Shown: positions 1 to 64,000, counted from the first letter of the stretch. The stretch is DNA of 64,000 nt from Clostridia bacterium (GCA_017467865.1 JAFUKG010000043.1:45443-109442); one strand, 5' to 3'. Program-made: numbers and translations. Notes: generated from the letters alone by a model not told the origin.

Positions 1-18
1 GCTCTTTCTTTTACTTTA

Positions 19-75
19 AATGCAGAATGCAGAGTGCAGAATGCAGAATTAAGGAAAATTTTCCCTTAATTCTGT
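19..75 (+). repeat. Heptad-repeat palindromic intergenic element, copy A
   Basis: Tandem 7-mers AATGCAG/AATGCAG/AGTGCAG/AATGCAG, then an AATTAAGG-aaaatttt-CCCTTAATT hairpin. The same architecture recurs at 6 more loci. Confidence 0.8.
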
Positions 76-85
76 TCAAATATTT

Positions 86-1375
86 TTAGTCTATTGTAAG
101 AGTATTCCTCTTTTTGTTTATATATGAAGAAAAATAGGTTTCAAAAAATCTTACGGCGTATTCGCTGTCCCTTGCGCCCGCCGTTTCAAAGGCGGAATGC
201 ATAGAAAGTTCGGGCAGTCCTATATCCACGCCTGTGACGGGAACGTTTGAAATTGCGATATGACCGAGGGTTGAGCCTCCCGTCTTATCCGAGCGGTTTG
301 TATAATACGAGAAGGGCAGGTCTGCCATTCGGCAAAGCTGGGTAAACACTGCGCTTCCTTCCCCTTCGGTGATATATCTCATCTGAGAGTTAGATTTCAA
401 AACAAGTCCTGAATTGAGATAAGCTTTATTGAGAGAGTCGGTGAGCTCGGGGTGGTTGGGGTGCACTGCATGAGCGTTGTCGGCAGACACCATAAATGAA
501 TTTGAGAGGAGTCTTAAATACTCTTCCTCACCGCCGCCGAGAGCAAGGCTTATACGGCGGAGAACGTTTGATAAAAAGGCAGAGCCTGCCCCTTCGTGAG
601 TAGTGCTTCCAACCTCTTCTGAGTTGAAGAGGGCAAGGACGGGCATATTTACCTCTTCGGTGGAAATGAGAAATCCTATAAGAGAAGTGTAAACGCACTG
701 CAGGTCGTCGAGGCGGGGTGCTGAAACGAATTCTTCTCTGACGCCCCACAATCTTCCCTTATCACGGTTTACAAGATAAAGGTCGTGGGAAACGATATCC
801 TCCTTTTCTACACCTATGCTGTCTGCAATAAGGGAAGTAAGAGCTCCCGCGCTATCCTTACCGCCTATCAGCGGGCACATATCGAGAAGCATCGAAAGCT
901 TCTCCTCTCCCGACAGGTGAGGTGCCACTGAGGGTATGAGGGCAACGTCGCGGTCAAGGGCAACAAGTCTTGACTCAATAGTTTTCCCAACCTTTACCAT
1001 AACCCGTCCCGCAATGCCCAGCGGTCTGTCAAGCCAAGTAGAAAGCACGGGACCGCCGTATTTCTCGGTAGAAAGTCTGAGGTAAGTGGAGTCTGTCAAT
1101 TCAAAATTCGGCTTCAGCTTAAAGGCGGGGCTGTCGGTATGACAAGCGGCTATCTGAAAGCCGTCAAAGCCGTCCTCGGGCACTCTGAAAGCAATGAGAG
1201 ATGCGTCGCCTTTTGTAACAAAGTAAGCTCCTGAGCGCTCTAAAGTCCATTTATCACCCTCGAAAAGCTCGGTGTATCCGTCCTCGATAAGGCGCATTTT
1301 TACGTTGTGAACTGTGTGAAATGCCGTAGGAGATAAGTCGATAAAGTCTATCAGGTCTCGGTTTAAATTTTCCAT
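86..1375 (-). CDS. M18-family aminopeptidase
   Basis: 429-aa ORF with M18 hallmarks seen by eye: SPTAFH near the N-terminus, CHTDSP, NSEEVGS, DNAHAVHPN and LSMHS. Confidence 0.85.
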   Translation of the reverse strand: MENLNRDLIDFIDLSPTAFHTVHNVKMRLIEDGYTELFEGDKWTLERSGAYFVTKGDASLIAFRVPEDGFDGFQIAACHTDSPAFKLKPNFELTDSTYLRLSTEKYGGPVLSTWLDRPLGIAGRVMVKVGKTIESRLVALDRDVALIPSVAPHLSGEEKLSMLLDMCPLIGGKDSAGALTSLIADSIGVEKEDIVSHDLYLVNRDKGRLWGVREEFVSAPRLDDLQCVYTSLIGFLISTEEVNMPVLALFNSEEVGSTTHEGAGSAFLSNVLRRISLALGGGEEEYLRLLSNSFMVSADNAHAVHPNHPELTDSLNKAYLNSGLVLKSNSQMRYITEGEGSAVFTQLCRMADLPFSYYTNRSDKTGGSTLGHIAISNVPVTGVDIGLPELSMHSAFETAGARDSEYAVRFFETYFSSYINKKRNTLTID

Positions 1376-1378
1376 AAA

Positions 1379-1720
1379 TCAGTTATTCTCCAATTTTCTG
1401 TAATAGGAAAAGTGGGCAACGACGGTTCTCGTCTCACCTTTTTCCTCGTCGAAGCCCGAAATGATAATTCCGTTACGGCTCATAAGCTCGGCAACGTTTA
1501 TTTCCTCGGCATTGCCATGAAAGACTACCTTTCCTTCACAGCAGACGATAAAGGTCTTATCCTTAATGGAAATTGAACCGCTTTTGCCAACAAGTATTTC
1601 TTCGTTGTCAATTCTCTCGGTTACAGATTCGATAATAAGATTATTAAATTTTTCCGCCATTTTCAGGTTATATGCACGGCTGCCGGGTTTGGGTGAGAGG
1701 AGTCTTGACAAGAAGCTCAT
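1379..1720 (-). CDS. Small hypothetical protein, operon-embedded
   Basis: 113-aa ORF. Its ATG overlaps the TGA of the upstream ABC ATPase (ATGA at 1717-1720), and it ends 3 nt before the aminopeptidase start. No recognisable family. Confidence 0.5.
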
Positions 1721-2451
1721 AAAAGCACCTTAGAAAGGAAGTCGCGAAGTCTTGGGTTTTTGGGGTTGCCGAAAAATTCCTCGGGTGTTCCCTCCTCTGC
1801 AATTTTACCCTCGTCGATAAAGAGTACTCTTGAGCCAACCTCTTTGGCAAAGCCCATTTCGTGAGTAACCACCACCATGGTCATACCCTCATGGGCAAGC
1901 TCCTTCATAAGCTCAAGAACCTCTCCTACCATTTCGGGGTCAAGGGCTGAGGTGGGCTCGTCGAAAAGAAGAACGTCGGGTGACATGGCAAGAGCACGGA
2001 CAATGGCGACTCTCTGCTTCTGACCGCCCGAGAGCTGTGAGGGGTATGCATTTGCCTTATCGGCAAGTCCTATTCTATAAAGCAGCTCCATAGCCTTGAC
2101 ATCTGCATCCTTTTTTGACATAAGTCCAAGCTTCGTGGGGGCGAGTGTGATATTTTCGAGAATGGTTTTATGAGGGAAAAGGTTGAAGTGCTGGAAAACC
2201 ATTCCCATCTTCTGTCTTATTTTATTTATTTCCTTGCCTTTATGGGTTATCTTCTTTCCGTCGAACCATATTTCTCCCTCTGTGGGGACTTCAAGCATAT
2301 TAAGACATCGAAGGAAGGTACTCTTTCCCCCGCCCGAAGGGCCGATAACTACCACCTTTTCGCCTTTTTCGATTTTTATATCAATTCCTTTCAGGACCTT
2401 TATTTCATTGTCCTTACCGAAATTTTTGATAAGATTTTTAACCTCTATCAC
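1717..2451 (-). CDS. Amino-acid ABC transporter ATP-binding protein (GlnQ-like)
   Basis: Walker [10 protein letters not shown], signature LSGGQKQR, Walker [12 protein letters not shown]. Start moved to GTG 2451 (VIEVKNL), which lies about 10 nt after a GGAGG. The longer track ORF runs into the permease gene. Confidence 0.9.
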
Positions 2452-3829
2452 TCTTGCGAAGCCTCCTTTCGAGAAGAGATACAAGATAAGAAAGACCGAG
2501 TACAAGTACAAGATATACTACTGCAATTGCTATAAGGGGCATAAAGTTACTGTAAGTGATGCTTCTTATCTTTAAGCCTCCCTGAGTCAGGTCGGCAACG
2601 CCTATATAGAAGGCAACCGAGGTTTCCTTGAGGAGTGCGATAAACTCGTTTGCAAGAGCGGGAAGCACCGCTTTTATAGCTTGTGGAATTATTATGTACC
2701 ACATAGTAGCAACGTAGTTAAAGCCAAGGCTTCTTCCTGCCTCAAGCTGTCCGTCGTCGATAGACATGATACCGCCTCTTACTATCTCGGAAACGTAAGC
2801 GCCCGAGTTTATACCGAAGCAGAGCACCGCCGCCGTAAACTTCTCAATGCCGATGGGAAGAAGTATTACGAAGTATATTATCATAAGCTGAATCATGACG
2901 GGTGTGCCTCGCATTATTGAAACGTAGAGGCGGGTGACATAGTCAAGGATTTTAAGCTTTCCCGTTTTCTGATAGGTACAGCGGATTATAGCCACAACAA
3001 AGCCTATTACAAGTCCAAGGAGAAGAGAGAGGAGAGTAATAGAAAGAGTTGTGCCAAGACCTCTTACCAGGTACATATAGCGGTTATCTTCTATGAAGTT
3101 GCGGTAGAACTGAGTTTTAAAATTATTGTATGCGCCAAGGATTACAGATGAGGTATCGGGCTTTTCGGAGCTGTAATTTTTAAGCTTGAAGCAGTCGATA
3201 CAGCCCGAACGAAGAGAACTGCGGTTTGAAATATCTATCGTCTCACCGTCAACCGTTATTTCCTTTGTGCTATTTACAAAATTCTTTGCCGAAATGATAC
3301 CGCCCAGCACCTTGTCAACCATAGCGTCGTCAAGGTAGAGGGTAAGTCCCTTATCCTTTGTTTCGTAAAGAACGATTTCCACCTCTCCCGACAGCCTTTC
3401 GGAATTTTCCATAAGAGCAAGGAGACGGGGCTTTATTTCAAGAAGAATTGCAGTGGCATTCTTCGTCTTTTTCGTTACAGGGTCAATGAGGTCAACGTTC
3501 AGAAGCTCGTTGACGTTTTCTTTTACGGGAGTGAATATATCAACGGTGTCATAAGTACACTTAAGTATAATATTCTTTTCATAGCCGTACTCTATCTCGT
3601 TAACCGTCACCTTTGTGTTTTCAGCAACGTACTTGGCACAGGGTGCAATGTTGTTGGGTAATGCCGAAATCTCCCTATCTACAATAGTCTGCGCCTCTTC
3701 TACGGTAAGCTCGGTCTTTGCAGTGTTGTTCTTCTTTTCGATAAAAACTGCTACCGAAAACGCCGCAGCTATTATTGCTATAACCGTGAGGAGTACAACA
3801 AGACTTCTCAGATGTTTATTCTTTATCAT
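2438..3829 (-). CDS. Amino-acid ABC transporter permease with a long N-terminal extracytoplasmic extension
   Basis: The C-terminal ~220 aa is a His/Glu/Gln/Arg-type permease domain ([14 protein letters not shown] loop). The N-terminal ~240 aa follows a single TM helix and belongs to no recognisable family. Confidence 0.85.
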
Positions 3830-3917
3830 TTAACTTTGCCTTCCTTTTAACGCAAAAAAATAGGAAAGCTCAAGACGTTCCTATTTTTCTGCATTATCTT
3901 AAAATGTTACTTTTAAA

Positions 3918-4724
3918 TTACTTGATGTACTTTGCAACGATTTCTGCAATCTTGCCGTTTTCGGTAAGAGCGAGAATTGCCTCGTTGAGTTTGTCAAGAA
4001 GCTCTGTGTTTTCCTTGCTAACGCAGATAGCATAGTCTTCATCAGCATAAGAGGTATCAAGAATCATAAGGCCTTCGTTTGCCGCAACAAGTGCCTTAGC
4101 GGGCTCGTTGTCGATGATTACGCAGTCAACAGAACCGCCAACAAGTGCGAGAACCGCATTGTTACCGTTGTTGTACTGGATAACTCTGTCTGAGCCAAGG
4201 TCGCCTGAAGCGTAGATGTCACCGGTTGTACCAAGCTGAACGCCTGCCTTGTAGGTTGCGCCCTCAGCGAAAAGGTCGTCAACTGTTGTGATGGGTGAAC
4301 CAACGGGTACGATAACAGACTGAACGCCTGTTGCGTAGCTGTTTGTGAAGTCGATTTCAAGAAGTCTGTCTTCGGTAACTGTCATACCTGCCATACCGAA
4401 ATCAACTGCGCCTTCCTTAACTGCGGTGATGATTGTGTCGAATTCCATATCCTGAATTTCGAGAGTCATTCCGAGATACTCAGCGATAAGCGCTGCAATC
4501 TCAGCGTCGATACCTACGATCTTGTCACCCTCATAGTATTCGTAGGGCTGGAAGTATGCGTTGGTAGCCATCTTGATAACGGGCTTTTCCTCGGGTACTT
4601 CAGGTGTTTCATTATTTTCAACAACTTCATCGTTGGTCTCGGGCTCTGCTTCGTTGCAGGATACAAGTGCGAAAGACATAGTAACCATTGCAAGAGCAAG
4701 AACCAATGCTAAAAACTTTTTCAT
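3918..4724 (-). CDS. Amino-acid ABC transporter substrate-binding lipoprotein (family 3 SBP)
   Basis: Signal peptide with lipobox LVSC, then an SBP_bac_3-like body (YFQPYEY, GIDAEIA, DFGMAGMT). Confidence 0.9.
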   Translation of the reverse strand: MKKFLALVLALAMVTMSFALVSCNEAEPETNDEVVENNETPEVPEEKPVIKMATNAYFQPYEYYEGDKIVGIDAEIAALIAEYLGMTLEIQDMEFDTIITAVKEGAVDFGMAGMTVTEDRLLEIDFTNSYATGVQSVIVPVGSPITTVDDLFAEGATYKAGVQLGTTGDIYASGDLGSDRVIQYNNGNNAVLALVGGSVDCVIIDNEPAKALVAANEGLMILDTSYADEDYAICVSKENTELLDKLNEAILALTENGKIAEIVAKYIK

Positions 4725-4946
4725 TTTTTCTTCTCCTTAAATTTATTGAAGTCATATAGATTATACATCATTCCACCAAAAAATCAACCTTTTTTAATAA
4801 AAAAATATTTTTTCTGCCCTCTTCGCTCCCAAAAAAGCGTTATTTACAAAGGGATTTGTGAAAAAGCTTTTTTTGAATAAATATTCCAAAAACTGCAATT
4901 TTATGTTATTTTTGAATTTATGAACGTATTCATTTTACAGTCATAA

Positions 4947-4960
4947 TGTAAACGTTTACG
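4947..4960. promoter_or_regulatory. cre-like palindrome (possible CcpA site)
   Basis: TGTAAACGTTTACG matches 13 of 14 positions of the TGWAANCGNTNWCA consensus. It sits in the divergent region between the ABC and rnf operons. Confidence 0.25.
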
Positions 4961-5111
4961 AATATGAAGGAAACTTTTTACCGTATTTTTATTTAGTCTT
5001 TATTTATCCTTAAATATAGGCTTTTTTGAGAATTTCTTTGTTAAAAATTTATCAATGTTGCGAATTCCTTGAACAAACGATAAAAAAGTTTGAAAAAGAT
5101 AATATAAGTGG

Positions 5112-5140
5112 TTGCAAAAATGACAAGAAAGTGCTAAAAT
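5112..5140 (+). promoter_or_regulatory. Putative sigmaA promoter of the rnf operon
   Basis: TTGCAA, 17-nt spacer, TAAAAT with a TGc extended -10. Located about 30 nt upstream of the rnfC RBS. Confidence 0.45.
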
Positions 5141-5167
5141 ATACACAAAGCAAAGGAGAGTGAACAA

Positions 5168-6466
5168 ATGGCTTTAACCTTTAAAGGCGGACTTCATCCC
5201 AACGGGAGCAAGATAACAGCGCGTTTCCCCATTGAAGTTATGCCCGACCCTCAGACAGTAAGCATCGCCATGTCTCAGCACATAGGCGCACCGTGTACTC
5301 ATACCGTAAAAAAGGGAGACAGAGTTTTAAAGGGACAGATAATCGGTCTTTCTGACAGCCCTCTCACCTGCCCCGTTCACGCAAGTGTTTCGGGAACTGT
5401 CACCTCTATTGTTGACAGAGTAGGTGCCGCAGGACAAAAGATTGTGCACGTAGTAATAGAAAACGATTTTAAATCGGAGTATTCCCCCGACATAAAAGAA
5501 AATACAAAGGCGCTTGCCGAGCACTCCTTTGAGGAAATTGTGGAGATTGTAAAGAATGCAGGTATTGCAGGTATGGGAGGAGCATCCTTCCCTACCTACT
5601 TCAAAATTGCATCGGCAAAGGATAAGGTTACAAAGCTTATTGTAAACTGCGCAGAGTGTGAGCCCTACATTACGGCTAACCACCGCCTTATGCTTGAAAA
5701 GCCTGAAGAAATAGTCAAGGGCATAAGGATTGTTATGCACGCCCTCGGCATTCAGGAATGTGACGTTGCCGTTGAGGACAACAAGCTGGACGCTGTGAGA
5801 GTTCTTGAAAACACCCTTGCGGGGGACGACAAAATCAAGGTCAAGGTTCTCAAGACCAAGTACCCTCAGGGCGATGAAAGACAGCTTATTTACGCTCTTG
5901 ACAAAATAGAGATACCCGCGGGTAAGCTTCCCGCCGACGTTGGAAGAATAGTGATAAACGCCGAGACCTCGGCTGCTATCTGCCACGCCTTTTATTCGGG
6001 AATGCCCCTTATAAACAGAATTATTACAGTTACGGGCAACTGTGTTGCCAACCCTAAAAACCTCCTTGTACCCATAGGTGCTTCCTTTACAGATATCATA
6101 GAATTCTGCGGAGGCTACACGGGCGAAGTGGAAAAGATAATAAGCGGAGGTCCTATGATGGGCTTTGCGCAATGGGACGAAAACGCTCCCGTTGTGAAGG
6201 GTACTGCCTCTATTCTCACCTTCAAAAAAGAAAATAAGAAAACTGCATTTGAAAACTGCATTCACTGCGGCAAATGTGTGGGCTCCTGCCCCATGAGGCT
6301 GATGCCCCTTTACTTCGCAAGCTTCGCGAAGCTGGGAGACTTCGAGGCGTGCCGTGAATTCGACGTACTAAGCTGTGTGGAATGCGGATGCTGTACCTAC
6401 CAATGCCCCGGAAACGTTCCTATCGTTCAGTACATAAGAACCGCCAAGGGCAAGCTTAGAAAGTAA
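5168..6466 (+). CDS. rnfC: Rnf electron transport complex subunit C
   Basis: 432 aa with two C-terminal 4Fe-4S motifs (CIHCGKCVGSCP, CVECGCCTYQCP). First gene of the C-D-G-E-A-B order. Confidence 0.95.
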   Translation: MALTFKGGLHPNGSKITARFPIEVMPDPQTVSIAMSQHIGAPCTHTVKKGDRVLKGQIIGLSDSPLTCPVHASVSGTVTSIVDRVGAAGQKIVHVVIENDFKSEYSPDIKENTKALAEHSFEEIVEIVKNAGIAGMGGASFPTYFKIASAKDKVTKLIVNCAECEPYITANHRLMLEKPEEIVKGIRIVMHALGIQECDVAVEDNKLDAVRVLENTLAGDDKIKVKVLKTKYPQGDERQLIYALDKIEIPAGKLPADVGRIVINAETSAAICHAFYSGMPLINRIITVTGNCVANPKNLLVPIGASFTDIIEFCGGYTGEVEKIISGGPMMGFAQWDENAPVVKGTASILTFKKENKKTAFENCIHCGKCVGSCPMRLMPLYFASFAKLGDFEACREFDVLSCVECGCCTYQCPGNVPIVQYIRTAKGKLRK

Positions 6467-6481
6467 GGAAGGAGAATTAAT

Positions 6482-7462
6482 ATGGGACTTTTAAAGGTTT
6501 CGGCGTCTCCTCACATCAGACACGAGGACACAACTCGCGTTCTGATGTCCGACGTCATAATTGCAATGATAGCTCTTGTTATATGGGGAGCGTACGTATT
6601 CGGTCTGAGAGTTATAACGGTTACTGCCGTTTCGGTTATAAGCTGTGTGGCTTTTGAGTTTTTATTCAACCTCATTATAAAGAAGCCCTCTCCTGTCGGT
6701 GACCTTTCGGCGGTGGTGAGCGGAATGCTTCTTGCGTTCAATCTTCCTGCCACCATTCCTCTTTGGATACCCGTTGTGGGAGCCGCCTTTGCAATGATAG
6801 TTGTAAAGGGTCTTTTCGGAGGAATAGGTAAAAACTTTATGAACCCCGTTCTTGCCGCACGTGTATTTCTCTTCGCATCATGGCCCTCTCATATGACAAA
6901 TTACAGTGAACCTCTTATGAGGCTTCCTCTTTTTGGAGAGGGTATTGACGCTGTTTCATCAGCTACCTCTCTGACTCTTCTGAAATCAGGACAGCTTCCC
7001 GACCTTTCGGTAAAGGATATGCTTATCGGAAATATGGCAGGATGTATCGGAGAAATATCCTCTATTCTCATCCTTGCAGGAGGTCTTTACCTTATTGTAA
7101 GGCGTGTAATCACTTGGCATATCCCCGTATCCTTCATAGGCACCGTGGCAATATTCTCGCTAATTTTCGCACCCTCTGAAATCAATGCTCTTACATATAT
7201 GACAGCAGAGCTTTTAAGCGGAGGACTTATGCTTGGTGCAATATTTATGGCAACCGACTACGTCACGTCCCCCGTCACCCCAAAGGGACGTCTTATCTAC
7301 GGTGTGGGATGCGGACTTCTCACCATGTTTATCAGAAACTTCGGCGGTTATCCCGAGGGAGTTTCCTTCGCTATACTTATTATGAATCTCTTCGTTTGGT
7401 ATCTTGACAGAGGCACAAAGCCCGTAAAATTCGGAGGAGGTAAGAAAAATGCAAAAGCTTAA
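6482..7462 (+). CDS. rnfD: Rnf complex subunit D
   Basis: 326-aa polytopic membrane protein of the NqrB/RnfD type, with a TDYVTSP region. Consistent operon position. Confidence 0.95.
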   Translation: MGLLKVSASPHIRHEDTTRVLMSDVIIAMIALVIWGAYVFGLRVITVTAVSVISCVAFEFLFNLIIKKPSPVGDLSAVVSGMLLAFNLPATIPLWIPVVGAAFAMIVVKGLFGGIGKNFMNPVLAARVFLFASWPSHMTNYSEPLMRLPLFGEGIDAVSSATSLTLLKSGQLPDLSVKDMLIGNMAGCIGEISSILILAGGLYLIVRRVITWHIPVSFIGTVAIFSLIFAPSEINALTYMTAELLSGGLMLGAIFMATDYVTSPVTPKGRLIYGVGCGLLTMFIRNFGGYPEGVSFAILIMNLFVWYLDRGTKPVKFGGGKKNAKA

Positions 7463-7991
7463 CTTTTTAAAGCCTGCACTTCCTCTGACGGTTATATGTG
7501 TTGTAATTGCCCTGCTCCTTGCTGTTGTCAATGCTGTGACGGCAGATAAAATTGCGGACAATGCAAAGAAAGAAAAGGAAAGTGCTATTGAAAAGATATT
7601 CCCCCAATGTGAGAGCTTTGAAAGCTCCGACCCCTCTCTCTGGAAGGAGACCGTCTCTGACGCAGGAAGCGTAAAGAATGAGGCGGGAGAGGTCATAGGC
7701 TACTTTGCCGAGGTTTCACCCGTAGGCTTCAAGGGAGAGATATCTCTCATCGTAGGCTGTGATAACGAGGGCAAGATAATTAAGGTTTCCTGCCTTTCCA
7801 CCACAGAAACTCCCGCGGTAGGCACTAAAGCTACCGACGACAAATATCTTTCGGGCTACACCGAGCTGACAGGAGACGACGTTATGGGTGTTGACACCAT
7901 AACGGGTGCAACAATCAGCTCAAAGGCGGTAAGGCTTGGTATTCACAATGCAGTTCTTACGGCTATGAATATAATAGAGGAGGGAAAATAA
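7449..7991 (+). CDS. rnfG: Rnf complex subunit G
   Basis: 180 aa with an N-terminal TM helix and the FMN-attachment-type motif ITGATISS. Confidence 0.9.
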   Translation: MQKLNFLKPALPLTVICVVIALLLAVVNAVTADKIADNAKKEKESAIEKIFPQCESFESSDPSLWKETVSDAGSVKNEAGEVIGYFAEVSPVGFKGEISLIVGCDNEGKIIKVSCLSTTETPAVGTKATDDKYLSGYTELTGDDVMGVDTITGATISSKAVRLGIHNAVLTAMNIIEEGK

Positions 7992-8612
7992 ATGTCGAAT
8001 ATAAAAAAGATTTTTACCGATGGATTATTTGACAAAAATCCTATCCTCGTACAGCTTCTTGGAACCTGTGCTACCCTTGCGGTAACCACCTCGGTTTCCA
8101 ACGGACTTGCCATGGGGCTTTCCACAACGGCGGTTCTTATCTTCTCAAACGTTTTCATATCGCTGCTCAGAAAATTCATACCCGGAGAGGTAAGAATTGC
8201 TTCCTACGTTGTAGTTATTTCGGGCTTCGTTACTGCCATTGAGCTTCTTATCAAGGCGTTTTTACCCGAAATAAATAAGTCGCAGGGCGTGTTTATTCCC
8301 CTTATAGTAGTAAACTGTATTATACTCTCCCGAGCCGAATCCTTTGCCTCTAAGAACTCTGTTCTCTATTCTGCCCTTGACGGAGTATCCATGGGGGCAG
8401 GCTTTACTCTGGCGCTTGTTATCGTATCGGCAATAAGAGAGATTATCGGCTCGGGTACCTTCCTTGGAATGAGAATACTTCCCGACTCCTATGAGCCTGC
8501 TCTTATATTCATTATGTCGGCAGGTGCCTTCTTTACCCTTGCCTTTGTAGTTGCGGGAATGAATAAAATTCTGTCTGCAATAAAGAAAAAGAGCCAAAAG
8601 GAGGGAAAGTAA
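7992..8612 (+). CDS. rnfE: Rnf complex subunit E
   Basis: 206-aa membrane protein of the RnfE/NqrD type (LVQLLGTCATLAVT). Confidence 0.9.
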   Translation: MSNIKKIFTDGLFDKNPILVQLLGTCATLAVTTSVSNGLAMGLSTTAVLIFSNVFISLLRKFIPGEVRIASYVVVISGFVTAIELLIKAFLPEINKSQGVFIPLIVVNCIILSRAESFASKNSVLYSALDGVSMGAGFTLALVIVSAIREIIGSGTFLGMRILPDSYEPALIFIMSAGAFFTLAFVVAGMNKILSAIKKKSQKEGK

Positions 8613-8613
8613 C

Positions 8614-9192
8614 ATGAAAGAGATACTTCTTATCGCCTTTGCGGCTATAATCACAGAAAACTTTATCTTCTCACGCTTCCTTGGTATATGTCCTTTCCTC
8701 GGAGTATCCGAAAAGCCGTCAACTGCCGCAGGTATGGGCTTTGCGGTTATGTTCGTTATGACAGTCTCCTCAGCTCTCACCTGGCTTGTATATGAGTTTA
8801 TTCTTGTTCCCTCGGGACTTGAATACATAAAGACTATTGCATTTATCCTTATTATCGCCGCCCTTGTGCAGATAATAGAAATGTTCTTAAAGAAGTTCGT
8901 TCCCGCCCTTTATCAGGCGCTTGGTATATACCTGCCTCTCATCACCACAAACTGTGCGGTGCTCGGTGCGGCTCTTCTCAATATTCAGAACGGCTTCAAC
9001 TTTATTGAATCGGTTGTGTTCGGTCTGTCTGCCGCTATCGGCTTCACCGTAGCTCTCCTCATTTTTGCAGGAGTCAGAGAGAGGCTGAGATTTGCCACTC
9101 CCCCTGCCGCCTTCAAGGGTATTCCCATTCTTCTCGTTTCGGCAGGACTTATTGCTATGGCATTTTCGGGCTTTGCCGGAATAAGCCTTTAA
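8614..9192 (+). CDS. rnfA: Rnf complex subunit A
   Basis: 192-aa membrane protein of the RnfA/NqrE type (NFIFSRFLGICPFLGVS). Confidence 0.9.
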   Translation: MKEILLIAFAAIITENFIFSRFLGICPFLGVSEKPSTAAGMGFAVMFVMTVSSALTWLVYEFILVPSGLEYIKTIAFILIIAALVQIIEMFLKKFVPALYQALGIYLPLITTNCAVLGAALLNIQNGFNFIESVVFGLSAAIGFTVALLIFAGVRERLRFATPPAAFKGIPILLVSAGLIAMAFSGFAGISL

Positions 9193-9204
9193 AGAGGTGA
9201 AAAT

Positions 9205-10053
9205 ATGAATGAATATGTAGTTAATATACTTCTTGCTTCCCTTTGGTTTCTCCTTATCGGAGGAGCACTGGGCGTCGCACTTTCCTTTGCGGCAAAGTTC
9301 TTAAAAACAAAAGAGGACCCTAGAGTAGAAAAGGTCCTTGATAATCTGCCCTCGGCAAACTGCGGAGGATGCGGCTGTGCGGGGTGCTCTGCCTTTGCAG
9401 AAAAGGTAGTAAACGGAGAGCTCAGCCCCACAAAATGTGCAGTAGCGTCTCACGAGGCAATTTCGGCTATTTCCGAAATTATGGGCATAAAAGAAGAAAA
9501 GCGTATCCGCATGAGAGCTCAGGTAATGTGCAGCGGTACTCATGACCACGCAAAGCTCAAATACGAATACGAAGGAATTCACGATTGCTTTTCAGCAATG
9601 AAGCTGGCAGGCGGAAATAAGCTTTGTCCCAACGGCTGTATGGGCTTTGGAAGCTGTGTTGAGGCTTGTAAATTCGATGCAATAACCATTATCAACGGTA
9701 CTGCCGCAGTAGACTATAACAAGTGTCAGGCTTGCGGTGCTTGTGTAACCGCTTGTCCTAAAGGGCTTATATCCCTTATTCCCTTTGAAGCAAAGTATTG
9801 GGTGGGTTGCAAGTGCACCGAAAAGGGCGCTTCCACAAAGACGTGGTGCGACGTTGGATGCATCGGCTGCAAGATATGCGAAAAGAACTGTGAAACGGGT
9901 GCCATAAAGGTAAAGGACAACCTTGCAAAAATCGACTACGACCTTTGTAATTCCTGCGGAAAATGCTTTGAAGTGTGTCCAAGACACATCATTTGGAGCT
10001 CAGAAGAACACCTTGCAGTTAAAAAGGAAGAGCCTATCAAACAAACCGTTTAA
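9205..10053 (+). CDS. rnfB: Rnf complex subunit B (polyferredoxin)
   Basis: N-terminal TM helix, a CGGCGCAGC cluster and several CxxCxxCxxxCP ferredoxin motifs. Confidence 0.9.
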   Translation: MNEYVVNILLASLWFLLIGGALGVALSFAAKFLKTKEDPRVEKVLDNLPSANCGGCGCAGCSAFAEKVVNGELSPTKCAVASHEAISAISEIMGIKEEKRIRMRAQVMCSGTHDHAKLKYEYEGIHDCFSAMKLAGGNKLCPNGCMGFGSCVEACKFDAITIINGTAAVDYNKCQACGACVTACPKGLISLIPFEAKYWVGCKCTEKGASTKTWCDVGCIGCKICEKNCETGAIKVKDNLAKIDYDLCNSCGKCFEVCPRHIIWSSEEHLAVKKEEPIKQTV

Positions 10054-10111
10054 AAAAACTATGGACTTTTCGGAGAAAAGATGTTAAAATAAACATACAA
10101 TCTCCGAGATG

Positions 10112-10214
10112 AAAAACGCGGCGAGCCGCCGCTGGCATATCTCGCCTATCGTAATACTTCTTTTACCCAAAAAAAGCGAAACGGCGAGGTCACTGCAGAT
10201 GCAATTTCTTAGCA
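10112..10214 (-). repeat. Conserved terminator-capped noncoding element, copy 1 (candidate 3'-UTR/sRNA)
   Basis: A ~60-nt core, CTGGCATATCTCGCCTATCGTAAT..TTCTTTTACC..AAACGGCGAGGTC, is nearly identical to 45584-45642. On the minus strand the element ends in a GC hairpin (GCGGC/GCCGC) followed by TTTTT. Confidence 0.6.
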
Positions 10215-10215
10215 T

Positions 10216-10251
10216 ATAAAAAAGCAGGGAGATTTAAATCTCCCTGCTTTT
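10216..10251 (-). terminator. Intrinsic terminator of spoVG (bidirectional hairpin)
   Basis: GCAGGGAGAT-ttaa-ATCTCCCTGC, flanked by A and T runs and abutting the spoVG stop codon. Confidence 0.8.
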
Positions 10252-10539
10252 TCATTCTTCTGTAACTTCTTCTGTTTCGGCATTTTCAAGGGCTTCTTTG
10301 TAAGCCGCAAGAACCGCTTCTTCGATTTCTGTCCTGAACTCCGCGTTGATGGGGTGTGCGATGTCACGGTAGGTTCCGTCAGAATTTTTGCGGCTTGGCA
10401 TTACGATAAAATATCTGTCGTTAGCATAAATTACCTTGATGTCGTGTACTGCCAGCTGAGCGTCGAAAGTAAGCGATATAACCGCTTTAAGAGGACCTTC
10501 ATCAAATGTTTTTCTGATTTTGATGTCTGTGATCTTCAT
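10252..10539 (-). CDS. spoVG: Septation/sporulation regulator SpoVG
   Basis: 95 aa. MKITDIKIRK...HDIKVI...FIVMPSRK is the canonical SpoVG sequence. Confidence 0.95.
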   Translation of the reverse strand: MKITDIKIRKTFDEGPLKAVISLTFDAQLAVHDIKVIYANDRYFIVMPSRKNSDGTYRDIAHPINAEFRTEIEEAVLAAYKEALENAETEEVTEE

Positions 10540-10633
10540 AAACTTTGGCTCCCTTCCTGTTTGTACATAATTAATAAAAAATTTTGAACATAGAATGATT
10601 ATATATGCATTTTATTACATGAAAGGCGAAAAG

Positions 10634-11992
10634 ATGTTAACAAATTGTAAATTTTTCTATGACAAATATATTAAGGACAAAACTTGCCTTATTTTAGGTA
10701 TAGGCGGAGTTAGTATGTCCTCCATTGCTTTGGTACTGAAAAGCATGGGATATAAGGTGTCGGGCTACGATGCAAATAAAGGTTCTTACACCGCCCTTAT
10801 GGAAAAAGAGGGTATCGAGGTCTCCTACGGCGACGTGATGCCAAGTCTTGAAAACGTAGGCGCAGTTGTATATACCGCCGCTATAAAAGAGGATTTCCCA
10901 CTCTTGGTTGAGGCACGCGGGATGGGTATTGTTACCGTTGTGAGAGCGCCTTTCCTCGGGGAGCTTATGAAATGCTATAAAACGAGAATAGGTATTTCGG
11001 GCACTCACGGGAAGTCTACCACGTCGGGTATGATTTCCGAGATTTTCCTTAATTCCCCTCTCGACCCTACCATTATGATTGGAGCAGACCTGCCGTCCAT
11101 CAACGGCGGAGTAAAAATAGGGTCGAAGGACTCCTTCGTTTTTGAAGCCTGCGAGTACAAGGACTCTTTCCTTTCCTTTGCTCCCACAGTTTCGGTAGTG
11201 CTCAACGTGGAGCTTGACCACACCGATTACTTTAAGAGTATTGACCAGATGAAAGAGTCTTATACAAGATTTATGAATATTTCGGATAAGGCGGTAGTGT
11301 GTGCCGACAGCGAAAACGCCGTTGATGCGGCAAGCGGTTTTCATGGTGAAATTCTTTATTATTCGATGAAAAAAGGCGTAGGGGACCTTTGGGCAGAAAA
11401 CTCAAGGCTTAACCGCGGCTTCGGTGAGTTTGATGCATTTCTCAGGGGTGAATTTTTCGCCCATATAAAGCTTTCGGTACCCGGGCTCTTCCAGATAGGA
11501 AACGCTCTTGCCGCTATAGGTGCATCCGTCCTTTCGGGAATTGACAAGGATACCATAGTCAAGGGTCTTGAAGCGTTTCGTGGCGTGGGCAGACGCTTTC
11601 AGTACAGAAAAACGCTGAACGGTGCCGATATTTACGATGACTACGCACATCATCCCGACGAAATAAGGGCAACCCTTGAGACGGCAAAAAGCCTTGAAAG
11701 AGAGCGCGTAATCGTGGTTTATCAGCCTCACACCTACACGAGAACCCACGATTTGTTTGATGACTTTATAAAAGCCTTCGACAATTGCGACGAGGTAATA
11801 TTCGCCGACATATACGCCGCAAGAGAAAAAAATCTTTTCGGCATCACGTCGAAGGATTTGGCAGATAAGACTCCCCGCGGAAAATACGTTGGGGACTTTG
11901 AAAAGATAAGCGAATATCTGAAAAACAATATAAAAGAAAACGACCTTGTTCTCATAATGGGAGCGGGAGATATCATAAAGCTGGAAATTTAA
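10634..11992 (+). CDS. murC: UDP-N-acetylmuramate--L-alanine ligase
   Basis: GIGGVSMSSIA Rossmann region and GTHGKSTT P-loop. Start placed at the ATG (MLTNCKF) 7 nt after GAAAGG. The track ORF begins 39 nt upstream. Confidence 0.9.
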   Translation: MLTNCKFFYDKYIKDKTCLILGIGGVSMSSIALVLKSMGYKVSGYDANKGSYTALMEKEGIEVSYGDVMPSLENVGAVVYTAAIKEDFPLLVEARGMGIVTVVRAPFLGELMKCYKTRIGISGTHGKSTTSGMISEIFLNSPLDPTIMIGADLPSINGGVKIGSKDSFVFEACEYKDSFLSFAPTVSVVLNVELDHTDYFKSIDQMKESYTRFMNISDKAVVCADSENAVDAASGFHGEILYYSMKKGVGDLWAENSRLNRGFGEFDAFLRGEFFAHIKLSVPGLFQIGNALAAIGASVLSGIDKDTIVKGLEAFRGVGRRFQYRKTLNGADIYDDYAHHPDEIRATLETAKSLERERVIVVYQPHTYTRTHDLFDDFIKAFDNCDEVIFADIYAAREKNLFGITSKDLADKTPRGKYVGDFEKISEYLKNNIKENDLVLIMGAGDIIKLEI

Positions 11993-11998
11993 AATTTT

Positions 11999-12028
11999 CG
12001 GGGATGCTTGGCACATCCCCGAATTTTT
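11999..12028 (+). terminator. Intrinsic terminator of murC
   Basis: CGGGGATG-cttggca-CATCCCCG followed by AATTTTT. Confidence 0.75.
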
Positions 12029-12030
12029 AC

Positions 12031-12059
12031 TTGAAAAAAGTATGACTATATGCTATAAT
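12031..12059 (+). promoter_or_regulatory. Consensus-like sigmaA promoter that now drives only an 18-codon ychF-like mini-ORF
   Basis: TTGAAA, 17-nt spacer, TATAAT with a TGc extended -10. An AGGAG RBS and the ATG at 12096 follow. Confidence 0.55.
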
Positions 12060-12095
12060 GTACCAGAAAATTATGTTTTAGGAGAATAAATATAT

Positions 12096-12152
12096 ATGAA
12101 GCTCGGAATTGTAAAACATATGCCATTTTCATATCTCTATAAAACTCCATAA
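12096..12152 (+). pseudogene. Displaced duplicate of the ychF 5' end (MKLGIV...), 18 codons
   Basis: ATGAAGCTCGGAATTGTA encodes MKLGIV, the same six residues as the real ychF start at 15091 (ATGAAGCTTGGTATAGTC). It has its own RBS and reaches a stop after 18 codons. Confidence 0.4.
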
Positions 12153-12234
12153 AAGTCGACAAAACCCTTATTATACAAGACTTTTTTGAAGGTCAATTAA
12201 AATTATCTCTATATTTCTCCATAAAACTCCACGC

Positions 12235-12286
12235 AAAAATGGTGTAGTAAATTGTGTAGTAAATAATGTAAAATTTGGTGCGGCAA
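12235..12286 (+). repeat. Left boundary repeat: 12-nt iterations
   Basis: ATGGTGTAGTAA, ATTGTGTAGTAA, ATAATGTAAAAT, TTGGTGCGGCAA. The first unit carries the 13-nt direct repeat. Confidence 0.6.
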
Positions 12287-12332
12287 TTAACTTATTTTTT
12301 ATGAGATAAAGTCAATACAACAATGTTGCACC

Positions 12333-12368
12333 AAAGAAAAAACACGGCATTCGATTGAATGTCGTGTT
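12333..12368 (-). terminator. Intrinsic terminator of the island cargo operon
   Basis: AACACGGCATTC-gatt-GAATGTCGTGTT with one G-T pair, followed on the minus strand by TTTTTTCTTT. Confidence 0.7.
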
Positions 12369-12456
12369 TTGATTTGTGTGCAGTTTTTACTAATTTTGTG
12401 GTATTTTTACTTTAAATAGTGTCGTCTATTAACAGTGTTTTTAATTGATATGCTAT

Positions 12457-12645
12457 TTAATCAAATGACTCAACCAGCTCCAAAACATCTTTGGGCGTAG
12501 TGAAAACATCTATAGTGTCACCATCATCATCAAAAAACTCAACTTCAAAGTCATTTTCATTATATTTATGAACAATGGTTCCTTCTGTGTTGATAGGCAT
12601 CCCTTCAAATTCTTTGACAAGACGTACAACATCAAGTTCTTTCAT
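12457..12645 (-). CDS. DUF4926-like small acidic protein (candidate immunity/antitoxin partner)
   Basis: 62 aa. MKELDVVRLVKEF...EGTIVHKYNENDFEVEF..DGDTIDVF matches the DUF4926 pattern as I remember it. GAAAGGAAG RBS; the start is 5 nt after the upstream stop. Confidence 0.65.
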   Translation of the reverse strand: MKELDVVRLVKEFEGMPINTEGTIVHKYNENDFEVEFFDDDGDTIDVFTTPKDVLELVESFD

Positions 12646-12650
12646 GTATG

Positions 12651-13052
12651 TTATCTTCCTTTCTTATCCGGATAAACAGTTATTATTTTGTATGTTATTC
12701 TTCTATTATCTCTTTGAATAACAACTACGACATTTGCCTTAACTCTTCCACCATTTTTGCCTACTAGCTCGGTGTTGTAGGTGTGTCGCACTCCATACGG
12801 AGTGTTAACAGTTTTACTGGGAGTTTTGTTTGTTATTGAATCAACGACATTTTTATGGAAGGCACGAGAATCGCTTTTAGTATATCCCAGCACATCTTTC
12901 ATGAATTTTGCTTTTGAGCCACCTTTAGGATGCTCTGTATTCAGAAGATAACCTGTTGTTTTCTTCTGACTGTATCTTACATCACTATTTTTTGAAACTG
13001 GTGGATTGCTACCCTTTGTCCTTCCGAAATTTCCGCCCATTCCTCCACCCAT
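12651..13052 (-). CDS. DUF6883-like protein (candidate toxin-type partner)
   Basis: 133 aa with a Gly-rich N-terminus (MGGGMGGNFG), then GYLLNTEHPKGGSKAKFMKDVLGYT and a C-terminal VVVVIQRDNRRITYKIITVYP, which resembles DUF6883 from memory. Its ATG overlaps the DUF4417 stop (TAATG). Confidence 0.6.
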   Translation of the reverse strand: MGGGMGGNFGRTKGSNPPVSKNSDVRYSQKKTTGYLLNTEHPKGGSKAKFMKDVLGYTKSDSRAFHKNVVDSITNKTPSKTVNTPYGVRHTYNTELVGKNGGRVKANVVVVIQRDNRRITYKIITVYPDKKGR

Positions 13053-13717
13053 TAAGCAGTCACCCGCTTTCTGGATTTTGAAAACTCACTTTCAAAAGAA
13101 ATGATATTTATGCCCTTGTCACGATACAGTCCAAAAATCTTATCAGGTGCTCTGCCGTAAACTACAATGTTTTTAGGTGAAAGATTTTCGACAAGCACCG
13201 CAAGACCTGTTTGAAAATATGATCTATCTTCTTTTGTTTTCAAGCAACCGTGTGTACCCACTGCGACAGTTTTGTTCTTCTCAATTCCGTCAAAACAAAA
13301 ATCAAAGGTGCGTTCGTCATTGAAGCGCACATTCGGGATAATTTCAATTCCGTTATTCTGTAACCATACAGCAATTGCTCTGCCTCGATATGTATTCCAT
13401 TGCTGCATAACAAGGGGCATATTGCGGTAAAGACTAAAATCAGGAGAAATAACCCCGTTAAAATTTTTTAGCTTTTCAATATAGGCTTTTGGATTGTTCC
13501 ATAGACGTTCAAAGTTTTTGTCATGCTCGTAAAAAACAACCCATTTATCAAAATCATTGCAAGATTTTGACATAGCCTTTGAAAAGGTGATTACATCGTT
13601 TGGGAGTTTTTGACTTGTTTTTATGCAAGGCAGTTCTATCCCTTCACTGTAATCTGCATTTTCAACCAAGAAAGCGTGAAAAACATCATAATCAGTATTC
13701 AATTTTTTGTCATTCAT
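13052..13717 (-). CDS. DUF4417 domain protein
   Basis: 221 aa. The PDFSLYRNMP, WNTYRGR, GIEIIPNV and FDFCFDGIEKNKTVAVGTHGC motifs match the DUF4417 family as remembered. Confidence 0.65.
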   Translation of the reverse strand: MNDKKLNTDYDVFHAFLVENADYSEGIELPCIKTSQKLPNDVITFSKAMSKSCNDFDKWVVFYEHDKNFERLWNNPKAYIEKLKNFNGVISPDFSLYRNMPLVMQQWNTYRGRAIAVWLQNNGIEIIPNVRFNDERTFDFCFDGIEKNKTVAVGTHGCLKTKEDRSYFQTGLAVLVENLSPKNIVVYGRAPDKIFGLYRDKGINIISFESEFSKSRKRVTA

Positions 13718-13796
13718 TAAATATTTTTTTACCTCCGTAATAGAAAATTTTCTTTTGAGATGTAGATTTTTATCTCAAATACTTGATTTTTCTTTA

Positions 13797-13846
13797 CGGA
13801 TATGCTAAAATACACTTGCGTTATAGGTATATGCTTAGCATATCCG
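13797..13846. promoter_or_regulatory. Operator-like inverted repeats upstream of the cargo operon
   Basis: CGGATATGCTAA-N26-TTAGCATATCCG. The right arm contains the perfect palindrome ATATGCT-T-AGCATAT (13829-13843). Confidence 0.45.
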
Positions 13847-13931
13847 AGATTGAACACATTAATTAGTTGCTGGTAACAACTTTTTGATGTGTTTTTTCTT
13901 TACACACATATAAACATCACCTCCAAAATAA

Positions 13932-14498
13932 TCAAACGGCTTTATCAAACAACGAAAGTAATTGAAGTTCATAGTCCAAGAACTCTGAACTGCCATACTG
14001 CAACCACTTATTATAAAAAGACATAGCGTAATATGCACACTCTTGGCTCAAATCAAATGCTTCGGCAATGTCCATATAATCTTCGGGTTTTATTTTGTGT
14101 ACAAGCGGTGGCGGTGCAAGGGAATACTTTGCAAAGAAGTTGGCTTCGCTTTCCGCCAATTCACTGTGTTCCGTATGTTCTAAAACGATATGTCCGATTT
14201 CGTGCATAATAGTAAAACGAATACGTTCTCTTGATTTTGTGTCGTCATAGAAAATATACCATTGATATGACTCAAAAGGTACAGGACCTTCTTTGAGCAA
14301 CATACAAAAACCATCTTCGCTTACTTCTTTTGCTTTTATCAAAGCCACATCTGTCAAGCCTGAATACTTTCGTAGTTTTATACACATTTTTTGACAAATT
14401 TCAAAACAATCAATAGGAATTCGCCTTATATCATTTTTTGTAAACATATTTACAACTGTTTGTTTGATATTCTCGTATCTGGTGCCAGTTAATCTCAA
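13932..14498 (-). CDS. ImmA/IrrE-family metallopeptidase
   Basis: 188 aa with the HExxH motif HEIGHIVLEH. TTG start 6 nt after GGAGGA, directly downstream of the XRE gene. Confidence 0.85.
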   Translation of the reverse strand: MRLTGTRYENIKQTVVNMFTKNDIRRIPIDCFEICQKMCIKLRKYSGLTDVALIKAKEVSEDGFCMLLKEGPVPFESYQWYIFYDDTKSRERIRFTIMHEIGHIVLEHTEHSELAESEANFFAKYSLAPPPLVHKIKPEDYMDIAEAFDLSQECAYYAMSFYNKWLQYGSSEFLDYELQLLSLFDKAV

Positions 14499-14509
14499 GG
14501 GCTATCCTC

Positions 14510-14836
14510 CTATTTGCTTTGCGTATCAAAAAGTGCGTTGATAAGTTCTCTTTTTTGCTCGTCGGTCATAAGTGCAGCATTTCTTGCAATCAATCTTTGA
14601 ATTTGCGGGTAATCGTTTTTTAAGTCAGCATTTTCCTCTTTATCCAAAAGGTAATCAGAAGTTGTCTGTAAGGCTGTTGCGATGTTAGCCACAATTTCTC
14701 CTCTTGGAACACGGCTGTCTTTTACATATCGTGACATTGTTGCTTCCGTTACTCCTACAATAATTGCAAGTTCTTTTTGTGTCATTCCTTTTTTGTGTAA
14801 GAGTTCTAATATTCTCTCTCCAAATGTTTTAGACAT
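14510..14836 (-). CDS. XRE-family HTH repressor (ImmR-like)
   Basis: MSKTFGERILELLHKKGMTQKELAIIVGVTEATMSRYV helix-turn-helix. Start moved to ATG 14836, 7 nt after GGAGGTG. Confidence 0.85.
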   Translation of the reverse strand: MSKTFGERILELLHKKGMTQKELAIIVGVTEATMSRYVKDSRVPRGEIVANIATALQTTSDYLLDKEENADLKNDYPQIQRLIARNAALMTDEQKRELINALFDTQSK

Positions 14837-14867
14837 TATAAACACCTCCGTTTTATAACTTACCATT

Positions 14868-14896
14868 ATTATAATTGATGTTACTGTTTTTGTCAA
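14868..14896 (-). promoter_or_regulatory. Consensus sigmaA promoter of the XRE/ImmA operon
   Basis: On the minus strand: TTGACA, 17-nt spacer, TATAAT. Confidence 0.65.
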
Positions 14897-14945
14897 GTCT
14901 TTTTTAAAAAACAATATATAAGCCTCTCAAATTAGTAAAATGCCG

Positions 14946-14974
14946 TTGATTTTAAATTCAAAATATGATATAAT
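14946..14974 (+). promoter_or_regulatory. Divergent rightward island promoter reading into ychF
   Basis: TTGATT, 17-nt spacer, TATAAT with a TGa extended -10. Back-to-back with the repressor promoter and 117 nt upstream of the ychF ATG. Confidence 0.6.
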
Positions 14975-15013
14975 GTTTAGAAATCATAGCGAAAGAAAAT
15001 ATTGCCTTTTTGA

Positions 15014-15040
15014 AAAAATGGTGTAGAAATGGTGTAAACC
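15014..15040 (+). repeat. Right boundary repeat
   Basis: AAAAATGGTGTAG (exact copy of 12235-12247) within ATGGTGTAGAA/ATGGTGTAAACC iterations. Confidence 0.6.
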
Positions 15041-15090
15041 ACCGAATTTTTTGCCCAAAAAGCGCTATATATAAGGAGATGTAAAATTTT

Positions 15091-16194
15091 ATGAAGCTTG
15101 GTATAGTCGGACTTCCAAACGTTGGAAAGTCTACTCTTTTTAATGCTATAACGGGAGCGGGAGCAGAGGCGGCAAACTACCCTTTCTGTACCATTGACCC
15201 CAACGTAGGCGTGGTAACGGTGCCCGATGAGCGCCTTGACGTGCTGGCTAAGATGTACTCCCCCGAAAAGATAACAAAGGCTATTATTGAATTCGTTGAC
15301 ATTGCAGGTCTTGTAAAGGGTGCAGCGGCAGGCGAAGGTCTTGGAAACAAGTTCTTGTCTCACATCCGTGAGGTTGACGCAATTGTGCACGTGGTAAGAT
15401 GCTTCGAGAATGCCGACGTTATTCACGTAAACTCAAAAATTGACCCCCTTGACGATATACAGACTATCAACACAGAGCTCATTCTCTCGGATATCGAAAT
15501 TCTCGACAGAAGAATTGACAGAGCTACAAAGGCTCTCAAGGGCGATAAGAGCGTTCAAGCCGAGCTTGATTTCTTAAACCGACTCAAAGCGCACCTTGAC
15601 GGCGGAGAGAGTGCAAGAAGCCTTGAAAGAAGCGAGGACGAGGAGAAGTTTATGGCAGATATCCCTCTTCTGTCTGCTAAGCCTATAATTTATGCGGCAA
15701 ACATCGGTGAGGACGATATCCCCGATATCGACTGTCTCGAAGAGAAAAATGAGAACTACAAGGCGGTAGCCGACTTCGCAAGAAGCGAAAATTCGGGTGT
15801 GCTTCCCATCTGCGCTAACATTGAAGCGGAGATAGCAGAGCTTGACGACGAAGAAAAGGCAATGTTCCTTGAGGACTTAGGGCTTAAGACCTCGGGCCTT
15901 GACAGACTTATAAAGGAAAGCTACACACTTCTCGGTCTTATAAGCTTCCTTACCGCAGGACAGCCCGAGGTAAGAGCATGGACTATCAAGAAGGGCACCA
16001 AGGCGCCCCAGGCGGCAGGTAAGATACACTCGGATATCGAAAGAGGCTTTATCAGAGCCGAAATTATTGCCTACGACGACCTTATCGCCTGCGGCTCAAT
16101 GAACGCCGCGAAAGAAAAGGGACTGCTCAGAAGCGAAGGCAAGGACTATATAATGAAAGACGGAGACGTAACGCTGTTTAGGTTTAACGTATAA
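15091..16194 (+). CDS. ychF: Ribosome-binding ATPase YchF
   Basis: 367 aa with MKLGIVGLPNVGKSTLFNA G1 motif, a TGS-like C-terminus and the ending ...VTLFRFNV. Confidence 0.95.
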   Translation: MKLGIVGLPNVGKSTLFNAITGAGAEAANYPFCTIDPNVGVVTVPDERLDVLAKMYSPEKITKAIIEFVDIAGLVKGAAAGEGLGNKFLSHIREVDAIVHVVRCFENADVIHVNSKIDPLDDIQTINTELILSDIEILDRRIDRATKALKGDKSVQAELDFLNRLKAHLDGGESARSLERSEDEEKFMADIPLLSAKPIIYAANIGEDDIPDIDCLEEKNENYKAVADFARSENSGVLPICANIEAEIAELDDEEKAMFLEDLGLKTSGLDRLIKESYTLLGLISFLTAGQPEVRAWTIKKGTKAPQAAGKIHSDIERGFIRAEIIAYDDLIACGSMNAAKEKGLLRSEGKDYIMKDGDVTLFRFNV

Positions 16195-16228
16195 AAGAAG
16201 GAGCTTTAAGCTCCTTCTTTTATACGTT
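16186..16228 (+). terminator. ychF terminator (perfect 19-bp-arm palindrome including the stop codon)
   Basis: AACGTATAAAAGAAGGAGC-tttaa-GCTCCTTCTTTTATACGTT. Confidence 0.75.
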
Positions 16229-16360
16229 AATGCAGAGTGCTGAATGCTGAATGCTGAATTAAGGAAAATTTGCCTAAAGGCAAATTAAATATAATTGTAA
16301 ATTTCGGCAAAGCCGAAATTGTCCACAATTCTGCATTCATCACTCATCATTCATCATTCA
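16229..16360 (+). repeat. Heptad-repeat palindromic element, copy B (complete)
   Basis: AATGCAG/AGTGCTG/AATGCTG/AATGCTG, AATTAAGG, two hairpins (AAATTTGCC-taa-AGGCAAATT and AAATTTCGGC-aaa-GCCGAAATT), then the inverted arm CAATTCTGCATTCATCACTCATCATTCATCATTC. Confidence 0.85.
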
Positions 16361-16460
16361 AAAAAGGCTGTTTGGTGCACTATCCGTAAGGAAAGTGCAC
16401 CAATTGTTTCTAATTAAAAATAGGCAAAATTTGTAGAAATATTCAGGTGACGCCAAGTGT

Positions 16461-16676
16461 CTATTTTTGCACATTGTGATTATTTGTTCTGTCAAGTAAG
16501 TAATCTATACTCACGTTATAGTAATCTGCTAATTTTATCAAAATTTCTGCTGTCAATGAAATAACACCTGTTTCGTATTGCGAATATGTGTTTTGAGAAA
16601 CGTTTAAATATTTTGCGATTTCCTTTTGCTTTATATCTCTATCTTCTCGTATCCCTCTTAAATTCTTGAATTGCAT
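16461..16676 (-). CDS. XRE-family HTH regulator
   Basis: MQFKNLRGIREDRDIKQKEIAKYLNVSQNTYSQYETG. Start placed at ATG 16676, 5 nt after AGAGGTGA. Confidence 0.85.
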   Translation of the reverse strand: MQFKNLRGIREDRDIKQKEIAKYLNVSQNTYSQYETGVISLTAEILIKLADYYNVSIDYLLDRTNNHNVQK

Positions 16677-16702
16677 AATAATCACCTCTTGATTATTATG
16701 CA

Positions 16703-16780
16703 ATATCTGTAATAAAGATATTGACTTTTATCTGTAATACAGATATAATATATTTGTCGATTGACTTCGACAAATATATT
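16703..16780 (+). promoter_or_regulatory. Divergent promoter/operator region
   Basis: TTGACT (16721-26), 17-nt spacer, TATAAT (16744-49). The palindrome TATCTGTA-A-TACAGATA (16729-45) fills the spacer, and a second TATCTGTAAT lies at 16704. Downstream is a 14-bp-arm palindrome AATATATTTGTCGA-ttgact-TCGACAAATATATT (16747-80). Confidence 0.6.
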
Positions 16781-16794
16781 ATGGAGGGCTTTAT

Positions 16795-17283
16795 ATGCAA
16801 CCTATACTGTACATGACATCTTTACTAACTTTTTACTTAAAGGGGGAAATTCACAAGGATCAGAATTTTATTAATTTGAAAAAGCCAAACACAATTTTAA
16901 GTTTTATTCCTTTGGGCGCCAAAAAAGATTCAATACCTGTTTCACAATTATCATCTGTTGAATCAAATTTTAAACTCCACTTGGGTTCATTAATTCTCGG
17001 AGCAATTATTGCTATTGTTGGTTTAGGTATGATTTCTGAAAGCTTTGTAGTTGCGTTGATTTTTATGTTGATAGGTGTAAACAAAGCGATAACTGCTTTT
17101 GAAACCATCCTTACTATAACGACAACCGACGGATATGCAAGAGACATTTCTTTCTTAATTTTTGAAAAATCGAAGGCAGAATTAGCCGAAACTCAAATCA
17201 AACAAATTATTTCTGACAGATTGGATGATACTAACAATCGAGTTCAAACAGATAGAATAGTAGAAACAAATAGCAATAAGTAA
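16795..17283 (+). CDS. Hypothetical membrane protein (two central TM helices)
   Basis: 162-aa ORF 7 nt after GGAGGG. Hydrophobic core LGSLILGAIIAIVGLGMISESFVVALIFMLIGV. No family recognised. Confidence 0.6.
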   Translation: MQPILYMTSLLTFYLKGEIHKDQNFINLKKPNTILSFIPLGAKKDSIPVSQLSSVESNFKLHLGSLILGAIIAIVGLGMISESFVVALIFMLIGVNKAITAFETILTITTTDGYARDISFLIFEKSKAELAETQIKQIISDRLDDTNNRVQTDRIVETNSNK

Positions 17284-17399
17284 CATTGTCAATTCACCTG
17301 TTTTTGCAAAATATGTAACCCGCTATGGGACTGTATCAAAATTCGCAATTAATTTGTGGTCGGCAAATTTTCTTCACTCTTAACTATCACTTATTACTT

Positions 17400-17435
17400 A
17401 AAGATAAAAGGAGCTTTCGCTCCTTTTATCTTTTC
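17400..17435. terminator. Bidirectional hairpin terminator
   Basis: AAGATAAAAGGAGC-tttc-GCTCCTTTTATCTT. Contains the stop codon of the minus-strand gene. Confidence 0.6.
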
Positions 17436-17845
17436 ACCATATATACGAAAAACACTGTAATTGACAGGAAAATTAAAATTATGCTCACCAATCCAAGGGT
17501 TATGGCAATCTGAGAGGTCATAGAGGATGCGATGAAATAAAGCGCGAAGCCGAGAGCTCCGAGGATAAAGGAGACAAGTGACAGTTTAGTTTTAATTCCC
17601 GTGTTCTCACCGCATTTCAAGAGTACCATTTCTTTTATGAAGCTTGTGACGTTCATAACGGCAAAAATGACGGGGCAAGAGAACATCATAATAAATGCCA
17701 GATTTGTAGTGTAGTTATAGGTCAGGAGTCCTGCTTCGTTATGTTTGTTCATAAAGTACGCTAAAAAGAAGTCTGCGACAATAATACTGACCCCTGAGAT
17801 TATCATTATATTTCTTGCGATTTTTTCTATTCTTTCTTTTTTCAT
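17426..17845 (-). CDS. Hypothetical polytopic membrane protein
   Basis: 139 aa counted from ATG 17845, 7 nt after AGGAGGG. Four predicted hydrophobic segments. Confidence 0.6.
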   Translation of the reverse strand: MKKERIEKIARNIMIISGVSIIVADFFLAYFMNKHNEAGLLTYNYTTNLAFIMMFSCPVIFAVMNVTSFIKEMVLLKCGENTGIKTKLSLVSFILGALGFALYFIASSMTSQIAITLGLVSIILIFLSITVFFVYMVKR

Positions 17846-17896
17846 ATAAATCCCTCCTTTATAGCTTATTATAATAAAGGAGCGATAAAAAGTCAA

Positions 17897-19432
17897 TTAC
17901 TTTGAAAAAGCACGTCTGACGAGCTTATAGTCGTTGAGAGTCAGACAGCCCGATACACGCATGATGAGAAGATAGATGAGGGCGGAAATGATGAAGGCGA
18001 CGATAAGGGAAAAGATATTTTCTCCCACCGCTGAGTGAAAAAACATAAGCAAGGTTCGGGTCAGGGTTACCGAAAGTGTGACCGAGAGGATAGGCTTTAC
18101 AAACCATTTGAAGGCTTTCACGGGAGCGCCCGTTCTTTTTACAAGCTTACAAGAGGACATAATGCAGTTCATGACCTCTCCGAACCACACCACGAAAACG
18201 TAGCCCGAAAGTCCGAAGAGAGGCACGAGGAAGTAAACGAGGAGCACGCTTGTCACCGAGTCGATGATATTATATTTTACCACGCTTACCTGCTCGTTGA
18301 GTCCCTTCAGAATTGCGTCGGCAAGGTGGTCGTAGAGCATAAAGACGACGAGGGGAGCAAGAAGCTTTATATAAAATCCGCACTCGGTGCTGTTATAGAA
18401 AACGTTACCGATTTCGTAGGCAAAGCCGAACAAAATACCCGCAACGCCCACTCCGAAATAAGAGGTGAGCTCCATAACCTTAGATGTGAGTCTTTTCAAC
18501 CGCCTTTTATCCTCTGACACTCCTGCTGCGGCAAATTCGGGGACAAGCAGGTCGGAGGCGGCATAGAGAAAAGCAGAGGGGAACATAATGACGGGGAACA
18601 CCATACCGCTTATCATTCCATAAAGACCCAAAGCACGGGAAGGGTCCACTCCCCTTTTTCTAAGTCCTCGGGGTATCATCATATGTTCTATGGACAAAAG
18701 GGAGGAGCGTATAACCGAGCTAACGGCGACGGGCAGAGCAATATAAGCGATACGCCCGCCCAGCTTCGTTTTATGATGCTCGCCGTGAGATAGCTGTTTT
18801 TTATCTTTATTATAGAAAATATAAGTTACAAGAAAGCTTACAACCTCGGCAAAAATTCCGCCGATGACAAGTGAGAGGCAGGCATACTCCAAGTTTTCTC
18901 CGTCAAAATTACGAAGCATAAAATAGGTGGTGGAAATTCTCACAAGCTGGTCAAGGAAGAGTCCTACGGCGTTTTTGGAAACGCGGGCAACCGCAGTAAA
19001 GTATGCGCCGATAACCGAGGACATAACCACAAAGGGAAAGCTTATCGCCATGGCGCGGATAGACACCACAGTTCTCATATCCCCCAGAAAAGCCGATGCA
19101 AAGAAGTCGGCAAACAAGAGAAAAACCGAAGCGATTGTTATTCCAAAGCCGAAGGACAGCCAAAGACAGCGCTCAGCTGCACGAAGGGCTTCCCTCGGGT
19201 TTTTCTTCTCTATCTCCTCGGCGATAATACGAGTTGCGGCAAAGCCGATGCCTGCCGAGGACAGCGTTATCCCAAGTCGGTAAACCGAGAGAGTGAGCTG
19301 ATATATTCCTATGCCCTCTTCCCCTACCGTTCTTGAAAGATAGACGGAAAAGTAGAGTGATATTATTCTGAGGACTACTGTTGTAATCACCATAAGTGAT
19401 GCATTATAAAAGAATTTTCGTATTTTTTTCAT
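17897..19432 (-). CDS. MOP-superfamily flippase (polysaccharide biosynthesis protein, SpoVB-like)
   Basis: 511 aa with about 14 TM segments. The N-terminus NASLMVITTVVLRIISLYFSVYLSRTVGEEGIGIYQL is typical of SpoVB/MurJ-like proteins. Confidence 0.75.
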   Translation of the reverse strand: MKKIRKFFYNASLMVITTVVLRIISLYFSVYLSRTVGEEGIGIYQLTLSVYRLGITLSSAGIGFAATRIIAEEIEKKNPREALRAAERCLWLSFGFGITIASVFLLFADFFASAFLGDMRTVVSIRAMAISFPFVVMSSVIGAYFTAVARVSKNAVGLFLDQLVRISTTYFMLRNFDGENLEYACLSLVIGGIFAEVVSFLVTYIFYNKDKKQLSHGEHHKTKLGGRIAYIALPVAVSSVIRSSLLSIEHMMIPRGLRKRGVDPSRALGLYGMISGMVFPVIMFPSAFLYAASDLLVPEFAAAGVSEDKRRLKRLTSKVMELTSYFGVGVAGILFGFAYEIGNVFYNSTECGFYIKLLAPLVVFMLYDHLADAILKGLNEQVSVVKYNIIDSVTSVLLVYFLVPLFGLSGYVFVVWFGEVMNCIMSSCKLVKRTGAPVKAFKWFVKPILSVTLSVTLTRTLLMFFHSAVGENIFSLIVAFIISALIYLLIMRVSGCLTLNDYKLVRRAFSK

Positions 19433-19460
19433 ACTGAATTGTATGAAAAAAGAGTGTTCT

Positions 19461-20276
19461 TTAGAACACTCTTAATATACTTGTTATAGCATCAATTATA
19501 TCTCTTGCCATGACACTGCGCTCACCCAAGCGCTCCCCTGCCCTCTCACCTGCCTTACCGTGAAGGAAGGCGGAGTAAGGCACGGCTTCTTCAATGGGCA
19601 GACCGCCCGCAAGAAACGCCGAGATAATACCTGTAAGAACGTCACCCGAGCCTCCCGTTGAAAGAGAGGAGTTACCCGTGGTATTCCGATAGAGCTCTCC
19701 GTTATAAAGGGCTACATAGGAGACGTTTGATTTCGCAATTATATTCGTGTTATATTCAGAAGCGAAGTCTGTTGCCGCCTTTTCAAGATTATTCTTAACG
19801 TAGGAAACATCAAGACTCATAAGCCTTGACAGCTCTGCCACGTGGGGAGTGACGACGTTTTTCGGAGAAAGGAGCGTCAAAAGGTCGGGATTTTCCGCCA
19901 TAAGATTAAGGGCATCGGCATCCACCACCGTGGGAACACGGCTTTCGGTTAAAACTCTTTCCACTATCCTTGATGCGGCAACGCTTTTACCCATACCAAC
20001 GCCGAGAACGATGGCATCGGCTTTCTTCAAGTCAAGGCTTTCCCAATCTGAAAAAATCGCTTCGGGGATAAGCGTTTGCAGTACAACTCTGTTATCTTTA
20101 TGAGAGCATATCTCCACAAGCCCTGCGCCGCTTCGGTAGGCGCTTTCAGCCGAAAAAGCCACAGCCCCTGCCATACCGCGGTCTCCGCCGATAACAAGGA
20201 TCCGTCCTGCATCCCCTTTATTGGTAACAAGGCTTCTGTCAGGAAGCTTTATATCCTCAAATTTAATTTCCTTCAT
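19461..20276 (-). CDS. nnrD: ADP-dependent NAD(P)H-hydrate dehydratase (YjeF C-terminal type)
   Basis: 271 aa with the GGSGDVLTG motif and a carbohydrate-kinase fold pattern. Confidence 0.85.
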   Translation of the reverse strand: MKEIKFEDIKLPDRSLVTNKGDAGRILVIGGDRGMAGAVAFSAESAYRSGAGLVEICSHKDNRVVLQTLIPEAIFSDWESLDLKKADAIVLGVGMGKSVAASRIVERVLTESRVPTVVDADALNLMAENPDLLTLLSPKNVVTPHVAELSRLMSLDVSYVKNNLEKAATDFASEYNTNIIAKSNVSYVALYNGELYRNTTGNSSLSTGGSGDVLTGIISAFLAGGLPIEEAVPYSAFLHGKAGERAGERLGERSVMARDIIDAITSILRVF

Positions 20277-20282
20277 AGTTCC

Positions 20283-21164
20283 TCACACAATAAGATTTAC
20301 TGCGGAATGAATATTTTTCAAAACGACCTCGCCGTTTGACTCGGCGTGCTCGCCGTCAAGCGCCCACTCAAGCTTTTCCTTGGTTTTCACCTTTACGGTT
20401 GGGGCGTGTAAAAAGGTTATATGCTTTTCGCTGTAATCCCCGTTTTTCAGAGCGAGGAAAATTTTAGGTAAGTCTACAAGAAGGCGGGGCATACGTATAA
20501 GAAGTATCTCAAACTCTCCGTCTGACAAATTAACAAGCTTTTCGTCAAGCTTTATAAGACCTGCAATAGAGGTAGAGTTACATATTGCACCAAAAAGATA
20601 ATCGTCCTCGTAAACCTTGCCGTTAGCTTCAAGGCGCACGTGATAGGGCTTGATAGAAGCAAGGTCGGTTATTCCTTCAAGAACGTAAGCGGAATGACCG
20701 AAAACGTTCTTCATCTGCTGTTGGGTGGAATAAGAGGTACTTGTAAACGCGCCAAAGGAAGCGATATATGAAAAATAAGAGTCCCCGAATTTACCTACGT
20801 CGAAGGGGCGGGGGGTGCCTGCGGTAATGTTGGCGGCGGCGGTAACGGGATTTTGAGAAAGCCCGAGAGTTGAGGCAAAGTCGTTGGTAGTGCCTGCAGG
20901 GATATATCCGATAGGCAGAGTAAGCCCTGCTTCAAGCATACCCGTAATAAGCTCGTTATAAGTGCCGTCTCCTCCTCCGCATACAACTATGTCATAGTTT
21001 TTGCCCGAGGCTTTAACCTTTTCGGCGGCGTCTCCCTTTTTGTTGGTAAGATAGATATCAACGTCGCAGTCGCCATGGTAAAAGGCACGGTCTATCTCGA
21101 GTAGATCCTTCATTATTTTCATTTTTCCCGCACAGGGGTTTACGATAAAGAGAACTTTTTTCAT
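20283..21164 (-). CDS. Diacylglycerol/lipid kinase family protein (YegS/DagK-like)
   Basis: NPCAGK N-terminus and GGDGT motif. Start chosen at the second ATG (MKKVLF), 8 nt after AAAGGAAA. Confidence 0.85.
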   Translation of the reverse strand: MKKVLFIVNPCAGKMKIMKDLLEIDRAFYHGDCDVDIYLTNKKGDAAEKVKASGKNYDIVVCGGGDGTYNELITGMLEAGLTLPIGYIPAGTTNDFASTLGLSQNPVTAAANITAGTPRPFDVGKFGDSYFSYIASFGAFTSTSYSTQQQMKNVFGHSAYVLEGITDLASIKPYHVRLEANGKVYEDDYLFGAICNSTSIAGLIKLDEKLVNLSDGEFEILLIRMPRLLVDLPKIFLALKNGDYSEKHITFLHAPTVKVKTKEKLEWALDGEHAESNGEVVLKNIHSAVNLIV

Positions 21165-21293
21165 ATGCATTTTCCTTTGTGATTGTTGCTTATTTTTATT
21201 TTATAATAAGTAGTGTCAAAAGTCAATAATTATTGACAAAGAAAGGCTGTTATGCTATGATGAACTTAAATAAAACAAGCGAGGTAAGGGGCT

Positions 21294-22397
21294 ATGTATA
21301 AATCAAAATGGGACGATATTGCAAGAGAAATTCCCGAATATTTTGAAGAACACGTTGAAGAAAAAATCAAGGAAATTCACGCAAGGCAGATAGCGGCAGG
21401 TCCTAAGTCTGCCAGCTTCGGTCTTATTACCGATATTCATTGGAGAACAAATCATAAGCACTCGGCAGCCCTTCTTGACAAGGTGCTCACCGACTGTGCC
21501 ATTCCCTACTTTTTCAATGCAGGAGACCTTTTCTCGGGTCAGGGCATCTGCAAGCCCGAGGAAAATATAGAAGAGTTTATCGAGTACAGAAAGCTTTTCC
21601 ATAATATTGAGCATAAGTGTCTTATTGCCGAGGGCAATCACGATGCAGTTTACTCACTCTTTGAGGAGCCCGACTACTATGCTCAGAATATGTCGCTTTC
21701 CACTTTTTATGAATATTATTTCCGCCATCAGTCTCAATATCCCGACAGAGTTTTCGGTGAGGACGGCACATACTACTACGTTGATATAAAGTTCCAGAAG
21801 GTCAGACTTGTTGTACTTGACGGTCACGATATCCCCTCCGACGAAACGGTTGAAGAGGACAGACCTAAATACCACAAGTTCAGACAGACGGGTACGGGAA
21901 TAAGACAAGGTCAGCTTGAGTGGTTCGCAAGCGTTGCACTTGACGTGCCCGACCCTGAGTGGACGGTAGTGCTCTGCACTCACGAGTCACCTGCCGAGAT
22001 AGGTCAGGACGGGGTTCCCAATTTCAAGATGATTTATGGCATCATAGACGCTTTCCGCCGTCACACGGCATTTGAAGGCGAGTCTCGCTATGAAAATATC
22101 CCCCATTACAACGCGAAAATTTCGGTAGATTACACCGGGCGCGGCGGTGACTTCGCTATATGGGTAAGCGGTCACTCCCACTATGACACCGATGCAAAAT
22201 ACGACGGTATCATTACCACCGCCACAGTAAACGACGGAATGCACAACTCGGCAAAAAATCCTTATCCCCACGAAGCAGGTACTCCCTCGGAGCAGGCATT
22301 CGACATTTTCACAATAGACAAAAGCGCTCACAAAATCTACGTCACAAGAATAGGCTGCGGAGTTAACAGAGAATACGAATATGACGTATTCAGGTAA
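21294..22397 (+). CDS. Metallophosphoesterase-like protein, paralog 1
   Basis: TDIHW, AGDLF, EGNHD, CTHE and SGHSHYD motifs in calcineurin-like order. Confidence 0.7.
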   Translation: MYKSKWDDIAREIPEYFEEHVEEKIKEIHARQIAAGPKSASFGLITDIHWRTNHKHSAALLDKVLTDCAIPYFFNAGDLFSGQGICKPEENIEEFIEYRKLFHNIEHKCLIAEGNHDAVYSLFEEPDYYAQNMSLSTFYEYYFRHQSQYPDRVFGEDGTYYYVDIKFQKVRLVVLDGHDIPSDETVEEDRPKYHKFRQTGTGIRQGQLEWFASVALDVPDPEWTVVLCTHESPAEIGQDGVPNFKMIYGIIDAFRRHTAFEGESRYENIPHYNAKISVDYTGRGGDFAIWVSGHSHYDTDAKYDGIITTATVNDGMHNSAKNPYPHEAGTPSEQAFDIFTIDKSAHKIYVTRIGCGVNREYEYDVFR

Positions 22398-22479
22398 TTG
22401 AAAACGTTGTTTTCAATTACAATGTGTATAAACTAATACTGATTTTTAGATAGAATATCGTATTTGAAAGGAAATACTA

Positions 22480-23649
22480 ATGATAAAGGACAAATTTTAC
22501 TGTACTAAATGCTATTATCTCACAAGTGAGGACACCCCTCCCAAGGAATGTCCCATCTGTCATTCGGACAGACTTCTTTTCGACCCCGTTCCCGAAAACG
22601 CTCCTCAATTCATTCCCGAATACTTCAAAGAGCACCTTGAAGAAAAGATAGAAAAAATAAGAGAAAGACAGATTTCGGCAGGCAGAGAGTCATCCACCTT
22701 TGGGTTTGTTACCGACCTTCATTGGGCTTCCAACGAAAAGCACTCGGCGGCAATCCTTGAAAAGGTCATGGACGCTTGCGGTATTCCCTACTTCTTCACA
22801 GGGGGAGATATCGTCGTTGGCTCGGGCGTTTGCCCCAAGGACTCGCTGTTCAGAGAGCTGTCTGAATACCAAGAGAGCTTTAAGCGAATAGAAAATAAAT
22901 GCCTCATGGTTCTCGGTAATCACGACCAGGCATATTCTACCTTCCCCGTTCCCAGATACTACGTAGAAAGTCTTACAACAGATGAGACCTATGAATATTA
23001 TTTCAGACCTCAGACAGAGTATACAGACCGTGTTTTCGGGCCCACACTCGACTATTACTACGCAGATGACAAGGTACATAAGATGCGCTATATTGCCCTT
23101 AACACTCACGTAAAGGCTAACGAAGAGCTGGATGCAGAGGGCATCGGCAAGTTCTGGGCATTCAATGAAATGGGCATTATGCAGGAGCAGATAGAGTGGC
23201 TTGCAAGCGTTGCCCTTGACGTGCCCTCGTCGGATTGGACGGTATGCATATCTACTCACGAGGCAAGCTTTGTTAATATGGACGTAATTCTCGGTATCCT
23301 GGATGCATTCCGCCGTCATGAGGCTTACGAGGGTGAAGCGGTGCACCAAGACAAGCCCTACTACAACGTAAAAATTAAAGCTGACTTCAAGGGGCGCGGC
23401 GGCGACTTTGCAGTATGGGCAACGGGTCATACTCACTACGACAAGGCTCAGTACAATAACGACATACTCGTTACCGCTACCGCCAACGATTCTATGCACA
23501 ATTCTGCTAATTGGGAATTCTTCCACGTAAAAGGAACTCATACCGAGCAGGTAATCGACTTCTTCACAGTAGACAAAAAAGCCCACAAGGTATATATTAC
23601 CCGTGTAGGTGCAGGCGAAGACAGAGAATATGACTACAAGGTATTTTAA
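22480..23649 (+). CDS. Metallophosphoesterase-like protein, paralog 2, with an N-terminal zinc ribbon
   Basis: Same motif set (TDLHW, GGDIV, GNHD, STHE, GHTHYD). Roughly half of positions are identical to paralog 1 by eye. Extra N-terminal CTKC...CPIC. Confidence 0.7.
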   Translation: MIKDKFYCTKCYYLTSEDTPPKECPICHSDRLLFDPVPENAPQFIPEYFKEHLEEKIEKIRERQISAGRESSTFGFVTDLHWASNEKHSAAILEKVMDACGIPYFFTGGDIVVGSGVCPKDSLFRELSEYQESFKRIENKCLMVLGNHDQAYSTFPVPRYYVESLTTDETYEYYFRPQTEYTDRVFGPTLDYYYADDKVHKMRYIALNTHVKANEELDAEGIGKFWAFNEMGIMQEQIEWLASVALDVPSSDWTVCISTHEASFVNMDVILGILDAFRRHEAYEGEAVHQDKPYYNVKIKADFKGRGGDFAVWATGHTHYDKAQYNNDILVTATANDSMHNSANWEFFHVKGTHTEQVIDFFTVDKKAHKVYITRVGAGEDREYDYKVF

Positions 23650-23674
23650 AACTTACTGAACACAAAACAGGAAT

Positions 23675-23711
23675 GGCTGTAAAAGCTCTATGAGTTTTTA
23701 CAGCCTTTTTT
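23675..23711 (+). terminator. Intrinsic terminator after the paralog pair
   Basis: GGCTGTAAAAGCTC-tat-GAGTTTTTACAGCC followed by TTTTTT. Confidence 0.75.
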
Positions 23712-23849
23712 ATATAATGCCATAAACCTGACTTTTTTGGTAATAATATACACAAATAGTTATATAAAACGTAAGGAATTGTATGTAAGGTATAACAAAT
23801 TTGGTATATCACAATGTAAAAATCGTCATAAAGTGTTATTTATACTTTC

Positions 23850-23878
23850 TTGCTTTTGATGGAAAATTATGCTAAAAT
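23850..23878 (+). promoter_or_regulatory. Putative sigmaA promoter of the V/A-ATPase operon
   Basis: TTGCTT, 17-nt spacer, TAAAAT with a TGc extended -10. Same layout as the rnf promoter. Confidence 0.45.
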
Positions 23879-23917
23879 TTATTTTATAAGTTATTAATTC
23901 TGAAAGGAGTTATAATA

Positions 23918-24226
23918 ATGGATATTATTGAAAGCGTTCTTGCGGCGGAGAACAGTGCAAAGGCAACCGTTTCAAAAGCCGAAGAGGACGCTCGGAAAAT
24001 CGTTTCCGACGCAGAAAAGAATGCAAAGGAAGAGGCTTGGAAAATAGTTGCCGAAGCGAAAAAGAAAGCTGAAGCGCTCACTCTTAAGGCGAAGAAAGAA
24101 GCAGAAGGGGAAAAAGAGAAAATTACCATTGACGCCGAAAAAGAGGCAGTAAGAATAAAAGCGTCTGCCGAAGAAAAGCTCTCTTTGGCAACAGAAAAAT
24201 TCATATCTCTTATAGAGGTAAACTAA
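23918..24226 (+). CDS. V/A-type ATP synthase small stator subunit (G/H-like)
   Basis: 102-aa Ala/Glu/Lys-rich coiled-coil protein. First gene of the operon, as in archaeal H-I-K-E-C-F-A-B-D clusters. Confidence 0.75.
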   Translation: MDIIESVLAAENSAKATVSKAEEDARKIVSDAEKNAKEEAWKIVAEAKKKAEALTLKAKKEAEGEKEKITIDAEKEAVRIKASAEEKLSLATEKFISLIEVN

Positions 24227-26077
24227 ATGATAGCACCTATGAAAAAGGTGTCTCTTGTGTGCATGAAGGAGGACCGCGAAAAGCTTCTCTCGGCTCTTCA
24301 GCACTCGGAGCTGATAATGCTCACCGAGGGCGAGGGAGGAAGGTCGGGGGATGACCGTGACAGCACCGCACTTCAGCGCAAAGCAGACACTCTGCTCAAA
24401 GAACTGTCTAAGTTCACCAAGAAAAAGGGACTTTTTGAAGCGCTTCCCGAGGTTGACAGAAAGGATTTCGACGTTATTTCAGAGAGTGCTGTCGATGAAA
24501 TGTCCCGTCTTGAAGAAGCCTTTAAGAAAAAGGACAGGCTTGACTCTGAAATAAACGGCGCTGTTGACAAGCTTTCAGAGCTTACACGCTGGGTTCACTT
24601 TAAAAAGGACGTTTCTCTGCTTGGTGAAAGTGGCTACACAGTTACTCTTTTAGGTACTGTGCCCGTAAAAAACAATGAAAGTCTTTTGGAAATTGAGAGC
24701 CTTGGAACAGAAGAGCTTTACCGAAACGAAAAGGAATGCGTTGTTCTCGTAAGCTTTATAAAGTCAGAGGACGTGACTAAGACACTGCGTGAGCTTCAGT
24801 TTGAAGAGGCGAAGCTACCTATTAAATCGGGAGTTATTGCCGACGAGGTGAAGAGCCTTGAAGCCTTTCTCACTGAAAAGAAAAAAGAGAGAGAAGAAAG
24901 CATTTCGGAGCTGTCCGACCTTGCGAATAAGTCGAAGGCTGACGTTGAGCTTCTCTTTGAGCAGTACCGAGCACGCTCAGAGCTGTCAGAGATAAGACTT
25001 CCCGAAACTCTTGAAACAGTGGTCTTTGAAGGCTGGGTAAGAGAGGACGAGATAGAAAGGTTCAAGGAAGCCGTAAAGGAAGCCACACCTCTCTTTGACG
25101 TTGAGATAAGAGACCCCGAAGAGGGAGAAGAGGTGCCCACATCTCTGACTAACAAAAAGCTTGTCAGTCAGTTTGAGGGTATTACCAATATGTTCAATTC
25201 TCCAAAGTATGGAGACTATGACCCCAATGCCGTTATGGCACCTTGGTATTGGATAATATTCGGCATGATGATGGGTGATGCAGGATACGGACTTATGATG
25301 GCGGTGTTCATCCTTTTAGGCAAAAAATTGATGAAGCCTCGCGGAGAGACGGCAAAGCTTATGAACGTTATGCTTTATTCCTCCATTACCACCATTATTT
25401 TCGGTGTGCTTTTCGGAAGCTATTTCGGTGAAGAGCTTTTCCCGTCAGTGCTTCCCTTTACCGCAATGGAGGACCCTGTAAAGATGCTGATAATTACCAT
25501 AGTAGTTGGTGTTCTTCACATCTTCACCGGAATGATAACGAAAATAGTTTTGCTTATAAAAGAAGGACTTTGGCTTGAAGCCATATTCGATCAGGTTTCC
25601 TGGATGATGATAATACTCGGTATCGGATTTATCTTCTTGCCCAATATGACCACGGCAGGAATAGTAATTGCCGTTATCGGTGCGCTGATTGTACTCCTTA
25701 CGGGAGGCAGAAGCAAGAAAGGCATCCTCGGAAAGGCTACCGGCGGAATTATAAGCCTTTACGGCATTACAAGCTATTTCAGCGATATTCTTTCTTATTC
25801 GAGAATTCTTGCACTCGGTCTTGCAACGGGAGTTGTAGGAATGGTTATGAATATGCTGGCAGGAATGATTCAGGGAAGCGTTATAGGATTTATCCTTTCT
25901 CTTCTCATCTACGTTATCGGCCACGTATTCAATCTGGTACTCGGACTGCTTTCGGCATACGTACATGATTGCCGACTTCAGTACATTGAGTTTTACGGCA
26001 AGTTTTACGAGGGCGGAGGCGTCCCCTTCAGACCCTTTAAAATAAGAACAAACTATATTAACATCAAAAAAGATTAA
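24227..26077 (+). CDS. ntpI: V/A-type ATP synthase subunit I
   Basis: 616 aa with a soluble N-terminal half and a polytopic C-terminal half ending ..RLQYIEFYGKFYEGGG. Confidence 0.9.
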   Translation: MIAPMKKVSLVCMKEDREKLLSALQHSELIMLTEGEGGRSGDDRDSTALQRKADTLLKELSKFTKKKGLFEALPEVDRKDFDVISESAVDEMSRLEEAFKKKDRLDSEINGAVDKLSELTRWVHFKKDVSLLGESGYTVTLLGTVPVKNNESLLEIESLGTEELYRNEKECVVLVSFIKSEDVTKTLRELQFEEAKLPIKSGVIADEVKSLEAFLTEKKKEREESISELSDLANKSKADVELLFEQYRARSELSEIRLPETLETVVFEGWVREDEIERFKEAVKEATPLFDVEIRDPEEGEEVPTSLTNKKLVSQFEGITNMFNSPKYGDYDPNAVMAPWYWIIFGMMMGDAGYGLMMAVFILLGKKLMKPRGETAKLMNVMLYSSITTIIFGVLFGSYFGEELFPSVLPFTAMEDPVKMLIITIVVGVLHIFTGMITKIVLLIKEGLWLEAIFDQVSWMMIILGIGFIFLPNMTTAGIVIAVIGALIVLLTGGRSKKGILGKATGGIISLYGITSYFSDILSYSRILALGLATGVVGMVMNMLAGMIQGSVIGFILSLLIYVIGHVFNLVLGLLSAYVHDCRLQYIEFYGKFYEGGGVPFRPFKIRTNYINIKKD

Positions 26078-26095
26078 TTTCAGGAGGACAAAATT

Positions 26096-26560
26096 ATGTC
26101 AGGAATTGCAATTGCTATCTTAGGCGCAACACTCAGCGCACTTTTAGGAGGTACAGGCTCAGCCCTCGGTGTTATGTATGCCGGTAAGGCTGCTGCAGGA
26201 GTTACCTCGGAAAAGCCCGAGCTTTTCGGTAAAATGCTGGTGCTTCAGGCACTCCCCGGTACTCAGGGTATTTACGGATTTCTTGTAGCGGTTCTTGTTA
26301 TGGTTAACACGGGTATTCTCGGCGGTTCACCTGCCGACCTTACTATGGCTGAGGGTTGGGGCTACTTCTTTGCTTCTCTTCCTATGGCTATCGTAGGTCT
26401 TACCTCAGGTATTGCTCAGGGTATGACTGCGGCATCCGCTATTCATATGACAGGTAAACAGCCCGATGCATCAGGTAAGGGTATCACAATGACCGCTATG
26501 GTTGAGACCTATGCTATTCTTGCCCTTCTTACATCTATACTCCTCATATTCAGCCTTTAA
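26096..26560 (+). CDS. ntpK: V/A-type ATP synthase subunit K (proteolipid, 4 TM)
   Basis: 154-aa double-hairpin c subunit with PGTQGIYGF, IAQGMTAAS and MVETYAI motifs. Confidence 0.9.
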   Translation: MSGIAIAILGATLSALLGGTGSALGVMYAGKAAAGVTSEKPELFGKMLVLQALPGTQGIYGFLVAVLVMVNTGILGGSPADLTMAEGWGYFFASLPMAIVGLTSGIAQGMTAASAIHMTGKQPDASGKGITMTAMVETYAILALLTSILLIFSL

Positions 26561-26578
26561 TTCCAAGGGAGAAAAATA

Positions 26579-27163
26579 ATGAGTGCAGAAACAGTAACAA
26601 ACAAAATAGAAGAAAAGGCGAAGGAAAGCGCCCGTGAAATTCTCGCAATTGCCGAAAAAGAAGGAGAAAAGGTTCGTGACGGCATTATATCCGAAGCACA
26701 CGAAAGAGAAGAAAAAATAATAAAGAGCGCCGGACACACTGCCGAAATTACGAAAAAAGGTATTCTTCAATCGGCGAACCAAAGCGCAAGGCTTCTCATC
26801 TTAAAAACGAAGAGAGAAGCTATGGACAAGGTTAAAGATGAAGCGAAAGCAAAGCTTCTCGCATCCGACGGCAAGGAGATAGTAAGCCTCTTCCTTCACG
26901 AAATGAAGAAAAGCGGTCTGTCGGGAGAATACACTCTTTTTCCCTCGGGTCTTCACCGTGACCTCATCAAGAAAAACGTTAAGGAAATAGAAAAAAGCGT
27001 AGGCATAAAAATTACCGTGTCGGATGATAACGCAGAAATAAATAACGGATTTATTCTTTCAAACGACACCTACGACGTTGATTTTTCTCTTGATGCCATA
27101 GTTGAAGAAGCTTTTGAAATCAGCGAAAAATCGGTTTACGATACACTCTTTGAAGGAGAATAA
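26579..27163 (+). CDS. ntpE: V/A-type ATP synthase subunit E
   Basis: 194 aa with a charged N-terminal helix and a globular C-terminus. Consistent operon position. Confidence 0.85.
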   Translation: MSAETVTNKIEEKAKESAREILAIAEKEGEKVRDGIISEAHEREEKIIKSAGHTAEITKKGILQSANQSARLLILKTKREAMDKVKDEAKAKLLASDGKEIVSLFLHEMKKSGLSGEYTLFPSGLHRDLIKKNVKEIEKSVGIKITVSDDNAEINNGFILSNDTYDVDFSLDAIVEEAFEISEKSVYDTLFEGE

Positions 27164-27164
27164 G

Positions 27165-28010
27165 ATGATGGGAAATGTATTCGGGGCAAAGTCCTACGAA
27201 TATGCAGTAGGATGCATAAAAGCCACCTCTCATCCCCCCTTGACTCCCGAGCAGCTAAGACGTCTTTCTGACGCCGACGAGCACGACCTTGAAAAGCTCC
27301 TTGACGAATTCGGCTGGGGTAAAGGAATAGAGGGAAAGCTGCATGAGCGCATTGAGGGTGAGGTAAAATATGCCATAAGCTTTATCAAGGACATCTCTCC
27401 CGACGAGACCTTGACCGACCTGCTCTTCTTTGAAGAGGATGCAGGAAACTTAAAGCTCTTTATAAAAGGGCGTCTTTTGGGACGTGACGTTACTTCCCTT
27501 GCAAATGAGAGCGGAAGTATTCCCGTTGAAGTAATAAGAGGCTCTGTGGAAGCCTGGGATTTCACTCTGATTTCAGAAACCGTAAACGATATTTTAAAGG
27601 ACTACGAAAAGGAAAAAGACCCCTTTATTTTATCAATGGCTGCAGACCGTGCCATCTTCACCCACACTCTGGAAAAAGCGAAAAAGCAGAACAGAGCGCT
27701 TTATGAGATGCTTATAAAATACGCAGAGGCGAAAAACCGCATTGCCGAGGCAAGGCTCAAAAGTGTAGGCGGAGACACAGGCAAAATCCGAAGCCTTTTG
27801 CTCCCCGTCAGCTTCGACGGTATTGACACCGAAAAGGTTAACGCCGAGGAAATAATAAAGGGCGAAAAGGACAAGATTGCCCGTGCTATGTACGACCTGA
27901 GAAGCGGTGAAAACTTTGCACCCATTGCCGAATATTTCTTTGCAAAAAAAGAAGAGGGCATGGCTCTCCGACGGCTTCTTGCAGGACTTAATTCAAGAGG
28001 AAAGGAATAA
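27165..28010 (+). CDS. ntpC: V/A-type ATP synthase subunit C
   Basis: Start placed at the ATGATG 5 nt after GAAGGAGA and right after the ntpE stop. The track ORF start lies inside ntpE. 281 aa. Confidence 0.8.
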   Translation: MMGNVFGAKSYEYAVGCIKATSHPPLTPEQLRRLSDADEHDLEKLLDEFGWGKGIEGKLHERIEGEVKYAISFIKDISPDETLTDLLFFEEDAGNLKLFIKGRLLGRDVTSLANESGSIPVEVIRGSVEAWDFTLISETVNDILKDYEKEKDPFILSMAADRAIFTHTLEKAKKQNRALYEMLIKYAEAKNRIAEARLKSVGGDTGKIRSLLLPVSFDGIDTEKVNAEEIIKGEKDKIARAMYDLRSGENFAPIAEYFFAKKEEGMALRRLLAGLNSRGKE

Positions 28011-28014
28011 AAAA

Positions 28015-28335
28015 ATGAGCGAAACAAAGATTGCGGCAGTCGGCGACAGAGCATCGGTAATTCTTTTCCACACCGCAGGCGTTACCACAAGGGACGTCAT
28101 CTCTCTTGAAGAAGCGGAAAGTGCGGTAAGAGAGCTTGTAGTAGCAGGATATAACGTTATTTTTATAACAGAGGCATTTATAAAGGATATGACCGACCTT
28201 ACCGAAAAGTATAGGAGGGAAGCTTATCCCGCCCTAATTCCTATTCCGGACCGCTCGGGTTCAATGGGACTTGCCGAAAAGAAGGTTATCGACAACATGG
28301 AAAAGGCTATCGGCACAAACATATTTGACAAATAG
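28015..28335 (+). CDS. V/A-type ATP synthase subunit F
   Basis: 106 aa beginning MSETKIAAVGDRASVILFHTAGV, typical of subunit F. Internal ATG chosen directly after the ntpC stop. Confidence 0.8.
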   Translation: MSETKIAAVGDRASVILFHTAGVTTRDVISLEEAESAVRELVVAGYNVIFITEAFIKDMTDLTEKYRREAYPALIPIPDRSGSMGLAEKKVIDNMEKAIGTNIFDK

Positions 28336-28353
28336 TAGAAAGGTGGTTATTTG

Positions 28354-30135
28354 ATGGACACAGCAAATAACGTGGGAAAGATATATAAGGTTGCAGGTCC
28401 TCTCATCGTTGCCACGGGACTTGGTGACGTGCATATGTACGACGTTGTCAAGGTAAGCGAAAAAAAGCTTATCGGTGAGGTAATAGAGCTGAGAGGTGAC
28501 CGTGCATCAATTCAGGTATACGAGGATACCACAGGTATCGGACCAGGTGAAAACGTATATGTTACGGGAGAGCCTCTTTCTGTTGAGCTTGCTCCCGGTC
28601 TTATAGAAGGAATTTTCGACGGAACACAGCGTCCCCTTGAAAAAATATATAACGCCGCAGGCTCAAGAATACCCAGAGGTATCGACCTTCCCAAGCTTGA
28701 CCGCGAGAAAAAATGGAATTTTGTACCCGTTGCAAAGGTAGGAGACAAGGTTTCGGGGGGCATGGTTCTTGGTGAGGTTGAAGAGACTCTTGCGGTTACA
28801 CAGAAAATTATGGTACCCCCAACTATGTCGGGAACAGTTGAATGGATATACGAGGGTGAGGCTACAATTACCGAAACTGTTGCAAAAATAAAGACAGACA
28901 AGGGCGAAACGGCAGAAATACAAATGCTCCAGAAATGGCCCGTACGCCGCCGCCGTCCCTATGCAGAAAAGCTTGTACCCAAGGAGCCCATGATAACGGG
29001 TCAGAGAGTTATAGACTCACTCTTCCCTATTACAAAGGGAGGTGTTGCGGCTATCCCCGGCCCCTTCGGCTCGGGCAAGACGGTTACTCAGCACCAGATT
29101 GCAAAGTGGGCAGATGCGGATATTATCATTTACATCGGCTGCGGTGAGCGTGGAAATGAAATGACCGACGTATTGAAGGAATTCCCCGAGCTTCACGACC
29201 CCAGAACGGGTCTTTCCATAATGAAGAGAACCGTTCTTATCGCCAACACCTCGGATATGCCCGTTGCGGCACGTGAGGCATCTATTTACACGGGTATCAC
29301 CATTGCAGAATATTTCAGAGATATGGGCTACAAGGTTGCCATTATCGCTGACTCCACCTCGCGCTGGGCAGAGGCACTTCGTGAAATGTCGGGACGTCTT
29401 GAAGAGATGCCGGGTGAAGAAGGTTACCCTGCATACCTTTCTACAAGACTTGCCGAGTTCTACGAGAGAGCAGGCTCTGTCAAGTGTCTTGGCGGTGACA
29501 GATACGGCGCCATTACGGCTATCGGTGCAGTTTCCCCTCCCGGCGGTGACACATCCGAGCCCGTTTCTCAGGCAACCCTCAGAATAGTCAAGGTATTCTG
29601 GGGACTTTCGGCAGACCTTGCCTACAAGCGTCACTTCCCTGCTATCGACTGGATAAAGAGCTATTCTCTTTACGAGGACAAAGCATTTGAATATTACAAC
29701 GAAAAGGTAAACGATGAATGGTCGGCTCACGTTAAAGAGGTAAAGGCTATTCTCGGTGAGGAAGCAGAGCTTCAGGAAATTGTACGTCTTATAGGCTTTG
29801 ATGCCCTTGGTGAAAAGGACAGAATTACCATAGAATGTGCCCGCTCTATTCGCGAGGACTTCTTACAGCAGAACTCCTTCAGAGAGGTTGACCGCTATAC
29901 CTCTTCCTTCAAGCAGGCCGATATGCTTTCAGCCATTCTCTCTTGGTATAAGGGCAGTCTTTCGGCTCTTACAAAGGGTGCCACCTACAAGCAGATAATG
30001 GGTATGAAGGTGCTTGAAAAGATTGCAAAGATGAAATATGAGCCCGAAGAGAATTGGACTGAGTTCTATCAAGGTATTAACGATGACCTTACGACAGAGC
30101 TTCAGGAGATTACAAAAGGAGGGGACGCGCGTTGA
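28354..30135 (+). CDS. ntpA: V/A-type ATP synthase catalytic subunit A
   Basis: P-loop GPFGSGKT and A-subunit-specific non-homologous region. About 593 aa. Confidence 0.95.
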
Positions 30136-31502
30136 AGAAGGAATATAAAACAATAAAAGAAGCCGTAGGACCTCTTATGCTGGTTGAATGCGTTGAAGAC
30201 GTAAAATACTATGAAATCGTTGAAATTATGCAGGCTGACGGCTCGAAAAGACTTGGCAGAGTTCTTGAAATAAAGGATAAGACCGCCGTTGTTCAGCTTT
30301 TTGAAAGCTCACAAGGCCTTCAGATATCAAGCGCTAAAGCGAGATTTCTCGGTCACGGACTTGAGCTTGCAGTGTCCCGCGATATGATTGGACGAGTTTT
30401 CGACGGAATGGGCAACCCCATTGACGGCGGTGCAAGGATTGTAGCAGAGCGCTTTGACGATATCAACGGTGAGCCTCTCAACCCTGCCGCACGCGACTAT
30501 CCCGCAGAGTTCATTCAGACCGGCGTTTCTGCCATCGACGGACTCAATACCCTTGTGCGAGGACAGAAGCTTCCCATCTTCTCGGGCTCGGGTCTCCCCC
30601 ACGCTAACCTTGCGGCGCAGATTGCAAGGCAGGCTAAGGTAAGAGGAACGGACGAAAACTTTGCGGTTGTATTTGCCGCTATCGGTATCACCTTTGAGGA
30701 GGCGGAGTTCTTCGTTGAGGACTTCAGAAAGACGGGCTCTATTGAGCGTTCAGTACTCTTTATGAACCTTGCCGACGCTCCTGCCGTTGAGAGAATTGCA
30801 ACTCCACGTATGGCGATAACCTGTGCAGAATACCTTGCCTATGAGCTTGGTATGCACGTGCTTGTTATTCTCACCGACCTTACAAACTACGCCGAGGCTC
30901 TTCGTGAGGTTTCTGCCGCACGTAAGGAAGTTCCCGGAAGAAGAGGTTACCCCGGTTATCTTTACACCGACCTTGCCTCTCTTTATGAGAGAGCGGGAAG
31001 AATAAACGGCAAGAAGGGTTCTATTACACAAATTCCCATTCTTACCATGCCCGAGGATGACAAGACGCATCCCATTCCCGACCTTACGGGATATATCACA
31101 GAAGGACAGATTATTCTTTCTCGTGAGCTTTACATGAGAGGTATTGAGCCTCCCATCGACGTTCTTCCCTCTCTCAGCCGTCTTAAGAATAAGGGTATCG
31201 GCAACGGTAAGACCCGTGAGGACCATGCCGACACTATGGACCAGATTTTCTCGGCTTATGCAAGAGGTAAGGAGGCAAAGGAGCTTGCCGTAATTCTTGG
31301 CGAGTCTGCTCTTTCCGAAATGGACAGAAAATACGCCAAGTTCTCGGAGGAGTTTGAAAACCTCTACCTTGCCCAAGGCTACAACACCGACAGAACCATA
31401 GAAGAAACACTTGACATCGGCTGGAAGCTTCTCTCTATTCTCCCCACCACCGAGCTTAAGAGAATAAGACCCGAGTATATCGAAAAATACTTGAAGGGAT
31501 AA
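30132..31502 (+). CDS. ntpB: V/A-type ATP synthase subunit B
   Basis: 456 aa. The TTG start overlaps the ntpA stop (TTGA). Conserved [15 protein letters not shown]. Confidence 0.95.
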
Positions 31503-31506
31503 GGTT

Positions 31507-32133
31507 ATGGCTAAAAGAGTAAACTCCACAAGAATGGAGCTGACACGCACAAAAAAGCGTCTTGCCACAGCCATAAGAGGACACAAGCTTTTAAAGGACA
31601 AGCAGGATGAAATGGCTCGTCAGTTTATGATATATATCAGGCGCAACCGAGAACTCAGGCGTGAGGTTGACGAAATTCTCTCACGCGCTATGGCAAAAAC
31701 TGCTATGGCGGAAGCCGAAATGGGAACGTCGGCATTAAATGAAGCACTCCTTGTTCCCTCGGCATCGGCAAAGGCTGAATATGACACAAAAAATATTATG
31801 AGTATCATCGTTCCCGACATAAAGAAGAAAGATGAAAAGGAAACGGCGTCACTTCCCTATTCTCTCATCTTCTCGTCGGAGTATCTTGACTCTGCCACCC
31901 TTGATATGAAAAGCGTTATGCCAAAGCTATTGGAGCTTGCATCGGTTGAAAAGACCTGCGATATGCTCTCCGACGAGCTTGAACGAACACGCCGCCGTGT
32001 AAATGCCCTTGAGTACGTTCTTATCACCGAAATGAAGGACACCATCAAGTATATCTCGATGAAGCTTGAGGACAACGAAAGAAGCAATCTTACAAGGCTG
32101 ATGAAGGTCAAAGACATGATGAAGGAAGAATAA
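31507..32133 (+). CDS. ntpD: V/A-type ATP synthase subunit D
   Basis: 208-aa coiled-coil central stalk protein (NSTRMELTRTKKRL). Confidence 0.9.
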   Translation: MAKRVNSTRMELTRTKKRLATAIRGHKLLKDKQDEMARQFMIYIRRNRELRREVDEILSRAMAKTAMAEAEMGTSALNEALLVPSASAKAEYDTKNIMSIIVPDIKKKDEKETASLPYSLIFSSEYLDSATLDMKSVMPKLLELASVEKTCDMLSDELERTRRRVNALEYVLITEMKDTIKYISMKLEDNERSNLTRLMKVKDMMKEE

Positions 32134-32138
32134 AAAAT

Positions 32139-32172
32139 AAGGCACAAGGCTGAAAGGTCTTGTGCCTTTTTC
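32139..32172 (+). terminator. Terminator of the ATPase operon
   Basis: AAGGCACAAG-gctgaaaggt-CTTGTGCCTT followed by TTTTC. Confidence 0.7.
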
Positions 32173-32182
32173 TATGCGATTT

Positions 32183-32230
32183 ATGATATCATGATATCAT
32201 GATGTCATGTTATCATGATATCATAATATC
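32183..32230 (+). repeat. ATGATATC octamer tandem array, locus 1
   Basis: ATGATATC/ATGATATC/ATGATGTC/ATGTTATC/ATGATATC/ATAATATC. An inverted near-copy lies at 50752-50800. Confidence 0.85.
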
Positions 32231-32273
32231 AAAAAAAGAAGGAAAGCCGTAAACTTTGGCTTTCCTGTTTTTT
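32231..32273 (-). terminator. Bidirectional terminator after the GH4 gene
   Basis: AGGAAAGCC-gtaaacttt-GGCTTTCCT, flanked by an A7 run and a T6 run. Confidence 0.7.
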
Positions 32274-32280
32274 ATGAAAT

Positions 32281-33603
32281 TTACTTATACCAAGGTAAAA
32301 ATTCCTTGTTTATTTCAAGCATTTCGTTGACCATCTCTTCGATTTCGTCGAGAGTAAGAACTGCAGAGGTAAGTGGGTCGAAGGCACACGCCCAGAATAC
32401 CTTTCTCTTGTCGCCTTCAAGGGCTGCTTCAACTGCAAGCTCTTCACAGCGTGCGGTTGTATTAACAAGCACTGCCAGCTGCTCGGGAAGAGAGCCCACC
32501 GCTATCGCTTCAAGGCTGTCCTTGCTTGCAACGACGGGAACCTCTACGCAGCATCCTTCGGGCAGATTATCTATGAGACCGAAGTTTCTTACGTTTCCGT
32601 TGAATTTGAAGATAGTATTATCGCCGAACATTGCGTTGAAAATATATGCGGCGTATTCCTCTCCTCTTTCAAGCTCTATCTCGCTGTCGGGCTTATCAAG
32701 ATGTTCCTTTATCTGGTCACGCCACTTATCCTTCATTTCGATATAGTAGTCAAGGATATATGAGTGCTTACCTGGGTTCCAGCCTGTGCCGTCGGTGCAG
32801 AACTTGTCTATAAGGTCGGCACGCTTGCGATACCATGCAACGTACTCGCTGTTGTGTCCGCTACTTTCGGTGGGATAATAACCGAGGTGACGGAACATAT
32901 TGCTTCTGACCTTCTCCTCGTTGGCTATCTCGGGCTTTTTGAGTGCCTCTTCAATGAGAGGATACATATCCTTGCCATTCCATTTGAGGTCGAGGTAAAA
33001 CGCCTGATGGTTTACACCTGCACAGGTATAAGTCACGTCCTTGGGGTCTGCACCTACCCAACCCGCAAGCATTCTCGCCGTTCCCTGCACGCTATGGCAT
33101 AAGCCCGTAATTTTAAGGTTGGGGAATTTCTCCTGCATTGCACGGCAGAGCATTGCCATGGGGTTAGTATAGTTGAGGAAAACTGCATCGGGACAATACT
33201 TCTCGATGTCTGCACAGATATCCAGCATTACAGGGATAGTTCTGAGGGCACGGAAGATACCCGAAGGACCTCTCGTGTCACCTACGTTCAAGTCAATACC
33301 ATATTTTTTAGGGATGAGAATATCGTTTTTCCATATGTCAACGTCGCCTGACAGAATAGTACACACAACGCCATCCGCTCCCTTGAGAGCTTCAACTCTG
33401 TCGGTGGTTGCAGTAATTTTCGCAGGATAGTTACCTGCTCTTACAATCTTTTCACAAGCAATTCTTATGTATTCAAGTCTTTCCTCGTTGATATCCATGA
33501 GGGCAATCTCAGCGTCCTTGAACGCAGGGAAGGTCAATATGTCCTTGACAAGCTTTCGTGTAAAGCCGAAGCTTCCTCCTCCGATAAAGGCGAATTTTTT
33601 CAT
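32281..33603 (-). CDS. Glycoside hydrolase family 4 (NAD/Mn-dependent alpha-galactosidase/glucosidase type)
   Basis: MKKFAFIGGGSFGF Rossmann N-terminus, NYTNPMAM and GLCHSVQG motifs. Start at ATG 33603 after GGAAAGGAG. Confidence 0.85.
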   Translation of the reverse strand: MKKFAFIGGGSFGFTRKLVKDILTFPAFKDAEIALMDINEERLEYIRIACEKIVRAGNYPAKITATTDRVEALKGADGVVCTILSGDVDIWKNDILIPKKYGIDLNVGDTRGPSGIFRALRTIPVMLDICADIEKYCPDAVFLNYTNPMAMLCRAMQEKFPNLKITGLCHSVQGTARMLAGWVGADPKDVTYTCAGVNHQAFYLDLKWNGKDMYPLIEEALKKPEIANEEKVRSNMFRHLGYYPTESSGHNSEYVAWYRKRADLIDKFCTDGTGWNPGKHSYILDYYIEMKDKWRDQIKEHLDKPDSEIELERGEEYAAYIFNAMFGDNTIFKFNGNVRNFGLIDNLPEGCCVEVPVVASKDSLEAIAVGSLPEQLAVLVNTTARCEELAVEAALEGDKRKVFWACAFDPLTSAVLTLDEIEEMVNEMLEINKEFLPWYK

Positions 33604-33723
33604 TTCAGTACTCCTTTCCTTTGTATACTGACTAAAGTTTAATAGAAAAATGTCCATTTGTCTATTGCTTTTTGTCGCATATTTATGGTAAAATGTCTAC
33701 ATAAATTATTAAGGGGTGTTTTT

Positions 33724-34545
33724 ATGGGTAATTGTAATTTTGACCTTTCGGGAATAAAAAGCCAAAATCATTCACTTGTACCTATTCGCTGCGGAGAAGA
33801 GAAATGCAAGCCTGAGCAATATTGGGGAGCGGGGGTGCGCTCCTGCTATCTTATTCACTTTGTGGCGTCGGGCAAGGGAGTCTTTTACTGCGGGCCTCAC
33901 AAGCATACTGTGGAAAAGGGTCAGATTTTCGTCATTTTTCCCGACACTATTGTAAAGTATCAAGCAGATGCCAACGACCCTTGGCATTACATGTGGCTGG
34001 GATTTAGCGGTGACGAAGCGAAGACAATTATATCGTCGGCGGGAATTACCCTTTCCAAGCCCGTACTCACCGTAAAAAATCCCGATATGGCGATGGAGCT
34101 TCTTTCGTCCATGCCATCTGAAAGAAGTGCCGACGTGAAAAACAATCTCTTCTTTACCGCCAAGCTATATGAATTTATGTCTCTTATACTTGACTCCAAC
34201 AGTCACCCCGAAAAGAAAGAAAACGCATATCTCACCACTGCCACAAGGTACATCAAGGCGTATTACTCCGAGGATATAACCGTTGATAAAATCGCCGCCC
34301 ACGTAGGAGTGAGCAGAAAATACCTTTTCATTATTTTTAAAAACTCCCTTGGTATCTCTCCCAAGGACTACATAGTAGACTACCGCATAAAAAAGGCAAA
34401 GGAATTTCTTATGAACGAGGAGCTGTCTGTGGGCAGTATTGCCTATTCGGTGGGCTACAGTGACCCCTTGAACTTCTCAAAGATATTCAAGAAGAAAACG
34501 GGAGTGTCACCCAAGGAATACCGAATTCAATTTACGCAAAAATAA
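33724..34545 (+). CDS. AraC-family transcriptional regulator
   Basis: Cupin-like N-terminal half and a C-terminal double HTH (..SIAYSVGYSDPLNFSKIFKKKTGVSPKEYR). Divergent from the GH4 gene. Confidence 0.85.
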   Translation: MGNCNFDLSGIKSQNHSLVPIRCGEEKCKPEQYWGAGVRSCYLIHFVASGKGVFYCGPHKHTVEKGQIFVIFPDTIVKYQADANDPWHYMWLGFSGDEAKTIISSAGITLSKPVLTVKNPDMAMELLSSMPSERSADVKNNLFFTAKLYEFMSLILDSNSHPEKKENAYLTTATRYIKAYYSEDITVDKIAAHVGVSRKYLFIIFKNSLGISPKDYIVDYRIKKAKEFLMNEELSVGSIAYSVGYSDPLNFSKIFKKKTGVSPKEYRIQFTQK

Positions 34546-34563
34546 GAGGAGCTTTTGCTCCTC

Positions 34564-35202
34564 TTATTTTACGCCCTCTTCGGTGGTTTTATCGGTTAAG
34601 TAGTCGGTGTATCCTACAATTTTAAGGGTAAACCTTCCTCTATCGTATTCTGCCACGGTAATTGATGCGTTAGGCACGTGAGGGATAGTCTCTATATTTT
34701 CAAGAGGTGTTCCTGTAAAGGCGGCACGAAGATTTCGCACAACTCCTCCGTGAGTACCTATAACGATAGTTTTTCCGTCGTTTTCCTTTGCTATCTTTTC
34801 TATCTCGCGAAGTGCCCTTTCCTGACACTCGCCATAGGTTTCACCGCCGTCAAAACGGGCTATACCCGGCTTTTCTTTATAAAGCTTAAAGCTTTCAGGG
34901 TATTCTAACTTTACGTCCTCTATAAGTCTTCCCTGCCACTCGCCTACGTCAACCTCGCGGAATGCCTTTGTTTTTATTATCTCAAGGTCAAGCGCCTTTG
35001 CCAACGGCTCAACCGTATCATAGGCTCTCGAAAGGTCACTTGAATAAACCTTATCCACCTTAAAGCTATGAAGTATGTAATCCGAAACCGACTTTGCCTG
35101 ACGAAGTCCCGCTTCGTCAAGAGGCACGTCCATCTGTCCTGAAAATCTCTTTTCTTTATTTCCTTTGCTAAAGCCGTGTCTCACAATAATAAAGCTAACC
35201 AT
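34564..35202 (-). CDS. Histidine phosphatase family protein (phosphoglycerate-mutase-like)
   Basis: RHG motif (IIVRHGFS) and a downstream GTHGG. Confidence 0.8.
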   Translation of the reverse strand: MVSFIIVRHGFSKGNKEKRFSGQMDVPLDEAGLRQAKSVSDYILHSFKVDKVYSSDLSRAYDTVEPLAKALDLEIIKTKAFREVDVGEWQGRLIEDVKLEYPESFKLYKEKPGIARFDGGETYGECQERALREIEKIAKENDGKTIVIGTHGGVVRNLRAAFTGTPLENIETIPHVPNASITVAEYDRGRFTLKIVGYTDYLTDKTTEEGVK

Positions 35203-35205
35203 TTT

Positions 35206-36048
35206 TTAACGCTCCCTGCTGTTTTTAAATTTATCAATAGCGGAATTCAGCTCTGCGCCCATTATGAGAATTACCGCTGTCATATAAAGCCAGATAAGAA
35301 GTATAATAATAGCACCGAGAGTGCCATAGATAAGTGAATAATTGGCGAAATTTTCTACGTAAAAGGAAAAGCCGATGCTGAGTACCACCCACAGTATGAG
35401 GGCGGTGCAGATACCAGGAATGACTGTTTTTACAGGTCTTTTCTCATCGAAGGATGCAAGGTAGAGTATTCCCGTTGCAAAAAGCATAAGAAAGGCTATG
35501 ACACCGAAACGCAGATACTGCCACAGATTTATAAAGTAATCCGAAATCCCGAAGATACTCTCGGGAAGCACCTTATCAAGGTATACGAGAAGTCTTTCGC
35601 CCACGGTAGCAAGAAAAAGTGTCAATACGATTACCACAAGAAAGACAACTGTAAAGAGAAGCTGTTTTATAATATATCTGATGGGCTTTTTGGGGGCGGG
35701 CAGTTCATAGGCACGTCTTACGTCGTCCATAAGACCCTTCACCGCACGCATGGGAAACCACACCGAAAAAACAAGGGAAAACCACATGAGCACCCTGCTT
35801 GAGTTAAGAGAAACGTATTCAAGATAGCTTTCGGCTATATCCACAACAGCGTCAGGCAAAACTCTGTCAAGGGCTTTAGTTATTGCAAACACGTTCAGCT
35901 CGAGTGTACCCAGAAGGTTAGAAAAGAATATCATCAAGGGAAAAAGTGCAAAAAGAAGATAATAGGCAAGTGCCGCGGCATTTTTTGCAACCGAATGGTC
36001 AAAATAATTAAAAACCAAGCTATGCAACACATTTTTTACTTTTCTCAA
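35206..36048 (-). CDS. YihY/BrkB-family membrane protein
   Basis: 280 aa, 6 TM segments, with the AAALAYYLLFALFPL signature. Confidence 0.8.
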   Translation of the reverse strand: MRKVKNVLHSLVFNYFDHSVAKNAAALAYYLLFALFPLMIFFSNLLGTLELNVFAITKALDRVLPDAVVDIAESYLEYVSLNSSRVLMWFSLVFSVWFPMRAVKGLMDDVRRAYELPAPKKPIRYIIKQLLFTVVFLVVIVLTLFLATVGERLLVYLDKVLPESIFGISDYFINLWQYLRFGVIAFLMLFATGILYLASFDEKRPVKTVIPGICTALILWVVLSIGFSFYVENFANYSLIYGTLGAIIILLIWLYMTAVILIMGAELNSAIDKFKNSRER

Positions 36049-36113
36049 AAGGGTATCACCTCGGTTTTATTATGTGGAAATCCGACCATAATTATGATGG
36101 TCGGACAGAAATT

Positions 36114-36749
36114 TTACAGATTAGGCTTCTCGCCTGACTTCTTTTCAATACATTCACATATAAGTCTTGCCGCAAGGTCGGTGCCGAATTTACCCGAGTC
36201 GATAACAAGGTCGTAGTAATCTGCCTTACCCCAAACCTGAGAGGTATGGCTATCGTAATAATCTGCTCTTATCTTGTCGGTCTTTTTTATGAGCTTCTTT
36301 GCTTCCTCGGGAGAAATGTTATAGAGTCTCACCGCTCTTTCAATTCTCTTTGACATATCGGCTTTGATGAACACGCTGACAGTCTCGGGGCGGTCTGAAA
36401 GTACAAAGTCAGCGCATCTTCCCATAATTACGCAGTTGCCCTTGTCGGCGAAATTACCGATTACGCTGAACTGTGCTTCGGCAATTCTGATGCTGATGGG
36501 AAGCATAAGAGAGGGGTCGTCGGAATACCAATAATTTGCGTACTGATAGCCTGGGTAATCCCAAAGTCTCGGGGGCTTTTCATCATGCTTTTTCACGTCC
36601 TCGGCAGACATTTTAAGTAACCCTGCAGCCTCGTCTATAATCTCTTTGTCATAGTAAGGTATATCAAAATATTTTGCTACCTTATGTCCTATCTCGGCAC
36701 CGCCGCTGCAAAATTGACGTCCTATTGTGATTACAAAGTTTTTATCCAT
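36114..36749 (-). CDS. Cytidylate-kinase-like family protein
   Basis: ITIGRQFCSGGAEIG P-loop-like N-terminus, typical of this family. Confidence 0.75.
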   Translation of the reverse strand: MDKNFVITIGRQFCSGGAEIGHKVAKYFDIPYYDKEIIDEAAGLLKMSAEDVKKHDEKPPRLWDYPGYQYANYWYSDDPSLMLPISIRIAEAQFSVIGNFADKGNCVIMGRCADFVLSDRPETVSVFIKADMSKRIERAVRLYNISPEEAKKLIKKTDKIRADYYDSHTSQVWGKADYYDLVIDSGKFGTDLAARLICECIEKKSGEKPNL

Positions 36750-36863
36750 AGTATGCGCTCCTTTCTTATTTCTGATTTTATTTTATCATAGTTTTTTTAT
36801 TTTTGCAACCAAAACATTGATTTAAAGGTGAATTTGTGATACCATATCTACGAGGTGAAATAA

Positions 36864-37778
36864 ATGATATTTAGCAATATAACCGAGCTTATAGGAAAGA
36901 CGCCTCTGCTGTGCGCTTCAAGGTATGCCGAGAAAACGGGAGCAGGCTGTGATATATTATTAAAGCTTGAATGCTTTAACCCTGCAGGGAGCATCAAGGA
37001 CAGAGTTGCTTTCAATATGCTGAAAAACGCTTTGAACAGCGGTATTATAAATAAAGGGGCTGTAATCATTGAGCCCACAAGCGGTAACACGGGTATAGGA
37101 CTTGCCATGGCAGGCGCTTACTATGGTATGAGAGTAATTCTTACCATGCCCGACACCATGAGCATAGAAAGGCGCAAAATACTGTCGGCTTACGGGGCTG
37201 AAATTGTACTGACACCCGGTAGTGAAGGCATGAAAGGGGCAATAGCAAAAGCCGAAGAAATAAGAGATAATACTCCAAACTCCTTCATCCCCTCTCAATT
37301 TGACAATCCTGCAAATCCCGAAGCCCATTATCTTACAACAGCACCCGAAATATGGAAGGACACAGAAGGGAATTTTGACATCCTCGTAGCAACCTTCGGC
37401 ACAGGGGGGACAGTGTCGGGAATAGGACGGTGGCTGAAGGAGAAGAAGGGCGAAATTGAAATAGTTGCGGTAGAGCCTGCCGACTCCCCTCTTGTTACAA
37501 AGGGAGTAGCGGGACCCCACAAGATACAAGGCATAGGTGCGAATTTCATTCCCGATAATTTAGACAGAACCGTTATAGATAAGGTTATGACGGCAGAAGC
37601 CGAAGAGTCCTTTGAGGCAATGCGTAAGCTGGCACGCTATGAAGGCTGCTTTGTGGGAATTTCATCGGGAGCGGCGCTCTCTGTTGCCCTAACACTCTCA
37701 AAGCTTCCCGAAAACAAGGGCAAGAAAATCGTTGTTATCTGCCCCGATACGGGAACGAGATATCTGTCAGAAATGTAA
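36864..37778 (+). CDS. cysK: Cysteine synthase A (O-acetylserine sulfhydrylase)
   Basis: NPAGSIKDR PLP-lysine motif, TSGNTGIGLA and GTGGT loops. Confidence 0.9.
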   Translation: MIFSNITELIGKTPLLCASRYAEKTGAGCDILLKLECFNPAGSIKDRVAFNMLKNALNSGIINKGAVIIEPTSGNTGIGLAMAGAYYGMRVILTMPDTMSIERRKILSAYGAEIVLTPGSEGMKGAIAKAEEIRDNTPNSFIPSQFDNPANPEAHYLTTAPEIWKDTEGNFDILVATFGTGGTVSGIGRWLKEKKGEIEIVAVEPADSPLVTKGVAGPHKIQGIGANFIPDNLDRTVIDKVMTAEAEESFEAMRKLARYEGCFVGISSGAALSVALTLSKLPENKGKKIVVICPDTGTRYLSEM

Positions 37779-37801
37779 AAAGAGCCTCAGGCTCTTTTTT
37801 G
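37779..37801 (+). terminator. cysK terminator
   Basis: AGAGCC-tca-GGCTCT with flanking A and T runs. Confidence 0.75.
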
Positions 37802-37811
37802 CTTTTCTGAC

Positions 37812-37906
37812 AATTGAAAATTGAAAGTTAAAAGTGAATAATTACGGTTGATTTTGCAGCGCAAAATCTTCCTTAATTCTGCATTATGCATTCTTCATTC
37901 TGCATT
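37812..37906 (+). repeat. Heptad-repeat palindromic element, copy C (complete, diverged left arm)
   Basis: AATTGAA/AATTGAA/AGTTAAA/AGTGAAT, AATTACGG, TTGATTTTGC-agc-GCAAAATC, then CCTTAATT and CTGCATT/ATGCATT/CTTCATT/CTGCATT. Confidence 0.8.
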
Positions 37907-37916
37907 ATAAATTAAG

Positions 37917-37943
37917 TAAAAAAAGCCCTTTCGGGCTTTTTTT
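37917..37943 (-). terminator. Terminator of the lipoprotein gene
   Basis: A-run, GCCC-tttc-GGGC, T-run. Overlaps the stop codon. Confidence 0.75.
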
Positions 37944-39429
37944 AACTTAATTTGTCGAAAGCTTTTATAATTACCTTAAAATGACTCCTTACCGAAGTAT
38001 ATTCTCTGGAGTAGTAGGACTCGAAGTTGGAGGAGCCTGAGGAGAACATATCGTTGAGGGTATAGGCAAAGCCCTTGAAGCCGTCGTAAACGTAGCCAAA
38101 GTCGAAGAGACGGTTGTTGATGATTATATCAAGCATCTTCTTGGACTCGTTGTCTCTGAGGTATCTTGTTTTAAGTGCTATCTCGTAGAAGGTAGGAATT
38201 ACCTGCTTGTAGGACTCGGCGGAAAGCGCCTCGATACAAGTTCCTACAAATTCGGTGTCCTTAACTGTCTTGGGTACCGCGAGGATAGTGTGCTCTCCGT
38301 AGGCAAGAGTGTGATAGTCGTCCTGTGCTTCGTTAAACTTGGGAAGAGGAAGAATTCCATACTCGTCGTCGAAGTTACGGTAGTTGGTAGCGGTAAGCTC
38401 GCCGAGAGTTACAACGCCGAAGATACCCTTCTTGGAAAGGAACATATCTGTAAAGCTGGAGCCTGCTTTTTCAAGGTCAACGCCGTAGCATACGCCCTGA
38501 GTATTGAAGCAGTAATCGTATAGAGTCTGGATAATATTATTAATCTTATCGGACTTAAATGCAAGAGTGGGAACGCCCTCTTCATTCTTTCTCATAATGG
38601 GATTGTCGAAAGCGTAGAGCCACTGATTAAGCTGGTTTGCATCACCCTGAATCATTCCGTAGAAGTCACCTGCCGACTTTTCTCCGTCGCCGTCGTTATC
38701 GGTGTAAACGTCCTTTATAAGGTCGTAGAAATAATCGTATGTCCAATCTCCGCTTTCAACCACCTCATAAAGATTACCGAGGTCATAGGAGTTAGCGAGA
38801 TTTTTATTGAAGATAAGGCAATAAGTACAAGCAACTGCGGAATAGTTGAAATCGGAGATAGCGAAGATACACTTGCCGTCATAGGTAAGCTCATCGGAAG
38901 TGGATGCCGCCCACCAAGGCTTTGAAAAATCAACGTTGGGAATATCGTACCAGTTGAGGAAAAGGTTCTTGGAAACGATACCTGCCGACGCCATAACGTG
39001 GTGAACGAGAAGGTCGAATTCGTCAGAGCCTGACAAAACGGTCTTGGATACCCAGTCGGCAACCTCACTTGTACCGCCTGTGAAAACGGGCTTTAATACA
39101 AAGTTGAAGCGGTTTTCTGCGGTAGTGGTTCTTGAAACCATAGCGTCTACAATAAGGTTACCCTTATTTGCGCTTTCGGGGTCGGGGTAGAAGTCGGAGG
39201 TCTTATGACCTGCTATTCTGAAGGTTCTGCCTTCAAAATCGTATTCGGGAAGCTCGTCGTCAACTGCGGCACGCTCCTCAAAGATATCTCCCTCGGCAAA
39301 GGTTTTGTCCCCTTGGGGAGTAACTATGGGATCGGTATCGGGCGCTTCTTCTTCGTTGCAGGAAGCAAGAAGAATAACCGACGAAAGCATCATAACAAGT
39401 GAAAGCAACAAAGCTGTAAATCTTTTCAT
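37942..39429 (-). CDS. Large extracellular solute-binding-like lipoprotein (orphan)
   Basis: 495 aa with lipobox LLASC. The size and pattern are those of family-1 sugar SBPs, but no permease or ATPase genes are adjacent. Confidence 0.65.
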   Translation of the reverse strand: MKRFTALLLSLVMMLSSVILLASCNEEEAPDTDPIVTPQGDKTFAEGDIFEERAAVDDELPEYDFEGRTFRIAGHKTSDFYPDPESANKGNLIVDAMVSRTTTAENRFNFVLKPVFTGGTSEVADWVSKTVLSGSDEFDLLVHHVMASAGIVSKNLFLNWYDIPNVDFSKPWWAASTSDELTYDGKCIFAISDFNYSAVACTYCLIFNKNLANSYDLGNLYEVVESGDWTYDYFYDLIKDVYTDNDGDGEKSAGDFYGMIQGDANQLNQWLYAFDNPIMRKNEEGVPTLAFKSDKINNIIQTLYDYCFNTQGVCYGVDLEKAGSSFTDMFLSKKGIFGVVTLGELTATNYRNFDDEYGILPLPKFNEAQDDYHTLAYGEHTILAVPKTVKDTEFVGTCIEALSAESYKQVIPTFYEIALKTRYLRDNESKKMLDIIINNRLFDFGYVYDGFKGFAYTLNDMFSSGSSNFESYYSREYTSVRSHFKVIIKAFDKLS

Positions 39430-39669
39430 TTTTTTCTCCTTAAAGCGTAGTTTTACAAGATGAATTATATCACACCAAAGAGTTTCAATTCAATGGTTAA
39501 AGTACACAAAATTAGCACATCGATTTTTACTTCCAAAATCATTAAAAAATCTCCGTTTTTTCGATATTTTATACTTTTTAAAAAATGGTGTTCCCTCTGT
39601 CTCAAAGGCAGGGCAATCAGCATAATATAAAACGAGGATGAAAAAAGATATGAAAGGAACACTCAGAAG

Positions 39670-40458
39670 ATGGATAATGATTTTCTTATAGTTTCATCAG
39701 ACGGCAATCCCGACAGAAGAATGGACTTTCTCACGTCGGCACTCTCGAAGAAGGAAAGAGTTTACACGATCAGCTCTCCCGAAGAGGTTATGGGTTATAA
39801 AAGGCCCGTTATTATACTCCCTTTTTTCATAAAAGATGAAAGAGTGAAGGAAATTATCTCTTTTGCGCCAAGGGGAACCGCGGTATTCGGAGGGCATGCA
39901 GGCGAGCTGACGCGGGAAGCTGTTGACAGCGGCGGGCTTGACTACACCGATATTCTCGAGGAGGAGCAGTTTTGCCGTGATAACGCGCTTATTACGGCGG
40001 AGGGTGCGCTTTCTCTTATTATAAATTCCACCGAAGAAACCCTTTATTCTATGAGGGTGGCGGTGCTTGGATATGGAAGAATAGGAGAAAGGCTTACCCG
40101 AATGCTGCTGGGACTTGGGGCAACGGTAAGAGTTTTTTCTTCAAACGAAGAGGAAGTGTCAAGGGCAAAAACACGGGGTATTTCCGCCTGCCATCTATGG
40201 CAAAGGGATAATATGGAAATATTCCGTGCCGTTGTCAACACCGTTCCGCTGAGGCACGTAATAGATGAAGACACTCTTATGTCGCTAACAGAGAGCGCCT
40301 ATATCCTCGACCTTGCAAGCGGAGAAAACAACGTAAACTGGAAGGTGATGAACGCCCTTAAGCTGAAAGGAGAAAAGGCAAGCTCTCTTCCCGCAAAGGT
40401 TTCTCCAAAATCTGCGGCACTTGCCGTAGAAAGAGCAATTTTCAGACATTTAAACTAA
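39670..40458 (+). CDS. spoVFA: Dipicolinate synthase subunit A
   Basis: 262 aa with the NAD-binding motif VAVLGYGRIGERL. Followed by the flavoprotein B subunit. Confidence 0.85.
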   Translation: MDNDFLIVSSDGNPDRRMDFLTSALSKKERVYTISSPEEVMGYKRPVIILPFFIKDERVKEIISFAPRGTAVFGGHAGELTREAVDSGGLDYTDILEEEQFCRDNALITAEGALSLIINSTEETLYSMRVAVLGYGRIGERLTRMLLGLGATVRVFSSNEEEVSRAKTRGISACHLWQRDNMEIFRAVVNTVPLRHVIDEDTLMSLTESAYILDLASGENNVNWKVMNALKLKGEKASSLPAKVSPKSAALAVERAIFRHLN

Positions 40459-40467
40459 GGAGCTAAA

Positions 40468-41040
40468 ATGAAAAAGCTGAAACTCGGTTTTGCCATTACA
40501 GGCTCTTTCTGTACCATAGAGAGGGTACTCGAGGAAATGGGAGAGCTTTGTCATGAAAAGTATGACATTACCCCCATACTCTCCCCGATAGTCGCAACCA
40601 CAGGAAGCAGGTTCATGGAGCTAAATGACCTTTACGACAGGCTAAGTATGATAACAGAGAACACACCTATCACCACCATTCATACTGCCGAACCCATAGG
40701 CCCGAAAAAGCTCTTTGACGCTATTGTGGTTGCTCCCTGCACGGGAAATACGCTTTCAAAGCTTGCCCTTGGAATAACCGACACCTCGGTTACAATGGCG
40801 GTGAAAGCAGGACTTAGAAACGAGATACCCATCGTCATAGCCCCATCCACAAACGATGCCTTAGCGGCTACCCACAAAAACATAGGGCTTTTGATGAATA
40901 TGAAAAACATATACTTTGTACCCTTCTCGCAGGATGCCCCCGAGGACAAGCACCGTTCAATGGTGGCAGATTTCTCACTTATTGAAAAAACTCTCGAAAA
41001 GGCTCTTGAGGGTGTACAGATTCAGCCTATCATAAAGTAA
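40468..41040 (+). CDS. spoVFB: Dipicolinate synthase subunit B
   Basis: 190-aa flavoprotein-type protein (LGFAITGSFCT; APCTGNTLSKLA). Confidence 0.9.
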   Translation: MKKLKLGFAITGSFCTIERVLEEMGELCHEKYDITPILSPIVATTGSRFMELNDLYDRLSMITENTPITTIHTAEPIGPKKLFDAIVVAPCTGNTLSKLALGITDTSVTMAVKAGLRNEIPIVIAPSTNDALAATHKNIGLLMNMKNIYFVPFSQDAPEDKHRSMVADFSLIEKTLEKALEGVQIQPIIK

Positions 41041-41047
41041 TTAAGGA

Positions 41048-41095
41048 GCTGTAAAAAACTCGAAACAGAGTTTTTTTACAGCCCCTTATTTTTTG
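41048..41095 (+). terminator. spoVF terminator
   Basis: GCTGTAAAAAACTC-gaaaca-GAGTTTTTTTACAGC, then a T-rich tract. Confidence 0.65.
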
Positions 41096-41124
41096 TTGAC
41101 TTTTCAACAAAAATATAGTAAAAT
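41096..41124 (+). promoter_or_regulatory. Putative sigmaA promoter with an overlapping palindrome
   Basis: TTGACT, 17-nt spacer, TAAAAT. The palindrome TTGTTGA-cttt-TCAACAA spans the -35 element. Confidence 0.5.
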
Positions 41125-41168
41125 GTTAATGTTTGTTAAACAAAATATTACATAATTCGGAGGACAAA

Positions 41169-42068
41169 ATGGCTGACAGAAAAAGAAGATGGGGTGACCG
41201 TAAGGACGGTTACCGCGTAAGAAACCTTGATTCCATGCACGTTATTGCCCCCTTGATAATGCCCAACCGTACCGACAACGAAGCGGTTATGACAGAAACT
41301 ATTGATATTACCGCTTTGAACAAATATCTTGAAAAGAAAAATTATGAAGGTATTGATTTTAAATACACGTTTTTTCACGTGATACTTGCTGCTCTTGCGA
41401 AAACCGTTGTTCTCAGACCGAGAATGAACAGGTTTTACGTAGGGCCCAAGCTCTTTGACAGAAAGGACATTATTTTCTCCTTCGTTGTTAAAAAGCAGTT
41501 TGAGGACGATGCTCACGAGGCGTTAGCGCTTGTAAAGATAGAGCCCGACTCCGATGTATCACCCATTGAGCAAATTTATTCAAAAGTTAAGAAGTTCGTT
41601 TGCTCGGTAAGACGCGAAAACAAGCAGGACAAGACCTCGGATATAATGGACGCCCTTGTTACAAAGCTTCCATCACCTATTTTGCGTTTTGTTTTCAAGG
41701 TCCTTCACTGGCTTGACTATCACGGTCATTATCCGTCGTTCCTTATGACTGAGGACCCTTATTTTTCGACTGCTTTTATTTCAAATTTGGGCAGTATAAA
41801 GATGAAAGCCAACTACCACCACCTTGCAAACTGGGGAACTAACTCCTTCTTTGTAATTGTGGGAGAAAAGCACAAAAAGGCATTCCCCACCGAGGACGGC
41901 GGTGTTGAATGGAAAGAGGTTATAGATTTGGGTCTCACTATCGACGAGAGAATTGCCGACGGTGTATATTTTGCGAAGAGCCTGAAAATTTTCCGTGAGC
42001 TTATAGCAAATCCCGAGCTTCTCGAGAAGAACATAAAAGAAGACGTTGAAACAGGAGATAAAAAATGA
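41169..42068 (+). CDS. 2-oxoacid dehydrogenase E2-like acyltransferase, catalytic domain only
   Basis: 299 aa counted from MADRKRRWGDRKDG. C-terminal DERIADG, a variant of the DHRxxDG active-site motif. No lipoyl domain. Confidence 0.7.
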   Translation: MADRKRRWGDRKDGYRVRNLDSMHVIAPLIMPNRTDNEAVMTETIDITALNKYLEKKNYEGIDFKYTFFHVILAALAKTVVLRPRMNRFYVGPKLFDRKDIIFSFVVKKQFEDDAHEALALVKIEPDSDVSPIEQIYSKVKKFVCSVRRENKQDKTSDIMDALVTKLPSPILRFVFKVLHWLDYHGHYPSFLMTEDPYFSTAFISNLGSIKMKANYHHLANWGTNSFFVIVGEKHKKAFPTEDGGVEWKEVIDLGLTIDERIADGVYFAKSLKIFRELIANPELLEKNIKEDVETGDKK

Positions 42069-43780
42069 AAGAGACAAGAACGCCTTGGCTTGACAACTAC
42101 GGAGACACTCCCGCTACCCTTGAATATCACAAGGGCACCATGTGGGACCTTGTTTCTGAGGTAGCCGACAAATACCCCTCTTACGTTGCCTATGAATTCA
42201 TGGGTGCAAAAACCACTTACAGAGATTTCAAAAAGAAGGTAGAGCTTTGTGCAAGAGCTCTTAAGGCGATAGGTGTCAGACAAAACGACAGAGTAACTAT
42301 TTGTATGCCCAACTGTCCTCAAGGCGTTATTATGTTTTACGCCGTGAATATTGTAGGCGCTGTGGCTAATATGATTCACCCTCTGTCAAGTGAGAACGAG
42401 ATAGAGTTTTATCTCAAAGAGTCAAACAGCCTTTACGCTATTACTCTCGACCAGTTCTACAACAAGTTCGAGGCAATCAGACAGAACGTTAATCTTGAGA
42501 ACATCATAATAGCAAGCATCAAGGACGCCCTTTCTCAGCCCATCAAGGCGGGATACATGCTCACCGAGGGCAAGAAGATAAAGAAAATTCCCGCCGATGC
42601 TCCCATTATCCGCTGGAATAAGTTCTTAAGCTACGGACTCAGCTACCATTGGAAATACAGAGCTGACAAAAAGGCAGAGGACCCTGCGGTTATTCTTTAC
42701 AGCGGAGGTACTACGGGCACTACAAAGGGTATCCTTCTTTCCAACCTTAACTTTAACGCCCTTTCCGCACAGATTATTGCCACAAATAATATGTTCCGCC
42801 CCGGTGATAAAATGCTGGCGGCGATGCCTATTTTCCACGGCTTTGGTCTTGGAGTAAGCATTCACTCTATGCTTGCTAACGGCGGACGCTGTCTGCTTGT
42901 TCCCCGTTTTACTCCCGCAAGTCTTTCTAAGCTTATCAAGAAGGCAAGATGTAATTTCATCGCAGGCGTTCCCACTCTCTTTGAGGCATTCTTGCGTCAG
43001 GATTCTATGAAGGACGCAGACTTATCCTGCCTTAAGGGTGTATTCAGCGGCGGAGACTCACTTTCTATCGAGCTGAAAAAAAGATTTGACAAGTTCCTTT
43101 ACGACCACAATGCTAAAATTCAAATCAGAGAAGGCTATGGTATGACCGAGTGTGTTACTGCAAGCTGTCTCACTCCCTCGCATATGTTCAAGGAAGGCAG
43201 TATCGGTCAGCCCTTCCCCGACACCTTTTACACCATAGTTGACCCCGGAAGCATAAACGAGGTAGAATATGGAGTTGAGGGTGAAATTTGTATCTCAGGT
43301 CCTACGGTTATGATGGAATATATCAATCATCCCGAGGAAACCGCCGAGACTCTCAGGGTTCACGAGGACGGAAGGACTTGGGTACATACAGGCGACCTCG
43401 GTTATATGGACGATGAAGGATTTGTTTACTTCAAGCAGAGAATAAAGAGAATGATTATAACAAGCGGTTATAACGTTTATCCCTCCCAGCTTGAAAATAT
43501 CCTCGACGCTCACGAGCTTGTACAGATGAGCTGCATCATCGGTGTTCCCGACCCCTATAAGATGCAGAAGGTAAAAGCTTTCGTTATGCTTAAAAGCGGT
43601 GTGGAGCCCTCAGACGAGAACAAGCAGATTCTTCTTTCCTACTGCCGAAAGAATATTGCCAAATACGCTATGCCCTATGACATAGAGTTCCGCGAGACTT
43701 TACCCAAGACACTTGTGGGTAAGGTGGCATACAGACAGCTTGAGGAAGAAGAGCTTAAAAAATACGAAACTGTAAAATAA
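42065..43780 (+). CDS. AMP-dependent acyl-CoA synthetase/ligase
   Basis: YSGGTTGTTKG AMP-binding motif, GYGMTE, TGDLGYMDDEG and a C-terminal GKVAYRQL. Its ATG overlaps the upstream stop (ATGA). Confidence 0.9.
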   Translation: MKETRTPWLDNYGDTPATLEYHKGTMWDLVSEVADKYPSYVAYEFMGAKTTYRDFKKKVELCARALKAIGVRQNDRVTICMPNCPQGVIMFYAVNIVGAVANMIHPLSSENEIEFYLKESNSLYAITLDQFYNKFEAIRQNVNLENIIIASIKDALSQPIKAGYMLTEGKKIKKIPADAPIIRWNKFLSYGLSYHWKYRADKKAEDPAVILYSGGTTGTTKGILLSNLNFNALSAQIIATNNMFRPGDKMLAAMPIFHGFGLGVSIHSMLANGGRCLLVPRFTPASLSKLIKKARCNFIAGVPTLFEAFLRQDSMKDADLSCLKGVFSGGDSLSIELKKRFDKFLYDHNAKIQIREGYGMTECVTASCLTPSHMFKEGSIGQPFPDTFYTIVDPGSINEVEYGVEGEICISGPTVMMEYINHPEETAETLRVHEDGRTWVHTGDLGYMDDEGFVYFKQRIKRMIITSGYNVYPSQLENILDAHELVQMSCIIGVPDPYKMQKVKAFVMLKSGVEPSDENKQILLSYCRKNIAKYAMPYDIEFRETLPKTLVGKVAYRQLEEEELKKYETVK

Positions 43781-43883
43781 TGCGGGATGTTAAAATCGTC
43801 CGGAACGCAAAAAAGAAATGAAAATAAAACAGATAGGTCATTAAATCTATATTACATTATAAGCTTGCCTAATTTGTAATGTA

Positions 43884-43908
43884 AAAAATCTCAAAAATGA
43901 GATTTTTG
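43884..43908 (+). terminator. Terminator of the ligase gene
   Basis: AAAAATCTCA-aaaa-TGAGATTTTT. Confidence 0.65.
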
Positions 43909-44024
43909 AAGTTATTATATTCTTTTTTGCTATGAACAAACTTCACCTCTCGACGTACACTTGTACGCCTTCGGGTTCAGTTTGTCCATTCCAAACAATT
44001 TTTCCTATCCCTTGACAAAAATAT

Positions 44025-44903
44025 ATGCTGACAAAAGAAAAAATACAAAAATACAATCGTGAAATACTCAACCGCATAGCGGCTTTTATGAACTATTCCT
44101 CGGATTTTATAACGGGTGACATAATCGACGAGCTTGTGAACGACTGCGGAGTTGACAGAAAGTACGCTTTCAGTCTTGTCCTCGCCTCTGCCTGTTACAT
44201 GAATATAAACGACAGTGAAGAGGATAGGGAGATGTTTGAAAACTATTTTCCCGAAATGATTCACTATCTGAAAAAAGAGGACTATGACAGCGACCCGTAC
44301 TACAAAAATATAAAGGTAACTCCCGTAAAAGAGAGGGAATGGGAATTCAAGGAAGCCGTTATCAAGCCCTATGAGCTCATTCCTCTTGACGATTTGAAGG
44401 AGACCCAGGACGGAAGGATAATTCCTCAGGTAGCTTTTTTCGACTGCGAGTTTCCCTACCCTGTTATTTTAGAAAAGGGTGTGGAGTGGATGCTTGTCAC
44501 TCCCAACGAGGTAGAAACCATGCGTGAGGGAATAGAAAAAGCATCGGGCAAGGTAGCGACCTACGGCTTGGGACTTGGATATTTCCCTTATATGACGTCA
44601 ATTATGGACAGAGTGTCAAGCGTTACTGTTGTGGAGCGTGACGAAAGCGTAATTGATATCTTCAAGCGCTTTATACTTCCTCAGTTCCCACATCCCGAAA
44701 AGGTGAAAATAGTTTCAGCCGACGCCTTTGACTATGCTGAAAAGACGGCACCGAAGGAGAATTTTGACTATATCTATATAGATATATGGCACGACCCCTC
44801 TGACGGAGTAGATATGTACAAACGCTTTAAGGAATTAGAGAAGCTTTGTCCTGATACAAGGTATGAATACTGGATAGAAAAGACAATGAAGCACTATATG
44901 TAA
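44025..44903 (+). CDS. Hypothetical protein with a methyltransferase/spermidine-synthase-like C-terminal half
   Basis: YGLGLGY glycine loop, VVERDE acidic residue and IYIDIWHD. No clear RBS, so the start is uncertain. Confidence 0.5.
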   Translation: MLTKEKIQKYNREILNRIAAFMNYSSDFITGDIIDELVNDCGVDRKYAFSLVLASACYMNINDSEEDREMFENYFPEMIHYLKKEDYDSDPYYKNIKVTPVKEREWEFKEAVIKPYELIPLDDLKETQDGRIIPQVAFFDCEFPYPVILEKGVEWMLVTPNEVETMREGIEKASGKVATYGLGLGYFPYMTSIMDRVSSVTVVERDESVIDIFKRFILPQFPHPEKVKIVSADAFDYAEKTAPKENFDYIYIDIWHDPSDGVDMYKRFKELEKLCPDTRYEYWIEKTMKHYM

Positions 44904-44930
44904 AAGGGAGGCTTAAAAGCCTCCCTTTTA
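44902..44930 (+). terminator. Bidirectional hairpin terminator
   Basis: AAAAGGGAGGC-ttaaaa-GCCTCCCTTTT, including the stop codon. Confidence 0.7.
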
Positions 44931-44951
44931 ATGTAGAATGCAAAATTAAGG
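44930..44951 (+). repeat. Heptad-repeat element, copy D (truncated)
   Basis: AATGTAG/AATGCAA then AATTAAGG. Overlaps the stop of the convergent lipoprotein gene. Confidence 0.6.
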
Positions 44952-45548
44952 TAAATCGAAGCAATGGGGAGAAACGTACCAGCCGTCGTCCTTGATGAAT
45001 ACCATGTAAAGCTCTTCGTTTACGGTTTCGTCCTTAATAAGCGTTCCGTCGGCTGCAACACCATAGGTGTGAACGGAATAGGTCTGAGCCTTCATCGCCT
45101 CAATTGTGCTAAGTGTCATATAGCAATAATCGGACAGCTCCTTTGTGAGAGTATTGTATTCATCCCCCGTAATCTCTCTTTCGCTTACAAATTCATACTC
45201 TATATGGAATTCCGAATACTCGTACTCCTCGTCGCGAAGAGAGTGTACGGTTTCGGTTGCGTTTGCGATAGCGATATCAAAGGTTTCGTCGTCGTACTCA
45301 AGGAGTGCCTGATAGCCCTTTCGCCATTCTGTAGGGAAAGCTAAAATATAGTTTTCAAAGCCGTCCTCGGTTTTAAGAGAATAATAGCAAGCTACCGACT
45401 CCTCTTCGGTTGTATTGGTAAGTGGGTCGTATGCATTTTCTGCGTCGGCATTTTCGGGTGTTTCAGGTGTCTGAGGTTCTTCTGCGCAGGATACGAGCAG
45501 AAGAAGGATAGCGCCGAGAATAGTAATTAAGAATATTAATCTTTTCAT
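44946..45548 (-). CDS. Hypothetical lipoprotein
   Basis: MKRLIFLITILGAILLLLVSC lipobox. Start placed at ATG 45548 after AAAGGAG; the longer track ORF runs into the repeat element. Confidence 0.65.
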   Translation of the reverse strand: MKRLIFLITILGAILLLLVSCAEEPQTPETPENADAENAYDPLTNTTEEESVACYYSLKTEDGFENYILAFPTEWRKGYQALLEYDDETFDIAIANATETVHSLRDEEYEYSEFHIEYEFVSEREITGDEYNTLTKELSDYCYMTLSTIEAMKAQTYSVHTYGVAADGTLIKDETVNEELYMVFIKDDGWYVSPHCFDLP

Positions 45549-45564
45549 AAAAACTCCTTTTTTG

Positions 45565-45664
45565 AAAAAGTGGCTATCAGCCACTGGCATATCTCGCCTA
45601 TCGTAATGTTTCTTTTACCTAAAAAAGCAAAACGGCGAGGTCGATTTTAATGCAATTTCATAGT
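45565..45664 (-). repeat. Conserved terminator-capped noncoding element, copy 2
   Basis: Core 45584-45642 matches 10132-10191 (first 24 nt identical). On the minus strand it ends in the hairpin GTGGCT-gat-AGCCAC followed by TTTTT. Confidence 0.6.
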
Positions 45665-45698
45665 AAATAAAAGGCCGTGACAAAAATCTGTCACGGCT
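45665..45698 (-). terminator. rplT operon terminator
   Basis: GCCGTGACA-aaaatc-TGTCACGGC, followed on the minus strand by CTTTTATTT. Confidence 0.75.
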
Positions 45699-45708
45699 AA
45701 ATGTGTCT

Positions 45709-46062
45709 TTAAAGGGCTGCTTTTGCCTTTTCAACAAGTGCTGCAAATGCTTCCTTGTCGCTTACTGCAATCTCAGCGAGCATCTTTCTGTTAAGGTCGA
45801 TACCAGCCTTCTTGAGACCGTTCATAAATCTTGAATAGTTGATACCGCAAACCTTACACTGTGCAGAGATACGAGTAATCCAAAGAGAACGGAAATCTCT
45901 CTTCTTCATCTTTCTTCCTGCGAATGCGTAGTTGCCGCTCTTCATTACCTGCTGTTTAGCCATCTTGAAGTGCTTGCTCTTTGCGCCCCAGTATCCTTTT
46001 GCGAGTTTAAGAACTTTATTTCTTCTCTTGCGAGTCATCATCGCGCCTTTTACTCTTGCCAT
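45709..46062 (-). CDS. rplT: 50S ribosomal protein L20
   Basis: [29 protein letters not shown] is canonical L20. Confidence 0.97.
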
Positions 46063-46098
46063 TTTAATTTCCTCCTAAATTATCTTTCTTATCGGTGC

Positions 46099-46296
46099 TT
46101 ATGCGTAGGGAAGGATAGTTTTGATGTTACGAGCAGTTGACTCGCTCATGTATCCTGCCTTACGAAGGCTTCTAAGACGCTTTGAAGGCTTGTTACCTGT
46201 CTTATGTCTGCGTCCCATGTGGTTCATCTTCATTTTTCCGCTCTTTGTAAGAGTAAATCTCTTTGCTGATGCCTTATGGCTCTTGATTTTTCCCAT
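46099..46296 (-). CDS. rpmI: 50S ribosomal protein L35
   Basis: MGKIKSHKASAKRFTLTKSGKMK is canonical L35. Confidence 0.95.
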   Translation of the reverse strand: MGKIKSHKASAKRFTLTKSGKMKMNHMGRRHKTGNKPSKRLRSLRKAGYMSESTARNIKTILPYA

Positions 46297-46314
46297 AATT
46301 ATATCTCCTTAAAA

Positions 46315-46836
46315 TTATTTTTCTTCTTTTTTCGGCGAAATTACCAGCGTCATAAAACGTCCGTCAAGGCTGGGAGCCTTATCGGCGCCTCCTATATCAA
46401 CAAGGGCTTCCTTGATGTTCGCCATGAGGTCATAACCTCTGTCGGTGTGGTTCATCTCTCTGCCCGAGAATACGATTGTTATCTTTACTTTGTTGCCGTC
46501 ACCGAGAAATCTCTTTGCGTGATTAAGCTTTGTTTCAAAATCATGCTTGTCAATTCTGCAGGAGAACTTAATTTCCTTAAGCTCCACGGTGGTGCGCTTC
46601 TTCTTGGACTCCTTCTCCTTCTTTGTCTTTTCGTAAAGGAATTTGCCGTAGTCCATTATCTTGCACACAGGGGGCTCTGCGTTGGGGGACATTTCCACCA
46701 AATCAAATCCTGCCTCGTTAGCTGACTTAAGTGCATCTTTAAGGCTAAGTATGCCGAGCTGACTTCCGTCCGCTCCTATAACACGTACCTTCTCTGCTCT
46801 TATCTGTTCGTTGATAAGAAGTTCTTTTGCGCTAAT
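46315..46836 (-). CDS. infC: Translation initiation factor IF-3 (AUU start)
   Basis: The GGAGGTG RBS (46843-46849) lies 6 nt upstream of ATT (46836-46834), which precedes SAKELLINEQIRAEKVRVIG. This gives 173 aa. The track ORF start adds an unlikely extension. Confidence 0.85.
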   Translation of the reverse strand: MSAKELLINEQIRAEKVRVIGADGSQLGILSLKDALKSANEAGFDLVEMSPNAEPPVCKIMDYGKFLYEKTKKEKESKKKRTTVELKEIKFSCRIDKHDFETKLNHAKRFLGDGNKVKITIVFSGREMNHTDRGYDLMANIKEALVDIGGADKAPSLDGRFMTLVISPKKEEK

Positions 46837-46978
46837 GTAAAACACCTCCGAAAAAAATGTGCGGAGAAAAACTCTCCGCACAAAACATCAGGGCATTGCC
46901 CTTTAAAGTCTGTATTAACCTCAGCGCATTCAGGATGGCGGGGTGAGAACGGAGCGTTCTTCTTCTTTGTACTTACGA
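46837..46978 (-). promoter_or_regulatory. infC-rpmI-rplT leader (L20-leader-type attenuator)
   Basis: A ~135-nt leader lies between a consensus promoter and the RBS and ends in an intrinsic terminator. The position and logic match the Firmicute L20 autoregulatory leader. The fold was not verified. Confidence 0.55.
46851..46881 (-). terminator. Leader attenuator terminator upstream of infC
   Basis: GTGCGGAGA-gttttt-TCTCCGCAC followed by TTTTTTT, immediately before the infC RBS. Confidence 0.7.
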
Positions 46979-47007
46979 AGTATATCACAAATTTCTTTGT
47001 TTGTCAA
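46979..47007 (-). promoter_or_regulatory. sigmaA promoter of the infC operon
   Basis: On the minus strand: TTGACA, 17-nt spacer, TATACT. Overlaps the stop of the upstream gene. Confidence 0.65.
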
Positions 47008-48074
47008 CAGTTTTTTGTAAAAACTATTTCAGGTTCCTTTTCTGACAAAGTAATTGCACAGCCCTCATAGGTTTTCTTCTCGAAATCGGGCTGACCGCCG
47101 ACAATCGCCACCGAGCTTTGAAGTCCGTAGGAGTCAAGCTCACCGCCCGGATAAAAAATGCCGTTTCTGTGAGTATGACCGAAAAGCATTATTTCAGGCT
47201 TGATGCTCTCTCCTATCATCCTTGTCCACTCTCTGTAAAGGTCTTGCTCAATATCGAATGGGGGCTTTTGTATGTAGCAGAAGGGCACGTGGCAGATAAC
47301 AACCTTGTGCTTCTTGCCCTCGTATTCTCTCTTTTCGATAACCTCTTTTATAAATTCGGTCTCGCGGAGTCTGAACTCGTGGAAGCAGGTAGTGTACCCA
47401 TACTCGGCGTGGTCATCAGTCTTATCCTCTCCGCAATCAAGGACAAGTCCCCACAGAGAGCCAAGAGTGAAGGTATAATAAGGCACGCCGTGATTGTTGG
47501 GGGTATATTCGCCGAAGCTTTCGCCGTAAATACCTCTCGTATCGTGGTTTCCTCTTGAAAAGACAACGGGTCGTGTACCCTCGGTAAGACCTGAGGCAAT
47601 GCGGTAAATAGAATTGAAATTGGCAATATCGCCCGAATGGTTAGGGATATCTCCGTTGAGAACAAGAAGATCCAGCGCTTCTCCGAAATAGCTTCCCGCA
47701 GAAATGGGCTCTTCTTCAAAATTGTGAGCATCGGAAATATGATAAATATTTATTCTGTCCCCCGTGACAGGCTTGAATTTATAGCTAAGCTCCACGGGCT
47801 CTTCGCTTTCGGGAAAGTAGGGCTTGCGGTCTATCATTTTGCGGTAGCAAAGTGTATATTCACCTGCTTTGTCAAGGTCGCACATAGGGACTGCAACCTT
47901 GTGAACGTAGTTGCCGGATTTCAATATTCCGTTGGAGTCGTCGTAATATTTCTTGTCTCCCACCTTTACCCACACTACGGCAGATACGCCAAATGGGGTA
48001 ATGATTTCATATCTGTCCTCTACTGCAAAGACAGAGGGGTGTGCGTTTAAATTTTCAGGAACTGCTCTTTTCAT
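47004..48074 (-). CDS. Metallophosphoesterase
   Basis: ISDAHN, NGDIPNH, RGNHD, CHVPF and GHTHRNG motifs. Confidence 0.8.
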   Translation of the reverse strand: MKRAVPENLNAHPSVFAVEDRYEIITPFGVSAVVWVKVGDKKYYDDSNGILKSGNYVHKVAVPMCDLDKAGEYTLCYRKMIDRKPYFPESEEPVELSYKFKPVTGDRINIYHISDAHNFEEEPISAGSYFGEALDLLVLNGDIPNHSGDIANFNSIYRIASGLTEGTRPVVFSRGNHDTRGIYGESFGEYTPNNHGVPYYTFTLGSLWGLVLDCGEDKTDDHAEYGYTTCFHEFRLRETEFIKEVIEKREYEGKKHKVVICHVPFCYIQKPPFDIEQDLYREWTRMIGESIKPEIMLFGHTHRNGIFYPGGELDSYGLQSSVAIVGGQPDFEKKTYEGCAITLSEKEPEIVFTKNC

Positions 48075-50075
48075 TTATATATCCTCCCCTGCTATAACAG
48101 GCTCGCTTTCGGCAAAGGTAGTTCGCTTGCCGTTGGTCTGCTTAACAGTTATAATATCGCCGTAAATAATTTCAATATCGGGTACAAGAAGGGTATTGTT
48201 GTCAATAAACTGTGTTTCCTGCTTCTCGCCGTTTATGGTTACTCTTGTGAATTCTGTAAATGCTTCACCCTTTACCTCAAGCCCAAAATAGGTATTGGAA
48301 ATAGAGGTTATTTCAAGGGGAATTATTCCCATCTGAAGCTCTGTGGGAGTATAGCCTATATCGTAACCATAGCACTCCTTCTCGCCGTAGAGCATATCGT
48401 ACTGGAGCATTTCAAGATATTTGTAATAGTCCTCGTCGGATGAGCTGTTCTGATGAAGCTTTGTTATAAGTCCGTTGTTCATGCCAAGCTCTCCGAGAAT
48501 GTGAGAGGTAAGCTCATATGAGTAAAGGTCTCTTGCTTCGGCATCCAAATCGTAATTTGACCAGATAACGTACTCGGTCTGATATACGTCGCCGTTATCC
48601 ACCTCAGAGTCCTTAAGTCCGAAATAAGGAAGGTGGTCGCCGTACATTACCACGACTGTCTTTTCATCTCTCTGAGAAAGAAGCGACAGAAGCTCCTTCA
48701 AGAAGTCGTCGTCGGCTCTGAGCTGAGTCAGATAATATTCAAAAGCGGTTTCGTCAACCTCGGTTTCAGGGTTAAGGGTTTCTACATCAAATATATAGTC
48801 AACTCCGTCTACCTTCTCTTCCGAATACACGCCGTGAGCCTGAACGGTAATGGCATATACTAAGTCCTGCTCCTCGGTTGAGTCGAGAGCCGTGATAATC
48901 TCCTTGGTAAGAACGCTGTCGTTAGCCCAACCGATTGCGTTATAGGTAACGTCCTGCATAAACTCAAGGGGAGTAAAGGTATCAAAGCCAAGGCTTGAAA
49001 ATACGTGTGCACGGTCATAAAAGGAGCCTTTGTGGTTGTGTATGGCGTGAGCCTTATATCCAAGCTCGCGAAGATTAAAGGCGACGCTTTCGCAGGCAGT
49101 ATTCTGAAGCACCGTTTTGTAAGGATACTCACCGGGGCCGAAGAATTCAAGAGACATACCCGTGAGAATTTCAAATTCAACGTTGGCGGTTCCCGAGCCG
49201 ATGTATGGAACCTTTAAGTAGCCGTGAGGAAAATTATTTTTAAGCGACGTAAAGAAGGGTATGGGATTTTCGCTGTACTTAAGAGATGTTACGTGATTTA
49301 CGTCGAAGAAGGACTCAAGCTGTAAAAATATTACGTTGGGCTTTTCTTCGGGGGAAAGCGTTTCCTCTGCCTTTATCTCATCGAGAATGGTTACAACCTT
49401 TTCCTCAGAATAGTCAGAGGGGCGTGCTATTCCCGTTTCAAACACCGAGCAGGAAAAGCAATATACAAAGCCGTAGTCCTCGTAAGCGTCGTTGAGGTTA
49501 GTGAATTTCTTGGAGATAAAGCCGTTCTGGATGCAGACGCTCAAGAAGATGGAAATCGCCACCACTGTCAAGGGGATTGAGACAACCGCTACGTTCACAA
49601 GACGCCGGCGCCTTGCACAATAAATAAAAAGTAAAATAAAGCCTGCAACAATAAGTATAACAGCCAACACTGCCACGGCAAAAACCCATCCCTCAAGGTA
49701 GAGGTTGAATATTCCGAAGATAGATTTGATTTTCACAAAATCAGTTGCCGAGACGGGGTTTACTCTGTAAGCCAGGACTGCACAGTTAATAACGCCCAGC
49801 GCAAGAAAAGGAAAAACTGCAAGAGTCAGCGCAAAGGCACGTCTTTTGAAAAAGAGTGAAATAAGTGACACCGCGAATATCAAAAGTGAGTTATATAAAA
49901 ATACTGCGGGTGAATCAAAGACGTGGATTATTCCGCGAATTACCGACTGTCGGCTGAGCATTTCTACCACGAGGTTTACCGCCATTGACAGTAAAAAGCA
50001 ATATAAAACTGCGTGCTTTACAAAAAAGGCACATATTCTTTTATAGTTTTCTTTATTAAATATTTTTTTAAGCAT
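48075..50075 (-). CDS. LTA-synthase-family sulfatase-domain membrane protein (LtaS-like)
   Basis: Five N-terminal TM helices plus an extracellular sulfatase domain (NVIFLQLESF, GTANVEFE). Start chosen at ATG 50075 (MLKKIF); the track uses a TTG 36 nt upstream. Confidence 0.8.
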   Translation of the reverse strand: MLKKIFNKENYKRICAFFVKHAVLYCFLLSMAVNLVVEMLSRQSVIRGIIHVFDSPAVFLYNSLLIFAVSLISLFFKRRAFALTLAVFPFLALGVINCAVLAYRVNPVSATDFVKIKSIFGIFNLYLEGWVFAVAVLAVILIVAGFILLFIYCARRRRLVNVAVVSIPLTVVAISIFLSVCIQNGFISKKFTNLNDAYEDYGFVYCFSCSVFETGIARPSDYSEEKVVTILDEIKAEETLSPEEKPNVIFLQLESFFDVNHVTSLKYSENPIPFFTSLKNNFPHGYLKVPYIGSGTANVEFEILTGMSLEFFGPGEYPYKTVLQNTACESVAFNLRELGYKAHAIHNHKGSFYDRAHVFSSLGFDTFTPLEFMQDVTYNAIGWANDSVLTKEIITALDSTEEQDLVYAITVQAHGVYSEEKVDGVDYIFDVETLNPETEVDETAFEYYLTQLRADDDFLKELLSLLSQRDEKTVVVMYGDHLPYFGLKDSEVDNGDVYQTEYVIWSNYDLDAEARDLYSYELTSHILGELGMNNGLITKLHQNSSSDEDYYKYLEMLQYDMLYGEKECYGYDIGYTPTELQMGIIPLEITSISNTYFGLEVKGEAFTEFTRVTINGEKQETQFIDNNTLLVPDIEIIYGDIITVKQTNGKRTTFAESEPVIAGEDI

Positions 50076-50141
50076 AATAATTACCTTAGTACGAAAGTGG
50101 CTTGCATACAAAAGTAATTTTACTCTTTTTTATTCCTTTTG

Positions 50142-50690
50142 TCAATACGCAAGACGATGAAAGAGGTCAAAGAGGAGACTCCTGATTTTGACGATACTGC
50201 CATCACCAAGTATTACCGTCTTACCTCCGCCACCCTCTTCCCCTAAAGACAAAGATGCACCAAGGGTTATTTCGGGGAACATTACGCTCCACCAGTTGTG
50301 ACCATTGCCTTTTCCAAGAGTGACGGTGAGAGCCAGATAGTCCCCCTCGGGAAAGGCGGAATTGCCAAGGGCTTTTCGGTCAAAGTAACGCACTCCCACC
50401 TCTACAGACGCACCGTAGGACACGCCTTCCTCTTCAAGGAGTGACTCCGCCTTTTCTTCTATTTCAGAAATTCTTGAAGAAAGTCCCTTTTCTATGCTGT
50501 CAAGGTCAGAAAACTTTTCGTTTTTCAAAAGCTCTGTCACCGCTTCCGCCACCTTCATTTTAATTGCTATGTCCTCGGTACTGTCGGAATTTGCAATGAC
50601 GTGCACTCTCGCCACCTCACCCGCCTCTCCTTTGGGGATAAAAGCAATAAGTAAAACAGAGGATAAAAGTATTGGTAAAATATATCTCAT
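50142..50690 (-). CDS. spoIIR: Stage II sporulation protein R
   Basis: Signal peptide, then VARVHVIANSDSTEDIAIKMKV, which is the SpoIIR signature. Confidence 0.85.
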   Translation of the reverse strand: MRYILPILLSSVLLIAFIPKGEAGEVARVHVIANSDSTEDIAIKMKVAEAVTELLKNEKFSDLDSIEKGLSSRISEIEEKAESLLEEEGVSYGASVEVGVRYFDRKALGNSAFPEGDYLALTVTLGKGNGHNWWSVMFPEITLGASLSLGEEGGGGKTVILGDGSIVKIRSLLFDLFHRLAY

Positions 50691-50751
50691 AAAAGCTCCT
50701 TTCTAAAGTATTATTGACACTTTGGAAAGGAGGTAATCGCAATTCGATTTT

Positions 50752-50800
50752 CGATATCATGATATTATGACATTATGATATCATGATATCATGATATCAT
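50752..50800 (-). repeat. ATGATATC octamer tandem array, locus 2 (inverted relative to locus 1)
   Basis: CGATATC/ATGATATT/ATGACATT/ATGATATC x3. The reverse complement aligns with 32180-32230, including the flank ATTTATGATATC. Confidence 0.85.
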
Positions 50801-50840
50801 AAATGACAATACAAGAAAGGAGGCGAAGCTCCTTTCTTTG

Positions 50841-50890
50841 TATGCAGAGTGCTGAATGCAGAATTAAGGTAAATTTGCTAAAGCAAAATT
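50841..50890 (+). repeat. Heptad-repeat element, copy E (left arm + hairpin)
   Basis: TATGCAG/AGTGCTG/AATGCAG, AATTAAGG, AAATTTGC-taa-AGCAAAATT. Preceded by the hairpin AAGAAAGGAG-gcgaag-CTCCTTTCTT. Confidence 0.75.
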
Positions 50891-50894
50891 GAAA

Positions 50895-51443
50895 TTAGTT
50901 GATATCTATATATTCAGCCAAAAAATGCGGTATAGATACTTGGCTATTCATAACCGTAGTATATGATTTTATTCCATTAAGTGTACCATACATAGTTATT
51001 ATATCATCCACAAGAACTCTGCCCTCATTGGCATTCTTTTTTTGATAGTCAACATATATTGTATCTGTCCAAAATCCAAAATCTTCTTCAGTTACATCGA
51101 CTCTTAAAATGACATTGTTTCCGCTTTCCTGTACTTGAATGACCTGACCCGTAAAAACTGCCATTACCCCCTCGTAATTACTTGGGTATCTGCTTATATC
51201 ATCATAATAAACAACACAGCATTTTGATTTATATTCACTTTCATCCAAAACAACTTCTTCATAATCAATGTTTTCTTCAAAAACAGTTTGCTCTTCTTCA
51301 CCACTATAAGAATTATTAGAAGTTTCGTCTTCTTCCTCATTAGAACCTATATACGCTAAAAATATCAATACTGCTATAACCCAAACCCACCATTTCTTGT
51401 AAAATGGTTTTTTAACTTTTATAATTTCATTAGGCTTTTCCAT
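50895..51443 (-). CDS. Hypothetical membrane-anchored protein with an acidic linker
   Basis: 182 aa with an AAGGAG RBS. One TM helix (WWVWVIAVLIFLAYIG), a Glu-rich linker and a beta-rich C-terminal domain. No family recognised. Confidence 0.6.
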   Translation of the reverse strand: MEKPNEIIKVKKPFYKKWWVWVIAVLIFLAYIGSNEEEDETSNNSYSGEEEQTVFEENIDYEEVVLDESEYKSKCCVVYYDDISRYPSNYEGVMAVFTGQVIQVQESGNNVILRVDVTEEDFGFWTDTIYVDYQKKNANEGRVLVDDIITMYGTLNGIKSYTTVMNSQVSIPHFLAEYIDIN

Positions 51444-51545
51444 TTTTTCTCCTTTTTAAAGTCATTGAGACTATTATTTTAAAATTATTATAGACGATTT
51501 TTGTCTAAAAGTCAATAGAAAGTTTCTGTCTAAACTATAATAAGA

Positions 51546-51794
51546 TTGTCTATTAGAAAGGAAGTGAAGTTATTGACTTTTGGTGAGAAGATAAAGAGCT
51601 TGAGAGAGAATGCTGAGATTAACCAAACTGAGCTTGGCAAGAAGGTTAATATGACACAAAGGAAGATATCATACATTGAATGCGGAAAGTGTGAGCCGAG
51701 CATTGAGGACATTATTTCTCTTTGCAACTATTTTGAGGTTTCTGCCGATTACCTTTTGGGAATAAAAAAAGGATACAAATATATAGAACGATAA
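51546..51794 (+). CDS. XRE-family HTH regulator
   Basis: FGEKIKSLRENAEINQTELGKKVNMTQRKISYIECG. The start is uncertain; GTG 51564 or TTG 51573 after GGAAG are alternatives. Confidence 0.75.
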   Translation: MSIRKEVKLLTFGEKIKSLRENAEINQTELGKKVNMTQRKISYIECGKCEPSIEDIISLCNYFEVSADYLLGIKKGYKYIER

Positions 51795-51902
51795 AAGTGT
51801 TTGAAAATGACAATTTTAGACACTTTTATTTTTTTGTAAAATGAGCATACTACATTTGAGAGTTTAGAAAAGCTCTCATAAAACTCATTTTAGGAGTATA
51901 AA

Positions 51903-52151
51903 ATGAAAAAGATATTAATAGGACTTGCTCTTATTTCTGCGTTATCCATGTCTCTTGTTTCATGTCGGAATTATGATGCTGACAATGGCACTTATGGTTA
52001 TTATAACAACAGAGTTGATGACAGAGAGAACAACCGTAACGTTGCGAGAGAGACCCGTGACAGAATTATGAATTCTTATGACAAGGCAAAGAACAACGTC
52101 AAAAATGCTGTTGACAACGTGACCGACGACGTAAAAGATATGATGAGATAG
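51903..52151 (+). CDS. Small hypothetical lipoprotein
   Basis: 82 aa with an AGGAG RBS, lipobox LVSC and an Asn/Asp/Arg-rich mature part. Confidence 0.6.
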   Translation: MKKILIGLALISALSMSLVSCRNYDADNGTYGYYNNRVDDRENNRNVARETRDRIMNSYDKAKNNVKNAVDNVTDDVKDMMR

Positions 52152-52179
52152 TTTAATGGAGGGGAGACCCTCCATTAAA

Positions 52180-52435
52180 AATGCAGAGTGCAGAATTATG
52201 AATGCAGAATTGTTGTTGATTTGCTTATAGCAAATCTTCTTTAATCAACATTCAAGGGGAGCACTTTTTATAAAAGTGTTCCCCTTGAGAACCCTATGAA
52301 AACAATTATTGTATTTTTCGTGGGAGTTTGAGGGAGTGCTTCTTTATAAAAAAGCATTCCCTCAAAATATAATAAATTAATTTTCTGAAAGAAAATTCAC
52401 CTTAATTCTGCATTCTGCACTCTGAATTCTGAATT
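52180..52435 (+). repeat. Heptad-repeat element, copy F (composite, with an inserted hairpin mosaic)
   Basis: Left arm AATGCAG/AGTGCAG/AATTATG/AATGCAG then AATTGTTG and TTGATTTGC-ttat-AGCAAATC. About 150 nt of G-rich hairpins follow. The right arm is CCTTAATT then CTGCATT/CTGCACT/CTGAATT/CTGAATT. Confidence 0.8.
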
Positions 52436-52440
52436 AACTA

Positions 52441-52467
52441 AAACAAAAGCACCCCGAAGGGTGCTTT
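52441..52467 (-). terminator. nifJ terminator
   Basis: AAAGCACCC-cgaa-GGGTGCTTT, followed on the minus strand by TGTTTT. Confidence 0.75.
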
Positions 52468-52472
52468 ATGTT

Positions 52473-55400
52473 TTAGTTATTGTCGTACATCTTAGCCTGT
52501 CTTACGAGATCCTCGTACTTTTCCTTCGCCTTAGCTGCTGCAGCCTCGAAGAGAGCGTTTGCTCTGTCGGGGAATGCACGAGTAAGTGAGGAGTAACGAA
52601 CCTCGGAGTTGATGAACTCGATGTAATCCGCTGTGGGCTCCTTAGAGTCGATAGTAAGAGGATTCTTGCCTTCAGCCTTGAGAGCGGGATTAAATCTGAA
52701 GTTCTGCCAGTAGCCTGCCTGAACAGCCTTCTTCATTTCTGCCTGACAGTTAGTCATACCGCCCTTGATTCTGTGAAGCTCACAAGGTGAGTAGCATATG
52801 ATGATGGAAGGTCCGTTATAAGCCTCTGCCTCTGTGATTGCCTTGATAGTCTGATTCATATCAGCGCCCATAGCAATCTGTGCAACGTATACGTAGCCGT
52901 AGGACATAGCAATCTGTGCAAGATTCTTCTTGCTGATAGCCTTACCTGCTGCTGCAAACTGAGCAACCTGACCGATGTTGGAAGCCTTGGAAGCCTGTCC
53001 GCCGGTGTTGGAGTAAACTTCGGTATCGAATACCATAATATTTACGTCCTCACCCGAAGCGATAACGTGGTCAAGACCGCCGAAACCGATATCGTAAGCC
53101 CAACCGTCTCCACCGAAGATCCATACGGACTTCTTGGAGAGGTAGTCTTTTTCCTTGAGTATTTCGGGAGCAACGGGGCATCCGTCCTTCGCTGCCTTTT
53201 CAAGCTGGGCTACGAGAGCCTTAGTTGCTGCATCGTTTGCCTTGCCGTCCTCAAGTGTATCAAGGTAAGCCTTTGCAGCTGCCTTGAATTCGTCTGAAGC
53301 CTTGTCGGAGGCTGCCATTTCTTCAACCTTACCGATAAGTCTTGAACGGATAGCCTTCTGACCAAGGTACATACCGAGACCGTGCTCAGCGTTGTCCTCG
53401 AAGAGTGAGTTAGCCCAACCGGGTCCGCGCTTGGTATCTCTGTTTACGGTGTAAGGTGTAGCAGGTGCCGAACCGCCCCAGATAGAAGAACAACCTGTAG
53501 CGTTGGAGATGTACATTCTTTCACCGAAGAGCTGAGTAACAAGTCTTGCGTATGTGGTTTCTGCACAACCTGCACAAGAACCTGAGAACTCAAGGAGAGG
53601 CTGATTGAACTGGCTTCCCTTGATAGTTGTATCTGCGAAGGGAACGTCCTTCTTTGTAACCTTTTCGGTTGTATATGTCCAAACGTCTGCCTGAGCGGAC
53701 TCCTTAGCCTGAGGAACCATAACAAGTGCCTTTTCCTTAGCGGGACAGATGTTAGCACAAGCGCCACATCCCATACAATCGAGGGGTGAAATTGCGATAG
53801 CGAACTTGTATTCTTCACAGCCCTTGCCCTTCATCTGAGTCATCTTCATAACTTCAGGAGCGTTAGCTGCCTCGTCAGCGGAAAGAGCGTAAGGACGAAG
53901 TGTTGCGTGAGGACATACGTAAGAACACTGGTTACACTGGATACAGTTTTCGGGAATCCACTGAGGAACCTTAACTGCAACACCGCGCTTTTCGTAAGCA
54001 GCTGCACCCTGAGGGAACGTACCGTCTACATACTTTTCAAATGCTGAAACGGGAAGAGAGTCACCCTTCATAGCGCCAACGGGGTTAACTACGTTGTTTA
54101 CGAAGTCAACGAGCTCTGCTCTGTCGCCTGTAACTGCAGCAGCGGGAGCATCCTTGCCTGCGTTCTTCCAAGCGTCGGGAACCTTAACCTCAACAAGAGC
54201 GCCTGCGCCTGCGTCGATAGCGGCGTAGTTCTTGTCAACGATTTCCTGACCCTTCTTGCTGTATGACTTGTATGCCATCTTCTTCATGTAGTCAACTGCT
54301 TCCTCTGCGGGAAGAATCTTTGCAAGAGCAAAGAATGCTGACTGAAGAACTGTGTTCTTAACCTTACCGTCACCAATCTGGTTGAGAGCGATGTCGGTAG
54401 CGTTGATTATATAGAACTTAACGTTGTTGTTAGCGATGTAAGACTTAACGCTTGCGGGAAGGTGTGCGTCAAGCTCTGCTTCTGACCAGTTACAGTCAAG
54501 AAGGAAGGTACCGCCGGGAACGATGTCAGAAACCATATCATACTTTGTAAGATATGCCTGGTTGTGACAAGCAACAAAGTTAGCCTTATTGATGTAGTAA
54601 GGAGACTTGATAGCCTTATCACCGAAACGAAGGTGAGAAATGGTGATACCGCCTGTCTTCTTGGAGTCATACTGGAAGTATGCCTGAATAAACTTGTCGG
54701 TGTGGTCACCGATAATCTTGATAGAGTTCTTATTAGCACCAACGGTACCGTCTCCGCCGAGACCCCAGAACTTACAGCTGATAGTTCCCTCAGCAGAAGT
54801 GTCGGGAGCGGGCTTCTCTTCAAGAGAAAGACCTGTTACGTCGTCAACGATTCCGATAGTGAAGTTGTTCTTAGGAGCGTCAGCTGCAAGGTTTTCATAT
54901 ACTGCGAATACGCTTGCGGGAGGTGTATCCTTAGAACCGAGACCGTATCTACCGCCAACGATAGTTGCCTGTCTGCCTGCATTTGCAAAAGCAGTAACAA
55001 CGTCAAGGTAGAGGGGCTCACCGAGAGAACCGGGTTCCTTTGTTCTGTCGAGAACTGCAATCTTCTTAGCAGTTTCGGGAATAGCTGCAAGGAGCTTGTC
55101 TGCACGGAAGGGTCTGTAAAGACGAACCTTAACAAGACCAACCTTTTCGCCGTGAGCGTTAAGGTAGTCAACAACCTCTTCAGCAACGTCACACATAGAG
55201 CCCATTGCGATGATAACTCTGTCAGCGTCAGCAGCACCGTAGTAGTTGAAGAGCTGATAGTTTGTACCAATCTTAGCGTTAACCTTAGCCATGTACTCTT
55301 CTACGATTTCGGGAAGAGCATCATAGTAACGGTTACAAGCTTCTCTGTGCTGGAAGAAGATATCTCCGTTTTCAGCGGAACCGCGGAGAACGGGGTGCTC

Positions 55401-56051
55401 AGGGTTGATAGCACGTGCACGGAACTCAGCCACTGCGTCCATGTCTACCATTTCCTTGAGGTCATCGTAATCCCAAGCTTCAATCTTTTGGATTTCGTGA
55501 GAAGTTCTGAAGCCGTCAAAGAAGTTAAGGAAGGGTACTCTGCCCTTGATAGTTGCAAGGTGAGCAACTGCACCAAGGTCCATAACTTCCTGAGGGTTGC
55601 TCTCTGCAAGCATAGCGTAACCTGTCTGACGGCAGGCATAAACGTCGGAGTGGTCTCCGAAAATGTTAAGTGCGTGAGAAGCAACACAACGAGCAGAAAC
55701 GTGAATAACGCTGGGAAGCAATTCACCTGCTATCTTGTACATATTGGGGATCATCAAAAGAAGACCCTGTGATGCTGTGTAAGTAGTGGTAAGAGCACCT
55801 GCTGCAAGAGAACCGTGAACCGCACCTGCGGCACCAGCCTCTGACTGCATCTCTACCATTTTAACTGTTTCACCGAAAATGTTTCTTGCGGGTTCACCGA
55901 AGATATTCTTATCGGCTGCTGACCAAGCGTCTGTAACCTCGGCCATAGGGCTTGAAGGGGTGATGGGGTATATAGCTGCTACTTCTGTGAACGCATAGGA
56001 CACGTGAGCGGCGGCTGTATTACCGTCCATGGAAATCTTTCTTCTTGCCAT
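52473..56051 (-). CDS. nifJ: Pyruvate:ferredoxin (flavodoxin) oxidoreductase
   Basis: 1192-aa single-chain PFOR with MQSEAGAAGAVHG, two ferredoxin motifs (CIQCNQCSYVCP, CMGCGACANICP) and the TPP domain GGDGWAYDIG. Confidence 0.97.
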   Translation of the reverse strand: MARRKISMDGNTAAAHVSYAFTEVAAIYPITPSSPMAEVTDAWSAADKNIFGEPARNIFGETVKMVEMQSEAGAAGAVHGSLAAGALTTTYTASQGLLLMIPNMYKIAGELLPSVIHVSARCVASHALNIFGDHSDVYACRQTGYAMLAESNPQEVMDLGAVAHLATIKGRVPFLNFFDGFRTSHEIQKIEAWDYDDLKEMVDMDAVAEFRARAINPEHPVLRGSAENGDIFFQHREACNRYYDALPEIVEEYMAKVNAKIGTNYQLFNYYGAADADRVIIAMGSMCDVAEEVVDYLNAHGEKVGLVKVRLYRPFRADKLLAAIPETAKKIAVLDRTKEPGSLGEPLYLDVVTAFANAGRQATIVGGRYGLGSKDTPPASVFAVYENLAADAPKNNFTIGIVDDVTGLSLEEKPAPDTSAEGTISCKFWGLGGDGTVGANKNSIKIIGDHTDKFIQAYFQYDSKKTGGITISHLRFGDKAIKSPYYINKANFVACHNQAYLTKYDMVSDIVPGGTFLLDCNWSEAELDAHLPASVKSYIANNNVKFYIINATDIALNQIGDGKVKNTVLQSAFFALAKILPAEEAVDYMKKMAYKSYSKKGQEIVDKNYAAIDAGAGALVEVKVPDAWKNAGKDAPAAAVTGDRAELVDFVNNVVNPVGAMKGDSLPVSAFEKYVDGTFPQGAAAYEKRGVAVKVPQWIPENCIQCNQCSYVCPHATLRPYALSADEAANAPEVMKMTQMKGKGCEEYKFAIAISPLDCMGCGACANICPAKEKALVMVPQAKESAQADVWTYTTEKVTKKDVPFADTTIKGSQFNQPLLEFSGSCAGCAETTYARLVTQLFGERMYISNATGCSSIWGGSAPATPYTVNRDTKRGPGWANSLFEDNAEHGLGMYLGQKAIRSRLIGKVEEMAASDKASDEFKAAAKAYLDTLEDGKANDAATKALVAQLEKAAKDGCPVAPEILKEKDYLSKKSVWIFGGDGWAYDIGFGGLDHVIASGEDVNIMVFDTEVYSNTGGQASKASNIGQVAQFAAAGKAISKKNLAQIAMSYGYVYVAQIAMGADMNQTIKAITEAEAYNGPSIIICYSPCELHRIKGGMTNCQAEMKKAVQAGYWQNFRFNPALKAEGKNPLTIDSKEPTADYIEFINSEVRYSSLTRAFPDRANALFEAAAAKAKEKYEDLVRQAKMYDNN

Positions 56052-56216
56052 TTCTTTTTCCTCCTTATGATTTTACTGTCCTTATTGTACAGTGTTTTTT
56101 ACATACGTATATATAATAACACTTTTTATTCTCTTTGTAAATATTATTTTTTGCTTTTTTTATAAAAAGTTTTTGGATTTGTTGTAAAATTGTGCATTTT
56201 ATGATAATATAATTAA

Positions 56217-56372
56217 AATGAATTGCCTTTTGGCATGAATTGAGTTTACACTCATGAATTGAACTAAAGTTCATGAATTGCACTGCGGTGCATTTGGGCA
56301 ATTCAATTCACGTTGCCATTGGCAATAATTCATGGCTTTTGCCAATTCATGACAACGCAGTTGTCAATTCAT
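56217..56372. repeat. CATGAATTG-hairpin ladder (4 forward + 4 inverted modules)
   Basis: Forward CATGAATTG at 56217, 56234, 56253 and 56272, with 19-nt spacing. Each is followed by a 4-bp stem and tetraloop with a different stem sequence (TGCC, GAGT, GAAC, GCAC). Inverted (C)AATTCATG lies at 56299, 56327, 56343 and 56365, each preceded by a small hairpin. Confidence 0.85.
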
Positions 56373-56390
56373 TTACGAGGTTACAATTTT

Positions 56391-56759
56391 ATGAAAGAAA
56401 ACAAGCTTGTAGAATTATCCAAGCAATTTGCAATAGATATTATCAATCTATGTACAAATGCTAAAGAAGCAAAAAAGGGGACCGTTTTATTAAATCAACT
56501 TTTAAGAAGTGGTACAAGTATAGGCGCAAACATACATGAAGCTAACTACGCCTCAAGCAAAGCTGATTTTATAAACAAATTTCATATTGCTTTGAAAGAA
56601 TGCTACGAAAGTGATTATTGGTTGGATATCTTCAAAGAAACATCTATCATTACAGAAGAACAATATCTCGATATGTATGAAAAATGCTGTAAAATTAGAA
56701 AACTACTTGTTGCCTCTATAAATACCGCCACCCAAAATAACAACTCATATACACATTAA
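56391..56759 (+). CDS. Four-helix-bundle protein (23S rRNA IVS / Avd-like family)
   Basis: 122 aa counted from MKENKLVELSKQFAIDIINLC. LLRSGTSIGANIHEANYASSKADFINKFHIALKECYESDYWL is typical of this family. Confidence 0.8.
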   Translation: MKENKLVELSKQFAIDIINLCTNAKEAKKGTVLLNQLLRSGTSIGANIHEANYASSKADFINKFHIALKECYESDYWLDIFKETSIITEEQYLDMYEKCCKIRKLLVASINTATQNNNSYTH

Positions 56760-56761
56760 TT

Positions 56762-56781
56762 TCATGAATTGCCTTGCGGCA
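56762..56781 (+). repeat. Downstream CATGAATTG module
   Basis: TCATGAATTGCC-ttgc-GGCA is nearly identical to the first upstream module (AATGAATTGCC-tttt-GGCA), so the two bracket the four-helix-bundle gene. Confidence 0.7.
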
Positions 56782-56806
56782 TTTATAAAATATCAACGGA
56801 GAAAAT

Positions 56807-57508
56807 ATGTCGAACGAAAAGCTTGCTTTATTGATACTTGTATTCGGAATAATAAATATTTCGGTTATCATTGGGGCTCTCATATATCACATACACTCAA
56901 AAGTTAAAAAAAGAATACGTCAAAGTAAGGTTGAACACTTCGGAGACAGCGCCGAAAAGAAGGTAGTTGACTTTTTGAAAAAGAATTTTCCAAGGGCCGT
57001 TATCATGGAAGACGTCTATCTTAAAACGCCCACGGGGCTTACCGAAATAGACGTTATACTTATTTCTGACAGAGGAATTTTCATAATCGAAGTAAAAAGC
57101 CACAACGGATATATCGTCACAAACGGAAAGCTGTGGATACAGCGCTGGCGTGACAAGGTCATACGCTTTCACAACCCTGTGGAGCAGAATAATATTCACA
57201 AAACCGCTCTTGAAGCGGTGTTCCGCAAAAGGCAAAGCCTTGCAAGTCTCCCCATTTATGCAGTGACGGTCTTCACGTCATCGAACGTGACATTCAGCCG
57301 TAACGTAAAAGACGTTATAAAGCTGTCTTCCCTGCCCTCTTATATCAAGAGAAGAAAGCCCGACAGAAGAATGACAAGAGATATGCGCAAGAGAGTAGAA
57401 AATTACATTTCTTCCAACATGGAGACGAGCAGACTAAAGCAGAACCAACACAAAAAGCGCATTTATCAGCACAATCAAAGAAAAAGAGCGTATAGAATAA
57501 ACAAATAG
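56807..57508 (+). CDS. NERD-domain protein with an N-terminal TM anchor
   Basis: LTEIDVILISDRGIFIIEVKSHNGYI core of the nuclease-related (NERD) domain. N-terminal helix LALLILVFGIINISVIIGALIY. Basic C-terminal tail. Confidence 0.75.
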   Translation: MSNEKLALLILVFGIINISVIIGALIYHIHSKVKKRIRQSKVEHFGDSAEKKVVDFLKKNFPRAVIMEDVYLKTPTGLTEIDVILISDRGIFIIEVKSHNGYIVTNGKLWIQRWRDKVIRFHNPVEQNNIHKTALEAVFRKRQSLASLPIYAVTVFTSSNVTFSRNVKDVIKLSSLPSYIKRRKPDRRMTRDMRKRVENYISSNMETSRLKQNQHKKRIYQHNQRKRAYRINK

Positions 57509-57534
57509 ACGGCAACGATGCCGTCTATTTGTTT
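57503..57534 (+). terminator. Terminator of the NERD gene
   Basis: ATAGACGGCA-acga-TGCCGTCTAT followed by TTGTTT; includes the stop codon. Confidence 0.7.
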
Positions 57535-57537
57535 ATT

Positions 57538-57600
57538 AATGCAAAATGCAGAATGATGAATGCAGAATTGCGGTTGATTTTGCCTGAGGGCAAAATCTTC
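57538..57600 (+). repeat. Heptad-repeat element, copy G (left arm + hairpin)
   Basis: AATGCAA/AATGCAG/AATGATG/AATGCAG, AATTGCGG, TTGATTTTGCC-tga-GGGCAAAATC, then TTCTTTTTT. Confidence 0.8.
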
Positions 57601-57604
57601 TTTT

Positions 57605-58717
57605 TTATAACAACGCCTTTTTAAACATTTCTCTTTCTTTTTCAAGGGTGACTTCAAAGGGAGAGACAAGGGTGTTTTTTGCTTTTGAAGTGGTAATAGC
57701 CCACTCGTCGGTTTCTTCCGCCTTAAAGGTGAAGCTATGAGGGAGAAGGGCTTTGAGCATTTCCTTAAACTCCGTTATACTTTTAAGTTTCATGGCTGAC
57801 AAAACGTTCTCTACCTTTTCGTGAATCACCTTTTCGGTCTCTTCAAGATACTCACCGAGAATGAGACCGTTTGCCATTCCGTGAGGAATATTTTTAAAAT
57901 AAGTGAGGGGGTATCCCATAGAATGGACTGTTGTTGTGCCCGTTTGAGCAATGACGATGCCTGCGAGAGTGGAAGCATAGATAAGACTTTGTGCCTGCTC
58001 CTCCTCTAACTTGTCCTCTAAAAGAGCACTTATATTATCTCCGATAATCTTAAGTCCTTCAAGGGCTATGCAGTCGGTTATAGGATTACTCCTTTTGTTG
58101 GTATAGCCCTCGATAAGGTGGCTTATGGCATCCACTACGGTATTACGAAGGGTTTGCAGAGGAAGAGCCAAGAGATACTTTCCGTCAACAAAGGCTACCT
58201 TATAGAAGGTGTCGGGAGAAGAAAAGGTTCTCTTACTCTTTTCTGAGTGGAGAGTGAGCACCGAGTAGGGTGTTACCTCAGAGCCTGTTCCTGCGGTAGT
58301 GGGTATTGCCGCCATTGGAAGGGGCCTATTTTTATAGACGCCATTATAGATGTCCATCATTTCAAAGTCGGAATTTTCCACGGGCTCGTTAGCTGTATAG
58401 ACGGCGATAGCCTTAGCCGCGTCAAGGGGTGAGCCTCCTCCGATTCCTATGATAAAATCAGTACCGAACTCTCTTGCGACCCTTGCCCCTTCAACACACT
58501 CCTCAATGGTAGGGTTATTGGAAATTCTATCGTAGATTTCATAAGGAATTTTAAGAAGTCCAAGGGCGTTTTCTACGTCGAAAAGAGCACCCGATGCTCT
58601 GCCTGAATTCTTGCCCGTAACGATAAAGGCACGGCTTCCCAGCTTCAGCTCTCCAACGTTGTCAATAAGAGCGTTCTTTCCGTAATAAACCCTTGTTGGC
58701 ATAAAAAATTTATACAT
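57605..58717 (-). CDS. Iron-containing alcohol dehydrogenase
   Basis: 370 aa with GIGGGSPLDAAKAIA and metal-binding His residues (TTVHSMGYPL). Confidence 0.85.
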   Translation of the reverse strand: MYKFFMPTRVYYGKNALIDNVGELKLGSRAFIVTGKNSGRASGALFDVENALGLLKIPYEIYDRISNNPTIEECVEGARVAREFGTDFIIGIGGGSPLDAAKAIAVYTANEPVENSDFEMMDIYNGVYKNRPLPMAAIPTTAGTGSEVTPYSVLTLHSEKSKRTFSSPDTFYKVAFVDGKYLLALPLQTLRNTVVDAISHLIEGYTNKRSNPITDCIALEGLKIIGDNISALLEDKLEEEQAQSLIYASTLAGIVIAQTGTTTVHSMGYPLTYFKNIPHGMANGLILGEYLEETEKVIHEKVENVLSAMKLKSITEFKEMLKALLPHSFTFKAEETDEWAITTSKAKNTLVSPFEVTLEKEREMFKKALL

Positions 58718-59619
58718 TACTTTCTTTCCTTTCTTTTTAAAACGTTAAGCAGAACGTAAACCGCTACAAGCACGATGACGGTTATCACAAGATAAGTATA
58801 CATTGTGGGAACCGAAACCTTATCCCCGAAGAAAATAACGTCGTAGTCAACGCTTTCCTTAAGTCCGTCGATGATTTCGAGAGGTACTCCGCTTTCTTCA
58901 AGCTCGGTGAAGGCACCCGACATTGCGTGCTTTCTGAAAAGAGAGGTTCCGTAGGTGCCGGGGAGGAAGGAGACAGCCTTTCTGAAGCCCTCAGAAAGCT
59001 GAGACAAGGGCATATATGCCCCGCAGATAAAGCCGTAGCAAGAGGAAACGATACTTCCTACTGCGGATATCTGACCTTGAGTAGATAAGAAGAAATTTAT
59101 TATGCTTGAAAGCGCCGTACCAAATCCCACCATAATAAAGACGTCAAGGAGAATAAAGAGTACGTCTCCCCAAGTCATATACCAGCCTACAACCGAAAGG
59201 TATATGATACATGCCACAGTTGCCACAAGAGATATGATGAGAGCTGATGCCGTTGTTGCAAGATAATAAGCGAGAGCCGTATGCGAGCTTTTTACGGGGG
59301 TTATTGAAATATCCTTTGCAGCCCCTGTAACCTTATCCTGTACCATGAGCATATTGGCACAAAAGGAAACAGTCACGCAGGACACCGAGAGCAAAGAGGA
59401 GAAGAGCTGACCTCCCACGAGTCCGTCAAGGAGCTTATCCTCTACTGTTATTCCGTAGGCAGTAAGCACGCTTTCAAAGGCGTCTCTGTACACGTTGCCC
59501 AGAAAGGTAGAGTAAAGAGCAAGGAGAATGAGAGGTGTTATAAGGGCGGTAAAGAACATTCCTTTATCACGGAAAAAAAGCTTTATATCACGCTTTAATA
59601 GATAAAAAAGTGCTGTCAC
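58717..59619 (-). CDS. ABC-2-type exporter permease
   Basis: 300 aa, 6 TM segments. Its start overlaps the ATPase stop and its stop shares one nt with the ADH start. Confidence 0.8.
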   Translation of the reverse strand: MTALFYLLKRDIKLFFRDKGMFFTALITPLILLALYSTFLGNVYRDAFESVLTAYGITVEDKLLDGLVGGQLFSSLLSVSCVTVSFCANMLMVQDKVTGAAKDISITPVKSSHTALAYYLATTASALIISLVATVACIIYLSVVGWYMTWGDVLFILLDVFIMVGFGTALSSIINFFLSTQGQISAVGSIVSSCYGFICGAYMPLSQLSEGFRKAVSFLPGTYGTSLFRKHAMSGAFTELEESGVPLEIIDGLKESVDYDVIFFGDKVSVPTMYTYLVITVIVLVAVYVLLNVLKRKERK

Positions 59620-60530
59620 TGTTTGTCACCTCCTGCAAGACTTTTGCCTGTAACGGCAAGAAAAACGTCATCCATTTTTCCTTTTATTATTTCTATGTCG
59701 GAAAAGATATCGGGGTATTCGTTAATAAGAGATAGTGCCTCTTTCGTATCCTTTACCGATATGCGGTACGCCTCCCCTACCCTTTCGTAAGGAATGTCAA
59801 GTCTCTTTACGTCTTTCTCGTCCACTGAGTAAAGTGTGACGAAGTCTCTGACGTATTTGTTTTTCAGGTCGTGAGGACTACCCTCTGCAACGATTTTTCC
59901 ACTGTCGAGAATTACAACGTAGTCGGCGTCTGCCGCCTCCTCCATATAGTGGGTAGTGAGAAAGACGGTAAGCCCCTCTTTTGCTCTTAAATTCTCAATT
60001 ACCGACCATATAGTTTTTCTTGTCTGTGGGTCAAGTCCCGTAGTGGGCTCGTCAAGAATAAGTATCTTAGGGTGATGAAAGAGAGCGCGTGCAATATCTA
60101 TTCGTCTCTTCTGTCCTCCCGAGAGCTTACCTACACGGCGACGAAGCAGGTCCTTCAGGTCGAGTAGGTCGGAAAGCTCTTCCAGTCTCTCTTCAAAAGC
60201 CTTACCCGTTATTCCGTAAAGGGACGCCTTTATCTTAAGGTTATCATAGACCGACAGAGCCATATCGAGAACTGAATTTTGAAAGACTACTCCCAGACTC
60301 TCTTTGATTTTCTGCATATTGCCGTTTTGGGATAAGCCGTCGATTGTGACACTTCCCGCATCCTCTTTTAAGGCACCGCACATAACGGATATGGTAGTAC
60401 TTTTTCCTGCGCCGTTTACACCGAGGAAAGCAAAAAGCTCACCACGCTTTACCTTGAAGCTTAAATCGTCAACGGCTTTCAGCTTGCCGTAGCATTTTGT
60501 AAGATTTTTAATTTCAATAATGTTATTCAT
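59616..60530 (-). CDS. ABC transporter ATP-binding protein (DrrA/CcmA-like)
   Basis: Walker A GVNGAGKST, signature LSGGQKRR, Walker B LILDEPTTGLD. Confidence 0.9.
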   Translation of the reverse strand: MNNIIEIKNLTKCYGKLKAVDDLSFKVKRGELFAFLGVNGAGKSTTISVMCGALKEDAGSVTIDGLSQNGNMQKIKESLGVVFQNSVLDMALSVYDNLKIKASLYGITGKAFEERLEELSDLLDLKDLLRRRVGKLSGGQKRRIDIARALFHHPKILILDEPTTGLDPQTRKTIWSVIENLRAKEGLTVFLTTHYMEEAADADYVVILDSGKIVAEGSPHDLKNKYVRDFVTLYSVDEKDVKRLDIPYERVGEAYRISVKDTKEALSLINEYPDIFSDIEIIKGKMDDVFLAVTGKSLAGGDKQ

Positions 60531-60738
60531 TTCCTTCTACCTCTGAAAAAATATTGGAAATAAGCTTTTTCTGCTCGTCTATGGGAAGTATGGCAAGTCC
60601 TCTTCGGCTGTCTCCGAGAACAAGTATTTCGCTCCCCGGTGTCAAGCCGAAAAGCTCTCTTGCCTCTTTAGGGATAACGAACTGTCCCTTCTCCCCTATT
60701 TTTACCATCCATGCATATTTGCCCTTTGGAAAATCCAT
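60523..60738 (-). CDS. AbrB/MazE/SpoVT-family DNA-binding protein
   Basis: 71 aa with a MVKIGEKGQFVIPKEARELFGLTPGSEILVL swapped-hairpin motif. Overlaps the ATPase start by 8 nt. Confidence 0.75.
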   Translation of the reverse strand: MDFPKGKYAWMVKIGEKGQFVIPKEARELFGLTPGSEILVLGDSRRGLAILPIDEQKKLISNIFSEVEGNE

Positions 60739-60813
60739 TACATCACCTCGTATGATTAGTATGATTAATCATACCACAAAAGCATAAAGATGTCAAGAGA
60801 AAAAACAATATTT

Positions 60814-60941
60814 AAGGGGGAGTGCTTTTTATAAAAGCACTCCCCCTTAACCCCCACGAAAACTATAATTATTAAAAAATAAATTATAAAAGTTTTTGAA
60901 AAAGAGTTTGAGAGGAAACTTTTTTCAAAAAGTTTCCTCCC
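60814..60941 (+). repeat. G-rich hairpin mosaic related to the insert of heptad copy F
   Basis: AAGGGGGAGTGCTTTTTATAAAAGCACTCCCCCTT, CCACGAAAA, then GAGTTTGAGAGGAAACTTTTTTCAAAAAGTTTCCTCCC. The same modules with different stems occur at 52254-52372. Confidence 0.7.
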
Positions 60942-60947
60942 AAAAAA

Positions 60948-62105
60948 TCAATAGTTTTCTTTTCTAACTTCAAAATACGCCTGAGGATGCTTACATACAG
61001 GGCAAACCTCGGGTGCTTTTTTGCCGATTACAAGGTGTCCGCAGTTGCGGCATTCCCACATAATCTCCTCGGACTTCTCAAAAACCTTCTGCATTTCAAC
61101 GTTTGAGAGAAGCTTAAGATATCTTTCTTCATGGGATTTTTCAATCTGTCCTACCATTCTAAACTGAGCGGCAAGGTCGTGGAAGCCTTCCTCGTCAGCT
61201 TCTTTAGCGAACTGGTCATACATTTCGGTCCATTCATAGTTCTCGCCTGCGGCTGCATCCTTAAGGTTAGATGCGGTATCGCCAAGGCAGGAAAGAGCCT
61301 TGAACCAAAGCTTTGCGTGTTCCTTTTCATTGTTGGCAGTCTCTTCAAAGATTGCCGCTATCTGCTGATAGCCTTCCTTCTTTGCAACAGAAGCGAAGTA
61401 AGTATACTTGTTTCTCGCCTGAGATTCGCCTGCAAAAGCGTCTCTGAGGTTCTGTTCTGTTTTTGTGCCTTTAAGTTCCATAGTTTCTTCTCCTTTTTCT
61501 ATAACAATTTTTTCAAAATCCGAAGCCCCGTGCTTACAAAGGGGGCATATAAAATCCGCAGGAAGCTCTTCTCCGTCATACACGTATCCGCAGATAACGC
61601 AGCGCCAGCCGCCCTTATTTTCTTTCTTTGGCTGGGGCTTGACCTTTGCGTGATAGTATCCGTAAGTCATGCTCTCGCTTTCCTTTATTGTCTTAGCATC
61701 GGTAAGGATTGCGATAAAGGTGGTATGAGTTCCCATATCCACGCTTCTTGTGACCTCAAAGGACATGACAGCATTTGAATAGTCCGAGAGTGCGAGAATG
61801 CCGTTACCGAGTCTTTCGGTTTTAAATCCCGAAAGCTTATCTCCGTCTCTGCCCGACCTCATGCCAAGTGTTTCAAAAACACTGTACGGGCAGGACGTAT
61901 CAAGGACAGATACGTTAAATCTGCCTGTCTCGGCTATCATATCGTGGGTAAGATTAGACTTGTTGACACTTATACTGCAGATGACGTCGGGAGATGACGT
62001 TACCTGCATAAGAGTATTTATAATACAAGCGTTATCTCTGCCGCCGCTTTTAGCAAAAAGGGCGTAAAGACCGTAGCTTATTTTAAAAAGTGCCTTTGTA
62101 TCCAT
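60948..62105 (-). CDS. Flavin reductase-like / rubredoxin / rubrerythrin fusion protein
   Basis: A single 385-aa ORF. It has an N-terminal flavin-reductase-like domain ([13 protein letters not shown]), a rubredoxin ([12 protein letters not shown]...CPLCKHG), a di-iron rubrerythrin ([38 protein letters not shown]) and a C-terminal CRNCG...CPVCKHP. Confidence 0.85.
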
Positions 62106-62113
62106 TTATAACC

Positions 62114-62704
62114 TCACATTTCAACTCTTGAAGCAGTAAGCTCTTCGTAATAATTTATGAGTGTTGCGTTGTGGTAAGCCTCAACCCAAAGGGTGCCTAT
62201 GCCGAAGCAAAGACCACCAATAATATACCATCCGATAAAGGATAAGTCAAGGATAAAGAGGTCCATTTTGTGACCGTTTGTCAGCCTTCGGCTTTCGTCA
62301 AGGCACTGTCTCCAAGTCCAAGCCTCGTGCTCACTCTTGAGATAGTATGCCATAGAATAAGAATACGCCTTAACAATTCCGGGGATGACAAAAAGAAGCG
62401 ACCAAAGGGCAATAAAGATTGTTTGAAGAAGCCCGAGAAGGAGTGTACCGCCAAAGTCCTTTGTAAAGCCTTCAAAAAGTCCTTCAAACTTAACTGCGCC
62501 AAATCTTTTCAGGTTTTTGAAAACCGCCATAAGTCCTACTCCCAAGGGTCCTGCAAGAAACACCGTCAAAAGGGGAATTGACGATGCGGCGCTTGTTATA
62601 GCCGTCACGATAAGCACTGCAACTACTGCGAGAAGCCAATTGTTCTTAAAAATTCCGCCGTCAAGCTGTTCGCGGGCAAGGCGTTTAAGTTCAGCTCTAT
62701 TCAT
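62114..62704 (-). CDS. DUF975-family membrane protein
   Basis: 196 aa with MNRAELKRLAREQLDGGIFKNNWLLAVVAVLI, typical of DUF975. Confidence 0.75.
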   Translation of the reverse strand: MNRAELKRLAREQLDGGIFKNNWLLAVVAVLIVTAITSAASSIPLLTVFLAGPLGVGLMAVFKNLKRFGAVKFEGLFEGFTKDFGGTLLLGLLQTIFIALWSLLFVIPGIVKAYSYSMAYYLKSEHEAWTWRQCLDESRRLTNGHKMDLFILDLSFIGWYIIGGLCFGIGTLWVEAYHNATLINYYEELTASRVEM

Positions 62705-62714
62705 ATTATGCTCC

Positions 62715-64000
62715 TTATCTTGCTTTAGTATTTATTTCTTCGGTGATTTTCAGTACGAATTCGTCGAGGGTCATAGTTGTCATTTCCTGAGAGCCTCTCT
62801 TTCTTACCGAAACCGTCTTTTCCTCTGTTTCCTTATCACCGATAACAAGCATATAGGGTATCTTTTGAAGCTGTGCTTCTCTTATCTTGTAGCCTGTCTT
62901 TTCGGCTCTCTTGTCGCTTTCCACACGAACGCCGTAGGACTGAAGCTTCTTTTCAATCTCGTCGGTATAGTCGTTATTTCTGTCGGTAATGGGAAGAATT
63001 CTTACCTGTGTGGGAGAAAGCCATGTGGGAAGCGCACCTGCATACTTCTCAATGAGAAGGGCAAGAGTTCTTTCATAGCACCCCATAGAGGTACGGTGGA
63101 TGATATAAGGAATTTTTGTGGTATTGTCGCTGTCAACGTATTCCATGCCGAACTTCTTGGCAAGGAGCATATCAATCTGAATAGTAACGATGGTATCTTC
63201 CTTACCGAAAACGTTCTTGCACTGAATGTCCAGCTTCGGTCCGTAGAATGCCGCTTCGTCGATACCTATAACGTAATTTTCACGTCCGAGGAGCTTATCG
63301 AGAAGCTCACCCATAATGTGTTGAGCCTCGTCCCACTGCTCGGCTGTTCCCTCGTACTTGTCTGTACGGTTGGGGTCCCACTGTGAAAATCTGAAGGAGC
63401 AATCCTCCCAGAGTCCGAGAGTTTCAAGGCAGTATTTTGCAAGCTTCAAGCACTGCTCAAACTCCTCTGCAAGCTGGTCGGGGCGAAGCACGATATGTCC
63501 CTCGGAGATAGTGAACTGACGGACACGAATGAGTCCATGCATTTCACCCGACTCTTCGTTACGGAAGAGAGTTGAGGTCTCGCCAAGTCTCATGGGAAGG
63601 TCACGGTAAGAGCGCTTCTTATTTAAAAATACCTGATACTGGAAAGGACAGGTCATAGGACGGAGTGCAAAGCATTCCTTGGTCTCATCGTCGGGGTCGC
63701 CCATAACGAACATTCCGTCAAGGTAATGGTCCCAGTGACCCGAAATCTTATAAAGCTCTCTTTTCGCCATAAGGGGAGTTTTGGTGAGGAGATATCCTCT
63801 CTGTTCTTCAACGTCCTCTACCCAGCGCTGAAGTCTCTGAATGGTGCGTGCGCCCTTGGGAAGAAGGATAGGAAGTCCCTGACCGATAGAGTCAACGGTT
63901 GTAAAATATTCAAGCTCACGGCCAAGCTTATTGTGGTCTCTCTTTCTCGCCTCTTCAAGAGCTGTAAGGTGCGCTTCAAGGTCGGGCTTAGAAGCAAATG
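62715..64000 (-). CDS. thrS: Threonine--tRNA ligase (3' part; the 5' end lies beyond the window)
   Basis: The reading frame stays open upstream of the track ATG to the window edge (..RGYLLTKTPLMAKRELYKISGHWDHY). Class II motifs and a C-terminal anticodon-binding domain are present. Confidence 0.9.
   Translation of the reverse strand, partial: FASKPDLEAHLTALEEARKRDHNKLGRELEYFTTVDSIGQGLPILLPKGARTIQRLQRWVEDVEEQRGYLLTKTPLMAKRELYKISGHWDHYLDGMFVMGDPDDETKECFALRPMTCPFQYQVFLNKKRSYRDLPMRLGETSTLFRNEESGEMHGLIRVRQFTISEGHIVLRPDQLAEEFEQCLKLAKYCLETLGLWEDCSFRFSQWDPNRTDKYEGTAEQWDEAQHIMGELLDKLLGRENYVIGIDEAAFYGPKLDIQCKNVFGKEDTIVTIQIDMLLAKKFGMEYVDSDNTTKIPYIIHRTSMGCYERTLALLIEKYAGALPTWLSPTQVRILPITDRNNDYTDEIEKKLQSYGVRVESDKRAEKTGYKIREAQLQKIPYMLVIGDKETEEKTVSVRKRGSQEMTTMTLDEFVLKITEEINTKAR

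Follow-up and report, generated by a model that had tools for sequence, protein, structure and literature searches.

The AT-rich insert between murC and ychF in the 64,000-nucleotide stretch of Clostridia bacterium DNA that was analysed (the window) is very probably a 2995-bp non-autonomous island of the CIME type, placed at the start of ychF, of Tn916-type integrase origin and with a self-contained cargo. It would represent a recombinase-free leftover of a family of ychF-targeting elements in which both attachment ends were kept together with a regulated toxin-immunity cargo. The insert (12114-15090, ~3 kb), which bears the 13-mer treated below, was found to contain five genes, all on the minus strand, for XRE, M78/ImmA, DUF4417, DUF6883 and DUF4926 proteins (ORF list, Pfam), as the preliminary description of the region had listed them (XRE, ImmA and three cargo genes). 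The AT-richness noticed there was also borne out by computation, the GC content of the island being 34.0% vs 44.7% in murC and 48.3% in ychF, and the GC3 of its genes 28-33% vs 49-52% in the flanks.

The murC-ychF interval contained no integrase, excisionase, relaxase or structural gene (ORF list, Pfam, tblastn), in keeping with the earlier claim that integrase, excisionase and structural genes were missing. Pfam, PHROG and NCBIfam scans gave no integration/excision or transfer genes among the five island genes, tblastn queries for int, xis and a serine recombinase found no match inside the island, and a primase was absent from it. The window's own assembly (a MAG, 82% complete) contained no homologue of the ychF-family integrase above 28% identity, although a cognate integrase may lie in the missing part. 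Since int, xis, relaxase and primase were all absent, the island would be able to move only via a related integrase-bearing element; the tyrosine integrase, Tn916-Xis and relaxase of an autonomous Tn916-type IME were present in relatives in genomes G002 and G357 and lacking here. The island was flanked by attL and attR (18-nt cores, with arms homologous to those of the G010 and G383 IMEs), and the published CIME definition as well as the three-step decay/accretion model fit it (PMC5704250).

The true boundary of the insertion was found to be an imperfect 18-nt duplication of the ychF start (12096-12113 and 15091-15108, spacing 2995 nt). The nearest chromosomal feature upstream of the old ychF promoter was the murC terminator hairpin (11997-12023, terminator scan, no strand assigned). 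It was followed by the stranded native promoter TTGAAA-17-TGcTATAAT (12031-12059, plus strand, promoter scan, 11/12), a stranded RBS AGGAGA (12080-12085) downstream of it and the attL core ATGAAGCTCGGAATTGTA (12096-12113, plus strand, direct repeat), which encodes MKLGIV and corresponds to the stranded first six codons of ychF. The stranded frame on the attL side contained 18 codons, followed by a stop at 12152. On the other side the island-borne RBS AAGGAGA (15073-15079) was found ahead of the attR core ATGAAGCTTGGTATAGTC (15091-15108, plus strand, direct repeat and G006 alignment), which forms the working start of ychF, the 3' end of the gene being at 16194. The core pattern ATGAAGCTNGGNATNGT occurred in two copies in the genome. 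The attL and attR cores contained three differences, every one at a third codon position and all inside a 7-nt stretch.

Positions 12013-12112 matched the sequence immediately 5' of ychF in G006 (YchF 99% identical) at 82%. The alignment with G006 flanked the island on both sides, its two halves overlapping by 18 nt at the core, and the sites of the two related species G006 and G003 were empty, the native promoter and ychF coming immediately after murC, which is the outcome that the preliminary description had called for in relatives. Such sequence left behind at the left junction (native promoter, RBS, six codons) is the signature of an insertion. That the island is instead ancestral to the genus, the empty sites being secondary deletions with no insertion, is hardly credible: islands of the window type were present at or near ychF in 5 of the 16 genomes of the genus, but this stranded sequence marks an insertion, the GC content is 34% vs 45-48%, and empty sites made by excision would still imply site-specific mobility. 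The island cargo was 97% identical at the nucleotide level to that of G008 (ychF, 81%) and the stretch from XRE and ImmA to the right end was 94% identical to that of G009; sequence identities of 94-97% in the island vs ~81% in ychF between species argue for recent transfer, which also stands against ancestry.

The 13-mer AAAAATGGTGTAG was found at 12235-12247 and 15014-15026, exactly where it had been described, with no other copy in the window when one mismatch was allowed (0.17 matches expected from window shuffles) and no more than these two copies in the whole 1.59-Mb assembly, so that it was no common word. Each copy was part of tandem iterations, as had been noticed, namely AAATGGTGTAGT / AAATTGTGTAGT / AAATAATGTAAA on the left (12237-12272, period 12) and AAATGGTGTAG / AAATGGTGTAA on the right (15016-15037, period 11). 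The claim that the 13-mer bounds the island was not sustained, both copies lying inside it, the first 139 nt in from the left junction and the second 77 nt in from the right one. The left (P') arm (12114-12331, plus strand) matched the attL of the G010 ychF IME at 90% identity over 140 nt; the integrase of that IME lay off the contig end and could be read in G015 alone, in the element with the same arm. The left arm of the island contained an internal 29-nt repeat (12132-12160 and 12204-12232) followed by the tandem repeats with the left 13-mer, and its architecture was kept across six aligned elements. The right (P) arm-type repeats (15016-15037, plus strand, IME comparison) included the right 13-mer and were overlapped by a weak hairpin with a T-run (15030-15044). 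In the G383 IME the 30 nt 3' of the integrase stop were 100% identical to positions 15009-15038, and 22 nt of the right arm were identical to the sequence 3' of the G015 integrase stop and to that just upstream of G010 ychF. A search of 51 genomes with a 19-mer pattern of the right arm gave matches confined to these elements, and zero matches with a control pattern. In the six aligned elements the distance between repeats and core was constant in each arm.

By comparison with these elements, the 13-mer belongs to arm-type tandem repeats, which both arms of the attachment site carry, and the repeats are putative binding sites of the integrase N-terminal domain. Regulators often bind short tandem repeats, and the GGTGTAG repeats occupy the leader of the promoter that the island brings to ychF and a site close to the terminator of the operon; however, their reading as XRE operators, iterons or other regulatory boxes with no role in recombination is very improbable, given that identical repeats were present 3' of the integrase stop in G015 and G383, both without this XRE, and upstream of G010 ychF, that the repeats were unchanged in G014 with an XRE just 44% identical, that one repeat unit persisted in G002, which has no XRE, that variant units track the integrase lineage, and that the core-to-repeat distance is fixed in both arms.

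The assignment of the repeats to attachment-site arms was followed into the wider order, where the ychF start is, as read from the genomes compared, the attachment site of a Tn916-type xis/int IME family. Homologues of the integrase were found in 18 of the 401 genomes of the order, and 15 of these 18 (64-99% identity, seven families) contained xis and int followed by tandem repeats, an RBS and an ATGAAR core opening ychF, the spread of the family being at least seven families of the order. The sequence 3' of each int contained 2-3 tandem units of 11 nt. The Xis of the relatives matched Tn916-Xis (E 1e-34) and their Int matched Phage_integrase and SAM_3; the Int N-terminus gave a sub-threshold match to the Tn916 arm-binding domain (E 0.099). 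G357 was found to contain a complete 13.5-kb element with an identical core at both ends, GGTGCGG repeats in each arm, and genes for a TetR/ABC cargo, a primase, a Mob_Pre relaxase, xis and int. The repeat unit varied by integrase lineage (GGCGTA, GGTGTA, GGAGTA, GGTACA, GGTGCGG, TGTGGCGG) and was identical in both arms of those elements with both arms readable. The trio XRE-ImmA-DUF4417 was absent from the integrase-bearing ychF elements that were readable. No integrase-bearing progenitor carrying the XRE-ImmA-DUF4417 cargo was found, so that a simple internal deletion of one element is unproven; replacement of the interior by recombination is equally possible.

The island-borne promoter TTGATT-17-TGaTATAAT (14946-14974, plus strand, promoter scan), now aimed at ychF, was part of a right-end module of ~160 bp, which was 86-95% identical in the integrase-less islands of three further species (G009, G014, G002), and in G008 the 57 terminal nt assembled were 95% identical; the nucleotide identity of ychF to these four species was ~80%. 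The module was kept whatever the XRE type (G014, and G002 without XRE), and in its full form was found in this genus only among the 401 genomes of the order. The integrase-less islands of G002 and G009 were joined at their right end, through the core, to the left end of a second element; xis and int preceded the ychF-side core on another contig of G002, and a 99% identical int adjoined a core that opens a different ORF on another contig of G009. A tandem junction was likewise present in G290, and G012 contained a fragmented integrase in decay. The sister islands of G014, G002 and G009 contained no recognisable left arm and that of G008 a truncated one, so that these copies are incapable of site-specific excision and most island copies are fixed.

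The islands could also be an adapted hitchhiker satellite of the ychF IMEs, in which int was swapped for a strong ychF promoter, the arms were kept and active movement relied on accretion or on the Int/Xis of an IME acting in trans. This explanation is possible although doubtful. It would account for a right-end module so much better conserved than ychF beside mosaic interiors, for island segments 94-97% identical across species and for islands in tandem with IMEs in two genomes, but the mosaicism is also explicable by homologous recombination across conserved flanks and the full module was seen in this genus alone among the 401 genomes. Both att sites are intact in the window copy, but the left arm was lost in three of the four sister copies and truncated in one, and a circle or attP junction was not found, the metagenome scan for the predicted attP junction having given no match. 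The island lineage may have spread mainly by homologous recombination rather than by site-specific mobilization.

A perfect promoter sequence, TTGACA-17-TATAAT, heads the XRE-ImmA(-cargo) operon of the CIME-type island (14868-14896, minus strand, promoter scan, 12/12). The promoter was followed by the gene of a CapH-like XRE-family HTH repressor (14510-14836, minus strand; Pfam HTH_26, HTH_3; PADLOC capH, E 1.6e-12), with its likely start at ATG 14836 (108 aa, GGAGG RBS); a TTG at 14914 was rejected as the start, this codon being upstream of the promoter. The next gene encoded a CapP-like ImmA/IrrE-type M78 metallopeptidase of 188 aa (13932-14498, minus strand; Pfam PF06114, E 1.7e-10; PADLOC capP, E 2.1e-13), so that an HTH repressor was found adjoining an M78 metallopeptidase upstream of an effector operon, as in CapH/CapP-type pairs. 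The DUF4417 protein of 221 aa (13052-13717, minus strand; Pfam PF14386, E 8.6e-65), a conserved partner upstream of the polymorphic toxin, also matched phrog_940 'nuclease' with its C-terminal half and was weakly similar to phage queuine tRNA-ribosyltransferase-like proteins (E 1e-3), its phage homologues being distant (<=41% identity). Its AlphaFold pLDDT was 89.6, and a fold search against the PDB gave zero matches at E<=1e-3.

The start of the predicted RNase toxin DUF6883 / BECR-Tox3 of 133 aa (12651-13052, minus strand; Pfam PF21814, E 2.8e-14) overlapped the DUF4417 stop, and the ORF after DUF4417 was placed likewise in 64 of 72 related loci. The RNase activity is predicted from the structural classification of DUF6883 as BECR-Tox3 (10.64898/2026.08.28.747851). 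The toxin contained a conserved Gly-rich N-terminal tag of 15 aa, MGGGMGGNFGRTKGS, and most post-DUF4417 ORFs were seen by eye to open with MG[AGT]G..GGFG.T.G, followed by diverging C-termini; in G014 the counterpart of the toxin contained a ParB-like domain in its place. The DUF4926 protein of 62 aa (12457-12645, minus strand; Pfam PF16277, E 1.8e-12) is the predicted immunity protein, DUF4926 being the conserved partner downstream of DUF6883 (10.64898/2026.08.28.747851), and the same order was also found in 13 of the loci surveyed. The pair thereby displayed a polymorphic toxin-immunity architecture, with BECR-Tox3 and DUF4926, a constant N-terminus and variable C-termini. The intrinsic terminator of the cargo operon (12332-12375, minus strand, terminator scan) recurred with 97-99% identity in the G014, G002 and G008 islands.

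Firmicute prophages and ICEBs1 classically use an XRE and ImmA pair as their switch, and the preliminary description had taken the region for the immunity-proximal stump of a temperate element. Spelled out for a temperate phage or ICE, this model would make the 13-nt repeat an att site or target duplication and XRE/ImmA a surviving lysogeny switch. The pairing, the back-to-back promoters (14868-14974) and the missing recombinase agree with such a stump, but it is improbable on several grounds. The empty-site alignment sets the junction at the 18-nt ychF core, away from the 13-mers, which are internal and part of repeats co-varying with integrases. Of 78 other loci, 32 contained the trio XRE-ImmA-DUF4417 with its order and spacing unchanged, with housekeeping genes as the nearest large neighbours and no integrase or phage families among the 25 commonest neighbour families. 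Because the trio recurs among housekeeping genes and is absent from the ychF IMEs read, XRE and ImmA are assigned to the cargo and not to a stump. Moreover, the plus-strand promoter module was kept irrespective of the XRE type, the island contained neither phage structural, lysis and replication genes (Pfam, PHROG scans) nor, by blastn against 50,697 phage records, any matching phage DNA, as a prophage remnant would, and the autonomous relatives carry a relaxase, being mobilizable elements and not phages. The part of the earlier view that stands is an inserted recombinase-less integrative derivative at ychF; the temperate phage parent is replaced by a Tn916-type IME with a Mob_Pre relaxase and a primase. 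The search for integrase-bearing relatives that was proposed with it led to elements with an integrase at the ychF start and to none in the phage collection.

In the proposed mechanism for the CIME-type island, a Tn916-type tyrosine integrase that is not encoded in it would have inserted an element at the first 18 nt of ychF, by which the native promoter, RBS and six codons would have been stranded at attL. The element would bring a replacement RBS and start codons, and the integrase-less lineage also its own ychF promoter (14946-14974), so that ychF would stay intact. The N-terminal domain of the integrase would bind the arm-type repeats, as their co-variation in the family suggests. The island may be mobilizable at present by two routes, either with Int and Xis supplied in trans from a related integrase-bearing element, or by integration of such an element alongside, followed by excision of the pair together. 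Judging from their families, the XRE repressor and the M78 metallopeptidase, encoded upstream of DUF4417, the BECR-Tox3 RNase toxin with its Gly-rich tag and the DUF4926 immunity protein, would probably derepress the module after DNA damage or ssDNA.

The CIMEs of ICESt1/ICESt3-type elements of Streptococcus thermophilus (Pavlovic 2004, Bellanger 2011; reviewed in PMC5704250) resemble the island in the loss of integration and transfer genes with attL and attR kept, and its relatives in accretion, an integrase-bearing element standing in tandem at the att site beside the target gene, and in a decay series, such as the fragmented integrase of G012. They differ in the target, which is the 3' end of fda or a tRNA gene there and the 5' end (start codon) of ychF here. 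The parents of the island are Tn916-type xis/int IMEs of uncultured gut Clostridia, the island gives its target gene a promoter and start, and its cis-mobilization is putative. The Tn916 system shares with the island's relatives a protein of the Tn916-Xis family and a tyrosine integrase extended at its N-terminus, and the short direct repeats in both arms at a fixed distance from the core are found likewise in the lambda P/P' arms and the Tn916 DR2 repeats. The mismatches between the attL and attR cores would be compatible with recombination in the manner of Tn916, for which overlap homology need not be strict. Tn916 differs in its loose target preference vs the strict choice of the ychF start, and the window encodes neither Int nor Xis, the arm-binding-domain match of the relatives being sub-threshold. 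The pneumococcal satellite prophage PhiBM6001.4 (PMC10383233), likened by its description, is also a small element with an att region just upstream of ychF and imperfect att repeats, but it is a satellite prophage of another phylogenetic group with intergenic integration and its own integrase.

The known BECR-Tox3 (DUF6883) / DUF4926 toxin-immunity pairs and MuF-type phage polymorphic toxins (10.64898/2026.08.28.747851) likewise have a DUF6883 toxin domain with DUF4926 after it, and a variable C-terminal toxin domain behind a conserved N-terminal part. The island toxin differs in being short, free-standing and not fused to MuF, with the 15-aa Gly-rich tag and translational coupling to DUF4417, and no export or packaging route was evident for it. 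The CapH/CapP pairs of CBASS and other defence operons (Lau et al., 10.1101/2022.04.27.489752) and ImmR/ImmA of ICEBs1 also have a repressor beside an M78 metallopeptidase upstream of an effector operon, and from family membership the island peptidase might cleave the repressor upon stimulation by ssDNA. The island differs in its effectors, which are DUF4417 and a polymorphic toxin/immunity pair instead of CBASS, and its own trait is a repressor gene that comes first and is co-directional with the cargo.

Directly after the murC terminator, a near-consensus promoter (12031-12059) was found, followed by the presence of an RBS and of an 18-nt left core (12096-12113, ATGAAGCTCGGAATTGTA) encoding the residues MKLGIV. 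The right core (ATGAAGCTTGGTATAGTC) forms the start of ychF at 15091 and encodes the same first six residues. A degenerate 18-mer of the core was found at two sites only in the source genome. Two genomes, G003 and the closest relative G006, whose YchF is 99% identical, showed murC followed directly by this promoter and ychF, and the empty-site relatives that the preliminary description had proposed to look for were thus found. The alignments of the window with G006 flanked the island on both sides and overlapped by exactly 18 nt; the insertion therefore measures 2995 bp and is bounded by the duplicated ychF start, with the 13-nt direct repeats lying inside it. The left and right cores differed at three nucleotides in a 7-nt stretch, each a synonymous change at a third codon position, and every variant base was found to occur in ychF alleles of other lineages. 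The pattern fits a core that would have been copied from the ychF of another host and brought in by the element.

Within the window, the 13-mer AAAAATGGTGTAG had only two copies, at 12235 and 15014, even with one mismatch allowed, and a third copy was absent from the source assembly (1.59 Mb, 45 contigs). Each copy was the first unit of a short tandem array, the left one at 12237-12272 with a period of 12 and the right one at 15016-15037 with a period of 11; AAATGGTGTAG is the arm-repeat unit of the island (GGTGTAG type). The pair and its tandem iterations were as first reported, but its proposed role as the bound of the island did not hold. The murC-ychF stretch contained 34.0% GC, whereas murC contained 44.7% and ychF 48.3%, and GC3 was 28-33% in the stretch against 49-52% in the flanks. 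Five minus-strand genes were present, encoding an XRE regulator, an M78/ImmA peptidase, DUF4417, DUF6883 and DUF4926, followed by a terminator, and no recombinase was found among them; the AT-rich, recombinase-less character first ascribed to the island was thereby confirmed. The XRE start is most likely ATG 14836, which has a GGAGG RBS upstream; the alternative TTG 14914 lies upstream of a perfect promoter (14896-14868). Rfam and tRNA scans of the region returned no match. A second AT-rich indel (31.6% GC) was located just downstream of ychF at 16237-17427, with genes encoding an XRE regulator of 80 aa and a membrane protein of 162 aa. The indel was absent in G006, where no more than about 190 bp separate ychF from a homologue of the gene that comes next in the window (17426-17896).

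In four relatives of the genus (G012, G002, G015 and G010), ychF was found to be preceded by AAAATGG(C/T)GTA repeats, then by an RBS that replaces the native one, and the ATG. The C-terminus of a tyrosine integrase was located directly before the repeats in G012, G002 and G015, and the G010 contig ended within the repeats. The gene order in G002 was xis followed by int, the Xis matching Tn916-Xis (E 1e-34) and the Int matching Phage_integrase and SAM_3; the Int N-terminus matched the arm-binding domain of Tn916 only below threshold (E 0.099). Homologues of the G002-type integrase were found in 18 of the 401 genomes of the order. In 15 genomes, from seven families, the integrase was placed directly 5′ of ychF in the same layout, with 64-99% identity; in G009 it preceded a core fused to a different ORF, and the two remaining homologues, 55% identical, were located elsewhere. 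The repeat after the integrase stop varied with the lineage and was of the GGCGTA, GGTGTA, GGAGTA, GGTACA, GGTGCGG or TGTGGCGG type. Among 51 family genomes, a 19-mer repeat pattern matched such elements only, and a control pattern gave 0 matches. The left ends of six elements shared a core, TTTCAT, CTCTATAAA, about 50 nt and tandem repeats, in this order. A complete element of 13.5 kb in G357 had a core at each end and GGTGCGG repeats in its left and right arms. Its genes, for TetR/ABC cargo, primase, Mob_Pre relaxase, xis and int, are those of an integrative mobilizable element (IME). The DR2 repeats of Tn916 are bound by the N-terminal domain of its integrase, and by analogy the arm repeats of the ychF elements would bind the same domain of their integrases.

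In G009, an IME right end (locus L168, contig C53, 300-1000) had an int sharing 99% identity with the G002 int, then GGCGTA repeats and an RBS. Next came ATGAAATTAGGTATAG, fused not to ychF but to a BNR/sialidase-like ORF; a secondary integration site, a chimeric start or a further stacked element could account for this. A small serine recombinase beside the G002 island was considered as a mobility enzyme and rejected, as it belongs to the neighbouring IME and is absent in the window genome; its homologues were found in three other fetched loci only (L112, 29-43%; G290 and G321, 29-32%). A second G002 recombinase, a tyrosine recombinase of 297 aa encoded by the gene preceding xis-int, matched with 96% identity a fragment on contig C31 of the source genome. 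There, positions 1-2307 form the end of another, unrelated mobile element, containing that fragment followed by a large serine recombinase of 543 aa.

The left arm of the island was 90% identical over 140 nt to attL of the G010 IME, and 30 nt of its right arm matched exactly what follows the integrase stop of G383, with 22 nt identical to G015 and G010. [quoted passage not shown] By this published definition the island is of the CIME type, since both cores and both arms are retained and int, xis, relaxase and primase are absent. Identity to the ychF-IME integrases did not exceed 28% for any integrase in the assembled source genome, a fragmented MAG. Excision of the island by a GGTGTAG-type Int/Xis acting in trans, or by accretion, could still occur. 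Other stages of the three-step decay and accretion model (PMC5704250) were visible in the relatives. In G012 the integrase was internally deleted; upstream of ychF (L005/L206, contig C32, 159-1112) an intact Tn916-type xis was followed by integrase fragments covering residues 1-26, 30-111, 102-141 and 348-399. Two relatives, G002 and G009, had an integrase-less island whose right end joined the left end of an IME (xis, int) through the core; the xis and int of G002 and the int of G009 were read on other contigs, the G009 int beside a core that starts a different ORF. Another tandem junction was found in G290. The left arm was lost in the sister islands of G014, G002 and G009 and truncated in that of G008, and the window copy is thus the least decayed.

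Immediately outside attL of the G010 IME (L211, contig C27, 10575-12273), orphan immunity-type genes were located, homologous to immunity genes of DUF4417 cassettes in G002 and on contig C42 of the source genome; they may be what is left of an island that was stacked there earlier. Metagenome scans gave 0 matches to the predicted attP junction and two to the left-arm motif; both of the latter lay in unrelated coding sequence and were due to chance. No integrase-bearing progenitor IME with the XRE-ImmA-DUF4417 cargo was present in the loci fetched. Like most of its relatives, the source genome is a fragmented MAG, and contigs often break at ychF elements.

Segments of the island were 94-97% identical between species whose ychF nucleotides were about 81% identical, and break points near 13800-13900 and 13006 marked the island interiors as mosaic; together these indicate recent exchange. 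Among the 401 genomes of the order, the full right-end module of about 160 bp with the ychF promoter was found in this genus only, and transcription of ychF would now start from the promoter at 14946-14974. Control of this plus-strand promoter by XRE was rejected as unsupported, the module being kept with different XREs or with none. The promoter segment 14928-14983 (containing GCCGTTGATTTTAAATTCAAAATATGATATAATGTTT) recurred with 86-87% identity at C1:187-242 of the source genome and at G009:C33:7143-7180, with weaker matches in other genomes of the order, and may be a common host promoter type captured by the island. A palindrome, ATATGCT-A-AGCATAT, with a third AGCATAT half-site was located at 13797-13846, between ImmA and DUF4417. 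It is unlikely to be an XRE operator, since the intergenic stretch was kept with DUF4417 in G014 (84%), where the XRE is only 44% identical.

The XRE and ImmA genes had been read as part of the stump of a temperate element, and they matched the PADLOC models of the defence-operon pair capH (E 1.6e-12) and capP (E 2.1e-13). Of 78 other Clostridia loci, 32 held XRE, ImmA and DUF4417 as a trio with order and spacing unchanged. Among 92 large neighbouring ORFs of 31 trio loci, the 25 commonest neighbour families were all of the housekeeping kind, integrase and phage families being absent from these 25, and the ychF core was absent from the trio loci except in two genus members. The regulators are therefore part of the cassette and not of a lost prophage. 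A blastn search of the island against phage DNA gave no match, and the autonomous relatives are IMEs with a Mob_Pre relaxase, both of which speak against a temperate phage as the parent.

DUF4417 was followed by a short ORF beginning on its stop codon in 64 of 72 loci. Most such ORFs start with MG[AGT]G..GGFG.T.G, followed by C-termini that were unrelated as judged by eye, which in sequence is the pattern of polymorphic toxins. The C-terminus of the putative toxin was DUF6883 (BECR-Tox3 RNase class) in the window, with DUF4926 as the usual immunity partner, and a ParB-like domain in G014; phage DUF4417 was found fused to ParB-type domains. Two further DUF4417-toxin-immunity cassettes were present in the source genome (C9:25331-27257 and C42:2-1625), with DUF4417 73% and 84% identical and Gly-rich-tagged, PT-TG-like toxins; both were without ImmA, and C9 had only a small HTH gene upstream. 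Three cassettes with different toxin C-termini are thus contained in a 1.6-Mb genome. The model of DUF4417 (13052-13717, m1689467a5776) has a confident alpha/beta fold (pLDDT 89.6). A hidden recombinase or nuclease was considered for DUF4417 and gained no support: in PDB no sequence match by profile and no fold match at E<=1e-3 were found, and the only annotated BFVD neighbours were phage queuine tRNA-ribosyltransferase-like proteins (best E 1e-3, TM about 0.4-0.5). This faint TIM-barrel likeness of the model weakly hints at a base-exchange or glycosidase-type enzyme.

Derepression by repressor cleavage after DNA damage was reported for CapH/CapP (bioRxiv 10.1101/2022.04.27.489752), and by analogy ImmA may cleave XRE after DNA damage and derepress the cargo. 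DUF6883 is a predicted RNase, which DUF4926 would neutralise. A wider reading, to which we give only about one chance in four, is that the integrase-less islands at ychF form a self-maintaining hitchhiker lineage and are not debris. A strong promoter in place of the integrase would keep ychF, an essential-like GTPase/ATPase gene, expressed, and the retained GGTGTAG-type arm sites would allow carriage by incoming IMEs in trans or by accretion. The islands would carry as payload a so far undescribed polymorphic toxin system that is switched by DNA damage; in it, DUF4417 may act on toxins bearing the conserved 15-aa Gly-rich N-terminal tag, or escort them.

The recombinase-less island is accounted for by ordinary biology, with exact junctions, and the unexplained part of the finding is the DUF4417/tagged-toxin cassette. 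The island's cargo of CapH/CapP-like regulators, DUF4417, tagged toxin and immunity gene, whose function is putative, offers a starting point for work on toxins and defence. In gut Clostridia, the first 18 nt of ychF serve widely as an attachment site. Elements inserted there rebuild the ychF start and separate the gene from its own promoter, so that the expression of a conserved housekeeping gene would depend on mobile DNA. A natural series from intact IME through decaying integrase and att-flanked integrase-less island to fixed island, together with tandem arrays, could serve the study of genomic-island fixation. The only use of ychF as an attachment site found in a literature search was that of a pneumococcal satellite prophage located upstream of the gene (PMC10383233), and the closest known kind to the window island is the CIMEs of streptococcal ICEs.
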